Part shown: positions 1-40,799 of the stretch, one piece after another
How positions within the stretch are numbered: the first letter of the stretch is position 1
How the letters are laid out: each line of letters begins with the position of its first letter
From: Candidatus Hermodarchaeota archaeon
GTDB lineage: Archaea; Asgardarchaeota; Hermodarchaeia; Hermodarchaeales; Hermodarchaeaceae
NCBI GenBank assembly: GCA_016840065.1
Contig: JAEOTB010000078.1
Span: 1 to 40,799, forward strand
Direction of reading: 5' to 3'
Length of the DNA stretch: 40,799 bases
Translations under genes and position numbers: made by a program
Notes under the pieces: generated by a model
Seen by the model: only the letters and a program-made list of their open reading frames with translations
What the model was told of the DNA's origin: nothing
The model's database searches: none

Positions 1-2917
1 TTGCTGCAGCCAAAATCGCAGTACGCGCATTCAACGTTGCAACAATACCAGCCTTGGCTATACTAACAGAGTGTTGTTCCATGACTTCGTGTATTGCTGT
101 CCGATCCTGTGGGCGCATCTTATCGAATTCATCAATACACGCCAGCCCGCGATCGGCTAGGACGAGAGCACCGGCTTCCAATGTGAGCCCTTCTGTATCT
201 GGGTCCCGGAGCACAGCAGCAGTTAATCCTGCTGCCGTCGAACCCTTGCCACTTGTGTAGAGTCCCCTTGGAGCAAGACTAGTGACATACTTCAAGAGTT
301 GACTGTTGTGAACGATGAGGTTTCCTTGTGCTAGAAGAAAGTGGCCATCGGATGTAGCGATGTCATATACAGTTGTCTCATCGTTTATGTGTTCGATTTT
401 GGTGATTGGGTCCCAGAAAACATCAGAGTTGGCAAGTATTTCGAGCCACTTCAGGGAGGGTGATTGCACGTTTTTGGTTTGGAATTGGGTTAGTTTGGTG
501 ACTACTTTACTGAGATAATTTCGCCCCACCCGTTGTCGATAAGTTTTGCCGCGAAGTTCTCCCAAGAAGCTACGGGTCAAAGAGCCCCGTGGACCTCGGA
601 GTCCAAGTTCTTTTACTGTTTGTTTTAGTAGAGTACCAAAGTTGGGTATAATGTCTCGTGATTGATATCGTGTTCGGGATTTCAGTTGTTCGACTAGTTG
701 ATCGAGTTCTTCCTGTTTTTCAGTTGATACAAAGCCGATGTGTTTGTGATATTGGAGCAAATTCTCCCCTTGGATGCGTAATTGATGGTATACACGTCCT
801 TTGTAGAGTCCCTTTGTTATTGTTCTTCTCTTTACAGTGGCGTAGATATTGAGTGTTGATAAGAGGTCGCTTATCTGATAAGCAAGTTTTTTGCTCTTTG
901 TTATGGCGGCTACTGCAGCACCTCTCTTATCAACGGTGCCATCGCCTGAGAAATATGCAGATAGTAGATTACAACGGAATGAGTAGGGGGCAGTCAAGAA
1001 TAGGTCTGGTAGTCTCTTGTTTGCTGCTCCAGTTCCAAAGTTTTGCTTAAACCATTTGGCTATGCTGGATTGGCAGTACAAAATTCTTCGTTTGTACACG
1101 GAGGCTTTTCCAAAGACTGTTATTAGATCTTCTTCAACCACTGATTTGATTGAATTGCTTGATGAGGAGATGCAGACATTGTTGTCTTGGACGTTGCCCT
1201 CAGCAAGATAAATTCCAATAATTCGTGCTAGCGAGGAACTTAGTGGTAACCAGCGGGGGAACCATGATGTATCTCGCTTTCTTCTTAACCAAGAGCCTGA
1301 AGGGATTGGAATCCGCCCATGAATTACATCGCCCATAGTATTTGGTGTAACGTTCGCAACAGATGCCGCACTTCGTGCACAAGTCAATCCAGCATTAACT
1401 AGAGAGATTTGAGACTGTATTGTCTCTGTGCTTACTATGTCTGTTTGAGGGAACTCGTCTGTCAAATCTATGGCAGCTTGTTCCTCGTCGAAACTTAGAT
1501 TTCGAGCAATTGGTAGGTACATGCTTGGACGTAGGTCTTGGCTAGTGATTACCTTTAATTGCCCACTTTCAATTGTTGTAAATGAGTGGTCAGGTGTGGC
1601 AAGAACAGATCTTCCAGAACGAGTCTGAATCCGAACTAGGTGTTTAGTTTTATGGCGACTGACTTCGAATATCCGAGCTCGGTGCACCTTAAGCGTTAGC
1701 GGGTCCATCGCTTGTGTGAACAAGGGTGATTCGCCGTCAAGAGACAAGATTTCAGTATCGCCTTGAAGAATGGTTCGTTCAAAATTAGATTCCATTAGAG
1801 TGTCAATGAAGCGCCCAATTTTCTCTCGTGTCCATTTGACACCATTATCAGTTGATTGACCGATGTAAATTGATTCAGAGCCATCAATGCTCTTAGCTGT
1901 TCCGGGGTCGCCTACGAGGAGGATGTTAGAGTCACCTCGGATTTTGATGCCGTCGGAGAGTTCTTTTCCGACACCTCCGAAGAGTAGGAGGATTACTGCT
2001 TCTTTGATGTCGGTTAGTCCGTAGATGCTGGGGGCGACGCTGTTAATGATTTTTCTGTGTATGAGGGGGTCTTGGGAGAGTTTGATGATTTCTTCTTTTT
2101 CTTTGGGGGTGATTTCTAGGCGGTCTGCTTCGCGTTCTAGGACGTCAACAGAGTTTGTCATGAGGAATACGCTGAAGGTGGGTGCTGCCTTGCGGCGGAC
2201 TGCGGAGATGTCTTGTGAGGATTTTAGGACTCCTACTATTCGTACAGGATCACCAGGTCGGGCGAGGTCGACGAGGTCGTCTTGGAGGAAGCAGTCAAGG
2301 GCACGGGGTAGTGTGCCAGCTGGGAGTTCTTCGGGTTTTTCATGCAGGCGAATTTTTTGCCAGTCAGTGAACTTGGATTTTTCGGCGAGGAGATCAAAGG
2401 GTCCTCGTCGAGTTCCACAGGCTTTATCTGAGCAGAAAGGTGGTGGTGTGTACTGACTAGGTTGTGGGATTACCATTACATTTCCACATTGGCGGCATTT
2501 GAAAACCCCCTCAACAAGAAGGGGTTTGACGTCGCTTACACGGGTCACCATTGCATCTACTTTAATGAGTTTGCCAATGTGTTCGGATCGTATTTCTCGT
2601 ACAGAGACTTTGTCAGGTACCTCTCTGAAGCGTATATGGAATGTTTCGACGGTTCGTGCGTAATCTGGGATAACAACTCGTGCTATGCGGTGGATTGCCG
2701 TCGAGGCAGCCTCGATTGCAAGATCTGGGTGTTCACGGAGCGCCTTAGCTAGTTCAGGATCATGACCTGCGATATGGTCAAAGTAGACGACGACAGAACG
2801 TTTGTCACTGGTCTCAAGCCGTTCAATAGCGTCCCGATACGGGGTATCTCCCTCCACAGTCTTGAAGGAATTAAGGAAATCTTCAATTCGAGCTGCAAAA
2901 TCGATTTCCTCAGCCAC
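1..2917 (-). CDS. mcm: MCM replicative helicase (intein-containing; 3' end lies beyond the left edge of the window)
   Basis: Translated by hand; absent from the ORF track because it has no stop in the window. GTG at 2917 follows a GAGGTG SD and overlaps the gins stop. Reads [15 protein letters not shown]..., Zn finger CRQC...[33 protein letters not shown], Walker [12 protein letters not shown] split by an intein, [28 protein letters not shown], Walker [39 protein letters not shown]. Confidence 0.97.
305..1891 (-). mobile_element. Intein with LAGLIDADG homing endonuclease (529 aa) inserted in MCM Walker A
   Basis: In-frame 1587-nt insertion between GDPGTAK and SQLL with no stops. Starts with Ser ([10 protein letters not shown]); block B ATPDHSF; LAGLIDADG motifs [12 protein letters not shown] and [10 protein letters not shown]; block F VFWDPI...TVYDI; ends with IVHN followed by +1 Ser. 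Confidence 0.96.
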
Positions 2918-3482
2918 CAGTTTCCACCTCTAATACTACCTTTTCCCAATTACGGAGAAGCTTTGTGAGCCGGTCGACTAGCCAACACTCCTCTTCCGTC
3001 ATATTATTCTTTATCTCGTCAAGACGATCCTCACGTAAGGATATTTTCATTAATTTCAGGAGGCGGCTTGTTACAAGATCTCTCAAGAGGCGTTCCATTT
3101 TACTTTGTGCAGCAAGACGAACTTGGTTGGGTGATTGCTGGTTCTCTTTTATGAGTTGAGTAATGCGTTGTTTTATAATGAGAAAATAATCCGGTGTTAA
3201 TTGCTGGAGATCTGGTTCACTAGTCTCACGCCAAAGAGCTTTTTGAAGTTCAGATGGACCTATTTCAGTGTCCTTAATCTTAACCTTTTTTTGAGATAAC
3301 AGCACTCCAACAATCCATCGAGGCAAATCAGTTTCACGATCCTTTTGAAATGGACCGTATGTAATATTTTGAACCGTGAATTCACCAATATCTTCGAGAA
3401 CAACTACAGTTACCAAGGAATTTCTAAATTCAAACAGGATATCGTCATACATTGTTTTGACTGTCATCATCTCACGATCCAT
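2910..3482 (-). CDS. gins23: GINS complex subunit (Gins23/Psf2-like)
   Basis: 190 aa. N-terminal beta domain with YGPF...[10 protein letters not shown], then a helical domain with [18 protein letters not shown] and NMTEEE. Directly upstream of and overlapping mcm. Confidence 0.85.
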
Positions 3483-3492
3483 TTAGGTACTT

Positions 3493-4716
3493 TCACTTTT
3501 CTTCGGGTTCACCGTCTTCAGCAAGTCGACGGCGGAGGATTTCACCTACTCTTTCATCAAATATCTCAACGGGAATATCCATAAGTGTCAACCGAGCCCG
3601 CCTCCCTCGTTGGCCACCACCTATACTTTCCACAACTTTTCCGATAATACCTAATCTCGCAAGCGCATCGATTGTTTTTCGGAAAGTAGGCATTGCTTGT
3701 TTTGTAGCGCCATATTCTTCGCAGATAATTTGGTAACTTTCAAATACCTTAAGAAAAGTTGTTGCTTGACTCATTTCTAATTTCAGTTGACGAGAAACAG
3801 CAGCGAGAACAAGCAGTTCTTGGTAACGCAAACTGTACAACACATCTGAGCGAAGTTCGGAGAATACTTCCTGCTTTGCTCTTCGTATCATTTCGGGGGT
3901 AATAGGTCGAACGTTATACCTATCAGCTGCTTTACCAGCCCACAGTAGCATTTCAATACCATGACGAGCGTTTTTAGTTGCCGCAGCAATATTAGCTACC
4001 ATTCGTAAAATGTCATCGGGGACAATATTACCATGGAAGGCTAGTTCTGTTCTGTATTTTAGAATCTGATAAAGTTCCTCTTCATTATAAGGAGGCATCT
4101 CAATACGGTCGTTTAGTCTCCCTGAAAGTGGAAAACTTAGACTATTTTGCCAGTCTGTTGTTCGACATGCTATTAGAGTAGAGATGTATGCCTGTCCGTG
4201 ATTCGCAACTTCACTTGAGTGAATAAGACTCAACAAGTCCTGTCCTAATAGATACGCTTCGTCAAGGCAGAGCACTAACCGTGTGTTCTCGCGTAGAAGC
4301 CGTTTGTTGAGCATACTCGTAATCTCTTCATCTGAGAACCCTCGACTTGTAACCTTGAACCGTTCTGTTAGGAGATCTCGAAGAATAGCACTCTTTGTAC
4401 GAAACATGAAACAATCATAGTATTCGAACCTCACCCCGCCTGATGTACCTCGTTTTGCTGCTACCTTCTCTAGCGCACGCCCAAAGAATTTAATTGAAGC
4501 AGTTTTTCCTGTTCCTGGACGTCCTACGACTGCTACATTTACTGCATAAGCACCTTCATCATTCAGTAGCGGCTTGAAAGTATGACTAAGACGAATTAAT
4601 TGTGATTCTCTATTGGGTAGTTTGGATGGTATAAACGCGGGGTGGAGCGTTTCTTCGTTCTTAAACACTGTAGCACTCAATAAGGCTCTTTCAATTAAAT
4701 CATCATCAGAACACAA
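3493..4716 (-). CDS. cdc6: Orc1/Cdc6 replication initiation protein
   Basis: VFKNEETLHPAFIPSKLPNRE N-terminus, Walker A GRPGTGKT, Walker B CLDEA, PPYNEEELYQILKYR, NARHGIEML sensor-2 region, C-terminal winged helix ending GQRGR. Confidence 0.95.
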   Translation of the reverse strand: MCSDDDLIERALLSATVFKNEETLHPAFIPSKLPNRESQLIRLSHTFKPLLNDEGAYAVNVAVVGRPGTGKTASIKFFGRALEKVAAKRGTSGGVRFEYYDCFMFRTKSAILRDLLTERFKVTSRGFSDEEITSMLNKRLLRENTRLVLCLDEAYLLGQDLLSLIHSSEVANHGQAYISTLIACRTTDWQNSLSFPLSGRLNDRIEMPPYNEEELYQILKYRTELAFHGNIVPDDILRMVANIAAATKNARHGIEMLLWAGKAADRYNVRPITPEMIRRAKQEVFSELRSDVLYSLRYQELLVLAAVSRQLKLEMSQATTFLKVFESYQIICEEYGATKQAMPTFRKTIDALARLGIIGKVVESIGGGQRGRRARLTLMDIPVEIFDERVGEILRRRLAEDGEPEEK

Positions 4717-4751
4717 GTATTATCCCTACCGTATGTTGTGTTAACATCTAA

Positions 4752-4780
4752 TTTCAAAGTGAAAGACAGCTAATAAAAGA
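4752..4780 (-). promoter_or_regulatory. Putative cdc6 promoter: TATA-like TTTTATTA followed by a short palindrome TTTCA-N3-TGAAA
   Basis: Minus-strand TTTTATTA at 4778-4771 and an inverted repeat at 4752-4764, about 35-60 nt upstream of the TTG start. Confidence 0.35.
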
Positions 4781-4855
4781 TTACCCACACCGAGTTACAA
4801 CTGAACAAAGTACCCACGCCTTCCTTCTCGTGAAGAATCGGCGTAGATTCAACCG

Positions 4856-5095
4856 CTATCGTCTTCGTTTTGGTTTCTCTTTTTCCTTCGAGCTTAGCCA
4901 CCAATCTAAATAATCGCGACGACGTTGAGCTTTAGCGTCATCTTGGTCTTCACGTCGGTAAGCATCCCGCTGTTCATCCCAAGATCGGTCTAGCTCTCCA
5001 CGAGAAAGGGCGAGTCCGCATCGTTGACAAACATATCTGCTTGATCGGCTATCATACTTCATTTTGGGAGACGCGCATTCGGGACAACGCACCAT
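4856..5095 (-). CDS. Small TFIIB-type zinc-ribbon protein of unknown function
   Basis: 79 aa; CPEC-x15-CQRC, charged helix, YLDWWLSSK tail; AGGTGA SD upstream. Confidence 0.85.
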   Translation of the reverse strand: MVRCPECASPKMKYDSRSSRYVCQRCGLALSRGELDRSWDEQRDAYRREDQDDAKAQRRRDYLDWWLSSKEKEKPKRRR

Positions 5096-5205
5096 TTGTA
5101 ATCACCTTTTTCTTAGAAGAGCTACTGAACCGGTTGCTTTAACTGTTGTTATAAACGTCTTCAAAAGAAAGCAAGCTAATGTCTAGTCTTGACATGAAAA
5201 CCATT

Positions 5206-7038
5206 TCACAGCACAGTTACTGCTTTCGCTAAATTTCTAGGTTGATCAGGGCTGAATCCACGCTGAATTGCAGCATAATATGCTAGAAATTGGAGTGGAA
5301 CTACGTAACCTATTGGTGAAAATATATTTGATAACGTAGGAGGCATTGCTACAACTCTGTCGCTTAACTCAATAAGACGCTCATCTTCACTCGAACATAT
5401 CGTGATAATTTCAGCTAAACGTGACTTCATCTCCATGATATTACCGAGAATAAAGCGTCGAGTTCTATCATTGGGGGCTACAAAAACAACAGGGAAACCT
5501 TCTTCAACAAGAGCGATAGGTCCGTGTTTTGACTCGCCAGCAGGATAACCTTCCGCGTGAACATAAGCAAGTTCTTTAATTTTCAATGCCCCTTCCATTG
5601 CTGTAGCTCTACTTATCCCGCGACCTAGAAAGAAGAAACTAGGTTTTGCCACGTATTGCTGTGCAGTTTCCTTGACGAGACTCTCCCGGTTTCGAATGAT
5701 AGATTGGAGTAAATCGGGAATTTTATTCAATTTCAAGAATAGTTCACTAGCTTCTCTATGTTTTTGTTTACCAGTTATTTCACCGAGGTGAATAGAAAGA
5801 CTAGCCAAACACGCTAGTTGGGTAACGAAGGTTTTTGTGGCAGCAACACCGATTTCTGGCCCCGCTTGTGTATAGAGAACATCATCGGCTAAACGAGTGA
5901 TAGAGCTATCAACAGTATTTGTAATTGCTAGAATAGTGCAACCCTGCCGCTTTAAACCCTTAAGAGCATGTAGCGTATCTATTGTTTCTCCTGACTGCGA
6001 AACTGCAATAATAACTGCGTCGTTGCCCAGACTAGTATCGATGATTTCTGGGGATTCTGAGGCTACAACACTGTGCATGAATCGCCCTGCAATTTGAGAA
6101 AACATGTATCTTGAAGCTAGTGTTGCATGGTATGATGTTCCTGCAGCAACCGCGCAAACCGTTTGGTGTTTATTAATTTCTTCAGCGAATTTCTGTAGCT
6201 TTTCCTTTCGTATGCGCAATGTATCAAGGAGAGCCCGTGGCTGTTCATGGATTTCCTTTAACATGAAATGAGGATAACCACCCTTCTCAGCCATATCGAG
6301 AGTCCATTGAACAGTAGTCGGTTGCCTCGGTGGGAGCTGAGCAAGGCCTCCCGTTGAAAGTAGTCGATAAAGAACTGCACCTTGAGCTGTCAGGCATGCG
6401 ATTTCTCCATCTTCTAATACTAGAGTTTTCCGGGTCATTGGTAGGAAAGCTGGAACATCTGACGCACAATAGAAACCAGTGGTGCCAAGTCCTAGTAGAA
6501 GTGGACTCTCTTTTCGTGCGCATACGAGTGCCGTGCCACTTGTATCCAAAACCGCTATAGCATAACTACCCTCTATTTGGGGAAGGATCTTTGCCACAGC
6601 CTGAACGAGTTCTTTTGTGGTTTGTAGAGATTCCTCGATGAGATGCGGAAGTACTTCTGTATCAGTTTCGGAGAGCAAAATGTGTCCTCGATCAACTAAT
6701 GATTCGCGGAGTTCTTGGTAATTTTCAATTATCCCGTTATGCACAACAGCGATACGATTCGAGCAGTCAATGTGTGGATGAGCGTTTTGACGTGAAGGAG
6801 GTCCGTGAGTTGCCCAACGTGTGTGGCCGATACCAATTACTCCTGGTAGAGCATCGAAGTTCAATCGTCTATGAATATCATCAATTTTTCCTTTGTCCTT
6901 CTTGATATAGATACGTCCTGCATTTACAGTCGCAATTCCACTTGAGTCGTATCCACGGTATTCAAGTCGTTTCAGTGATTGCCTGATAAGTGGAGCAACT
7001 AGACCTTGGACAAGCACTGCTCCAATAATACCACACAC
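5206..7038 (-). CDS. glmS: Glutamine-fructose-6-phosphate transaminase (isomerizing)
   Basis: Start placed at GTG 7038 so that catalytic Cys is N-terminal (MCGIIG). RLEYRGYDS, GHTRWATHG, HNGIIEN, SQSGET, EGALKIKE, C-terminal PRNLAKAVTV. Confidence 0.97.
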   Translation of the reverse strand: MCGIIGAVLVQGLVAPLIRQSLKRLEYRGYDSSGIATVNAGRIYIKKDKGKIDDIHRRLNFDALPGVIGIGHTRWATHGPPSRQNAHPHIDCSNRIAVVHNGIIENYQELRESLVDRGHILLSETDTEVLPHLIEESLQTTKELVQAVAKILPQIEGSYAIAVLDTSGTALVCARKESPLLLGLGTTGFYCASDVPAFLPMTRKTLVLEDGEIACLTAQGAVLYRLLSTGGLAQLPPRQPTTVQWTLDMAEKGGYPHFMLKEIHEQPRALLDTLRIRKEKLQKFAEEINKHQTVCAVAAGTSYHATLASRYMFSQIAGRFMHSVVASESPEIIDTSLGNDAVIIAVSQSGETIDTLHALKGLKRQGCTILAITNTVDSSITRLADDVLYTQAGPEIGVAATKTFVTQLACLASLSIHLGEITGKQKHREASELFLKLNKIPDLLQSIIRNRESLVKETAQQYVAKPSFFFLGRGISRATAMEGALKIKELAYVHAEGYPAGESKHGPIALVEEGFPVVFVAPNDRTRRFILGNIMEMKSRLAEIITICSSEDERLIELSDRVVAMPPTLSNIFSPIGYVVPLQFLAYYAAIQRGFSPDQPRNLAKAVTVL

Positions 7039-7055
7039 ACTGAACACCTTAGAAT

Positions 7056-7072
7056 AACCCTAGTCTAGGGTT
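7056..7072. promoter_or_regulatory. Perfect palindrome AACCCTAG-T-CTAGGGTT upstream of glmS (candidate operator)
   Basis: 8-bp arms with a 1-nt spacer, lying between a TATA-like TTTTATTAAG (minus strand, about 7087-7078) and the AAGGTG SD of glmS. Confidence 0.5.
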
Positions 7073-7143
7073 TCACTCTTAATAAAATTAACTGCTTTTA
7101 CGTATATAACAGTTAAATATTTGTAGTGAATGCAAGTAACTAG

Positions 7144-8769
7144 TCACTCTAACCGCTTGACCACATAGGGTCCTTCAGATTCATAGCCGTAGCGACGATA
7201 ATACTGTCGGACACCAATGCCGCTTGTGCATACAATGCGACGGGAACCCTGATTCCGTGCATATTCCTCTGCAGCAGTAAGAAGATGTTCTCCAAGCCCA
7301 CGATGTTGCCATGCATCTCCAGATTTTCTACCCATTTCAGCTACTAGTCCAAAGACATGCAACTCCCTAAGCAAGGCCGCATCTAGACCCTGGATTTCGG
7401 ACCGATGAGTATCATCACTGGGAATTCGTAAGCGGAGATACCCTACTAGCATGTCCAATTCAGGCTCTTCGAAAGAGAAGAAGATTTCAGTTCCGTTTGA
7501 AGCGGAGAACTCGTCAACACGGAGTTCCAATGCTTCAATGTCGAGAATCGAACTACACAGGAACTTGGTACGCGCTTTGTAGCCAGCCTCCCTATAACGA
7601 ATTGTGCGAATTGGATAGCCTTTCTCCTCAGCTCTCCGGAAGACAAGCTGAGTCAAGTTACCTGCGTTAGGTCCAGCAACAATGAGGCTTCTAGGTATAT
7701 CTCGTTGCATTCTCTGAATTCGTACATAATGGGGTATGTGCGGCATTGCTTCCGCGAGGAGGTCAACTACCTGTTCGGTTGAATAAGGTGAATATTCACC
7801 TTTTCGCCATATCTCAAACAATTCACTCCCACGTAACACAAGGCAGGGATAGATTTTGAGTAAATCGGGTTTAAACTCTTGACGCCGGAATAATGTCTTG
7901 AACATTTGGAGATCACGTTCTAGAGAAGCATCCAGTGAATCAGATATTCCAGAAAAATTATTCAATCCTGGCATGATGTGGTAACAAATTTTGAGACCTG
8001 CATCTCGAGCTATCTGAGTAGCATCAATCACACTCGAGATGGTGTGTCCACGCTGTATACGTTCGTAGACATCGTTGTAGATGGTTTGGACTCCGATTTC
8101 TACGCGTGTAGCACCGAGTGACAGCATCATATCAACATGATTTGTGCTGCAGTAATCAGACCTAGTTTCTATTGTTATCCCCACAGGTCTAACGGGACCC
8201 ACTTCTGCCCATCTTGTAGCTTCTTCTATACTAGAGGCATCCCTTCCATTCATGGCATCAAAGCATCGTTTCATAAAGGCGTGTTGATAAACCTCAGGGG
8301 CGGAGAGGAAGGTGCCGCCCATCACGATTAATTCAATTTTGTCCGTACTGTGCCCCATATCTCGTAGCTGCTCTAGACGGTTGGCTACCTGGCGATAAGC
8401 ATCAAACTCGTTTTGTCTCGCTCGAAGGGTCGCCGGTTCTTCCCCTACGTACGCCTTCGGTGCCGTAGGCAAATTTGTCGGACAATAGATGCACTGCCCT
8501 GGACACTTCATTGGTTTTGCCATGACAGCGACTATGGCGACTCCTGAGAGTGTTCGAGTTGGTTTCTTTCGTAGAACTTTGACGACTACACGTTTTTCCT
8601 CTTCGGTAGCAAAGGAAAGAATCTCAACATCAGAGGGGAATCGGGGTAAATGGTAACGTCTACAAAGGCGTCGTTTTAATTTCTGGAGTTCCTCTTTGTT
8701 ACCAACACGACCTTTCAGTACTTCACGAATTATTGCTTTCGCTACCTGCTGCAATTCAGCATTCACCAT
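7144..8769 (-). CDS. elp3: Elp3 radical SAM/GNAT tRNA U34 modification enzyme
   Basis: KPTRTLSGVAIVAVM, CPGQCIYCP cluster motif, MGGTF, TIETR, RVEIGVQ, LKIYPCLV, RELHVFG, WQHRGLG, SGIGVRQYY. Confidence 0.96.
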   Translation of the reverse strand: MVNAELQQVAKAIIREVLKGRVGNKEELQKLKRRLCRRYHLPRFPSDVEILSFATEEEKRVVVKVLRKKPTRTLSGVAIVAVMAKPMKCPGQCIYCPTNLPTAPKAYVGEEPATLRARQNEFDAYRQVANRLEQLRDMGHSTDKIELIVMGGTFLSAPEVYQHAFMKRCFDAMNGRDASSIEEATRWAEVGPVRPVGITIETRSDYCSTNHVDMMLSLGATRVEIGVQTIYNDVYERIQRGHTISSVIDATQIARDAGLKICYHIMPGLNNFSGISDSLDASLERDLQMFKTLFRRQEFKPDLLKIYPCLVLRGSELFEIWRKGEYSPYSTEQVVDLLAEAMPHIPHYVRIQRMQRDIPRSLIVAGPNAGNLTQLVFRRAEEKGYPIRTIRYREAGYKARTKFLCSSILDIEALELRVDEFSASNGTEIFFSFEEPELDMLVGYLRLRIPSDDTHRSEIQGLDAALLRELHVFGLVAEMGRKSGDAWQHRGLGEHLLTAAEEYARNQGSRRIVCTSGIGVRQYYRRYGYESEGPYVVKRLE

Positions 8770-8838
8770 TAAGATTTGAAGCCTCTTGTAGAGAAAGAAA
8801 AACTGCGATAGTACCGAGTGGGCTGCTACTTCGTACCT

Positions 8839-9021
8839 CTATCTTCTTCTCATTCGTTCGGGTTTAGGTTGACCTACTGCTACATCTTCAAGAACTCTTT
8901 TGATGTAGTTGCGTCGGTTTCGTAGCCGAGGAATAGGAGTTCGGCGTACCTTTCCTTTAACCTTGGGAGTTTGACTCCTTACCTTACCAGCTTTAGTTAA
9001 AGATCCGTGGGAGCCTGGCAT
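8839..9021 (-). CDS. rps30e: Ribosomal protein eS30
   Basis: HGSLTKAGKVRSQTPKV signature; basic, 60 aa. Confidence 0.96.
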   Translation of the reverse strand: MPGSHGSLTKAGKVRSQTPKVKGKVRRTPIPRLRNRRNYIKRVLEDVAVGQPKPERMRRR

Positions 9022-9135
9022 ATTTCATCACTACCTCGGTGTTTACTCGTCAAGCTTTAAGGATTTCCGTTTTATCCACAGTAGGAAGTTTTTTACCATA
9101 GATTTGGTTGGTAGGATTCGTTTGGTGTATAATTA

Positions 9136-10389
9136 ATGGACGTAGTCCTAGTTCTGAGTTTTCACGGAGTATGCTGTGTAGACGAACACATGAACCTCAT
9201 CACCAAAGTCAAGTTTAGTGAAGAGGTTGACGAAGCTTCTGCAAGTATTGAAAGAATTCTTAATGGTGAAAGGGATCCTGTTCTAGAGGAATTCTTCACC
9301 CGATTAGCCGAGAAGAACATAACACGGCTATTAGTTGAGTCAAGGCACTTGGCTGAGGAAATGGCACGAGTCTATGGGATCAAAACTGTTCACTCAGAGG
9401 ACATTGTTTTATGGCGCAAAGTTAGAAGCAAGCTTCTATCACCACTTGTAACCTCTAAACATCGCCAGCTACTCAGAGAAATCGCCTTGGAAATTTCAAG
9501 AAGTGCAATCCGAGAAGCTTCAGAGCGAAAGGATCAGTTAATCATACAAGCAATGGGTACGTTAGACGAAATCGAGAGAACATTGAACCTCTTCATATCG
9601 AGGCTCCGCGAATATTATGGTCTGCACTTTCCTGAAGCTGCACAGCGTCTAGAAAACGCGCACAGTCTTGTACGACTTATAGTTGAAGGGGGACAACGCG
9701 CTTCTATCCGTGAGAATGCGGAATTAATGGCGACGCTACCGAAAACAACAAGAAAAACGCTTACAGCACAGCAATCAATGGGCGCTAAGATTGGTGCCTC
9801 AGATATAGCGATTATTCAGAGATTAGCACAACAGTACATCAACCTCCACAATTATAGAGAACAAATAGAAAAATACTTAGACAAAGCGATGCAAGAAGTA
9901 GCCATTAACCTTAGAGGCCTAATTGGCCCAATTTTAGGAGCTAGACTAATCAGTTCGGCGGGAAGTATTGAGAAACTCGCACGACTTCCAGCAAGCACGA
10001 TTCAAGTTCTTGGCGCAGAAAAAGCACTCTTTCGGGCACTAAAAACTGGAGCTCGCCCCCCCAAACATGGTGTCATCTTTCAGCATACCTTAATTCATTC
10101 TGCACCTTGGTGGCAACGAGGTAAAATCGCGAGAGTATTGGCAGGTAAAATTGCTATTGCAGCACGGATTGATTTCTACGGTGGACAGTATCTAGCAGAG
10201 GAACTGAAACATAGTGTCACTAAACGGATAGAGGAAATTAGGAGGAAATACCCAACAGGGCCAAAGGAAAGGAAGATTGAGGGGAAGCCTCACAGACAAC
10301 AACGGGCACCTTCTAGGAGGAAAAGATACTCTCAAAAGACTGGTCCCAAAAGACGTCCGGCACGAGAAAAGAGGAGGGCAGAACGTTGA
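9136..10389 (+). CDS. nop5: Box C/D RNP protein Nop5 (Nop56/58)
   Basis: DQLIIQA, RLREYYGLHFPE, LPASTIQVLGAEKALFRAL, PPKHGVIF, RGKIAR; basic tail; upstream of fibrillarin. Confidence 0.96.
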   Translation: MDVVLVLSFHGVCCVDEHMNLITKVKFSEEVDEASASIERILNGERDPVLEEFFTRLAEKNITRLLVESRHLAEEMARVYGIKTVHSEDIVLWRKVRSKLLSPLVTSKHRQLLREIALEISRSAIREASERKDQLIIQAMGTLDEIERTLNLFISRLREYYGLHFPEAAQRLENAHSLVRLIVEGGQRASIRENAELMATLPKTTRKTLTAQQSMGAKIGASDIAIIQRLAQQYINLHNYREQIEKYLDKAMQEVAINLRGLIGPILGARLISSAGSIEKLARLPASTIQVLGAEKALFRALKTGARPPKHGVIFQHTLIHSAPWWQRGKIARVLAGKIAIAARIDFYGGQYLAEELKHSVTKRIEEIRRKYPTGPKERKIEGKPHRQQRAPSRRKRYSQKTGPKRRPAREKRRAER

Positions 10390-11090
10390 CTCGAATCCGC
10401 GCAGACCCGAAGCGTCAACAGCTTCATTGGATTCGTTTCGATGACGGGGTAGAACGCCCCGTTACTGTGAGTCTTTCAAGTGGAACGCTAGTATACGGTG
10501 AACAAGTAATTTCTGAGGAGGGAAGAGAATTGAGGGTGTGGGATCCCTACAGAAGTAAGCTAGCAGCATCACTTGTTCATGGGCTATCAGTATTCGCCTT
10601 CTCAAAGGGAGTAAGTGTACTCTATCTTGGCGCTTCATCAGGAACAACGGCTAGCCATGTCTCTGACCTTGTTGGTGATGAAGGGATTGTATATTGTGTC
10701 GAGTTCGCGCCGCGCGTCATGCGAAATCTCATCCAAGTATGCACAACACGAGAGAATATGGTCCCTATTCTAGCCGATGCTCATCACCCAGAAGACTACA
10801 TGCAGATACCGGAATTGGTAGATATTATCTACCAAGATGTTGCTCAGCCAGATCAAGCCGAGATTCTCATTACAAATGCAAAACGGTTCTTAAAGCCTGG
10901 AGGTACAGCCTATATAGCTGTGAAGGCAAGGAGCATTGATGTAGTAGCCAAACCAAGCGATGTCTTCCTGAAAGAGGAACAAAAACTAAAAAACGCAGGA
11001 TTCACAATCGTGGATCGTATTAGTCTAGAACCTTTCTCCAGCGACCATATTTTTATTAGCATGATTTTTAGCGGCGATATAATTGACTAA
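10386..11090 (+). CDS. flpA: Fibrillarin-like rRNA/tRNA 2'-O-methyltransferase
   Basis: VYGE, WDPYRSKLAA, VLYLGASSGTTASHVSD, DVAQPDQ, KARSID. Confidence 0.97.
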   Translation: MTRIRADPKRQQLHWIRFDDGVERPVTVSLSSGTLVYGEQVISEEGRELRVWDPYRSKLAASLVHGLSVFAFSKGVSVLYLGASSGTTASHVSDLVGDEGIVYCVEFAPRVMRNLIQVCTTRENMVPILADAHHPEDYMQIPELVDIIYQDVAQPDQAEILITNAKRFLKPGGTAYIAVKARSIDVVAKPSDVFLKEEQKLKNAGFTIVDRISLEPFSSDHIFISMIFSGDIID

Positions 11091-11517
11091 ATTCTCTGGT
11101 TTTCTTTCTCAACTTGAACGCGAAGTAGCACAGCTAAATAATCACATGCCGCGAACTAAGAAACCCTTAGAACAATTACTGATAGAGCAGAAGCCTTCAT
11201 TTCTTACTCGAGACGGACAGATAAGCACTATTCGAAGAGAAGAGTTAGAGCAACTAGCAGAACTGGTACCGCAGAGACTTCATTCAATGATTATGCTTCC
11301 CTTTACTATTCTTCGACGTACGTCATTAGGCCCAGGTGCTCATACAATTGGCGGTACAAAACTTGAACAATTCACAGCACTTCGAATCATCAATAAGGTC
11401 ACAGCCACCTTCGAAGTTTGGCGCGAGGTTTCACTTCCCAAATACCTTTATCCACCCGAGATATCACTTCTAAGAAGAAAAATGCCTACAATAACAACTT
11501 TAGGATTCGGCTTGTAA
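11083..11517 (+). CDS. DUF61 (UPF0216) family protein
   Basis: LNNHMPRTKKPLEQLL, TRDG, LPF, LRRKMPTIT resemble DUF61; the position after fibrillarin is typical of the family. Confidence 0.7.
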   Translation: MTKFSGFLSQLEREVAQLNNHMPRTKKPLEQLLIEQKPSFLTRDGQISTIRREELEQLAELVPQRLHSMIMLPFTILRRTSLGPGAHTIGGTKLEQFTALRIINKVTATFEVWREVSLPKYLYPPEISLLRRKMPTITTLGFGL

Positions 11518-11518
11518 T

Positions 11519-12481
11519 ATGTCGGTACGAGAGAAATATCAAGAAGAAATCCGGGAAGTTATAGGTACTGCTGTTCGAAACCACGCAACGTCATTTAACC
11601 ACAATTACTGTTTCGATTCAATAATCAGTGATGAAGACGAGAAAATCCGAATCGTCATCAAGTTTAGCAACACAATTGATAATGTATGGCCTGAGGCACT
11701 ACTGGAACTACGAAGGATAGGATATATCCTACGTTGTACTCCTTTGATTGTAGGAGAACGGACACGCAAGCAACCAATTCAGGATGGTATTGTTTACTCT
11801 CGGGGAGATGTTGCGGCGATTAACCTAGCAACGTTGCAACAAATGCTTGTTGAAAAGATTCTACCCTATATGAGGACGCGAAAGGGAGGGATCTATGTAA
11901 AGCTTGACTGCAAACAGTTGAGAGAGCAGCGCGAAGCTAGAAATCTTTCGCGAGGATATGTAGCTGGAGAAGTTGGGGTTTCAAGGCGGGCAATCTATGA
12001 ATATGAAAGAGGGATGATGAATCCTACAGTTGAAATTGCGATACGTCTTGAAGAGTTATTAGAGACTAAATTAATTGAACCGATTAATCCTCTGAAATTC
12101 GATACCACTACTCAAGATGATTCAACGATTAGTGATTCGGAAAAGACAACGCAACTTTCTCAAGAAGTAGATTTAATGTTTTCACGGTTAGGCCTTGATT
12201 CCACCGCAACTTCAGAAGCGCCCTTTGATATGCTAACATCACTTCAAAGCAGTGTTGTACTGAGCTGTTTGAAACAGAGTATCAAATTGATAGACAATCG
12301 TCGACTGATATTCCTTGCTAGGCTATCAGAGGTTCTTAAGGAACATCCAGTGATTATTACTTCTGAGCAAACCAGTACTAAATCAAAAGATGGAATCCCA
12401 GTAGTTACTATCAAAGAACTAATGTCCATCCAAAATCCGAACGAACTTATTTCGATGATTCAGGAGCGCCGAGGAACCTAA
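11519..12481 (+). CDS. Archaeal XRE-HTH transcriptional regulator (COG1395-like)
   Basis: CFD...NTID, PLIVGER, DGIVYSR, GGIYVKLD; HTH LSRGYVAGEVGVSRRAIYEYERG; APFD. Confidence 0.85.
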   Translation: MSVREKYQEEIREVIGTAVRNHATSFNHNYCFDSIISDEDEKIRIVIKFSNTIDNVWPEALLELRRIGYILRCTPLIVGERTRKQPIQDGIVYSRGDVAAINLATLQQMLVEKILPYMRTRKGGIYVKLDCKQLREQREARNLSRGYVAGEVGVSRRAIYEYERGMMNPTVEIAIRLEELLETKLIEPINPLKFDTTTQDDSTISDSEKTTQLSQEVDLMFSRLGLDSTATSEAPFDMLTSLQSSVVLSCLKQSIKLIDNRRLIFLARLSEVLKEHPVIITSEQTSTKSKDGIPVVTIKELMSIQNPNELISMIQERRGT

Positions 12482-12482
12482 T

Positions 12483-13667
12483 GTGTTCGAGCAATACAAA
12501 GAGGGGCAGGTGACCTTTCTCAGTCCACGGATTCAGAAGGTTCCAACAACGAGTATGCCTGTTTTCTACAATCCACAATCAGAACTAAACAGGGACATTA
12601 CTATCAGCGCAATCCAAGCTTTCCTAAACAGTCATGGAAAAATGGAAGCAAGAGTATGTACACCTCTTGCAGGGACTGGAATACGTGCTGTTCGTATTGC
12701 AAAAGAGGTGGATGGAATCAAATGCGTAGTTGCAGGTGATTGTAACCCAAATGCTGCCGAACTCGTCAAGAGAAATTCGGAATTAAACAAGGTTTCTGAG
12801 ATTATAGAAGTTCATCATAGTGATGCCAATCTTCTACTAACTCAACACCATCGACATAAACTAAGATTCGATGTTATAGACATCGACCCATTTGGTTCAC
12901 CGCGTAGTTTCCTAGCAGCTGCAATTGGAGCACTGAAATCACCGAGTCTTCTATGTTTGACAGCAACAGATATGCCTGTTCTAGTGGGTATTCGTCCTAG
13001 GGCTTGTGTTAAGCGATACGCTGCAAGACCTGCTAGAACAGATTATGGACACGAACACGCTATCCGTCTACTTCTAGGGTGCGCTGTTCGTGAAGCTGCG
13101 TCCCAAGATATTGGACTCAAGCCTTTACTCGCAATCTATGCCGATCATTACATACGAGTTTTTTGTGAAGCTTCGAAGGGTGATGACGAGACATGGACTG
13201 CAGTTTCTCAACTAGGCCATCTCCTACATTGCGATGAATGTGGCTTCCGTAGTTTAGCTAGCACAATACAGCTTTTTCAATCATCATGTCCTGAGTGTAA
13301 TTCAGCAAGAACCCAGCGAGCTGGCCCGCTTTGGGCAAAACACCTTGGAAGTCGTGATTTCATTGACGCAACTCTACAGCAGGTGCTTCGAAAACCTCTA
13401 GGAACAAAACGGCGGCTGACTCGCTTACTCCAACGTTTACTGGAAGAACTGGACGGTCCTCCCATGTATTTTGATCTTCACAAGCTTTGTGATGAGCTTG
13501 AGATACCAATTCCTTCACACAAGACCATCATTGATGCTATTCGAGCAAAAGGCTTGTTCTGTTCACGTACCCATTTCTCACCACACGCAATTCGCACCAG
13601 TGCTTCTGCGCGATTACTTCGTCAGATACTTCTGCACTGCACAAAAGGAGAACAACATCATGTCTAG
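12483..13667 (+). CDS. trm1: tRNA (guanine26-N2)-dimethyltransferase
   Basis: PVFYNP, NRD, AGTGIRAVR, IDIDPFGSP, TATD, DHYIRV, Zn-binding CxxC pairs, GPLW, SRTHF. Confidence 0.95.
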   Translation: MFEQYKEGQVTFLSPRIQKVPTTSMPVFYNPQSELNRDITISAIQAFLNSHGKMEARVCTPLAGTGIRAVRIAKEVDGIKCVVAGDCNPNAAELVKRNSELNKVSEIIEVHHSDANLLLTQHHRHKLRFDVIDIDPFGSPRSFLAAAIGALKSPSLLCLTATDMPVLVGIRPRACVKRYAARPARTDYGHEHAIRLLLGCAVREAASQDIGLKPLLAIYADHYIRVFCEASKGDDETWTAVSQLGHLLHCDECGFRSLASTIQLFQSSCPECNSARTQRAGPLWAKHLGSRDFIDATLQQVLRKPLGTKRRLTRLLQRLLEELDGPPMYFDLHKLCDELEIPIPSHKTIIDAIRAKGLFCSRTHFSPHAIRTSASARLLRQILLHCTKGEQHHV

Positions 13668-14271
13668 ATGGGATAGACGAGAGCACTTTCGGAGACAAGC
13701 CCGAGAAAGAGGTTACCGCGCTCGAGCAGCCTATAAACTTCTAGAGATAGAGAAGCGATTCAAAATACTGCAAGGTGCTAAAAGAGTAGTCGACCTTTGT
13801 TGTGCTCCAGGCAGTTGGTTACAAGTGGTTACTCAGCACTGTAAAGAAACCGATGCCAAAATAATAGGCGTGGATACTGCTCCTACGAAACCAGTAAAGG
13901 ATGAAAAGCTTATCAAATGTTCAATCGATACACCCGACCTCGCCTCCCGTATTCGAGAGCAACTAGATGGATTGGCTGACTTGGTACTAAGTGACTGTTC
14001 ACCTAAATTATCTGGTAATAAGACGCTTGACCGTGAACGGCAATGGTATTTAGCAAAGAAAAGTTTCGAACTGGCTCGCGAGATATTGATTCAACGCGGA
14101 CACTTCGTAACAAAGATATTTCAATCTGAGCATACTCAAGACCTGGTATTAGCTGCCAAATCTTGTTTTGATTTTGTTAGAATATTCAAACCAAAAGCTT
14201 CACTTCAGAGGAGCCCAGAGATTTATCTAATTGCAAAATACTTCCGAGTAGCGCCCATTAAACAGGATTGA
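13660..14271 (+). CDS. rlmE: 23S rRNA Um2552 2'-O-methyltransferase RlmE/FtsJ
   Basis: Start moved to ATG 13660, after an AGGAG SD. GYRARAAYKL, DLCCAPGSWLQ, VLSDCSP, KIFQ, KPKAS..SPEIY give the K-D-K-E tetrad. Confidence 0.95.
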   Translation: MSRWDRREHFRRQARERGYRARAAYKLLEIEKRFKILQGAKRVVDLCCAPGSWLQVVTQHCKETDAKIIGVDTAPTKPVKDEKLIKCSIDTPDLASRIREQLDGLADLVLSDCSPKLSGNKTLDRERQWYLAKKSFELAREILIQRGHFVTKIFQSEHTQDLVLAAKSCFDFVRIFKPKASLQRSPEIYLIAKYFRVAPIKQD

Positions 14272-14593
14272 GGCGCTCTGCAAGCCACGTGTTTAACTTG
14301 ACGCAGTACCAAGAAGTTATTGGTTGCCCTTCGCCACACTGCTCAATCTCTTTGCAAGTGAAACAAGGACACCCTTTGAGTGTGTTCCATTCGGGGTTCT
14401 CTTGCCAAACAAGTCTAGTCACTAAGGCGCCATTATGTTGGTCTTCAACTTCCTTGACGTGTCCCTGCCTCTTCAAAGACTCAACCATATTTCTAACATC
14501 GGAGGCGCTTTGTTCTAATTCTTGAACTAGCTCCGAGAGGAGGAGGCCTGTTCTTCCTGCCTCTTTTAGAAGAGCGATTGCACGAGATTCCAT
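14258..14593 (-). CDS. TFE-beta / RPC34(C39)-like protein: winged helix plus Cys-rich FeS domain
   Basis: N-terminal wHTH and a C-terminal CPCFTC-x5-C-x10-C..LNTWL motif typical of archaeal Rpc34/TFE-beta; directly downstream of tfb. Confidence 0.82.
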   Translation of the reverse strand: MESRAIALLKEAGRTGLLLSELVQELEQSASDVRNMVESLKRQGHVKEVEDQHNGALVTRLVWQENPEWNTLKGCPCFTCKEIEQCGEGQPITSWYCVKLNTWLAERLNPV

Positions 14594-14650
14594 TATTCAC
14601 TTGAAAGGTGGTATCACTGGATAAAAAATCTTTCAGTAGAACTAATCGCG

Positions 14651-14683
14651 AAAAAGAGGAGCGGGGGGCGATACTATCGCCCC
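14651..14683 (-). terminator. GC-rich hairpin plus T-tract downstream of tfb
   Basis: Inverted repeat GGGGCGATA-N-TATCGCCCC (14665-14683) beginning 10 nt after the tfb stop, followed on the minus strand by CCGCTCCTC-TTTTT. Confidence 0.55.
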
Positions 14684-14692
14684 AAGGACAAG

Positions 14693-15622
14693 TTATAGGG
14701 GGACTTCGAGTTCTAGTTTCTCCACTAGTTCTTTGTATCGATTACGAACAGTTACTTCTGTTACTCGCGCTACAGCTGCAACTTCGCGTTGTGTACGACG
14801 TGAGTTCTCAAGAACACTTGCTACATAGATAGCAGCAGCAGCCACCCCAGTTGGACCACGTCCACTTGTGAGCCCTTTGATTGCAGCCATTTTTAGGATT
14901 TTTACTGCGTGTGCTTGAACCTTACCGACGAGTTTGAGTTCGCTAACGAAGCGGGGAACATAGTCGATTGGCGAGGTGGGTGGAATTGACAGCTGAAGTT
15001 CACGAGCGATAAATCGATAGCTTCGACCGATTTCCTTCTTACCCACTCGTGATACTTCCGCGACTTCATCTAGAGTTCGGGGAATCCTAGATTGTCGGCA
15101 TGAAGCGTAAAGGGCTGCTGCAGCAACACCTTCAATTGATCGACCACGAATAAGACGCTGTTCTACTGCACGTCGATAGAGCATTGCTGCAATTTCACGA
15201 ACCGTTCTCGGAAGACCTAGGCTTGATGCCATACGATCAAGTTCGGATAAAGCATATGCAAGATTCCGCTCTGTCGCATCAGATACACGAATCCTACGTT
15301 GCCATTTACGAAGCCTGTAAATTTGGGCACGGCGTTTGGGGGCAAGGTCCTTTCCGTAGCTGTCACGGTTCCGCCAGTCAATCATTGTCGATAACCCCTT
15401 GTCATGAATTGTATATGTCAGGGGTGCGCCAACTCTAGCGCGTTTCTCTCGTTGCTCTTGATCAAAAGCCCGCCACTCAGGACCCTCATCGATGATGCGA
15501 TCTGTTAGGACTAACCCGCAGTTTCTGCAGACGATTTCAGCTCTCTGATAATCCTTTACTAACTTGTCATCGCCGCAGTCTGGGCAAAGCGATATTGTGG
15601 GAGCACTTACTTCTTTCGTCGT
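14693..15622 (-). CDS. tfb: Transcription initiation factor IIB (full length; start codon non-canonical or uncertain)
   Basis: The frame stays open for 79 codons above the ORF-track ATG (15385): [38 protein letters not shown]...GPEWRAFD...RARVGAP...HDKGLST. Two cyclin repeats follow ([29 protein letters not shown]). An in-frame TAA lies at 15625-15623. Confidence 0.95.
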
Positions 15623-15879
15623 TTACTTCTGCCTCCTCTGGACTTGGCCTTCGCCTGGAAAAGAGCCGACCCTGGAGGCAATGAATCCACAGTGATTTGT
15701 GACTCTGGTTTTATAGATGCAAATGGTCTACTAATAGGTCCGAAAATGTCTATTATAGTTCCAACTAGTTTCGATTTAGTTGTGTATAGCCGTGTGCCTA
15801 GGCGGATAGCTTGTTTTACCCGCGCAATAATATGACCTTGCGCAGAGAAATGTAAAACCGCGCCTATTTGAAGCAGCAT
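15607..15879 (-). CDS. gar1: H/ACA RNP protein Gar1
   Basis: [26 protein letters not shown] and a basic tail; the position upstream of tfb is typical. Confidence 0.9.
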
Positions 15880-15936
15880 ATCGACTCCTGGGAGGCGAAG
15901 ATCTGGTTGGGATAGAAGATTGGAACCGCACTGTCT

Positions 15937-15951
15937 CTTAAAAAGGTTTTC
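15937..15951 (-). promoter_or_regulatory. Putative BRE/TATA promoter of gar1-tfb
   Basis: Minus-strand GAAAACC-TTTTTAAG about 60 nt upstream of the gar1 ATG. Confidence 0.5.
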
Positions 15952-16067
15952 TTGCTTTTCTATCGCGAAGCATTGTCTTTACACTATGTTCTCTACCACA
16001 CTCGATTCGTGTTTACTTATCCGAAAAATCGAGTCTAATACCTGAAAAGGTCTAGGTTTTCAGTTCT

Positions 16068-16370
16068 TTACGAGCGGGTCTTTCCCTTAAGGGTCTTCAT
16101 TTTCCTTGCTAATTCTTTCAGTAGAAGTGTTTTCGAGCGTTCTGGTGTTTTCCTAATGAGAACTAGGCCAGGTGTTCCCCACCAACTTGCTGGATACCGC
16201 GCTTCTGTTTTTACCTTGAATTCTAGTCCTAATCGACGAGCTGCAAGGGTAATTAACTCGACATCCACACTAGGAAGAGCTAATTTCTTGGGAATTCGTC
16301 GCCCGGAGCTGCGGGAACGTCCTGCCTCGAAATAAGCTGGATAAACATAGTAAAATCCTGATTGTCTCAT
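16068..16370 (-). CDS. srp19: Signal recognition particle protein SRP19
   Basis: VYPAYF, SRSSGRRIPKKLA, YPASWW..G, KTLLLKELA. Confidence 0.93.
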   Translation of the reverse strand: MRQSGFYYVYPAYFEAGRSRSSGRRIPKKLALPSVDVELITLAARRLGLEFKVKTEARYPASWWGTPGLVLIRKTPERSKTLLLKELARKMKTLKGKTRS

Positions 16371-16467
16371 ACAAAATCATTGTTATACACTTATCCGCTC
16401 GCAATAAATTTTTCGTGTTGTGATAATTTAGCAAGTCTAAAAAACATTAGAGTGTGCCGAGTATACT

Positions 16468-16845
16468 ATGCACGAGTTCTCGACAGCAGTAGGTATTGTA
16501 AATGCTGTGAAGAGAGCAGCAGGTTCACACAAAGCAACCAAGATAATCGCCATTCGCCTACAAATTGGACCGTTATCAATGCTCAATCATGATCAGTTGA
16601 TATTTGGCATTGAAATAGCTGCCAAGGGGACCATCCTAGAGGGTGCTGAGATTTCGATTGAGGTTCTAGCGGTAAAGACTCTCTGTAAGAATTGTGGCAC
16701 AGAAAAGGTGATAGAAGAACAAAAACCGATATATGATCTGCTAGCCACTTTGATCTGTGATAAATGCGACAGTAAAAGTTTGGAAATTACTCAGGGTCGG
16801 GAATGCGTAATTAAGGATATCAAAGCCGTTGTCGACTCTGACTGA
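16468..16845 (+). CDS. hypA: Hydrogenase maturation nickel metallochaperone HypA
   Basis: MHE Ni-binding N-terminus, CKNC and CDKC pairs, C-terminal QGRECVI. Confidence 0.93.
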   Translation: MHEFSTAVGIVNAVKRAAGSHKATKIIAIRLQIGPLSMLNHDQLIFGIEIAAKGTILEGAEISIEVLAVKTLCKNCGTEKVIEEQKPIYDLLATLICDKCDSKSLEITQGRECVIKDIKAVVDSD

Positions 16846-16848
16846 ACA

Positions 16849-17232
16849 CTATTCGCTTAGCATTAGTGCATCGACGCCGCCGGTTTGACCCGGTCTGCTC
16901 GTAACAACTGCCTTACCTTTTTCCGTTTCAATAATCGTACCTTTTGTGATGATTCCACGCCGATCCAAGTCCACATCAGCAGGGTTCTTTAAGACTTGAA
17001 TAATCCTCAGTTTCTCTGATTTACCTGTTTGCCTGTCAATTACGTTTGCATGAGAAGCAGCAAGAAGACCCGGTCTTTTGCCTCCACCTAGAGCGCGTTT
17101 AAAGCGAAGCTTCTGCTCACCCACTATTGTTTCGGTGGCCTGACTACCTCGCTCGTATTTCCGATGTTTCCGAGATGACCTTCGACGGGCACCAGTTGAA
17201 TATCTCTTAGACTTTCCTTGCCACAACGGCAT
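16849..17232 (-). CDS. rps8e: Ribosomal protein eS8
   Basis: Likely start MPLWQG at 17232, after GAGGT. RKYERG, NPA...RRGIITKGTIIET, VTSRPGQTG. Confidence 0.95.
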   Translation of the reverse strand: MPLWQGKSKRYSTGARRRSSRKHRKYERGSQATETIVGEQKLRFKRALGGGKRPGLLAASHANVIDRQTGKSEKLRIIQVLKNPADVDLDRRGIITKGTIIETEKGKAVVTSRPGQTGGVDALMLSE

Positions 17233-17350
17233 TACAGTAACCTCTAGCTGCATTGGACCAAGTCAGATGGCTTTAAACATTTCGGGAATTGCAAAGAGCT
17301 AAAGGCATCATTCAGAGCTGTTCCTAGGTATAATCTGAGGTGGATATTTC

Positions 17351-18385
17351 ATGTCAGATGATGATTTCAGCCGAGTAGAGCTTGCTCATGGTGCAGGTGG
17401 ACGAGCGATGACCAAGTTCCTAAAGGAAATCGTCTTTCCATGCTTTCAACTAAACAAGATTGACGGTGGGATTGGTTTACCGTCAGCTGATGATGGGGCT
17501 ACGATTCCCCTAGGTGACAGGGAACTTGTTATTTCAACAGACAGTCACACGGTTACCCCACTATTTTTTGCCGGAGGGGATATTGGAAGGTTGGCTGCCG
17601 CTGGTACTATAAATGATGTAGCAATGATGGGGGCTCGCCCGATTGTTATGACCTGCGCCCTACTTATTGAGGAGGGGTTTTCAATAACTAACTTGCATCG
17701 TATTCTTCGTTCTTTAGCAGCTACAGCACTTGAGGAGCGGGTAGCAGTTATCGCAGGTGATACAAAGGTTATGCCAAGAAATACAATTGACAAGCTTGTA
17801 ATCTGCACAACGGGTGTAGGTATTATAGAACAGGGAAAAGCTATAGTTGATAGCGGTATTCAGCCTGGCGACAAAATCATAATCACAGGGTCTATTGGAG
17901 ATCATGGTATTGCCATACTTGCTGAAAGAGATGGGCTTACGTTTGGCACCGAACTCAAATCAGATACTGCACCTTTATGGTCCACTGTTAAAGCGTGCCT
18001 AGAAGTAGGTGGTGTTCATGCAATGAAAGACCCGACACGAGGCGGCGTAGCTTCAGCGTTAAATGAATTAGCTACAAAGTCAGGTGTGAGTATCTGGATT
18101 GAAGAAGAGAAATTGCCAATACGACGCGAAGTTCAGGCGGCTAGTCAGATGTTGGGACTAGACCCACTTCAAGTAACATGTGAGGGGGCTGCTATTATTG
18201 CTGTAGAAAGAGAAAAAGCTGATACAGTACTTGACGCAATTCAGAAGACCCGTTACGGTGTTAATGCAAAAATATTAGGTGAGGCAAAAGAAGACAGGCA
18301 AGGGCTGGTTCTTATGAAGACAAAAGTTGGAGGCACTCGAATTATCCAACAACCTTGGGCAGAAGCGATTCCACGCGTTTGCTAG
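17351..18385 (+). CDS. hypE: Hydrogenase maturation protein HypE
   Basis: HGAGG, DDGA, TDSH, GGDIG, GTINDVAM, GDTKV, MKDPTRGG, C-terminal PRVC. Confidence 0.96.
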   Translation: MSDDDFSRVELAHGAGGRAMTKFLKEIVFPCFQLNKIDGGIGLPSADDGATIPLGDRELVISTDSHTVTPLFFAGGDIGRLAAAGTINDVAMMGARPIVMTCALLIEEGFSITNLHRILRSLAATALEERVAVIAGDTKVMPRNTIDKLVICTTGVGIIEQGKAIVDSGIQPGDKIIITGSIGDHGIAILAERDGLTFGTELKSDTAPLWSTVKACLEVGGVHAMKDPTRGGVASALNELATKSGVSIWIEEEKLPIRREVQAASQMLGLDPLQVTCEGAAIIAVEREKADTVLDAIQKTRYGVNAKILGEAKEDRQGLVLMKTKVGGTRIIQQPWAEAIPRVC

Positions 18386-18848
18386 CCGAAAATTTTGCTA
18401 AAATTTCTTCAATACGTTCCCAAAATATTGAATTATCACATACTGTAACAGGCTCCTTACTTTGAAGCCTAGTTCTAGATTCGGTCAAAAGAAACTTCGT
18501 GACTTGTTTTACAAGATACTCTAATAGTAATGGATTACAGTCTTTTGCACTGCACAGAACGATGAGAGCATTTGGTAATGACTGGAATGTGAACCTCCAT
18601 CGCCCTGCATCAAGCCGTTCAATACAATCTCCTGAGGTTACCTGTCTCACGAACATATTCAAAGCTGTAAAAAGACCACAAAGAATTGATGGATCAGTTT
18701 TCATGCTGTGGGGCTTGATGATGCGATAGAATAACGGACATCCTGATTCGCGCATAACAAAAATAGCATGAATGCCAGTAGATTTTCTATATTCTTCCTT
18801 TTCCTTATCTACTGCTGGATTTGGTGAAGTGGTATAGAAGCGAGCCAA
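18342..18848 (-). CDS. Stand-alone longin-like domain protein (Asgard-type)
   Basis: IHAIFVMRESGCPLFYR (beta1-beta2), DPSILCGLFTALNMF (alpha1), three further strands and two helices match the longin topology. TTG start after GAGGT. Confidence 0.72.
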   Translation of the reverse strand: MARFYTTSPNPAVDKEKEEYRKSTGIHAIFVMRESGCPLFYRIIKPHSMKTDPSILCGLFTALNMFVRQVTSGDCIERLDAGRWRFTFQSLPNALIVLCSAKDCNPLLLEYLVKQVTKFLLTESRTRLQSKEPVTVCDNSIFWERIEEILAKFSASKRVESLLPKVVG

Positions 18849-18935
18849 ATCAGAAACCTCAACAGATATGGCTCTAACCGCAAGTATGAATTTAAACTCA
18901 TAAATTGGAATACAAAGGAGTTACTAATCTAGTCA

Positions 18936-19478
18936 CTAGTTTACTGATTCCTGCTGTTTTTCTTGTTGTTGTATCCTACGAATCATCCTGCGGAGTTGGA
19001 TTTTGAGTTTCTCAAGATCGTAGTCAAAACCAAAGTAGTCTGCGAACATCTGGCTTGTAGTCAATTCTTTGGATCGTCCTTGGGGTTGTGACTCTAAGAA
19101 ACCTAATCCTTCAAGTTGTTTGATGTGCTTATAGCTGTGTGACCCACGGTACTCAACGACTTGGGATTGGAGTACTGGCTGTTTAAGAGCAATGTACAGC
19201 AGGGTCTTCAATTCACCTAATGAGAGAAGACCATGAGGAGCTAGAGTAGCAACCCGTTCGCTAAGATTAGGGTCTAGTTGGAGTACAAAACGTTGGCGAG
19301 GAAGTTGAGCTAGGACTAGAGCACCTCCCCGGGTTTTATATTCGTCAACGAGTTCATTGAGTATTTCGCGAATACGCTTGAGTGTGGGCAACTGGGTAGC
19401 ATCTTGAATTTCATGAATTGAGAGAGGGCGTCCTGAAATGTACAGAGCTGCTTCAACAAGTCTTTTGTCATCCTGCAT
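18936..19478 (-). CDS. scpB: SMC-Scp complex kite subunit ScpB
   Basis: VEAALYISGRPLS, ELKTLLYIALKQPV, RGSHSYKHIKQL, FADYFG. Start is 19478 or 19499. Confidence 0.93.
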   Translation of the reverse strand: MQDDKRLVEAALYISGRPLSIHEIQDATQLPTLKRIREILNELVDEYKTRGGALVLAQLPRQRFVLQLDPNLSERVATLAPHGLLSLGELKTLLYIALKQPVLQSQVVEYRGSHSYKHIKQLEGLGFLESQPQGRSKELTTSQMFADYFGFDYDLEKLKIQLRRMIRRIQQQEKQQESVN

Positions 19479-20166
19479 CAATTTCAACCTCGTCTCCATT
19501 TACCTCTAAGAATCGGATTAGAATATCTCCATAATCTGTATCTTGTGATACGAGTACTTTATCATCAGCTACTAGAAACATCAGAGTAAGAAATATACGG
19601 ATAATATCAATACGGGTTAAACCCTGTACAAATTCGAAGAAAGAAACAGGATTCTTCTTGCGACTAGCTTGACGTAACTGCTCAAATATGCTGTGCATCC
19701 ATTTCCCGAATTCGAAATCAGATTCTTGTTTCCGACCAAACGCCTCAGGCTGGGGTAGTGTTGTAATGCGACGTTTTCGTTTTCGCTTAGTAGAAGGGAA
19801 CACCAATTCACGCAGTGCTTCTACGAGTTCCGTTTCAGAAACAGGACGGACCTGTTGTCTAAAGGGAGGACGAATTGGTGGAAGAAAAATATCTTCCTCA
19901 ATTTCCGTGATTTCCTCCTCCTCACGACCAAATTCTAGAAGATACTCTGTTTTGTAGCGGAGTAAAATCGCCGCAGAAAGAAGGGCCCGTCCGCATATAC
20001 GGAAATCAAAATCTCCAACAAGAAGACGACCTATGAATCCATTAACTAACTCTGCTAGGTCAATCTCCCAAGGACTGACTTTCTGGAGTTCTAAGATGTC
20101 AGTTAGGATTCGCCAAGGTTGATGGAGCCAGAAAGGGTCCTGACTTCTTGTCGTCAATAACCTCAC
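19468..20166 (-). CDS. scpA: SMC-Scp complex kleisin ScpA
   Basis: PWEIDL, GRALLSAAILLRYK, C-terminal wHTH FLTLMFL...QDTDYGDI; lies between smc and scpB. The start may be TTG 20157. Confidence 0.92.
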   Translation of the reverse strand: MRLLTTRSQDPFWLHQPWRILTDILELQKVSPWEIDLAELVNGFIGRLLVGDFDFRICGRALLSAAILLRYKTEYLLEFGREEEEITEIEEDIFLPPIRPPFRQQVRPVSETELVEALRELVFPSTKRKRKRRITTLPQPEAFGRKQESDFEFGKWMHSIFEQLRQASRKKNPVSFFEFVQGLTRIDIIRIFLTLMFLVADDKVLVSQDTDYGDILIRFLEVNGDEVEIDAG

Positions 20167-20332
20167 TTTTTATGTAATTGTAATGGTATATTGCCCACAT
20201 TATTTTTAGAAAGGCCGCAATGCACACTGTAGATACTTCCTTCACCTGATAATTGATACATAAATGCTCCGAAGGGAACATTCTCCAACCATTAAACCGA
20301 GAGTTACTAACAGTGCACAAAATAAAACACAC

Positions 20333-23300
20333 TTAATTTCTAGAAGTCGGCTTCTCTACCATCAAGACTCCCTCTTCGAATTTTATCGAGAAGACACGAG
20401 ACAGACCATCGACCATCGCAACGCCATACAAAGTGTGGGCCCAACGAATGGTAATCTCGTTATGAGAGATTAATATGAATTGAGATTTCTGAGCCAGTTT
20501 ATCGAGTAGTTTTGCGACGCGCTCGGTATTTGTAGGATCAAGTGATTCATCAATCTCGTCTAGGAAGAAGAAAGGGGCAGGTTGGTGAAGCTGAAGAGCA
20601 AATATAAAGGCAAGAGCTGTAAGCGCTTTTTCTCCCCCAGAAAGTGCATCAAGATATTGTATACGTTTTCCTTCAGGTCTTGCTTTCATGCGAATCCCAC
20701 CCAAGAAGGGATTCTCGGGGTTCTCTAGTTCTAGCTCTCCTTCTCCGTCTGCCAGCTGCTTATAGACCTCAGCGAAGTGCCTTGAAATGCTTGTAAAAGA
20801 TGTCATGAATACCTTGAACTTCTCTGCTTCAGCTTTTCGCATTGCTTCAAGTATCGCTTCGCGTTCATCACGAATACTCTTTTCCTTCTCAGATATTTCT
20901 TGGTAGGCTTGTCTAACAACTTCAAATCTTTCAATGGCCTTTTGATTAATTAAACCAAGTTCTTCTCGTTCTTGCTCCAGTTCAGTAAGTTGTTTCCGTA
21001 AGCTATAGACGCTAGAAGGTAATATTGGCGCCAGCGGTGGCTTCATTCCTTTTACCTTTTCCTTTTGTGTTGCCAAGCGTTCTTCCCAATTCTCAATTCG
21101 AACTTCAAGTTTAGATAACCCATTCCGTTCCTCGCTGATTCTAGTAGTTAACTCCTCTACCAATTCAGCCAATCGCCGTCGTTCAGATTCGTTCTCTTCT
21201 AGCTGCTGCTCCAGAGTTACAAGCTCGTTTTTCAAATCAATTACTTCTTGAGCAAGAGCATCTGCTTGGGCTTGCGCGGCTTCATTCTCCTTCTCACAAT
21301 CTCCAAGTTCACCCTTAACGCGCTCGAACTCATTATTCAATTGTAATAGTTCCTTCTGCAAACGATTCTGCTCAGTTTGGGCAAAACGCATTTCACTACT
21401 CTTCTCAGCCAATTGGAGTTCTACTTCACGAAGTTGCGCCTCGAGTGCATCGAGTTCTCCACGAAGGCGGTTGATAGTACTATCAGTACTACTCCTCTCT
21501 AACTCTGCTAGTTTCTCTTGGTATCCTTGGCGTTCTGTGACTAGCTGGGCTATTCCCTCTTCTTCTTGCTTTTGTTTTTGAGTTAAATCATCTCTAGCTA
21601 GCTCTTCTTCCCGTAAGCTCTCTTCAAGTTTTATGACACTCGTTTTTAATGCAGTGAGTGATTCCTCTTTATCCGTTAAATCACCCCTTGCATCACTAAA
21701 ACGCTGCTCTATTTTTGTTAAATTTCGTTGCGCGACCGCGATTTGTTCACTGAGTGAATTGTTGGAACGCGTTAATTTCTCAAAATCCCGATTCAACGAT
21801 TCGCGTAATTCACGCAACTCTTTCAGTTTTCTTTGCAGTTCAGGAATCAAACTCTCTTCTTCTAAAGATAGAGATGGTAAGCGTTTGTAGTAACCACCAG
21901 TTAGAATGTGGTTTGGCTCAACAACATCACCATCGATTGTAATTTTCCTAAATCCTGGAGCTTTAATCAATCGTGCAATAGGCAGATCTTTTACGATAAT
22001 TGTATGGCCAAATGCAAACTCAAATGCAGAACGGAACTTCTCGTCAAAGGACAGAAGGTCAATGGCGTTGCCTATAACACCTGGAGACTTATTCTCATAG
22101 GTGGAGGGATTAGGACTGATTGATGCAAGAGGTATGAACGACGCGCGACCGATTTTGCTTTGTTTCAGATATCTTATACACCGAGCCGCTGTATCCTCAT
22201 TGTCAACGACAATGAAATCCAATCTTCCTCGACCTGCAACCTCCAGAGCTACAGCATATTCTGTTGAGGTTTTCCCTAGACTAGCAAGAGTGCCGTATAT
22301 TCCAGATATCTGTTTTTCTTCTGCATAACGGAGAATTGCATTGATTGCTGCTTGCCGTGACATTCTAAGCTTCCCAAGTTCACGGATAGTCTTAAGACGG
22401 GTTCGCGCCTCCAACAGTTCATCTTTTGTCCTCTGAATTAGCTGTTCAAGTTCAGTTTGTTCTCGTCTATGGTCAAGCATCGAAGTGCTTGTTGCTCGTT
22501 GTTGTTCTTGGATTTCCATCATCGAATCTCTTTTCTGTTGAACATCAACTTCTGTTTCTTCAAGTAATCTTCGTGCTTCTTCAATTTCTTGTTCTTGGTC
22601 TGAGACTAATGAGGAACTCATTGCGATTTGTTGCTGTAGATTAGCTATGTTCTGTTTAGCTACACGGAACATAGCTTTTATTTCACCTAGCTTTCCCCTT
22701 CTCTGTTCAATAGTCTCTGTTAGGGAAAGGACACTCGTTCTCGACTCTAGATAGTCAGTGTCGGGTTTAGAGAGTTGTACTGAAATCTGCATTAATTCCT
22801 TACGAAGAGGAGTGATTTTTGTCTTCAGTGCAGCTGCATCACCCTCAAGTTTCAATACTAGTTTTTCTAAACTAGAGTAGTTATCCGACTCGCTTCTCTC
22901 CAAAGATTGAAGATGAGTTATACTAGCGGAAACGGATTCGGTTTGGCTTCTAAGCTTGCTCAAGGTGATTTGAAGCCCACTAATTTTCTCGGTAATCCGC
23001 GATTTTTCTACTTCTTTAGCATGGCTCGAGCTTTCAAGGTCTTTCATCCGCACCTCAATTGTCTTGGCGGCACTTTCTAGAGCAATGATTTGTTCTTTTG
23101 ATTCCTGTTTTTGTTGTTCAAATTGATTTATGGTCTTGGATAAAGCAGAGAACGCGTTCTGTAAATCATTTAGACGTTCTTCAACACGGGCTAGCTCAGC
23201 GAATGCTAACTCACGTTGGAGCAGCCCGATTTTTTCAGTTATTTCTTGCCAGCGAAGAGCATCACTTCGATCACGTTCTAATCGTTCGTATTCTTGACGG

Positions 23301-23899
23301 ATTTCTTCTGTACGCACTTGAACTAGACCCAGGTTTGCATCAACTTTTTTGAGCTCTTCCTCGATTTGCCGTTTCTTCTCATCATAAACTGAAATGCCAG
23401 CGATGTTTTCAACTATTTGACGGATTTGAGTAGATGACATGCCGACGATATTTGATAGCTCAGTTTGGAGGACGATATTGTACCCCTCAGGATGCAATCC
23501 AGCGGCACCTATTGTATCTAGAAGCTCTGTTCTTGTGCAACGTTTCCCATTAAGACGATACACACTAACACCGCTTGTATCAATTTCCCTGCTAACCGAA
23601 ACCTCATCAGCGTCTATCGGAAGTTGCCTGTCCTTGTTATCGAAAACCATCGTCACACGACAGAATTTTGCAGGAGAATTTCCTTCACCGCCATTGTACA
23701 ACAATGAGGCGAAGTTTTCTGCTCGGAGAGCTTTACTACTCAATCGACCTAGAACAAAGCACACTGCGTCGAGAATATTGCTTTTTCCACAGCCGTTCTT
23801 TCCAACAAAGACAGTCAGGCCTTTGTTAAAATTCAAGGTCACTTTTCGTGCCCCGAATGATTTGAACCCTGAAAGCTGTAATTGCCGGATATGAGCCAC
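20333..23899 (-). CDS. smc: Chromosome segregation protein SMC
   Basis: GFKSF, Walker A GKNGCGKSN, coiled coils, hinge (GIYG, GRASFIPL, LTGG), signature LSGGE, Walker B FFLDEID, ISH. Confidence 0.97.
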   Translation of the reverse strand: MAHIRQLQLSGFKSFGARKVTLNFNKGLTVFVGKNGCGKSNILDAVCFVLGRLSSKALRAENFASLLYNGGEGNSPAKFCRVTMVFDNKDRQLPIDADEVSVSREIDTSGVSVYRLNGKRCTRTELLDTIGAAGLHPEGYNIVLQTELSNIVGMSSTQIRQIVENIAGISVYDEKKRQIEEELKKVDANLGLVQVRTEEIRQEYERLERDRSDALRWQEITEKIGLLQRELAFAELARVEERLNDLQNAFSALSKTINQFEQQKQESKEQIIALESAAKTIEVRMKDLESSSHAKEVEKSRITEKISGLQITLSKLRSQTESVSASITHLQSLERSESDNYSSLEKLVLKLEGDAAALKTKITPLRKELMQISVQLSKPDTDYLESRTSVLSLTETIEQRRGKLGEIKAMFRVAKQNIANLQQQIAMSSSLVSDQEQEIEEARRLLEETEVDVQQKRDSMMEIQEQQRATSTSMLDHRREQTELEQLIQRTKDELLEARTRLKTIRELGKLRMSRQAAINAILRYAEEKQISGIYGTLASLGKTSTEYAVALEVAGRGRLDFIVVDNEDTAARCIRYLKQSKIGRASFIPLASISPNPSTYENKSPGVIGNAIDLLSFDEKFRSAFEFAFGHTIIVKDLPIARLIKAPGFRKITIDGDVVEPNHILTGGYYKRLPSLSLEEESLIPELQRKLKELRELRESLNRDFEKLTRSNNSLSEQIAVAQRNLTKIEQRFSDARGDLTDKEESLTALKTSVIKLEESLREEELARDDLTQKQKQEEEGIAQLVTERQGYQEKLAELERSSTDSTINRLRGELDALEAQLREVELQLAEKSSEMRFAQTEQNRLQKELLQLNNEFERVKGELGDCEKENEAAQAQADALAQEVIDLKNELVTLEQQLEENESERRRLAELVEELTTRISEERNGLSKLEVRIENWEERLATQKEKVKGMKPPLAPILPSSVYSLRKQLTELEQEREELGLINQKAIERFEVVRQAYQEISEKEKSIRDEREAILEAMRKAEAEKFKVFMTSFTSISRHFAEVYKQLADGEGELELENPENPFLGGIRMKARPEGKRIQYLDALSGGEKALTALAFIFALQLHQPAPFFFLDEIDESLDPTNTERVAKLLDKLAQKSQFILISHNEITIRWAHTLYGVAMVDGLSRVFSIKFEEGVLMVEKPTSRN

Positions 23900-23949
23900 G
23901 AGAGTATCCCCGTCAACTTCGCCAAGTTTTCGAATTTAATTTTAATAAT

Positions 23950-23973
23950 AGGCTTCCCGTCAGGAAGCCTGAC
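23950..23973. promoter_or_regulatory. Two overlapping inverted repeats upstream of smc (terminator or operator)
   Basis: AGGCTTCC-N5-GGAAGCCT (23950-23970) overlaps GTCAGG-AAG-CCTGAC (23959-23973). Confidence 0.4.
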
Positions 23974-24004
23974 ATATAAGAGCGGGTAATATCCCTAGTG
24001 TTTT

Positions 24005-24385
24005 TTAACCTTGTTCTATCTTTTCTACCGCTCTTCGGAGACTCCTGATAATAAGGCCTAAGCTGGGGGCTGCATCTTTTCCTGCAATCGCTACAGCAAA
24101 GGTCTTCATGCCGTGAACTGTTATTGTGTAACCATTCTCTGACTCGATGTAAAGGACCTGCGATGTACCCTGGTTAACAGCAGTGTTGACATTTTTTGAT
24201 TCATTATATAATGCCAAAACACTAGCGGCAATCTTGGAATGATCCTTTTCTGTCAGTGTTTGACCTGCAGCTACTTTCCCTGAGGAGGAGGCGACGATTA
24301 AGCCTTCGATTTCAGGTATAATATCCATAATTTGGCTGAGAATTTGTTCAATTGCTTCCTTGTTAGGCATTGAAGACACGCTCAC
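24005..24385 (-). CDS. Roadblock/LC7 domain protein
   Basis: IEQILSQI...IPEIEGLIVASSSG, IAASV helix, YIESENGYTI, PSLGLIIRSLRRAVEKI give the complete roadblock fold. Confidence 0.88.
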   Translation of the reverse strand: MSVSSMPNKEAIEQILSQIMDIIPEIEGLIVASSSGKVAAGQTLTEKDHSKIAASVLALYNESKNVNTAVNQGTSQVLYIESENGYTITVHGMKTFAVAIAGKDAAPSLGLIIRSLRRAVEKIEQG

Positions 24386-24531
24386 GATTCTAATATACCT
24401 AAGACGATGCCCTATTCTGAGATAAGTGTTTAGAAGATAAAAACTGTTCTCTTTAGTTTAGGAGAACGATTAGTCATAAGCAGAGTTCAAGACATTCAAG
24501 GAGACAAACCACCTTCGGGTGTATCGATAAG

Positions 24532-24632
24532 AATCAGGAATTATTCTCAATCAGAATACTTGACCCCTCCAATAACAACAGAGCATGTTCTGATTACTAG
24601 GATACCTTTATAACTAAATCAGGAGACTGATT
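24532..24632. promoter_or_regulatory. TATA box (TTTATAA 24607-24613) amid five AATCAG/CTGATT hexamers
   Basis: AATCAG at 24532, 24549 and 24617; CTGATT at 24590 and 24627; located in the divergent intergenic region of the roadblock cluster. Confidence 0.45.
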
Positions 24633-24658
24633 AATTAGAAGCAAAGTGTGGGTTCCTA

Positions 24659-24961
24659 ATGATAGGTGGAAAGGCATTAAAAGATACTCTTAAGCGTTTG
24701 GAAGCTCATGAAGGTGTACGTGGTGTAATAATCACGAATATGGAAGGATTACCCATAAAGTCGACTCTCGGTGCTGAAAAAACTGAGATAATAGCTGCCC
24801 TCATCACCTCTCTTATTGGGAAGGCAAAACGGGTTGTGGATGAATTGGGTGAAGAGTTGGGAGCTAACTTCATGAATTTTCTTACTATTTCAACACCTGA
24901 AAGTGAGATATTGGTCGCCCCCGAAGAAGATTATATTTTGATATTATTGAAGAGTACTTAG
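24659..24961 (+). CDS. Roadblock/LC7 protein, dynein light chain roadblock (DYNLRB)-like short form
   Basis: TLKRL...[16 protein letters not shown]...FLTI...[13 protein letters not shown]; ends after the last strand with no C-terminal helix. Confidence 0.9.
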
Positions 24962-25054
24962 GAATTTGTATTTCTGAAACCTACTCCCCAAAAGAATTTA
25001 AGTCGCCAATCAAATGATTAAAACTACAAGCCCTGGTGGAAAGGAGCTATCTAA

Positions 25055-25522
25055 ATGCACCCTGTAAAAACCTTTGACGAAATCCTCGCTGATGTCATCA
25101 AAAGCGAGGGAGGAATCAAGAAGTGCATCCTTGTAGACAGAACTGGACTCACGATTGCCCATGTCTCCAAGTTCAGCTATTATCCTCTCGATGTTGATGG
25201 AATAGGCGCTATCGCTAGTGCCGTTTTCTGTGCAAGTGAAGAGCAGGGTAAGAACTTGGATGTAGGTAATCTAATTATTGTTACTTCAGAATTCGATGAT
25301 GGAAAAATCTTCGCTGCTGGTGCCGGTAAAGGCGTTCTGTGTGTTATTACTGACAAAGAAGTCAATCTTGGCATGATCAGAATGGTGATGAAAAAAGCAG
25401 CAACAGAACTAGCTAAAGTTCTCGAAGAATTCTTGTCCGAGAAACCATCAGTTGAAACTGGTAAAACTGACTCTGAAAGAGAGGAACTCCGAGCGGCACT
25501 AGGAGAACTGGAAAGGGGATAA
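25055..25522 (+). CDS. Roadblock protein, MglB-like, with C-terminal extension
   Basis: CILVDRTGLTIA, IGAIASAVF, VNLGMIRMVMKKAATEL, then a linker and helix EREELRAALGELE; directly upstream of the MglA-type GTPase. Confidence 0.88.
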   Translation: MHPVKTFDEILADVIKSEGGIKKCILVDRTGLTIAHVSKFSYYPLDVDGIGAIASAVFCASEEQGKNLDVGNLIIVTSEFDDGKIFAAGAGKGVLCVITDKEVNLGMIRMVMKKAATELAKVLEEFLSEKPSVETGKTDSEREELRAALGELERG

Positions 25523-25551
25523 GAAGAACTCCAACAAAGGAGGAGCACCCA

Positions 25552-26136
25552 GTGAGGAAAGACACACAAGGCAGAATGCATTTTAAAATCGTGTTTTGGG
25601 GACCCTCACTTTCAGGTAAAACAACAGCCCTTCGATGGATTTACGATAACGTTGAGGGGTTACAGAAAGGTAGTTTCACATCTGTAGCCGACCACACGGG
25701 TCGAACTTTGTTCTTTGATTATACTCCGGTTCAAGCAACAGAGCAAGTAGTCTTTGAAATATATACTGTTGCTGGTCAGAAACGGCACGCAGGACAGCGT
25801 AAGGTAATTCTAGAAGGCGTTGATGGCATAATATTCGTAGCGGATTCATCTCCTGACCAAATGGAAGCAAATATCGAAAGCCTGAACGAGCTTCGCGAAT
25901 TACTTGGGCCTCGGTTGGGTCATGAGGTTCTCCTTCTCGTTATGCTCAATAAGCAGGATTTACCAAACGCTATGCAAAAAGATGTCATGCTAGCAAAACT
26001 AGGCCTTGGCAATGTAACATGTTTCACTACCTGCGCTCTGTCTGGAGAAAACGTGAAACGAACCTTCCGACAAATAACCCGAGATATCTTAATGCAGCAT
26101 GTATACCAAGCTCCAGCAAAAGCATCAGCGAGTTAA
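25552..26136 (+). CDS. MglA-family small GTPase
   Basis: KIVFWGPSLSGKTT (G1), RTLFFD (G2 with the MglA-type intrinsic Arg), YTVAGQ (G3, cf. TVPGQ), GVDGIIFVADS, NKQDLP (G4), CA (G5). Confidence 0.92.
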   Translation: MRKDTQGRMHFKIVFWGPSLSGKTTALRWIYDNVEGLQKGSFTSVADHTGRTLFFDYTPVQATEQVVFEIYTVAGQKRHAGQRKVILEGVDGIIFVADSSPDQMEANIESLNELRELLGPRLGHEVLLLVMLNKQDLPNAMQKDVMLAKLGLGNVTCFTTCALSGENVKRTFRQITRDILMQHVYQAPAKASAS

Positions 26137-26146
26137 GTTAACATTG

Positions 26147-26521
26147 ATGTTATCGAGTTCACCGGAAATTGAGGCAATCCTTGAAGAACTCACCAAGTCA
26201 CTAGATGACGTAGAAGCTGCAGTAGTAGTTGGCATAGATGGATTACCAATCGCAGCGAATTTACCAGAAGAATTTGATGAAACTCTAGTAGCTGCTATGA
26301 GCGCTGCCCTCTTAACTGTAGGAGAACGTGCCGCATCCGATTTAGGGAAAGGCGACCTTCATCAAGTCTTTGCTCAAGGTGCCACTGGTGCAATAATTAT
26401 GGTCGCTGCTGGACAAGATGCAGTTCTTATGGCAAGTACGACTATCAGTGCTGTCACTGGTCTAGGCTTGGTCTTCATTAAAATGGAACAAGCAGCTGCT
26501 AAAATTTCCAAGCATCTGTAA
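26147..26521 (+). CDS. Roadblock/LC7 domain protein
   Basis: Start ATG 26147. VEAAVVVGIDGLPIAA, VAAMSAALLTVGERAASDLGKG, LGLVFIKME are typical of prokaryotic roadblock proteins. Confidence 0.9.
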   Translation: MLSSSPEIEAILEELTKSLDDVEAAVVVGIDGLPIAANLPEEFDETLVAAMSAALLTVGERAASDLGKGDLHQVFAQGATGAIIMVAAGQDAVLMASTTISAVTGLGLVFIKMEQAAAKISKHL

Positions 26522-26607
26522 TTTCCATATCCTAATCATTCCTTTGACCTGTTTATTAAGGAAAGGTTAAATATTGTGCACCATTCGCACTACCATAGGA
26601 GCCGCCT

Positions 26608-27375
26608 ATGCCAAATATCATGGGACCTTTCTATCATATTTATTCATGGCTTCTTTGGCGACAAATCAAAGATGCGCCCATGCCAAAGCATATAGGCATA
26701 ATTCTTGATGGAAACCGCCGCTATGCTCGTGAACAGAATAAAGACGCAGGATTTGGTCACGAACAAGGCGCCAAGCGGATTGATGAAGTGCTGGATTGGT
26801 GCTTCGATGCAGGAATAGAAATCGTCACAATATATGTATTCTCAACGGAAAACTTTGATCGGAACGAAACAGAAATAGAGAAAATAATGGAACTAGCATG
26901 CCAGCAATTCTTAAGGGCTGCAGGTTCAGAGAGTATTCATCGGCATAAAGTACGTGTACGTGCAATTGGTCGTCTTTCTCTTTTACCTTCAAAGGTATTA
27001 TCTGCAATACGAGAAGCAGAAGAGTCGACAGAAGCCTACGAGAATTTCCAACTCAATGTGGCTATTGGATATGGCGGTAGAACTGAGATTGTTGATGCTG
27101 TGCGTCGAATTGCCGAGAGAGTTAAAACCGGAGAAATCAACCCTAGAACCATTACAACTGGAACAATAGAAGAACACCTTTACACTGCAGGTATTGCAGA
27201 TCCCGAATTGATAATTCGTACGTCTGGAGAAGAGCGTTTGTCTGGATTTCTATTATGGCAATCTGCCTACTCGGAACTCTATTTCGCGGACATCTTTTGG
27301 CCAAAGATAAGAAAGATTGATTTCTGGCGAGCATTAAGGACTCTACAACAACGTGAGCGGCGTTTTGGTAGATAG
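26608..27375 (+). CDS. uppS: cis-prenyltransferase (polyprenyl diphosphate synthase)
   Basis: PKHIGIILDGNRRYA, FSTENFDR, YGGRTEI, IRTSGEERLSGFLLWQ, C-terminal RRFG. Confidence 0.96.
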   Translation: MPNIMGPFYHIYSWLLWRQIKDAPMPKHIGIILDGNRRYAREQNKDAGFGHEQGAKRIDEVLDWCFDAGIEIVTIYVFSTENFDRNETEIEKIMELACQQFLRAAGSESIHRHKVRVRAIGRLSLLPSKVLSAIREAEESTEAYENFQLNVAIGYGGRTEIVDAVRRIAERVKTGEINPRTITTGTIEEHLYTAGIADPELIIRTSGEERLSGFLLWQSAYSELYFADIFWPKIRKIDFWRALRTLQQRERRFGR

Positions 27376-27387
27376 GAGCTGATGTAG

Positions 27388-27813
27388 ATACCACGTGGAA
27401 GAAGGAAATCAACTGCAATCCTCGTTGATAGTTCGATAACAGTATCAAGTGCAATGCTATTGCCACAACTTCGGATTCTAGTGGAGGAAAAGATAGGACG
27501 TATAAAAGTTGCAAAGGTAGTGCTGTTACAAGAACAGGCTCAAGAATATTCAGAAGAAATTACCCAAAACGGATTTCTTCCTGTGATTGTACACGACGAT
27601 TTGGATGTTCATTTTGCACTAGAGGCAATGGAACTCGTCTATAATGAGAAGATACAAATTATTGTCATCGTTACAGAAAATAGGAATTTGCTCCCACTTC
27701 TAGTTAAGGCACAAGAATTAGGAAAAGAAATCAACCTTATCCAAATAGGTGACACTCCAAATAACGGTTTACAAAACGCAGCTGATCATGTCTTCCCAAT
27801 GAAGATTAGTTAA
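27388..27813 (+). CDS. NYN-domain (PIN-like, TIGR00288-like) protein, probably catalytically degenerate; ATA start proposed
   Basis: The frame is open from ATA 27388 and includes strand 1 TAILVD upstream of ATG 27454. DLDVHFALEAME, LPLLVKAQELGKE, LQNAADHV. Confidence 0.75.
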   Translation: MPRGRRKSTAILVDSSITVSSAMLLPQLRILVEEKIGRIKVAKVVLLQEQAQEYSEEITQNGFLPVIVHDDLDVHFALEAMELVYNEKIQIIVIVTENRNLLPLLVKAQELGKEINLIQIGDTPNNGLQNAADHVFPMKIS

Positions 27814-27816
27814 TCA

Positions 27817-28710
27817 CTATAGAAGTCCACGCTTCATCAGAAGTGAGAACTCTTCCATTGTCAGCTTCTCGCCCCGTTTGAATTTCTCCAAAGCAGTACT
27901 TGCCTTTTGTTCAAGGCGTTCCTCCATAACTTGAAGCTTTTCTAGACGTTGTCTCAGACGAACCTCGCCAATCTCCTTTCGAAGTCGAGCCGACTCCTGT
28001 TTAGCTTCAATGAAGCGTCGGTGCGACTCGTCAGCCTCACGACGGACTTCTAAGTAGCGCCGGTGGGCTTCATCAGCACGCTTCCTTAACACGTCTACTT
28101 CAGCATAAGCTTCAATCATGTGCTGATTTTCTTCTTGTGATTGGCGAGCAAATTCTAATACAGAGTTATGATGAGCGTTCATAAGAAGGCGAAGGTCCTC
28201 TATCTCACCGCGCGCACGAACACTTTCCTGTCTCTTCGACAGCATTTGCTCTGCTATCTCCAAGTCCCCTTCTATAAGAGCGATTTGTTCAATGAGTTCC
28301 CGTTCTTGCTTTAAATCTAAAACAGATGTCTGTAGAGTCCATTCGAGCTCTCGTACCCTTTTTCGTAGGACATGCACTGGAGTTGTTACAACGTCCTTGA
28401 TTTTTTCAGCCACTTCTTCAGTATCCTGACGCTCACCAATCTTTGCCTTAAGTTTTTGGTGAACCTCATCGCGTTGAATTTTGAAATCAGCTACCTTCTG
28501 ATTATACTCATCCCGTTTCTCGCGATGTTCCCTTGCTTTAGCTAGCCATTCTGCTACGAGAGAATTAAGGCGATCACGTTCCTTTACTAGCTCTTGTGCC
28601 TCTTTGTTGAGCTGGTCACGTTTTTCTCGGAGCTGGTCTGCAAGCCGACTAATTTCTGCAAGCCGAAGTACAACATCCTCAGTCTTGCTAGTTTCAGCCT
28701 TACTAGCCAA
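27817..28710 (-). CDS. Conserved archaeal coiled-coil protein (COG1340-like)
   Basis: Repeated KRD.LN heptads, LEWTLQTSVL...ERELIEQI, ADEAH, C-terminal KFKRGEKLTMEEF. Confidence 0.85.
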   Translation of the reverse strand: MASKAETSKTEDVVLRLAEISRLADQLREKRDQLNKEAQELVKERDRLNSLVAEWLAKAREHREKRDEYNQKVADFKIQRDEVHQKLKAKIGERQDTEEVAEKIKDVVTTPVHVLRKRVRELEWTLQTSVLDLKQERELIEQIALIEGDLEIAEQMLSKRQESVRARGEIEDLRLLMNAHHNSVLEFARQSQEENQHMIEAYAEVDVLRKRADEAHRRYLEVRREADESHRRFIEAKQESARLRKEIGEVRLRQRLEKLQVMEERLEQKASTALEKFKRGEKLTMEEFSLLMKRGLL

Positions 28711-28821
28711 TAATTAACCACCTAGGGTGTTCAACGGGTGAAAAGGTCTTTTGTGGCTAATGCTTTTAAGATTAACGGCGCTGCACCCTTCTTTTCCTTG
28801 AAATGAATTCCTAAAGACAAA

Positions 28822-29535
28822 TCACGTCTTTTCTTCTAGGATTATCCGAGCATCGACGCATTTAGCGCCTTTTGGATAGGAGAAAACTGGATTAAGATCC
28901 AGTTCATTGATTTCTGGATAATCGGTGACCAGCTTTGACACTTGAAGGAGGATGTTGACAATGGCATCAATATCACAAGGTTCTTTTCCACGAATACCTG
29001 TCAAAATAGGATAGCCCTTAATTTCTGTAATCATCTCTCTCGCATCATAAGGTATGATAGGCGCAACGCGAAAACTTACATCCTTCAGAACCTCAACGAA
29101 AATCCCTCCTAATCCGAAAAGCAAAGTATTACCGAACTGTTTATCTTTTATAGAACCTATTATTATTTCAACGCCTTGTTTCGCGAATTCCTGGACGATT
29201 ACTCCTGTGATACGAGCACCCTGTTTGTATTTTTCAGCGTTAGCGAGAATTTGTTGGTAGGCAGCCCTTACTTCGTCAGCTGTTTGCAGATTCAGGAACA
29301 CGCCACCTGCGTCGCTTTTATGGAGGATATCAGGGCTCAGCACCTTTAGCACTACAGCACCTATTTCTGATGCTAGTTGTACTGCTTCTTCCTCAGTAGT
29401 TGCGACACCGAACTTTGTGACTGGAATCCCGTATTCCTGCATAATGGCCTTTGACTCGTGTTCTAGAAGGAAGGTACGGTTTTCGGCTCTTGCGGTTGCT
29501 ATTATTTCCTTGGTTTTGGACAAGGTATTCACCAA
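28822..29535 (-). CDS. ADP-forming acyl-CoA synthetase beta subunit (ATP-grasp)
   Basis: LLEHESK, VLKVLSPDILHKSDAGGV, FGLGGIFVEVLKDVSFR, ELDLNPV, VDARI. The start may be TTG 29523. Confidence 0.92.
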   Translation of the reverse strand: MVNTLSKTKEIIATARAENRTFLLEHESKAIMQEYGIPVTKFGVATTEEEAVQLASEIGAVVLKVLSPDILHKSDAGGVFLNLQTADEVRAAYQQILANAEKYKQGARITGVIVQEFAKQGVEIIIGSIKDKQFGNTLLFGLGGIFVEVLKDVSFRVAPIIPYDAREMITEIKGYPILTGIRGKEPCDIDAIVNILLQVSKLVTDYPEINELDLNPVFSYPKGAKCVDARIILEEKT

Positions 29536-29618
29536 TGAAGTAAATCTTTTGCTCCTACACTTAAGCCTAATTAAAGATAATTGCTCTACAAGATTTACTT
29601 CAAGAATAAGGAAGGCAA

Positions 29619-30398
29619 CTACCTGAAATGTTCAAAACCCTCACCGCCAGTTAAAGTATTAGATATCTGGGTGAACAGAATATCCAAGTTTCCATTTGTT
29701 TTTGAGGAAACAGGGGTGACGTTTGACTCGGCAAATATTCGCTGAAGTGTACGATATAATTCGCTAGTTAGTTCACCTTGGAGTTGGTTTCTTGACTTCT
29801 CGACATCGAAAACAAGCTGATCAACATCATCAAGCCAAGCCATTATGTGTTCCAATTCAGTTTCTGATAACAAATCTGCTCTAGATAATACATTTAGTTG
29901 TGGTAAGTTAAAGCGTACAAGCACTGAGGCAGACAGGAGCAAAGAAGAGACGAACCCCGCAGGCGTTCTCGCTAGCGCAGAATCGATGAGAAATAAAAGC
30001 ATCTTTCTTTCACCGCCCACAGAAGATACTATGATTGGGCCTGTTTCACGGAAGGCAAACAATTCTATTTGACCTGGAGTGTCAAATAATACAAAGTCAG
30101 TACCAAGATCATCTATTTCATCCTTTAGCGTGTCTAGATGTGCACTCATAAGATCTATGGAAGCTATGAGCCCGCCGTTTGGACCAAGATTATATTTTCC
30201 CATCACTTCTTGAAGAGAAACATAATCCCGAATATCAATATCAGGTGAGTAGGGTAACAAAACAACTCCAGGGTCAAGATTAACAGTAGCTGCACTGATT
30301 TTAGCGTCTTGTAACCATTGAGCGAAAACGCCTGTGAGCGCAGATTTACCCGCTCCCGCTGTCCCGACGAAATAAAGTGAATGTACCATCAGAGTCAC
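29619..30398 (-). CDS. GPN-loop GTPase
   Basis: GTAGAGKS, VNLDPG, LGPNGG, DTPGQIELF. Confidence 0.93.
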   Translation of the reverse strand: MTLMVHSLYFVGTAGAGKSALTGVFAQWLQDAKISAATVNLDPGVVLLPYSPDIDIRDYVSLQEVMGKYNLGPNGGLIASIDLMSAHLDTLKDEIDDLGTDFVLFDTPGQIELFAFRETGPIIVSSVGGERKMLLFLIDSALARTPAGFVSSLLLSASVLVRFNLPQLNVLSRADLLSETELEHIMAWLDDVDQLVFDVEKSRNQLQGELTSELYRTLQRIFAESNVTPVSSKTNGNLDILFTQISNTLTGGEGFEHFR

Positions 30399-31144
30399 AT
30401 CTCAACTTGGAATCTTCGCAGTGTTTTGATAAGGACATCGATATCTTCAATCTTTAAGAGAAATAGAGGGATTTTTTCCATTTCAGCAATCTTTCTGGCT
30501 ACCTCGTCAACCTCCTTCAAGCCATGGAGGATAACAATCGAGGGACGCACTGCAGTTCCTAAACCCATTTGAGAAGTTCTTATAGCAACCATTGGTGAGC
30601 GTCCTGTACTGACATTAGTGAAAATCGCTGCTCTATGAGGCGTTGCTCCATATAACCTTAGCATTTGTTCTGGTGAAAGCTGAAGAATTGCTCGCAGACT
30701 ATCGATTGCTGTATACCCATAAATTTCCCGGGAAGGAAGAGAATCCTCTACAACCACCTCACAATCCAAGAAATCGATAAATTGCTTAGAGAGAATTGGA
30801 ACTAAAAATTCACGTGTGTCCAATAGAACATCAGATGGAATCTCTTCATCAAGAAGACGAATGAACGCACGAACGATATGACCGCCACGCCTCTCATCAA
30901 TAGCGATTAGACTTTCAGCGAACTTTCGAATAGTATCAACACGTGGCGATTTACGACGTCCACTCTCATAATCACTGACTACAGAAGGAGAGATGCCAAG
31001 ATACTCAGCTAACACATTTTGAGAGACATTGAATTGTTCTCGCCACTTACGCATAACTCGACCAGGATTTTCAGCCAAGGAAATCTCCCCGGCGATATTC
31101 CTTAGCAGAGCTTGAATATTCATTTTTGATACCATCATCTCCAC
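30395..31144 (-). CDS. Archaeal XRE-HTH transcriptional regulator (COG1709-like)
   Basis: IAGEI...PGRVMRKWRE, ISPSVVSDYESGRRKSP, FTNVSTGRSPMVAIR. Confidence 0.9.
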   Translation of the reverse strand: MEMMVSKMNIQALLRNIAGEISLAENPGRVMRKWREQFNVSQNVLAEYLGISPSVVSDYESGRRKSPRVDTIRKFAESLIAIDERRGGHIVRAFIRLLDEEIPSDVLLDTREFLVPILSKQFIDFLDCEVVVEDSLPSREIYGYTAIDSLRAILQLSPEQMLRLYGATPHRAAIFTNVSTGRSPMVAIRTSQMGLGTAVRPSIVILHGLKEVDEVARKIAEMEKIPLFLLKIEDIDVLIKTLRRFQVEM

Positions 31145-31242
31145 TGAACCCCCAATCGCTCTTAAATAGTATGCCGGAAGATACCGACGCTTTTATAGAT
31201 GAAGAAACACCTCGCTTTTGATACTCCAATAGGTGAAGTGCC

Positions 31243-32028
31243 TTGCAGACTACCTTTCCAACAACAATCGATCTTCTTGTACTTGTTATAGCATATTGTT
31301 ACGTATTCACCATAATCGGAATTGGTGAACTCCTTCGCCGCCTACGTGGTTACTCGCCATCACTAACGCGGAAGATAATCCACCTTGGCGCAGGTTTTTC
31401 AGTTTTTACGGTTCCTTTCTACACTCATGCATGGACAGCGATTATTGTTGCTGTCTCGTTCGTACTACTGATCTTTCTTGCTTCGCCGAAGAGTCCTGTG
31501 AGCAGCTTAAGAGCGATGTTTGAGGTAATGGCACGCGAAGGAGACTACTTGTCTGGTCACATATGGGGACCCTTTCTTTATGCAATCTCGATAACAATAC
31601 TAGTATCAATTTTCACTCTGATTCCGAGCTTAACCCAATTCTTTATTTTTCCTGCCATGGCCCTCACAGCGATGTATCTGGGCGATGGTTTAGCACCAAT
31701 AATTGGCGTTAAATACGGAAAGCATCGATATACAATCGGTAAATCGACTCGGAGTGTTGAAGGTTCTCTTGTTGTATTCTTCGCTACGATAGCAGGAGCA
31801 CTCCTTTGTTTCTTCTTCTTTGATTGGTTCGCTAGTGGTGGCATACCAACATATGACTTCTTTCAGATAGCAATCTTGACAATTACTTGTAGTATTTCAG
31901 CTACAATGATTGAAGGTGTAAGCCCTTCAGGCGCCGATAACATTACCGTTCCCCTCTTAACAACGGTAATCATCTTATGCACAGCGATTATTATTCATCC
32001 GCCTTTACTGTCTAGCATTATACCCTAG
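31243..32028 (+). CDS. Membrane polyprenol (dolichol/phytol) kinase family protein
   Basis: Multiple TM segments; TRKIIH, GDGLAPIIG..YG, RSVEGS, E...G.DNITVP. TTG start after AGGTGA. Confidence 0.88.
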   Translation: MQTTFPTTIDLLVLVIAYCYVFTIIGIGELLRRLRGYSPSLTRKIIHLGAGFSVFTVPFYTHAWTAIIVAVSFVLLIFLASPKSPVSSLRAMFEVMAREGDYLSGHIWGPFLYAISITILVSIFTLIPSLTQFFIFPAMALTAMYLGDGLAPIIGVKYGKHRYTIGKSTRSVEGSLVVFFATIAGALLCFFFFDWFASGGIPTYDFFQIAILTITCSISATMIEGVSPSGADNITVPLLTTVIILCTAIIIHPPLLSSIIP

Positions 32029-32601
32029 TCAATCACTGCTTTCCATTATTTTCCTTATCAGTGACCTAGTATATTGCAGTACACGCTGCATAGATGCTTT
32101 GTAGGGCTCATCTTCCCCGTATCTGTTTAATAATTTAGAGACTCGGTTCCGTACCTTTGGTATCCATTGTGATAACGAATTAATACCGCCCCAGTGATAC
32201 AAACCAAGTTTGTCAGCTACGCAAACAATTTTTTCCTCCCATGTTTCGGGTAGAAAACTTCGGTGTGGCAGGCCGACGAGTTTTGCCTCCAGTGCAGTAA
32301 ATCCTCCAAGCACATGACGTTCAACCACTCGTATTACTTCCCCAGAGCATTCTTCCTTATGGAGAATCAGACCACCAATCATACCATGTGTGACATCATG
32401 AGTCTGAGCACGCCCAATGTCATGAAGAAAAGCGCCAATGCTAACAAGAGCTATGTCAACTTCAATGTATTGTGATATCTTTTCTGCAATGTATACTGCT
32501 TTGCTCTGTGTCGCTAAACAATGTTTCAAAACCCTCTTATCATAAACATAATGTTCTAGGAGATTTCGATAACATTTAGGGATAGGAATAAGGCGCGGCA
32601 T
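32029..32601 (-). CDS. HD-domain (HDIG) metal-dependent phosphohydrolase, TIGR00295-like
   Basis: HC, LHDIGR, HGMIGG, ERHVLGG, PETWEEKIVCVADK. Start moved to ATG 32601 to avoid head-to-head overlap with nurA. Confidence 0.88.
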   Translation of the reverse strand: MPRLIPIPKCYRNLLEHYVYDKRVLKHCLATQSKAVYIAEKISQYIEVDIALVSIGAFLHDIGRAQTHDVTHGMIGGLILHKEECSGEVIRVVERHVLGGFTALEAKLVGLPHRSFLPETWEEKIVCVADKLGLYHWGGINSLSQWIPKVRNRVSKLLNRYGEDEPYKASMQRVLQYTRSLIRKIMESSD

Positions 32602-32679
32602 TCTGTTTTTATAGCAGTCGAAGAGGTTTTTATGCATCATTGTAATGGTACACTGATGATATTTCGATAATTTTTTTCT

Positions 32680-33855
32680 GTGATGGAAGTGAGTCGTATC
32701 CACAACCCTTGGGAACTTGATGAAGTTCTTCAGAAAATAGCAGATCAGGTTCAGGCACTGGAAGAGAAGCGGAGTGCCTTCACTTCAGTTCTTCACTCAA
32801 CTAGATTCGACATTGATCTCTGTGCTGAACTCCCTCTTGCAAAGCATAGTCTTGTCGAAGGCAAGCTAGCTGTTAAGCTACCACCAACTGATTTAGGGGG
32901 GTTACGAATTTGCGGGATAGATGGTGGACTTCTGAAGAAATCCCTACGCGGGATAGAGCTTGTGATTACAAGAGCAATTGCTACAATCTTCGAGTACAGC
33001 CCTTCGGGTCATGTCTCTGCTAAATATTGGCCTCAGGAGGGGGCACTACCAAGAATTAAAGCAAATCTATACCCGATATCACGACGAGAAGCTGAGATTA
33101 GTGCCTCTCTCGAAAGAGTGAAGGAAGAACTACAAGTAGCCATTCGGGTGCAGGACCGGCATCCTTCTGAACTCCTGTTAATTGACGGGTCAATTCTGCC
33201 CCAAATCACTGACCAGCCATCATCCCATTCAACCTTAGTAAATCAACATAAAGAAATTCGTTCACTTTATGACGGTTTATACACAAAGGCTGAAGATACT
33301 GGAACCTTACTAGCAGGTATTGTAAAAGATAGTCGGAGCAACCGTTTCATGAACTTGTTGGGTGAACTCTTACCACATCTAATGAAACGATATCCGCAAC
33401 TAGCAGCACTTCAAGAGTGTGATTACCGCACAGCCTTGAGAAGTATATATGACAGCGAGTTCTTTTTCCGGATACTGGAACCAGGTGAACGATCCTGTAT
33501 TTTCCGTCTAGAAGAAGCTACACCTGCTGAGTTAAAAGCTCAGAAAGGAATTAAGGCTGTACAGAAGAGAACTGTCGTTGGTTTTTACACTAGAACGGCA
33601 AAATACGATTATCCTCTCAGAGTAGAGGTATTAGTGCCCAAACACTACAATCCAGAAGAAGTGGTTACAAAGGTAAGCCTTATGCTTTCCTCAGATAATG
33701 ATTCACTCGCTTTACCTTCAGTCATAATCGAGGCTGATTCACAAGCACGGCTAGTTGAACGTGATATGGATTTCATATTCACTCAGCTTGCTCAACGCAT
33801 AGGCCACCCACCAAATTTCTTAAAACAAAGGCGGGAGCGAATGCCATTCCACTAG
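32680..33855 (+). CDS. nurA: NurA 5'-3' nuclease
   Basis: GIDGG, LERVKEE, LLIDGS, GIVKDS, PLRVE, PSVIIEAD..ARL; upstream of herA. Confidence 0.88.
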   Translation: MMEVSRIHNPWELDEVLQKIADQVQALEEKRSAFTSVLHSTRFDIDLCAELPLAKHSLVEGKLAVKLPPTDLGGLRICGIDGGLLKKSLRGIELVITRAIATIFEYSPSGHVSAKYWPQEGALPRIKANLYPISRREAEISASLERVKEELQVAIRVQDRHPSELLLIDGSILPQITDQPSSHSTLVNQHKEIRSLYDGLYTKAEDTGTLLAGIVKDSRSNRFMNLLGELLPHLMKRYPQLAALQECDYRTALRSIYDSEFFFRILEPGERSCIFRLEEATPAELKAQKGIKAVQKRTVVGFYTRTAKYDYPLRVEVLVPKHYNPEEVVTKVSLMLSSDNDSLALPSVIIEADSQARLVERDMDFIFTQLAQRIGHPPNFLKQRRERMPFH

Positions 33856-33871
33856 ATGCAATGGTGATGAT

Positions 33872-35395
33872 ATGATAATAAGCGATATCTTGGGAACGAT
33901 AGTATGTCACCAAGACGGTACTCCGAACACTGAAAAATTCTATTTTATAGTGGGTGGACTAGACCTTCAAGAAGAACGTACACCTGTTCACATTGGACAG
34001 TATGTGTCTGTTAAAACTGATGAAGGACTTATTATCGCCCATGTAGAAAAAGTTCAAAAAACTAACCGATACTTTTCACAAATTGATGCTGTCAGCGATT
34101 TCACTAGAACAGGGAAGCCTTTTAGTGGTATCTTTCCAGTTGATCGCTGGGAATATCTGCTTGCGGAAGCCAAACCACTAGGGCTCTTCAAAGAGGGAAG
34201 AGTGCAACGACTGACCTATCCACCATCCCCTGGAGCACAAGTTCGTATACCAGACACTAAAGTACTGTCTGATTTCCTTGGCTTTTCAGCTCAAGGCTTG
34301 CATCTAGGCTCACTTCTATTTCATGACATTCCCGCTATCTTCAATCTAACGCGGATGTTTCAGAAACACGTAGCCCTACTAGCAATGAGCGGGGCGGGGA
34401 AGAGCTATACTGCAGCTGTAATGATTGAGGAGCTACTTTTACGCAGGTCAGAAGATGGACGACCAGCCATCCTCATTCTAGATGTCCACGGAGAATACAG
34501 TGGATTAGAAGAATCTCACTCATCTAGCGGAGCTAAATTTGAGGACAAAATCACTGTAATCCGTAGCCCCCTAATCGAGTTGGCTACACCGAAGCTGAAC
34601 TCAACTGATTTTGCGCGATACTCGCCTGAAATGAGTGGAATCCAAGTCCGTGAATTAACACGCATAATACGAACGCTCCGCAAAGCACGAAAAGGAAAAA
34701 CCTATGGTCTCGACGACCTAATAGCAGCCATAGAAAACGACCCCTCTGGTAATGTTCGCACGCGAGAAGCATTACTAGGTTGGCTCGATAATCTACATCG
34801 TTTGCGACTGTTTGGTAGGACCTCAACCCCTAATTGGTCAAAGATTATGATTCCTGGAAAAGCAGTAATCCTTGATATGAGCGACACCATTAGTCTCCGG
34901 AAGAAACAGATAATCGCAGCAGAAATAATACAGCAACTGTTTTACCTTCGACGGGAGAATGAAATACCTCCAACCATTGTACTTGTAGAGGAGGCACACC
35001 AATTCTGCCCAGAGGCACGGCGAGGGCTTGCATATTCGAAAGGCATCCTTGAAACTGTCGCACGGGAAGGTCGGAAGTACAATCTCGGGCTTGCCCTTAT
35101 CAGCCAACGCCCCGTCCGCCTGTCAACGACGGTCCTGAGTCAATGTGGAACGAATATTTTCCTTAGAATCACAAACCCGAATGATCTGGATCATCTCAAA
35201 TCCAGCTCTGAGCAGATCACAAGATCTACTCTTGCTTCAATTTCCAGTCTAAGTGTTGGCGAGGCTCTTGTAGTGGGTCAGGGAACAAGGTTCCCAGTTT
35301 TCATAAAAGTTAGACCCAGGCTAACAAAAGAAACAGGGTTTGGCGATGATTTTGAAACCGTTGCAAAGAGATTTGACAAAGAAGGAAATCGATAG
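33872..35395 (+). CDS. herA: HerA helicase/translocase
   Basis: N-terminal HAS barrel, KHVALLAMSGAGKSY, LDVHGEY, VEEAHQF, AREGRKY, SQRP, D...L...LSVGEA. Confidence 0.92.
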   Translation: MIISDILGTIVCHQDGTPNTEKFYFIVGGLDLQEERTPVHIGQYVSVKTDEGLIIAHVEKVQKTNRYFSQIDAVSDFTRTGKPFSGIFPVDRWEYLLAEAKPLGLFKEGRVQRLTYPPSPGAQVRIPDTKVLSDFLGFSAQGLHLGSLLFHDIPAIFNLTRMFQKHVALLAMSGAGKSYTAAVMIEELLLRRSEDGRPAILILDVHGEYSGLEESHSSSGAKFEDKITVIRSPLIELATPKLNSTDFARYSPEMSGIQVRELTRIIRTLRKARKGKTYGLDDLIAAIENDPSGNVRTREALLGWLDNLHRLRLFGRTSTPNWSKIMIPGKAVILDMSDTISLRKKQIIAAEIIQQLFYLRRENEIPPTIVLVEEAHQFCPEARRGLAYSKGILETVAREGRKYNLGLALISQRPVRLSTTVLSQCGTNIFLRITNPNDLDHLKSSSEQITRSTLASISSLSVGEALVVGQGTRFPVFIKVRPRLTKETGFGDDFETVAKRFDKEGNR

Positions 35396-35677
35396 TTAGA
35401 TAACAGCATTAATTATAACTTGTTTCACTGCTGGCTCACAGACCTTGCGCACTCCATGTTCGCCAGGCTCGTAGTGGCTTTTTAGTAATCCAGCCCTCTC
35501 TAGAATCTTAACCTGAGCACTGATGTTGGCTTCTGTTTGTTTGAGAGCTTCAGCGATGCGGCTAACATCCATTGATTTGTCACGGAGAAGAGAAATAATA
35601 CGCCAGCGGGTCTGACTGGAAAGTGCCTTAGCTACCTGTGGAACATCTTCATCGGGAACTTCAAACCGTTCTTTCAA
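35396..35677 (-). CDS. ArsR/SmtB-family winged-helix regulator
   Basis: AKALSSQTRWRII, MDVSRIAEALKQTEANISAQVKILERAGLL, GEHGVRKVC. Confidence 0.9.
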   Translation of the reverse strand: MKERFEVPDEDVPQVAKALSSQTRWRIISLLRDKSMDVSRIAEALKQTEANISAQVKILERAGLLKSHYEPGEHGVRKVCEPAVKQVIINAVI

Positions 35678-35690
35678 CCTTTTTAGCCTC

Positions 35691-35798
35691 TATCAAATTT
35701 TATTATATTGATAAGAAAGTTCGGATATTCTCCTATTAATATTTTTGGGTGTCTAATTAATATTCTTAAAAGTAATCGTATATTGATTCAGACAATAT
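35691..35798. promoter_or_regulatory. AT-rich region with inverted and direct repeats upstream of the ArsR gene
   Basis: TATCAA-N11-TTGATA (35691-35713) and ATATTG-N7-CAATAT (35780-35798); TATATTGAT and ATTAATATT each occur twice. Confidence 0.45.
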
Positions 35799-35916
35799 GT
35801 TAAGTAATAAAGTACACGATTCAAGCGAGTATAGAATTCGTACTGCGTCATTCACCAACTCTTTTTTTATCGTCGTCGCCAATACTTTTTTTTAGCACGC
35901 TTAACCGCTTCTTTCA

Positions 35917-36822
35917 TTGATTGTTTTGCAACGAGTCGCTGAACTCATAAAGGGACTAAGAACAGAAGAAATCGCAATACTTCGCATCCTTGAAGAATTG
36001 TCAAAACGGTTCGAGTACATCCCTCTAGAGGAAGTAGGGAAAAAGACAGGACTAAGCCCTGATGACATACTCTTTCACCTTAGCTCTCTGAATAAACAGA
36101 AACTGGTCCAGCGTCGGATCAAACCCTATCTAGGATACAGGCTTGTCATTGCAGGATACGATGCTTTAGCACTTCACACTTTAGCTTCACAAGACAGCAT
36201 CATTTCAATTGGCCAACCTTTCGGTGTTGGGAAAGAAGCAACCGTATACAGTGCTCTCAATGCAGAAGGTGAAGAAGTAGCGGTGAAACTCCTACGTTGG
36301 GGGCGTACGAGCTTCCGTCAAGCACGGCGACTACGTCAGCTCCCCACTTCTTTTAGTGCTTCTTGGATTGACTACTGTAAGCATGCAGCTGAAAGGGAAT
36401 TTACAGCACTCCACACACTTACTCTCCACAAGGTACAAGTGCCGAAACCAATAGCCATTAATCGCCATGTTTTAGTTATGGCACGGATGGAAGGTACTTT
36501 GTTACTTGAAGTAAGAGACCTAAAACATCCACAACAAGTGCTGAACCAAATCCTCGACCAGGTTCGTAACGCCATTCAGCATGCCAAGATTGTGCATGGT
36601 GATTTAAGTGAATACAATATCATAATTGATGAGGAGAATCAAATAACACTTTTTGATTGGCCTCAATGGGTTTCAACACGGCATCCAAATGCACTTTCAA
36701 TACTCAGACGAGACATTTCTCACGTTATTAACTTCTTCAGACGACGGTTCCATTTTGCTATCGATTCTCAAGAAGCTTATCACAAGATAATACATGACAG
36801 CGGGCTGGTGCAAAAAGAATGA
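35917..36822 (+). CDS. rio2: RIO2 atypical protein kinase (ribosome biogenesis)
   Basis: N-terminal wHTH (FEYIP, GYRL...GYDALAL), GVGKE, VKLLRWGRTSF, HGDLSEYN, FDWPQ. Confidence 0.94.
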   Translation: MIVLQRVAELIKGLRTEEIAILRILEELSKRFEYIPLEEVGKKTGLSPDDILFHLSSLNKQKLVQRRIKPYLGYRLVIAGYDALALHTLASQDSIISIGQPFGVGKEATVYSALNAEGEEVAVKLLRWGRTSFRQARRLRQLPTSFSASWIDYCKHAAEREFTALHTLTLHKVQVPKPIAINRHVLVMARMEGTLLLEVRDLKHPQQVLNQILDQVRNAIQHAKIVHGDLSEYNIIIDEENQITLFDWPQWVSTRHPNALSILRRDISHVINFFRRRFHFAIDSQEAYHKIIHDSGLVQKE

Positions 36823-38879
36823 GCGACACAGATTCCCAAGTGTTCATTGGCTTTGACATACTTCCTCAACATTCACCTTCATCTAAAGCCCAACCCAGAT
36901 ATGCCATAGCAGTGATTAAGGGCGAATCTGTTGAGACATTCGGCTCGATGAGCCGCCAGAAATTGCTCAAGATAATTAGGCAACATATACCATCCGTGGT
37001 CGCCACAGACAATATCATGGAGCTTGCACCGACAGAAAAGACAGTAATCGATTTTCTATCCAAAGTTCCAGCCAGAACAAAAGTCATCCAAGTCACAGGA
37101 TCGCCAGTCCACGGAATGATTCCTCTTGCTACCCTAGCTAAACGCCACGGATTGCCAGTATTAGGACATCCAAATCCTACAGAAACTGCGGTCTTAGCAG
37201 CCAAGCTAGCATCATTGGGTGTTGGTACTGAAATTGCAGTACTAGCCCGTGAAACGAAAATCGTTGTTTCGAGAGCCAGAACAGTAAGAGCAGGAGGATT
37301 CTCTCAGGGACGATTACAGCGGCGTATGCATGGAGCAATTCTACAAATTTCTCGAGGCCTTAAAGAAAAACTCGCAAAAAACGAACTAGATTACGACTAT
37401 TACGAAACAGCCACAGCACACGGCTTGTCCCGGTGTATCTTCTACATCTACGATTCCTTTGAACGAATTGTGAAGCTTATTCAACCTCATATCAATCGAA
37501 TATCCGGTGTCTTGGTAAAAATCTCACCAGTTAAACACAAATCAATTGTATACTTATCTTCAACTAATAAGGAAGCTGATTCCAAAGTTAGAAGGCGGCT
37601 AGTTGTGGGAATTGATGCAGGGACTACAATCGGTATTGCTGTAGCGGATGTAACTGGGAAACTCCTTACCCTTCAAAGCGGCAAAGGCATGTCACGCGGC
37701 GAGGTTATACGTAGCCTAATAGATATGGGTTCACCTGTCCTCATCACCACCGATGTCACACCAGCACCATCTTTTGTAGAGAAATTGAGCAAATCATTGA
37801 AAACACCACTATTCACACCCCATCGGGTTCTTTCCGTTGTTGAAAAACGCGAACTCGCCAATGCCTTTGCTGCATCCTCTAAGCTAAAACCTAGTAACTC
37901 TCACCAGAGAGACGCATTGGCTTCAGTTGCAGCAGTATTTCAGGCTTATGAACGCAAACTTGACCTTCTTAGGAAACGGCTTATGGATATGAGCCGACTC
38001 CAACTCGCTGAGGAGGCAGCCACTTTGATTTTACGTGATTTCTCAGTTCATGATGCGATTCAACAGACACTAGATGCAACTGAGCCAGCTCAAGAGCCTG
38101 TTACTTTACAAAAGACTTCTAGAATAAAGGAAGAACCCCCTTCGATGGATGAACTATTACAGATGGTTAAACGACTACAACGCCAAGTAGATTCTCTACA
38201 ACGCCAATTGGAATATAAACAAACACAATATCAAGAGAGTCTTACAGCCCAGCAACTTCACAAAGATGAATTAAGGACAACGAGGAGGCAACTTGATCAG
38301 GTTCTACGCCTTGAGAGCAGAGAACAACGCATGGATGAAAGGCTCCGACAAAAGGATCGAGAAATCAAGAGGCTTCGCCAAACAGTTAGTGAATTTCGTA
38401 CCCAAATAGAGGAAATGAAAAGATCTATGATGAACATGACACTGATGCGCCGACTAGAACTGCGAGGCGAAGTGCAACCTGTTCACATCCTTCGAAGGTT
38501 TTCCCAAGAAGAAACCCGATTACTTCGAGAAAGATATGGACCCAGACGGGTCAAGTTTGTATGTATTCTTGATCCTAGCGGGGGTGGCGCTACTACCGCA
38601 GACAAACTAATCGAACTCGGTGTAAAAATCGTGATTTCAAAGGGTAAAATGTCACATCTAGCATTGCGCCAGTTCAATACTGCACAAATACCCGTCCTAG
38701 AAGCAGAAGAACTGAAAATCACAATCATCGACGAATTTGGTATGGTAGACATTGGGCAGCTCGAAGAACGACTTGACGAGTGGCAGAGAATATATCTTGA
38801 GAAGGAACGGGAAGCTGCTGCGGAGGACCTTGAGCGACTTGTTGAGAAATATCGCCAAGAACGCCGACAGGGAAAATAA
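36819..38879 (+). CDS. DUF460-domain protein (RNase H-like domains plus coiled coil)
   Basis: IGFDI..HSP, ATDNIMEL, QVTG, SRAR...GGFSQ, VVGIDAGTTIG, DVTPAP, HQRDALA, C-terminal LVEKYRQER. Confidence 0.88.
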   Translation: MSDTDSQVFIGFDILPQHSPSSKAQPRYAIAVIKGESVETFGSMSRQKLLKIIRQHIPSVVATDNIMELAPTEKTVIDFLSKVPARTKVIQVTGSPVHGMIPLATLAKRHGLPVLGHPNPTETAVLAAKLASLGVGTEIAVLARETKIVVSRARTVRAGGFSQGRLQRRMHGAILQISRGLKEKLAKNELDYDYYETATAHGLSRCIFYIYDSFERIVKLIQPHINRISGVLVKISPVKHKSIVYLSSTNKEADSKVRRRLVVGIDAGTTIGIAVADVTGKLLTLQSGKGMSRGEVIRSLIDMGSPVLITTDVTPAPSFVEKLSKSLKTPLFTPHRVLSVVEKRELANAFAASSKLKPSNSHQRDALASVAAVFQAYERKLDLLRKRLMDMSRLQLAEEAATLILRDFSVHDAIQQTLDATEPAQEPVTLQKTSRIKEEPPSMDELLQMVKRLQRQVDSLQRQLEYKQTQYQESLTAQQLHKDELRTTRRQLDQVLRLESREQRMDERLRQKDREIKRLRQTVSEFRTQIEEMKRSMMNMTLMRRLELRGEVQPVHILRRFSQEETRLLRERYGPRRVKFVCILDPSGGGATTADKLIELGVKIVISKGKMSHLALRQFNTAQIPVLEAEELKITIIDEFGMVDIGQLEERLDEWQRIYLEKEREAAAEDLERLVEKYRQERRQGK

Positions 38880-38900
38880 ACCAGAACCTACTACGGTATA

Positions 38901-39146
38901 CTAGCTTTCCCAGATTATTTGAGATAAATCAGGTTTTATGTAAAGAATGTTATTTCCTCGTATGAGAACCTCACCAAACTTCGAGGTAGGCTTGCCATCT
39001 TCTAGTTCCTCAGCACCTTCTAAAACAAGATTCATGTAGACATCAATCTCTTTAAGACGCCCTCTGTATTCTTTCCCGTCCTTGAGTTTGATAAGCACTA
39101 TACCGTCAATAGCTTTCCGTAGTATTCTGATTGGTTGATTTTCCAC
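38901..39146 (-). CDS. Sm-like archaeal protein (Lsm/SmAP)
   Basis: Sm1 VLIKLKDGKEYRGRL..D.YMNLVL..AEE; Sm2 GEVLIRGNNI. Confidence 0.95.
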   Translation of the reverse strand: MENQPIRILRKAIDGIVLIKLKDGKEYRGRLKEIDVYMNLVLEGAEELEDGKPTSKFGEVLIRGNNILYIKPDLSQIIWES

Positions 39147-39282
39147 TGTAATCCATCCTGAGGATATATGCGCTAAACAGAATGCGACTCTTAAACATAT
39201 TGGAAAATAAAGGATTTCCTTCGATTATAGTACGAGCTTCTAGTTTGTTTCTCAATTTGGGTTCTCAAGATGTATTTGGTTG

Positions 39283-39828
39283 TTATAGCCGATGGAGAAT
39301 GATACCAACATCCTCACCCGCAAGACCGTGTAATTCGGCGATTTGCGTTGTTCTCCCTTCTACAAGCTTTGATAACATATCGAGTGACAAACCTCTTGAA
39401 AATCGATCTCTTAATATGGTCAATCCCAAAAGCCCACCTTGTCTGCTAATTCTCAGAAGCTCCTCAACACCTTGCTTCACATCCGAAAGATTCTGTAATA
39501 CAGTAATACTCACGATAGTAGGGAAGATTTCAGGTCGGAAAGGTAGCTCTGTAACCGTTGCACACACCAAAGAAACCTTTTCACTGAATCTTTTGCTAGT
39601 TTTAACCATCTTGTGAGCGACATGCAACATCCCAATAGAGCCGTCAACACCCACCACAAGACCCTGACTCACAAGTGATGATAGACCAATTCCTGTTCCA
39701 ACACCAACATCTATCACGAGTCCTTCATGAAGATATTGTGCAACAATCTGATACTTCGTTCGCTGAATCTGAAAATAACGGCTGTGATATACAGATGCAG
39801 ATTCGTTATACAGCGGTATCTTCGACAA
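39283..39828 (-). CDS. Class I SAM-dependent methyltransferase
   Basis: VIDVGVGTG, VGVDGS..ML, LPFR, SITVLQN. Confidence 0.88.
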   Translation of the reverse strand: MSKIPLYNESASVYHSRYFQIQRTKYQIVAQYLHEGLVIDVGVGTGIGLSSLVSQGLVVGVDGSIGMLHVAHKMVKTSKRFSEKVSLVCATVTELPFRPEIFPTIVSITVLQNLSDVKQGVEELLRISRQGGLLGLTILRDRFSRGLSLDMLSKLVEGRTTQIAELHGLAGEDVGIILHRL

Positions 39829-39899
39829 GTCGACACCACTAGTATCAAGCCAGCGTAAAGCTATTTATCCCTATTGACCATCAGCGCTGTGAATTCGAC

Positions 39900-40700
39900 A
39901 TGAAGCACATAGGATTGGATCTGAATCAACAGGTCTGGGTTGTACAATTAGCTAGTCCTCAAGAGGCAAAAATTGTTCTCGAGCAGGCGATACGCCAGAA
40001 ACGCTTCATACAAATCCTAGGAGAAAACCATGTAGAATATCAGGGTCGTGCGCGTTCTGTTCTTACAGAAGGTGAGCGCCTCATCATCCTGAAACGCGAT
40101 GGTACACTCCTCGTTCACAAACCCAGCGGTGTTGAGCCAGTGAATTGGCAGCCCTCAGGAGCAACATTCAAAGTCGCAGTAAAAGAGGGAAAACTCGTCC
40201 TTCTCGTAAACCGTGCCAAACCACGCGAAACAGTCCGCATCACATTCACCAAGATACTTCTAATCATTGCCAGCAACCTTGACGACCCCGGCGAGTTTAG
40301 CATGTTTTTAACCGAAGAGGAGATGCAACGCGTCCTTAGCGCCCATCCCGAACTCATCGAAAATGGGCTCAGAATCATCCGCCGAGAGCGCCAAGTTGCA
40401 CCGGGTTTCATCGACATCTACGCTAGAGACTCAGAAGGAAGACTGGTTATAGTTGAAATCAAATGCCGCCGCGCCAGCCGTGAAGCCGTCCTCCAACTCC
40501 AAAGCTACCTTAAAAGCCTCCAGAAAGAAACAGACACACATATCCGTGGCATTCTAGTAGCACCCAGCCTAACAAAAGGAACACTAGGACTTCTAGAACA
40601 ACTTGGACTCGAATTCAGAAAAATCGAACCACAACAATGCTACAAATACATACATCAGACTGCGACACGACGGCTAACCGAATTCACAGAAAACGAATAA
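39900..40700 (+). CDS. nucS: Endonuclease NucS/EndoMS
   Basis: VEYQGRARS, ILKRDGTLLVH, EPVNWQP, IDIYARD, VEIK, AVLQL..Y, RGILVAP. Confidence 0.95.
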   Translation: MKHIGLDLNQQVWVVQLASPQEAKIVLEQAIRQKRFIQILGENHVEYQGRARSVLTEGERLIILKRDGTLLVHKPSGVEPVNWQPSGATFKVAVKEGKLVLLVNRAKPRETVRITFTKILLIIASNLDDPGEFSMFLTEEEMQRVLSAHPELIENGLRIIRRERQVAPGFIDIYARDSEGRLVIVEIKCRRASREAVLQLQSYLKSLQKETDTHIRGILVAPSLTKGTLGLLEQLGLEFRKIEPQQCYKYIHQTATRRLTEFTENE

Positions 40701-40710
40701 CGAAACCAGC

Positions 40711-40799
40711 TCAACTATCCTTCTGTACTACCTGCTGAGCAATTTGACGAAACGCCGCGTTTACGTTCTTTCCATCCTTCGCGCTAGTCTCGTAATAAA
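40711..40799 (-). CDS. C-terminus of a Ras-superfamily (Rab-like) small GTPase; partial
   Basis: Minus strand reads YYETSAKDGKNVNAAFRQIAQQVVQKDS*: G5 ETSAK plus the final helix. Not in the ORF track. Confidence 0.85.
   Translation of the reverse strand, partial: YYETSAKDGKNVNAAFRQIAQQVVQKDS

Follow-up and report, generated by a model that had tools for sequence, protein, structure and literature searches.

A conserved ACG codon as the likely translation start of the gar1-linked transcription factor B gene in Hermodarchaeota

RESULTS

Organization of the gar1-tfb junction

The window analyzed here is the whole 40,799-nt stretch of contig JAEOTB010000078.1 from Candidatus Hermodarchaeota archaeon (GenBank assembly GCA_016840065.1), a MAG of 131 contigs that is 84% complete. 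On its minus strand, the gene for the H/ACA RNP protein Gar1 lies directly upstream of the gene for transcription factor B (TFB). The features of this junction are the following.

15938..15944, minus strand: TATA-like TTTTTAA box seen in the sequence, about 60 nt upstream of the gar1 start; TTTTTAAG is kept in relatives
15885..15889, minus strand: AGGAG Shine-Dalgarno sequence (SD) of gar1, 5 nt before the gar1 start codon
15607..15879, minus strand: gar1 (H/ACA RNP protein Gar1; PF04410), 90 codons with an ATG start and a TAA stop at 15609-15607
15632..15636, minus strand: GGAGG, SD for tfb, within Gly-Gly codons of gar1; AGGAGGC is invariant in 18 genomes
15620..15622, minus strand: ACG, the proposed start codon of tfb, present without exception in the Hermodarchaeota copies
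15607..15622, minus strand: gar1/tfb overlap of 16 nt, in the phase of the common ATGA (-4) overlap
15613..15619, minus strand: A_CGA_AAG heptamer in the gar1 frame, a candidate -1 slippery site present in the window
14693..15622, minus strand: tfb (transcription factor B; PF08271, and PF00382 twice), 309 codons plus a stop
15464..15586, minus strand: TFB zinc ribbon (residues 13 to 53), entirely upstream of the first canonical start codon
15383..15385, minus strand: first ATG of the tfb frame (codon 80), which follows the zinc ribbon and the B-reader

The gar1 product carries the Gar1/Naf1 RNA-binding barrel (PF04410; E value of 3e-9, 37 bits against a Pfam cutoff of 29.3). The TFB product combines a four-cysteine zinc ribbon at residues 13 to 53 (PF08271; E value of 2e-18) with two C-terminal cyclin-like TFIIB repeats (PF00382 in two stretches; E value of 2e-49), and both CxxC pairs are present in all copies. 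A Gar1 gene lies directly upstream of tfb in the window and in loci of other Hermodarchaeota, Atabeyarchaeia, Sifarchaeum/Borrarchaeum, Hadarchaeota, and others, which is the conserved neighborhood that marks the principal TFB of archaea. Elsewhere, the genome of the window carries at least four additional TFB paralogues, the gar1-linked copy being the conserved one. Its product is 98 to 99% identical in three genomes of the same genus, 90 to 93% identical in fifteen genomes of the sister genus, and still 75 to 80% identical to TFBs of other phyla.

Counted from the ACG at 15622, the tfb frame remains open to 14693. Reading along the minus strand, GGAGG (15636-15632) is followed by a 9-nt spacer with the in-frame TAA (15625-15623) at its end, directly upstream of the ACG (15622-15620), and then by a second ACG (15619-15617) and AAA GAA GTA AGT. 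The first ATG, GTG, or TTG of this frame is the ATG at 15385. In the gar1 frame, which is one base out of phase with tfb, the same bases read AAA CGA CGA AAG AAG TAA, and a C-to-T change at 15621 would create a tfb ATG and a gar1 TGA together. The initial annotation of this DNA had already described a tfb gene with no canonical start ahead of its zinc ribbon, a GGAGG 9 nt before the ACG at 15622, an overlap with gar1, and a single C>T that would give both codons. Re-reading the sequence, the frames, and the Pfam matches confirmed all of these factual statements.

Taken by itself, the GGAGG-N9-ACG motif does not exceed chance significantly within one window, where 2 matches were found and 0.56 expected. 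Its weight comes from the identical arrangement in 18 species-level genomes and further contigs, rather than from single-window statistics. By analogy with archaeal promoter architecture, the TTTTTAA box may serve as the promoter of a gar1-tfb operon. All copies have CCAGGAGTCGAT ahead of the gar1 start codon, and no TATA-like box was seen inside gar1 on inspection by eye.

Translation of the zinc-ribbon region

Codons 6 to 79 of tfb show a dN/dS of 0.02 within the sister genus and 0.06 between genera, comparable to that of the rest of the gene (0.01 within the genus). This strong purifying selection indicates that the zinc ribbon and the B-reader are translated in the tfb frame. Public gene calls for TFB begin further downstream: one version, 288 aa long, uses a GTG that relatives have at codon 22, and the other, of 277 aa, uses the ATG in C-M-N-C-G. 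Both versions split the four-cysteine zinc ribbon in two. If the true start were such a GTG or ATG inside or after the ribbon, with the upstream ribbon an untranslated remnant, these predictions would be matched, as would the position of the first canonical start in the window at codon 80. However, such a protein would retain only half of a four-cysteine ribbon whose CxxC pairs are intact in all copies, selection on codons 6 to 79 is as strong as that on the remainder, and codon 22 in the window is GTA, not GTG. A downstream start is hence extremely improbable.

Another 288-aa call, P0120, which belongs to a different lineage (L235:487-1467), was considered as a further case and rejected. At that locus, tfb possesses a regular ATG further upstream and shares about 70 nt with gar1, and the public call, which begins within the zinc ribbon, is simply mis-called. 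Since P0120 is mis-started despite its normal ATG, long gar1 overlaps alone can mislead gene callers.

Conservation of the ACG codon across Hermodarchaeota

None of the 18 species-level genomes that span the junction, which represent two genera, has a canonical start anywhere from the upstream in-frame stop to the first cysteine, and neither do further contigs of other assemblies (L117, L258/L259, and L260-264). Alignment of the gar1-tfb junctions from these related MAGs shows that the ACG is conserved in all Hermodarchaeota copies. It is also the only near-cognate codon that all copies have in common between the upstream stop and the zinc ribbon. All 18 genomes share the first ACG, the AGGAGGC, and a spacer of exactly 9 nt, whereas they differ in the sequence of the spacer and in both of its flanks (the end of gar1 and the N-terminal tail of TFB). 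Synonymous sites have diverged to a pS of 0.54 within the sister genus and are saturated between genera. In the genome of the window, the distance between GGAGG and start codons peaks at 7 to 10 nt (33, 36, 37, and 26 cases, respectively), with 9 nt as the mode.

Constraint from gar1 coding (Gly-Gly and Lys-Arg) could account for some of the conservation seen in GGAGGC and AAACGA, because each base of the overlap is nonsynonymous in one of the two frames. In genus 1, the TAA immediately precedes the ACG. Read-through of this TAA was considered and rejected, as the tfb frame upstream of it has no canonical start in genus 1 either.

The same ACG at the same spacing in 18 genomes and further contigs excludes several of the explanations that the initial annotation had put forward. 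One of these, an assembly or sequencing error in the MAG that hides a true ATG or has lost a G in TAAGTG(G)CT, which would restore a GTG at 15606, has only the prior expectation for MAGs in its favor. More than 20 independent assemblies, produced in different studies, agree at the junction, and L009 has TAATTG in place of the TAAGTG of the window and hence no GTG there, which leaves a negligible probability for such an error. Initiation at the ATA at 15595 was not borne out either, since the sister genus has CTC or CTT at this position.

Start codons of tfb in other Asgard classes and outgroups

Among approximately 185 TFB loci, a canonical start is absent only in a few groups, namely, Hermodarchaeota, Sifarchaeum/Borrarchaeum, the loci L035/L172/L177, and one Hadarchaeales contig. 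In Sifarchaeum marinoarchaea, Borrarchaeum, and a related metagenome contig (L051, L052, L053, and L119), no ATG, GTG, or TTG precedes the tfb zinc ribbon. The sequence GGAGG-9 nt-ATT CAC TTA TCG GAA is conserved in these loci, and the TFBs of Sifarchaeum and Borrarchaeum are 81 to 82% identical to that of the window. The tfb of Sifarchaeia and Borrarchaeum most likely starts at the ATT. In these loci, gar1 ends about 40 nt upstream, with a stop in the tfb frame in between.

The loci L035, L172, and L177, whose TFBs are 62 to 64% identical to that of the window, also have no canonical start and show a stop followed by ATT or ATT ATT and TCA AGT TGG. The Hadarchaeales locus (L070) has no in-frame canonical start and an ATG one frame off, and its missing start may be an assembly frameshift.

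The tfb genes of other outgroups begin with ATG, GTG, or TTG behind SDs located near the end of gar1, and Atabeyarchaeia show a TTGA overlap. This makes it plausible that the Hermodarchaeota junction, which looks like a former ATGA overlap, arose when one T-to-C change removed the gar1 stop and the tfb ATG at once. The N-terminal TFB tails cannot be aligned with those of outgroups, so that a position-exact ATG counterpart can be shown for rpo7 (see below) but not for tfb. For rpo7, gar1, and the XPB-like helicase gene of Hermodarchaeota, relatives do have a canonical codon at the homologous start position.

Assessment of a frameshifted Gar1-TFB fusion

A different route to the zinc ribbon, also raised in the initial annotation, would be a programmed -1 frameshift: ribosomes translating gar1 would slip at A_CGA_AAG (15619-15613), with the GGAGG that lies 13 nt ahead of it as the stimulator, and TFB would be made only as a Gar1-TFB fusion. 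The heptamer of the window is identical to the cdd site of Bacillus subtilis, gar1 and tfb stand in the required -1 relation, and the 10-nt run AAAGAAGTAA in the overlap is invariant in the 18 genomes. This last feature is, however, explicable by dual coding, and the run reads AAGGAAGTAA in a third Hermodarchaeota lineage, which is represented by two independent assemblies (L258/L259). There, the codons become CGA AGG AAG, a change that destroys A_AAG, is synonymous in tfb, and leaves GGAGG-9 nt-ACG in place. Moreover, L012 has CTA AAG, L008 and L009 are altered at the first base of the heptamer, and a 12-nt insert between the ACG and the heptamer in L009 moves the latter from 13 to 25 nt from the SD, with the SD-ACG distance unchanged.

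No downstream structure is supported by RNAalifold across the 18 junctions (consensus of -5.3 kcal/mol, with 1 covarying pair), and none of the approximately 185 TFB loci inspected contains an in-frame gar1-tfb fusion. In Sifarchaeum and Borrarchaeum, where tfb also lacks a canonical start, an intervening stop in the tfb frame and a gar1 that ends about 40 nt upstream make the frameshift route impossible. With the slippery site changed in L008, L009, L012, and L258/L259, and displaced from the SD in L009, a frameshifted fusion is disfavored and appears quite improbable.

Near-cognate start codons elsewhere in Hermodarchaeota

A genome census anchored on GGAGG returned 437 canonical starts and 90 noncanonical candidate positions. 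Near-cognate codons account for 28 candidates, against 10.8 expected, with CTG found 7 times (1.15 expected), ATT 6 times (2.3 expected), ATA 5 times (1.45 expected), and ACG 4 times (0.63 expected). The genome-wide enrichment of ACG is weak, as one of its four cases is tfb itself and one shares its SD with an ATT. The ACG candidates other than tfb failed as start codons: that of C60 has an ATG 15 codons downstream, that of C99 lies in low-complexity sequence, and that of C128 is the one whose SD is shared with ATT.

Near-cognate codons occupy the start positions of three further conserved genes. The first is rpo7/rpoE (SHS2_Rpb7-N plus S1; L199:301-939, plus strand, corresponding to G000 contig C81:5375-6013), which has a CTG at the Met1 position, 10 nt after GGAGG. 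At this position, CTG is found in the genome of the window, ATT in two congeners, and ATC in 14 of 14 sister-genus genomes, where outgroups have ATG-TAY-AAA. The SHS2 domain of Rpo7 begins at residue 10, and the first canonical start, codon 40, would delete most of it.

The second gene encodes an XPB/Rad25-like helicase (L201:104-1732, minus strand, corresponding to G000 contig C128:39026-40654), with an ATT 7 nt after GGAGG. In 15 Hermodarchaeota genomes, ATT, ATC, or ATA is present at one aligned position, 7 to 9 nt after GGAGG, and in three of them an in-frame TAG lies one codon upstream. The third is gar1 itself (window 15877-15879, minus strand; L007-L023), at whose single SD-defined start position the window has ATG, four genomes have TTG, and 13 sister-genus genomes have CTG. 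Gene callers stretch gar1 to an upstream ATG or GTG adjoining the TATA-like box, giving calls of 106 or 114 aa. Because start codons interchange at aligned positions in rpo7, the helicase gene, and gar1, the ribosomes of this lineage appear to start at SD-positioned codons with a single mismatch.

These genes also bear on C-to-U mRNA editing, the third mechanism offered by the initial annotation, in which the ACG would become AUG and the CGA of gar1 UGA. We know of no C-to-U editing of mRNA in archaea. A single C-to-U at 15621 would yield a perfect ATGA-type overlap, and the editing of ACG to AUG start codons is known in plant organelles (for example, PMC12548569). Yet editing cannot convert the ATT, ATC, ATA, and CTG starts of rpo7, gar1, and the helicase gene in the same lineage, so a second mechanism would still be needed. 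Editing at tfb is therefore very improbable.

Further candidate near-cognate starts behind GGAGG were observed on G000 contigs. These comprise an ATT before a signal-peptide-like N terminus (C24:1956), a CTG of a GNAT protein (C33:8677, minus strand), an ATT of an LRR protein (C56:25483), an ATA of a SAM methyltransferase whose Pfam match runs from residue 12 and whose first canonical start is codon 85 (C128:26398, minus strand), and an ATT/ATA of a protein without a Pfam family (C126:2822, minus strand). In the window, an ATA at 10326 (plus strand), 5 nt after GGAGG, opens a frame of 254 codons. The listed ORF begins at the TTG at 10386 (234 aa) and is possibly a further gene with a misassigned start.

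Proposed translation of tfb from ACG

Taken together, we consider it most likely, with a probability of roughly 0.7, that translation of the gar1-linked tfb in Hermodarchaeota begins at the ACG (15622-15620), directed by the SD and possibly coupled to gar1. ACG initiation had been the first option of the initial annotation, and it is favored by the invariant ACG and GGAGG distance of 9 nt, by the match of this distance to the modal spacing, and by the near-cognate starts of rpo7, gar1, and the XPB-like helicase gene. The case for SD-directed near-cognate initiation at tfb is one of comparative sequence evidence only.

In the proposed scheme, the GGAGG within the last gar1 codons would base-pair with the tail of the 16S rRNA, which would bring the ACG, 9 nt downstream, into the P site. 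The initiator tRNA would be accepted with one mismatch, the first residue would probably be Met, and the resulting TFB would have 12 residues before the first zinc-ribbon cysteine. Coupling is possible because gar1 ends 16 nt further on and both genes appear to share one promoter; ribosomes terminating there may reinitiate at the ACG. The ACG might serve to limit TFB output.

Searches with aragorn, with and without introns, and with Rfam RF00005 found 15 to 25 tRNAs in the 84%-complete MAG, none of which is an initiator and none of which combines a CGU anticodon with initiator features. One intron-containing aragorn call, tRNA-Stop(tta) at G000 contig C78:78976-79085, is absent from the Rfam tRNA hits and is probably mis-parsed or false. 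The 16S rRNA 3' tail was not found in the same assembly, and it is the spacing statistics only that point to an anti-SD.

A broader reading would hold that Hermodarchaeota, like other Asgard classes, have a relaxed, eukaryote-like start stringency on mRNAs led by an SD. Core transcription genes, listed as TFB (ACG), Rpo7 (CTG/AUU/AUC), the XPB-like helicase (AUH), and Gar1 (CUG), would then be deliberately throttled or co-regulated, and the ACG of tfb would be a fixed and selected dosage device by which the supply of the general transcription factor depends on translation of gar1, a gene of ribosome biogenesis. This wider scheme is speculative, and we consider it rather unlikely.

DISCUSSION

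Implications for start-codon rules and gene calling

The ACG of tfb is most likely one case of a lineage habit of near-miss start codons, and gene finders shorten the proteins concerned. If this is true, an entire Asgard class initiates its principal TFB at a codon that is not among the accepted initiators of prokaryotes, and the start-codon rules of the closest archaeal relatives of eukaryotes would be looser than the standard AUG, GUG, and UUG. This would bear on the origin of eukaryotic near-cognate initiation and of eIF1-type proofreading.

At the level of annotation, every public call of the gar1-linked Hermodarchaeota TFB is truncated within the zinc ribbon, and Rpo7, Gar1, and the XPB-like helicase are likewise mis-started in gene calls. 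Therefore, systematic N-terminal errors are to be expected in Asgard proteomes, domain inventories, and phylogenomic alignments. In addition, the gar1-tfb junction offers a compact construct, defined by its natural variants, that suits in vitro tests of archaeal start-codon selection and coupling.

Comparison with known systems

ACG is not on the initiator list of NCBI table 11 and, to our knowledge, ranks among the weakest near-cognates in bacteria. For archaeal initiation, a 2020 review names AUG, GUG, and UUG only (PMC7531240). Our literature searches found no published description of ACG starts in archaea or Asgard lineages.

The closest bacterial parallels are the SD-directed AUU starts of infC and pcnB in Escherichia coli. 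As in these genes, tfb presents a strong SD at normal spacing, a codon with a single mismatch, and conservation of this codon in a housekeeping gene. The efficiency of ATT in E. coli is about 0.3% of that of ATG, a value cited in PMC10666635. Unlike infC and pcnB, tfb has ACG as its codon, and its host is an archaeon with aIF1, aIF1A, and aIF2. Autoregulation of the infC type was considered and rejected: no such logic is evident at tfb, and the aIF1 gene (PF01253) of the genome of the window begins at an ATG, 6 nt after GAGGT.

For the frameshift alternative, the known counterpart is the -1 shift at A_CGA_AAG with an upstream SD in B. subtilis cdd (Mejlhede 1999, as cited in PMC5009743). The heptamer A_CGA_AAG shifts -1 in Bacillus, and IS1222 uses G_CGA_AAG (PMC5009743). 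Like cdd, the window has this very heptamer, preceded at a distance of 13 nt by an SD-like GGAGG, and two frames that stand in a -1 relation. Unlike in cdd, the heptamer and its distance from the SD are not conserved in the Hermodarchaeota relatives. Moreover, the cdd shift is incidental and occurs at a low level, whereas a shift at tfb would have to supply an essential factor.

Termination-reinitiation coupling at ATGA/GTGA (-4) overlaps has been described in Haloferax volcanii and E. coli, and overlaps can evolve when mutation turns a stop into a sense codon and translation runs on to the next stop (PMC10666635). The gar1-tfb pair resembles these overlaps in its unidirectional arrangement, its overlap phase, and the closeness of the upstream stop to the downstream start. 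It differs from them in that the overlap spans 16 nt instead of 4, the downstream start is noncanonical, and coupling is putative.

Finally, initiation at ACG and CUG is familiar from eukaryotic and viral genes, such as those for VP2 of AAV and C' of Sendai virus. As in these cases, it is the initiator tRNA that would decode the ACG of tfb, a low-efficiency event in the eukaryotic setting, where stringency is set by eIF1, the homologue of aIF1. Those starts depend on scanning and Kozak context and usually yield extra isoforms. At tfb, in contrast, the SD would position the ribosome, and the gene seems to have a single product, with the ACG as its sole start.

Follow-up and report, generated by a model that had tools for sequence, protein, structure and literature searches.

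Asgard genomes encode dozens of small GTPases together with roadblock and longin proteins. Among bacterial roadblock proteins, MglB of Myxococcus carries an amphipathic C-terminal helix that gives it a second, allosteric contact with the GTPase MglA. The MglB dimer binds MglA asymmetrically, L55, F56, F57 and F59 of MglA packing on MglB helix 2, and A68/72R weakens binding (PMC3199381). Group 1 MglA proteins have an intrinsic Arg next to the G2 Thr, a TVPGQ-type G3 motif that replaces DxxGQ, a long G1-G2 (switch I) segment and an MglB-family gene within four genes; they are slow GTPases, stimulated by a roadblock dimer in a 2:1 complex (PMC4316618). Wuichet and Sogaard-Andersen (2015) also described 1:2 MglA:MglB systems, in which only one MglB belongs to the co-evolving clade; two coupled MglB genes were the maximum in their survey, where Group 1 MglA was confined to bacteria (PMC4316618). 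In the Asgard archaeon MK-D1, regulators cannot be matched to their GTPases from gene order (Tran et al. 2024), and a conserved Asgard operon combines a LAMTOR1-like roadblock protein with a Rab-like GTPase and a DENN protein (Liu et al. 2020 preprint, 10.1101/2020.10.19.343400).

The window, the whole 40,799-nucleotide stretch of Hermodarchaeota DNA that was analysed, contains a cluster that we read as a variant of the MglA/MglB module; no description of it as an operon was found in the literature searched. With the MglA-MglB systems of Thermus thermophilus (3T12/3T1Q) and Myxococcus xanthus (6IZW/6H5B) it shares a Group-1-type MglA with intrinsic Arg and Gln, a roadblock gene directly upstream of mglA, a C-terminal helix on a linker, and further roadblock paralogs in the system, which there has MglC and RomY as accessory factors. 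It differs in its archaeal host and in that three or four roadblock orthogroups, one of them DYNLRB-like, are encoded with MglA. The 1:2 MglA:MglB systems likewise place an MglA-family GTPase beside more than one MglB-family gene, but the coupling here is 1:3 (plus one) and extends across Asgard (PMC4316618). The actinobacterial conservon (CvnA-D/Mfp) is also an operon of an MglA-family GTPase and a roadblock protein, and CvnB is the closest characterised bacterial roadblock to RB4 (5e-18); however, our cluster has no histidine kinase and no CvnC/DUF742, and its GTPase is of Group 1 (Arg finger), not Group 2. The operon of Liu et al. is similarly a conserved Asgard pairing of a roadblock-superfamily protein with a small GTPase, but there the GTPase is Rab-like instead of MglA, a DENN protein is a further partner, and the roadblock type is represented by a single gene. 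The Haloferax Arco/Dip oscillator was considered as a functional analogue and set aside: its regulator is SepF-like, its GTPase has an amphipathic helix at the N terminus, and it lacks a roadblock protein.

Layout of the cluster and its GTPase

An earlier, sequence-only reading described four roadblock genes (126, 100, 155 and 124 aa) and one GTPase within 2.5 kb, three of the roadblock genes being co-oriented with the GTPase. We find all five ORFs as described. RB1 (24005-24385, minus strand, 126 aa) is divergent from RB2 and heads an array with smc, scpA and scpB, which follow it on the same strand. On the plus strand lie RB2 (24659-24961, 100 aa), which is short and lacks the third helix; RB3 (25055-25522, 155 aa); the GTPase gene (25552-26136, 194 aa, GTG start); and the full-length roadblock RB4 (26147-26521, 124 aa), with gaps of 93, 29 and 10 nt between successive genes. 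The longest RB4 ORF begins at 26099 and encodes 140 aa, but the start at 26147 is favoured because 25 orthologs have 121-134 aa. All four roadblock proteins pass the Pfam Robl_LC7 cut-off, with E values of 6.7e-6 (RB1), 5.8e-17 (RB2), 1.8e-9 (RB3) and 1.9e-15 (RB4). With 13 Robl profile matches in the 2.59-Mb genome, ∼0.013 would be expected per 2.5 kb, and the Poisson probability of four there is near 1e-9; this value, together with the recurrence of the arrangement in other genomes, rules out chance clustering. Partners of the RomR/RomX or Frz kind were not seen in the window.

About 45 nt 5′ of the RB2 start lies a TTTATAACT box (24607-24615, plus strand). Six Hermodarchaeota loci, drawn from two genera, all keep it unchanged within an otherwise diverged intergenic region. 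We regard it as a candidate archaeal TATA box that may drive the RB2-RB3-MglA-RB4 unit. Intergenic gaps in the cluster are mostly 10-180 nt across lineages. Promoters from a sigma-70 promoter/terminator scan scored no better than shuffles, the scan using a bacterial model that is inapplicable to an archaeon.

The GTPase carries GRTLFFD and TVAGQ; the earlier reading had named RTLFFD and TVAGQ as MglA-type motifs. It matches Thermus MglA at 3.5e-36 and Myxococcus MglA at 1.2e-32, against about 1e-10 for Arf and 3.9e-6 for Gtr1_RagA. R51 directly precedes T52 in GRTLFFD; TVAGQ keeps the Thr and Gln of the Group 1 G3 motif, with Ala replacing Pro throughout the Asgard set; alignment to Thermus MglA runs without a gap from the P-loop to RTLFFD, consistent with a long switch I; and RB3 and RB4 lie 29 nt upstream and 10 nt downstream. 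T52, T72, A74, G75 and Q76 are invariant in 29 MglA orthologs, R51 is found in at least 90%, and the P-loop and NKxD are nearly invariant (at least 90%). D4 and G7, which precede the first ATG, are also invariant and thus support the GTG start. By its motifs the protein is a single-domain Group-1-type MglA and not a Rag/Gtr GTPase. Among its best 120 relatives listed, all named ones are Asgard. A second MglA copy of ∼290 aa in Thorarchaeia was examined as a possible roadblock fusion and rejected, its N-terminal tail being low-complexity Ser/Glu/Arg/Lys and not a roadblock domain.

Four roadblock groups

As judged from sequence comparison, the roadblock genes represent four separate orthogroups older than the Asgard class splits. 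RB3 is the most MglB-like. Its profile finds Myxococcus MglB as the best PDB match (about 1e-6; ∼22% identity), and its AF2 model shows an alpha-beta-alpha roadblock followed by a disordered linker (130-137, pLDDT <50) and a helix (139-154), with Thermus MglB as the top Foldseek match (2.8e-11, TM 0.71/0.82). The model thus predicts the structural features expected of an MglB, an Ala-rich helix 2 face and a C-terminal helix on a flexible linker. Mean column identity across Asgard classes is 69%; IGAIASA in helix 2 and L145, A148, L152 and E153 in the C-terminal helix are invariant, and the linker varies. Membership of RB3 in the curated NCBIfam Thermus MglB family NF052242 was rejected (E 2.2e-8, 34.4 bits, below the 200-bit cut-off). 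Because this cut-off is missed and RB4 approaches MglB nearly as closely, we call RB3 MglB-like and not an MglB ortholog. The distance itself (about 1e-6; 34 bits vs 200) speaks against the reading that we favor below. RB3 also matches Pfam MAPKK1_Int (27.1 bits), more weakly than Robl_LC7. In longer relatives of RB3, the RB3-type domain is fused to a GTPase that is not an MglA, and an RB4-type gene lies nearby; RB3-type domains therefore appear to work with GTPases. No RB3-MglA-RB4 fusion was found among these longer proteins.

The RB4 profile matches 7F8M (Thor roadblock, 3e-32), 9JUE (MK-D1 ‘Roadblock3 homodimer’, 1e-30), CvnB5 (5e-18) and MglB (4e-6). The RB4 AF2 model (pLDDT 89) has TM scores of 0.89-0.97 to 9JUE and ∼0.83 to Myxococcus MglB, and RB4 forms a single, weakly supported group in the tree (56/4). 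These comparisons mark it as a generic CvnB/MglB-like roadblock. An assignment to MglC was dropped, no MglC-named chain being present among the profile matches or the top 50 Foldseek matches listed. RB1 forms a clade with 98/83 support, and its profile (16 orthologs) matches 9JQ8, the MK-D1 ‘Roadblock2 homodimer’ (1.5e-24).

RB2 has a specific eukaryotic relative. Its profile, built from 26 orthologs, matches 7F8F at 1.7e-39. Dynein light chain roadblock from human and fly follows with E values between 5e-24 and 3e-23 (human DYNLRB1, 5e-24), and no other prokaryotic roadblock does better than 3e-9. The 94-aa Robl_LC7 chain of 7F8F is probably identical to Odin RBLC7, the RB2-group member for which Tran 2024 describes a DYNLRB-like homodimer. 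RB2 orthologs are 94-111 aa long and terminate just beyond the last strand, as in the short form typified by DYNLRB; the clade has 100/98 support, and all named RB2 relatives are Asgard. By profile and length, then, RB2 is specifically DYNLRB-like.

Conservation across Asgard lineages

The earlier reading would have given way to an MglAB pair with incidental neighbours had the cluster been unconserved in relatives. The cluster proves to be a conserved module: of 26 sampled Asgard families, 10 have the RB2-RB3-MglA-RB4 core (Hermod, Baldr, Jord, Frey, Atabey, Thor and others), and complete Atabeyarchaeia and Freyarchaeia chromosomes are among the genomes that carry it in full. MglA, of which 125 of 161 Asgard genomes have an ortholog (E<=1e-40), is directly flanked by RB2, RB3 or RB4 in 15 sampled families, and RB1 adjoins RB2 in nine. 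Small complete genomes, probably Odin-type, keep RB1|RB2-RB3-RB4 together although MglA lies at a distance of 142 kb; G019 and G030 are genomes with the roadblock genes clustered without MglA. The core is retained despite differing flanks (Jordarchaeales L036; L045, L082), RB4 inversion (L039, L040) and insertions up to 2.3 kb (L040), and the cluster persists despite loss of MglA from it (L087, L088). The same orthogroup always occupies each position, never an arbitrary paralog. Several lineages have only subsets of the roadblock genes beside MglA: in Heimdallarchaeaceae only RB2 adjoins it, RB3 being diverged and distant, and in one family (f9) the cluster genes are dispersed. Part of this conservation could be regional collinearity, since a wider block (smc ... 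UppS-NYN-DUF7121-ATP-grasp-GPN) is syntenic in many of the same genomes.

A proposed switch and its alternatives

We consider it probable, with some reserve, that the cluster is a conserved Asgard operon encoding an MglA-type switch and its roadblock-fold regulators, with RB3 as the likely GAP. Like bacterial Group 1 MglA, this MglA itself has the arginine finger (R51) and the catalytic glutamine (Q76). The Ala-rich two-helix face of a roadblock dimer would dock on the hydrophobic beta2 stretch (LFFDY) of GTP-bound MglA and, by analogy with Thermus and Myxococcus, set R51 and Q76 for hydrolysis; the equivalents of the bacterial interface are RTLFFDY in MglA and the invariant IGAIASA in RB3. 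RB3 is the most likely GAP because it lies directly upstream of mglA like bacterial mglB, is closest to MglB and has, on its flexible linker, a conserved amphipathic C-terminal helix of the Myxococcus MglB type. RB4 could take this role instead, its core being about as MglB-like (4e-6; TM ∼0.83), and RB2 may be the direct partner in Heimdallarchaeaceae, where it alone adjoins MglA. RB2 and RB4 would otherwise be dimeric accessory roadblocks acting on the same MglA cycle. They could be adaptors, localisers or alternative platforms, comparable to MglC and RomY in their modulation of MglB. RB1, which borders on smc-scpAB, would be a fourth member with looser ties, and the output of the switch in the cell may be spatial or polarity control.

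A rival account, a plain MglA-MglB pair with the other roadblocks incidental and held in place by regional synteny, would draw on the conserved smc and UppS-to-GPN surroundings and on the number of roadblock paralogs in Asgard genomes (13 here). It is very unlikely, however, given that the core outlasts changed flanks, RB4 inversion, insertions and loss of MglA, that each position is reserved for one orthogroup, and that RB2-MglA adjacency alone is kept in Heimdallarchaeaceae. The roadblock set might alternatively serve mainly another machine, such as SMC-ScpAB chromosome organisation or other NTPases, with MglA as one client. RB1 is upstream of and co-directional with smc in Hermod, Thor, Frey and f25, with the smc operon nearby in f2 genomes; the quartet persists without an adjacent MglA; and the genome has two further MglA paralogs, with no roadblock match on the contigs of either. 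The 15 families in which RB2, RB3 or RB4 directly flank MglA argue against this, as does the smc adjacency itself, which Atabey, Jord and f15 lack and which concerns RB1 only, and we know of no roadblock-SMC interaction. We hold this account to be improbable.

A further alternative, raised by the earlier reading, is a hetero-oligomeric platform, in which at least two of RB1-4 form heterodimers or stacked dimers as one MglA regulator, Ragulator- or MglB-MglC-like. That RB1|RB2-RB3-RB4 stays adjacent in genomes with MglA at 142 kb distance argues that the roadblocks depend on each other and not only on MglA. [quoted passage not shown] Yet RB2-, RB4- and RB1-type members expressed alone were solved as homodimers, fusions of two different cluster roadblocks were absent among the longer proteins, several lineages keep only subsets beside MglA, and no paralog is specifically LAMTOR-like. 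A single complex prediction of MglA with two RB3 and two RB2 scored 0.29, against a mark of 0.32, a value that we take as evidence neither for nor against binding. On balance such a platform seems doubtful.

The same observations bear on the suggestion of a proto-Ragulator, which we do not uphold: the GTPase is MglA-type, not Rag-type, three of the groups have homodimeric members, and LAMTOR matches are unspecific. The best, RB3-LAMTOR2 (9e-4), falls behind MglB (1e-6), followed by RB2-LAMTOR2 (8e-3) and RB2-LAMTOR5 (0.055), and the RB4 and RB1 profiles have none at E<=1. Like Ragulator-Rag (LAMTOR1-5 with RagA/C), the cluster sets several roadblock-fold proteins, long (LAMTOR2/3 in Ragulator) and short (LAMTOR4/5), beside a small GTPase, but its MglA is single-domain and lacks the C-terminal roadblock domain of the Rag/Gtr GTPases, which act as heterodimers, no LAMTOR1-like scaffold gene is found in the cluster, and Ragulator contains obligate roadblock heterodimers wrapped by LAMTOR1 where members of the cluster groups, solved alone, are homodimers. 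To call the locus intermediate between bacterial MglAB and eukaryotic roadblock assemblies overstated the case, as a specific eukaryotic relative (DYNLRB) exists for RB2 alone.

With DYNLRB/LC7, RB2 shares a short architecture and a specific sequence relationship; it differs in that its operon also encodes a GTPase and MglB-like proteins. We know of no dynein in archaea. More speculatively, and in our view unlikely, RB2, RB3 and RB4 (with RB1 in many lineages) would form a dimer stack around MglA, the RB2 lineage being the direct ancestor of DYNLRB; the dynein roadblock light chain would then have started out within a platform that regulates a small GTPase. In such a stack the helix-less face of RB2 might even receive the conserved RB3 C-terminal helix, by analogy with the dynein intermediate-chain helix on DYNLRB.

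Under the favored reading of an MglA-type switch with RB3 as GAP, the cluster is an exception to the MK-D1 picture, with one GTPase and three or four fixed, ancient candidate partners in many Asgard classes. This would be a rare matched GTPase-and-regulator set, and it defines five proteins for reconstitution; testing of complexes is realistic because single-member structures exist for three of the four groups. With RB2, the prokaryotic proteins closest to the dynein roadblock light chain are placed beside an MglA/MglB-type switch, and this setting makes a pre-dynein role of the DYNLRB family testable.

Layout of the locus and its GTPase

The sequence-only reading described four roadblock genes around one MglA-family GTPase, three of them co-oriented with it, and both statements hold. 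The genome containing the window (2.59 Mb, 84% complete; the window is its contig C61, and its close relatives carry the label Hermodarchaeota) encodes RB1 (24005-24385, minus strand, 126 aa), RB2 (24659-24961, plus strand, 100 aa), RB3 (25055-25522, plus strand, 155 aa), the GTPase MglA (25552-26136, plus strand, 194 aa, GTG start) and RB4 (26147-26521, plus strand, 124 aa). All four roadblock products exceed the Pfam Robl_LC7 cut-off, and since the genome has only 13 roadblock matches in total, their grouping inside 2.5 kb is not chance. We favor the GTG start of MglA because D4 and G7, which precede the first ATG, are invariant, and the 124-aa start of RB4 because its orthologs span 121-134 aa. 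RB2, RB3, MglA and RB4 are spaced by 93, 29 and 10 nt; across 28 orthologous loci the spacing is mostly 10-180 nt. A TTTATAACT box (24607-24615, ∼45 nt ahead of the RB2 start) is invariant between two Hermodarchaeota genera within an RB1-RB2 intergenic region that has otherwise diverged, and is a candidate TATA box of the RB2-RB3-MglA-RB4 unit. RB1 runs in the opposite direction and heads a co-directional series (18342-24385, minus strand) that continues with smc, scpA, scpB and an ORF of weak longin similarity; the Fuz_longin_1 match of this ORF (E 3.4e-4) falls below the cut-off. An antisense Ser/Leu/Pro-rich ORF of 133 aa inside RB3 (25180-25581, minus strand) was taken as spurious.

The GTPase matches Thermus MglA with E 3.5e-36 and Myxococcus MglA with 1.2e-32, with Arf proteins much weaker (∼1e-10). 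It carries the hallmarks of Group 1 MglA as defined by Wuichet and Sogaard-Andersen (PMC4316618), namely, an Arg immediately before the G2 Thr and the T-V-x-G-Q G3 motif. The hydrophobic beta2 stretch, whose counterpart in the Thermus MglA-MglB complex packs on the two-helix face of the MglB dimer, is retained, and mean column identity among orthologs is 67%. Two further MglA-like paralogs in the genome (C14:2808-3329 and C41:357-896; 35-36% identical) lie on contigs that have no roadblock match. Thorarchaeia possess a second MglA-type gene (L071:5757-6596, ∼50% identical to the window MglA) with a ∼100-aa N-terminal tail rich in Ser, Glu, Arg and Lys and no adjoining roadblock gene. In one Thor genome, the 1-kb RB3-MglA gap holds an antisense Ras/Rab-like GTPase frame (L034:7837-8349, plus strand; P-loop GEGDVGKS) with one in-frame stop, which could reflect a pseudogene, a sequencing error or readthrough.

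Conservation of the module across Asgard archaea

Of the 161 Asgard genomes sampled, 125 encode an MglA ortholog (E ≤ 1e-40). We annotated 60-odd loci using the window proteins and profiles built from them. The full core RB2-RB3-MglA-RB4 occurs in 10 of the 26 coded families, so the synteny proposed as a check of the sequence-only reading is borne out in relatives: Hermodarchaeia (f1), Baldrarchaeia (f8, f14), Jordarchaeales (f7), Thorarchaeia (f6), Freyarchaeia (f18; complete chromosome), Atabeyarchaeia (f12; two complete chromosomes), f3, f15 and f25. RB1 lies divergently beside RB2 in eight of these ten and in f2, nine in all. The core persists despite altered flanks (loci L036, L045), an inverted RB4 (L039, L040) and insertions (L033, L034, L040). 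Partial clusters comprise RB2-MglA only in Heimdallarchaeaceae (f4), RB2-like-MglA with RB4 adjacent or nearby in f13, f23 and f24, and RB3-MglA...RB4 in f21; in these lineages RB3 and RB4 are still found elsewhere in the genome. The large family f9 mostly lacks an MglA ortholog at threshold and has RB2, RB3 and MglA on separate contigs, in line with Tran et al. 2024, who note that the GTPase genes of MK-D1 generally lie outside operons with roadblock genes.

Ties among the roadblock genes themselves, and not just to MglA, are most strongly indicated by two f2 genomes of ∼1.4 Mb, probably Odin-type (G019, a single contig, and G030, six contigs), where RB1|RB2-RB3-RB4 stands without MglA, which is 142 kb off. 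The module is real, ancient and conserved. Part of this conservation is regional, since in Baldr, Atabey and further lineages synteny extends from the cluster into the downstream block (26608-30398: UppS, NYN, DUF7121, ATP-grasp and a GPN-loop GTPase). The smc-scpAB operon also neighbors the f2 quartet, and RB1 lies upstream of smc in f1, f6, f18 and f25; this repeated proximity is a hint that the roadblock set is connected with genes for chromosome segregation.

Earlier work covers the coupling of MglA with MglB, including 1:2 systems (PMC4316618), Asgard MglA-like GTPases together with structures of individual roadblocks (PMC10933270), and a model of one Thorarchaeota MglA-MglB pair (PMC13408092). 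Liu et al. assign three roadblock/longin families and two GTPase families to the Asgard core and describe other operons, the RB2-RB3-MglA-RB4 operon not being among them; we found no description of it in the literature searched.

Identities and proposed roles of the roadblocks

Profile searches against PDB sequences tell the four groups apart. RB2 is DYNLRB-like (7F8F at 1.7e-39 and eukaryotic dynein light chain roadblock at 5e-24, with no other prokaryotic roadblock better than 3e-9), and its named relatives in a search of 5.8 billion proteins are all Asgard. RB3 is distantly MglB-like (Myxococcus MglB ∼1e-6; LAMTOR2 9e-4), RB4 a generic prokaryotic roadblock (7F8M 3e-32; 9JUE 1e-30; CvnB5 5e-18; MglB 4e-6), and RB1 has no closer named relative than 9JQ8 (1.5e-24). 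A maximum-likelihood analysis of 98 roadblock proteins resolves RB1 (98/83), RB2 (100/98) and RB3 (99/99) as strongly supported clades, and the RB4 sequences group together with weak support (56/4) amid the generic paralogs of the genome; RB2 and RB3 appear as sisters, a placement that carries a long-branch attraction warning from the program. Of the five proteins, RB3 shows the greatest constraint (mean column identity 69%, against 67% for MglA, 60% for RB4, 53% for RB2 and 46% for RB1). Its predicted model comprises a full roadblock fold, closest to Thermus MglB, a disordered linker (130-137), variable among orthologs, and a C-terminal helix (139-154) with invariant L145, A148, L152 and E153. 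RB4 is a complete 124-aa roadblock with no extension; in structure it comes nearest to the Thor roadblock and the Roadblock3 homodimer of MK-D1, with Myxococcus MglB next. The longer non-Asgard relatives nearest to RB3 (P0276-P0280, 381-407 aa, one labeled Nitrospirota) combine a response regulator, DUF4388 and a roadblock.

Reading the module as an MglA/MglB-type switch that has additional fixed roadblock partners has good support. Within such a switch, RB3 would be the likely GAP and allosteric regulator of MglA, given its invariant small-residue helix 2 (IGAIASA), its mglB-like place directly upstream of mglA and its C-terminal helix, and RB2 and RB4 may act as accessory dimers on the same cycle. 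However, RB4 is almost equally MglB-like, and RB2 is the neighbor that MglA retains in Heimdallarchaeaceae.

The Ragulator and hetero-oligomer hypotheses

The proto-Ragulator reading offered from sequence is not supported, as the profiles give the window roadblocks no specific relation to LAMTOR2-5 and, in contrast to Ragulator's partners, the GTPase is not Rag-like. That the cluster roadblocks form a hetero-oligomer is possible, though less likely than not. According to Tran et al. 2024, Odin RBLC7 and Thor-RB are homodimeric; these are probably 7F8F and 7F8M, going by chain length and by which models served for molecular replacement. Foldseek confirms 7F8M as the Thor roadblock, and 9JUE and 9JQ8 are titled as homodimers in the PDB. 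Homodimers of group members speak against obligate LAMTOR-style heterodimers and are compatible with stacks of dimers.

The search for fused forms returned 11 proteins of 469-497 aa (P0265-P0275), which are not fusions of two different cluster roadblocks. Each joins a non-MglA, Arf/Ras-like GTPase without MglA's Arg finger to a C-terminal roadblock that shares 56-65% identity with RB3 and lacks the RB3-type C-terminal helix. This architecture shows that RB3-type domains work with GTPases. At one such locus (L093:6001-7479, GCA_030599585.1), the second gene downstream is of RB4 type (L093:8356-8958), so the RB3-RB4 link is seen again in this one case. The domain order of these proteins is Rag-like, and their N-terminal region of ∼125 aa is possibly longin-like.
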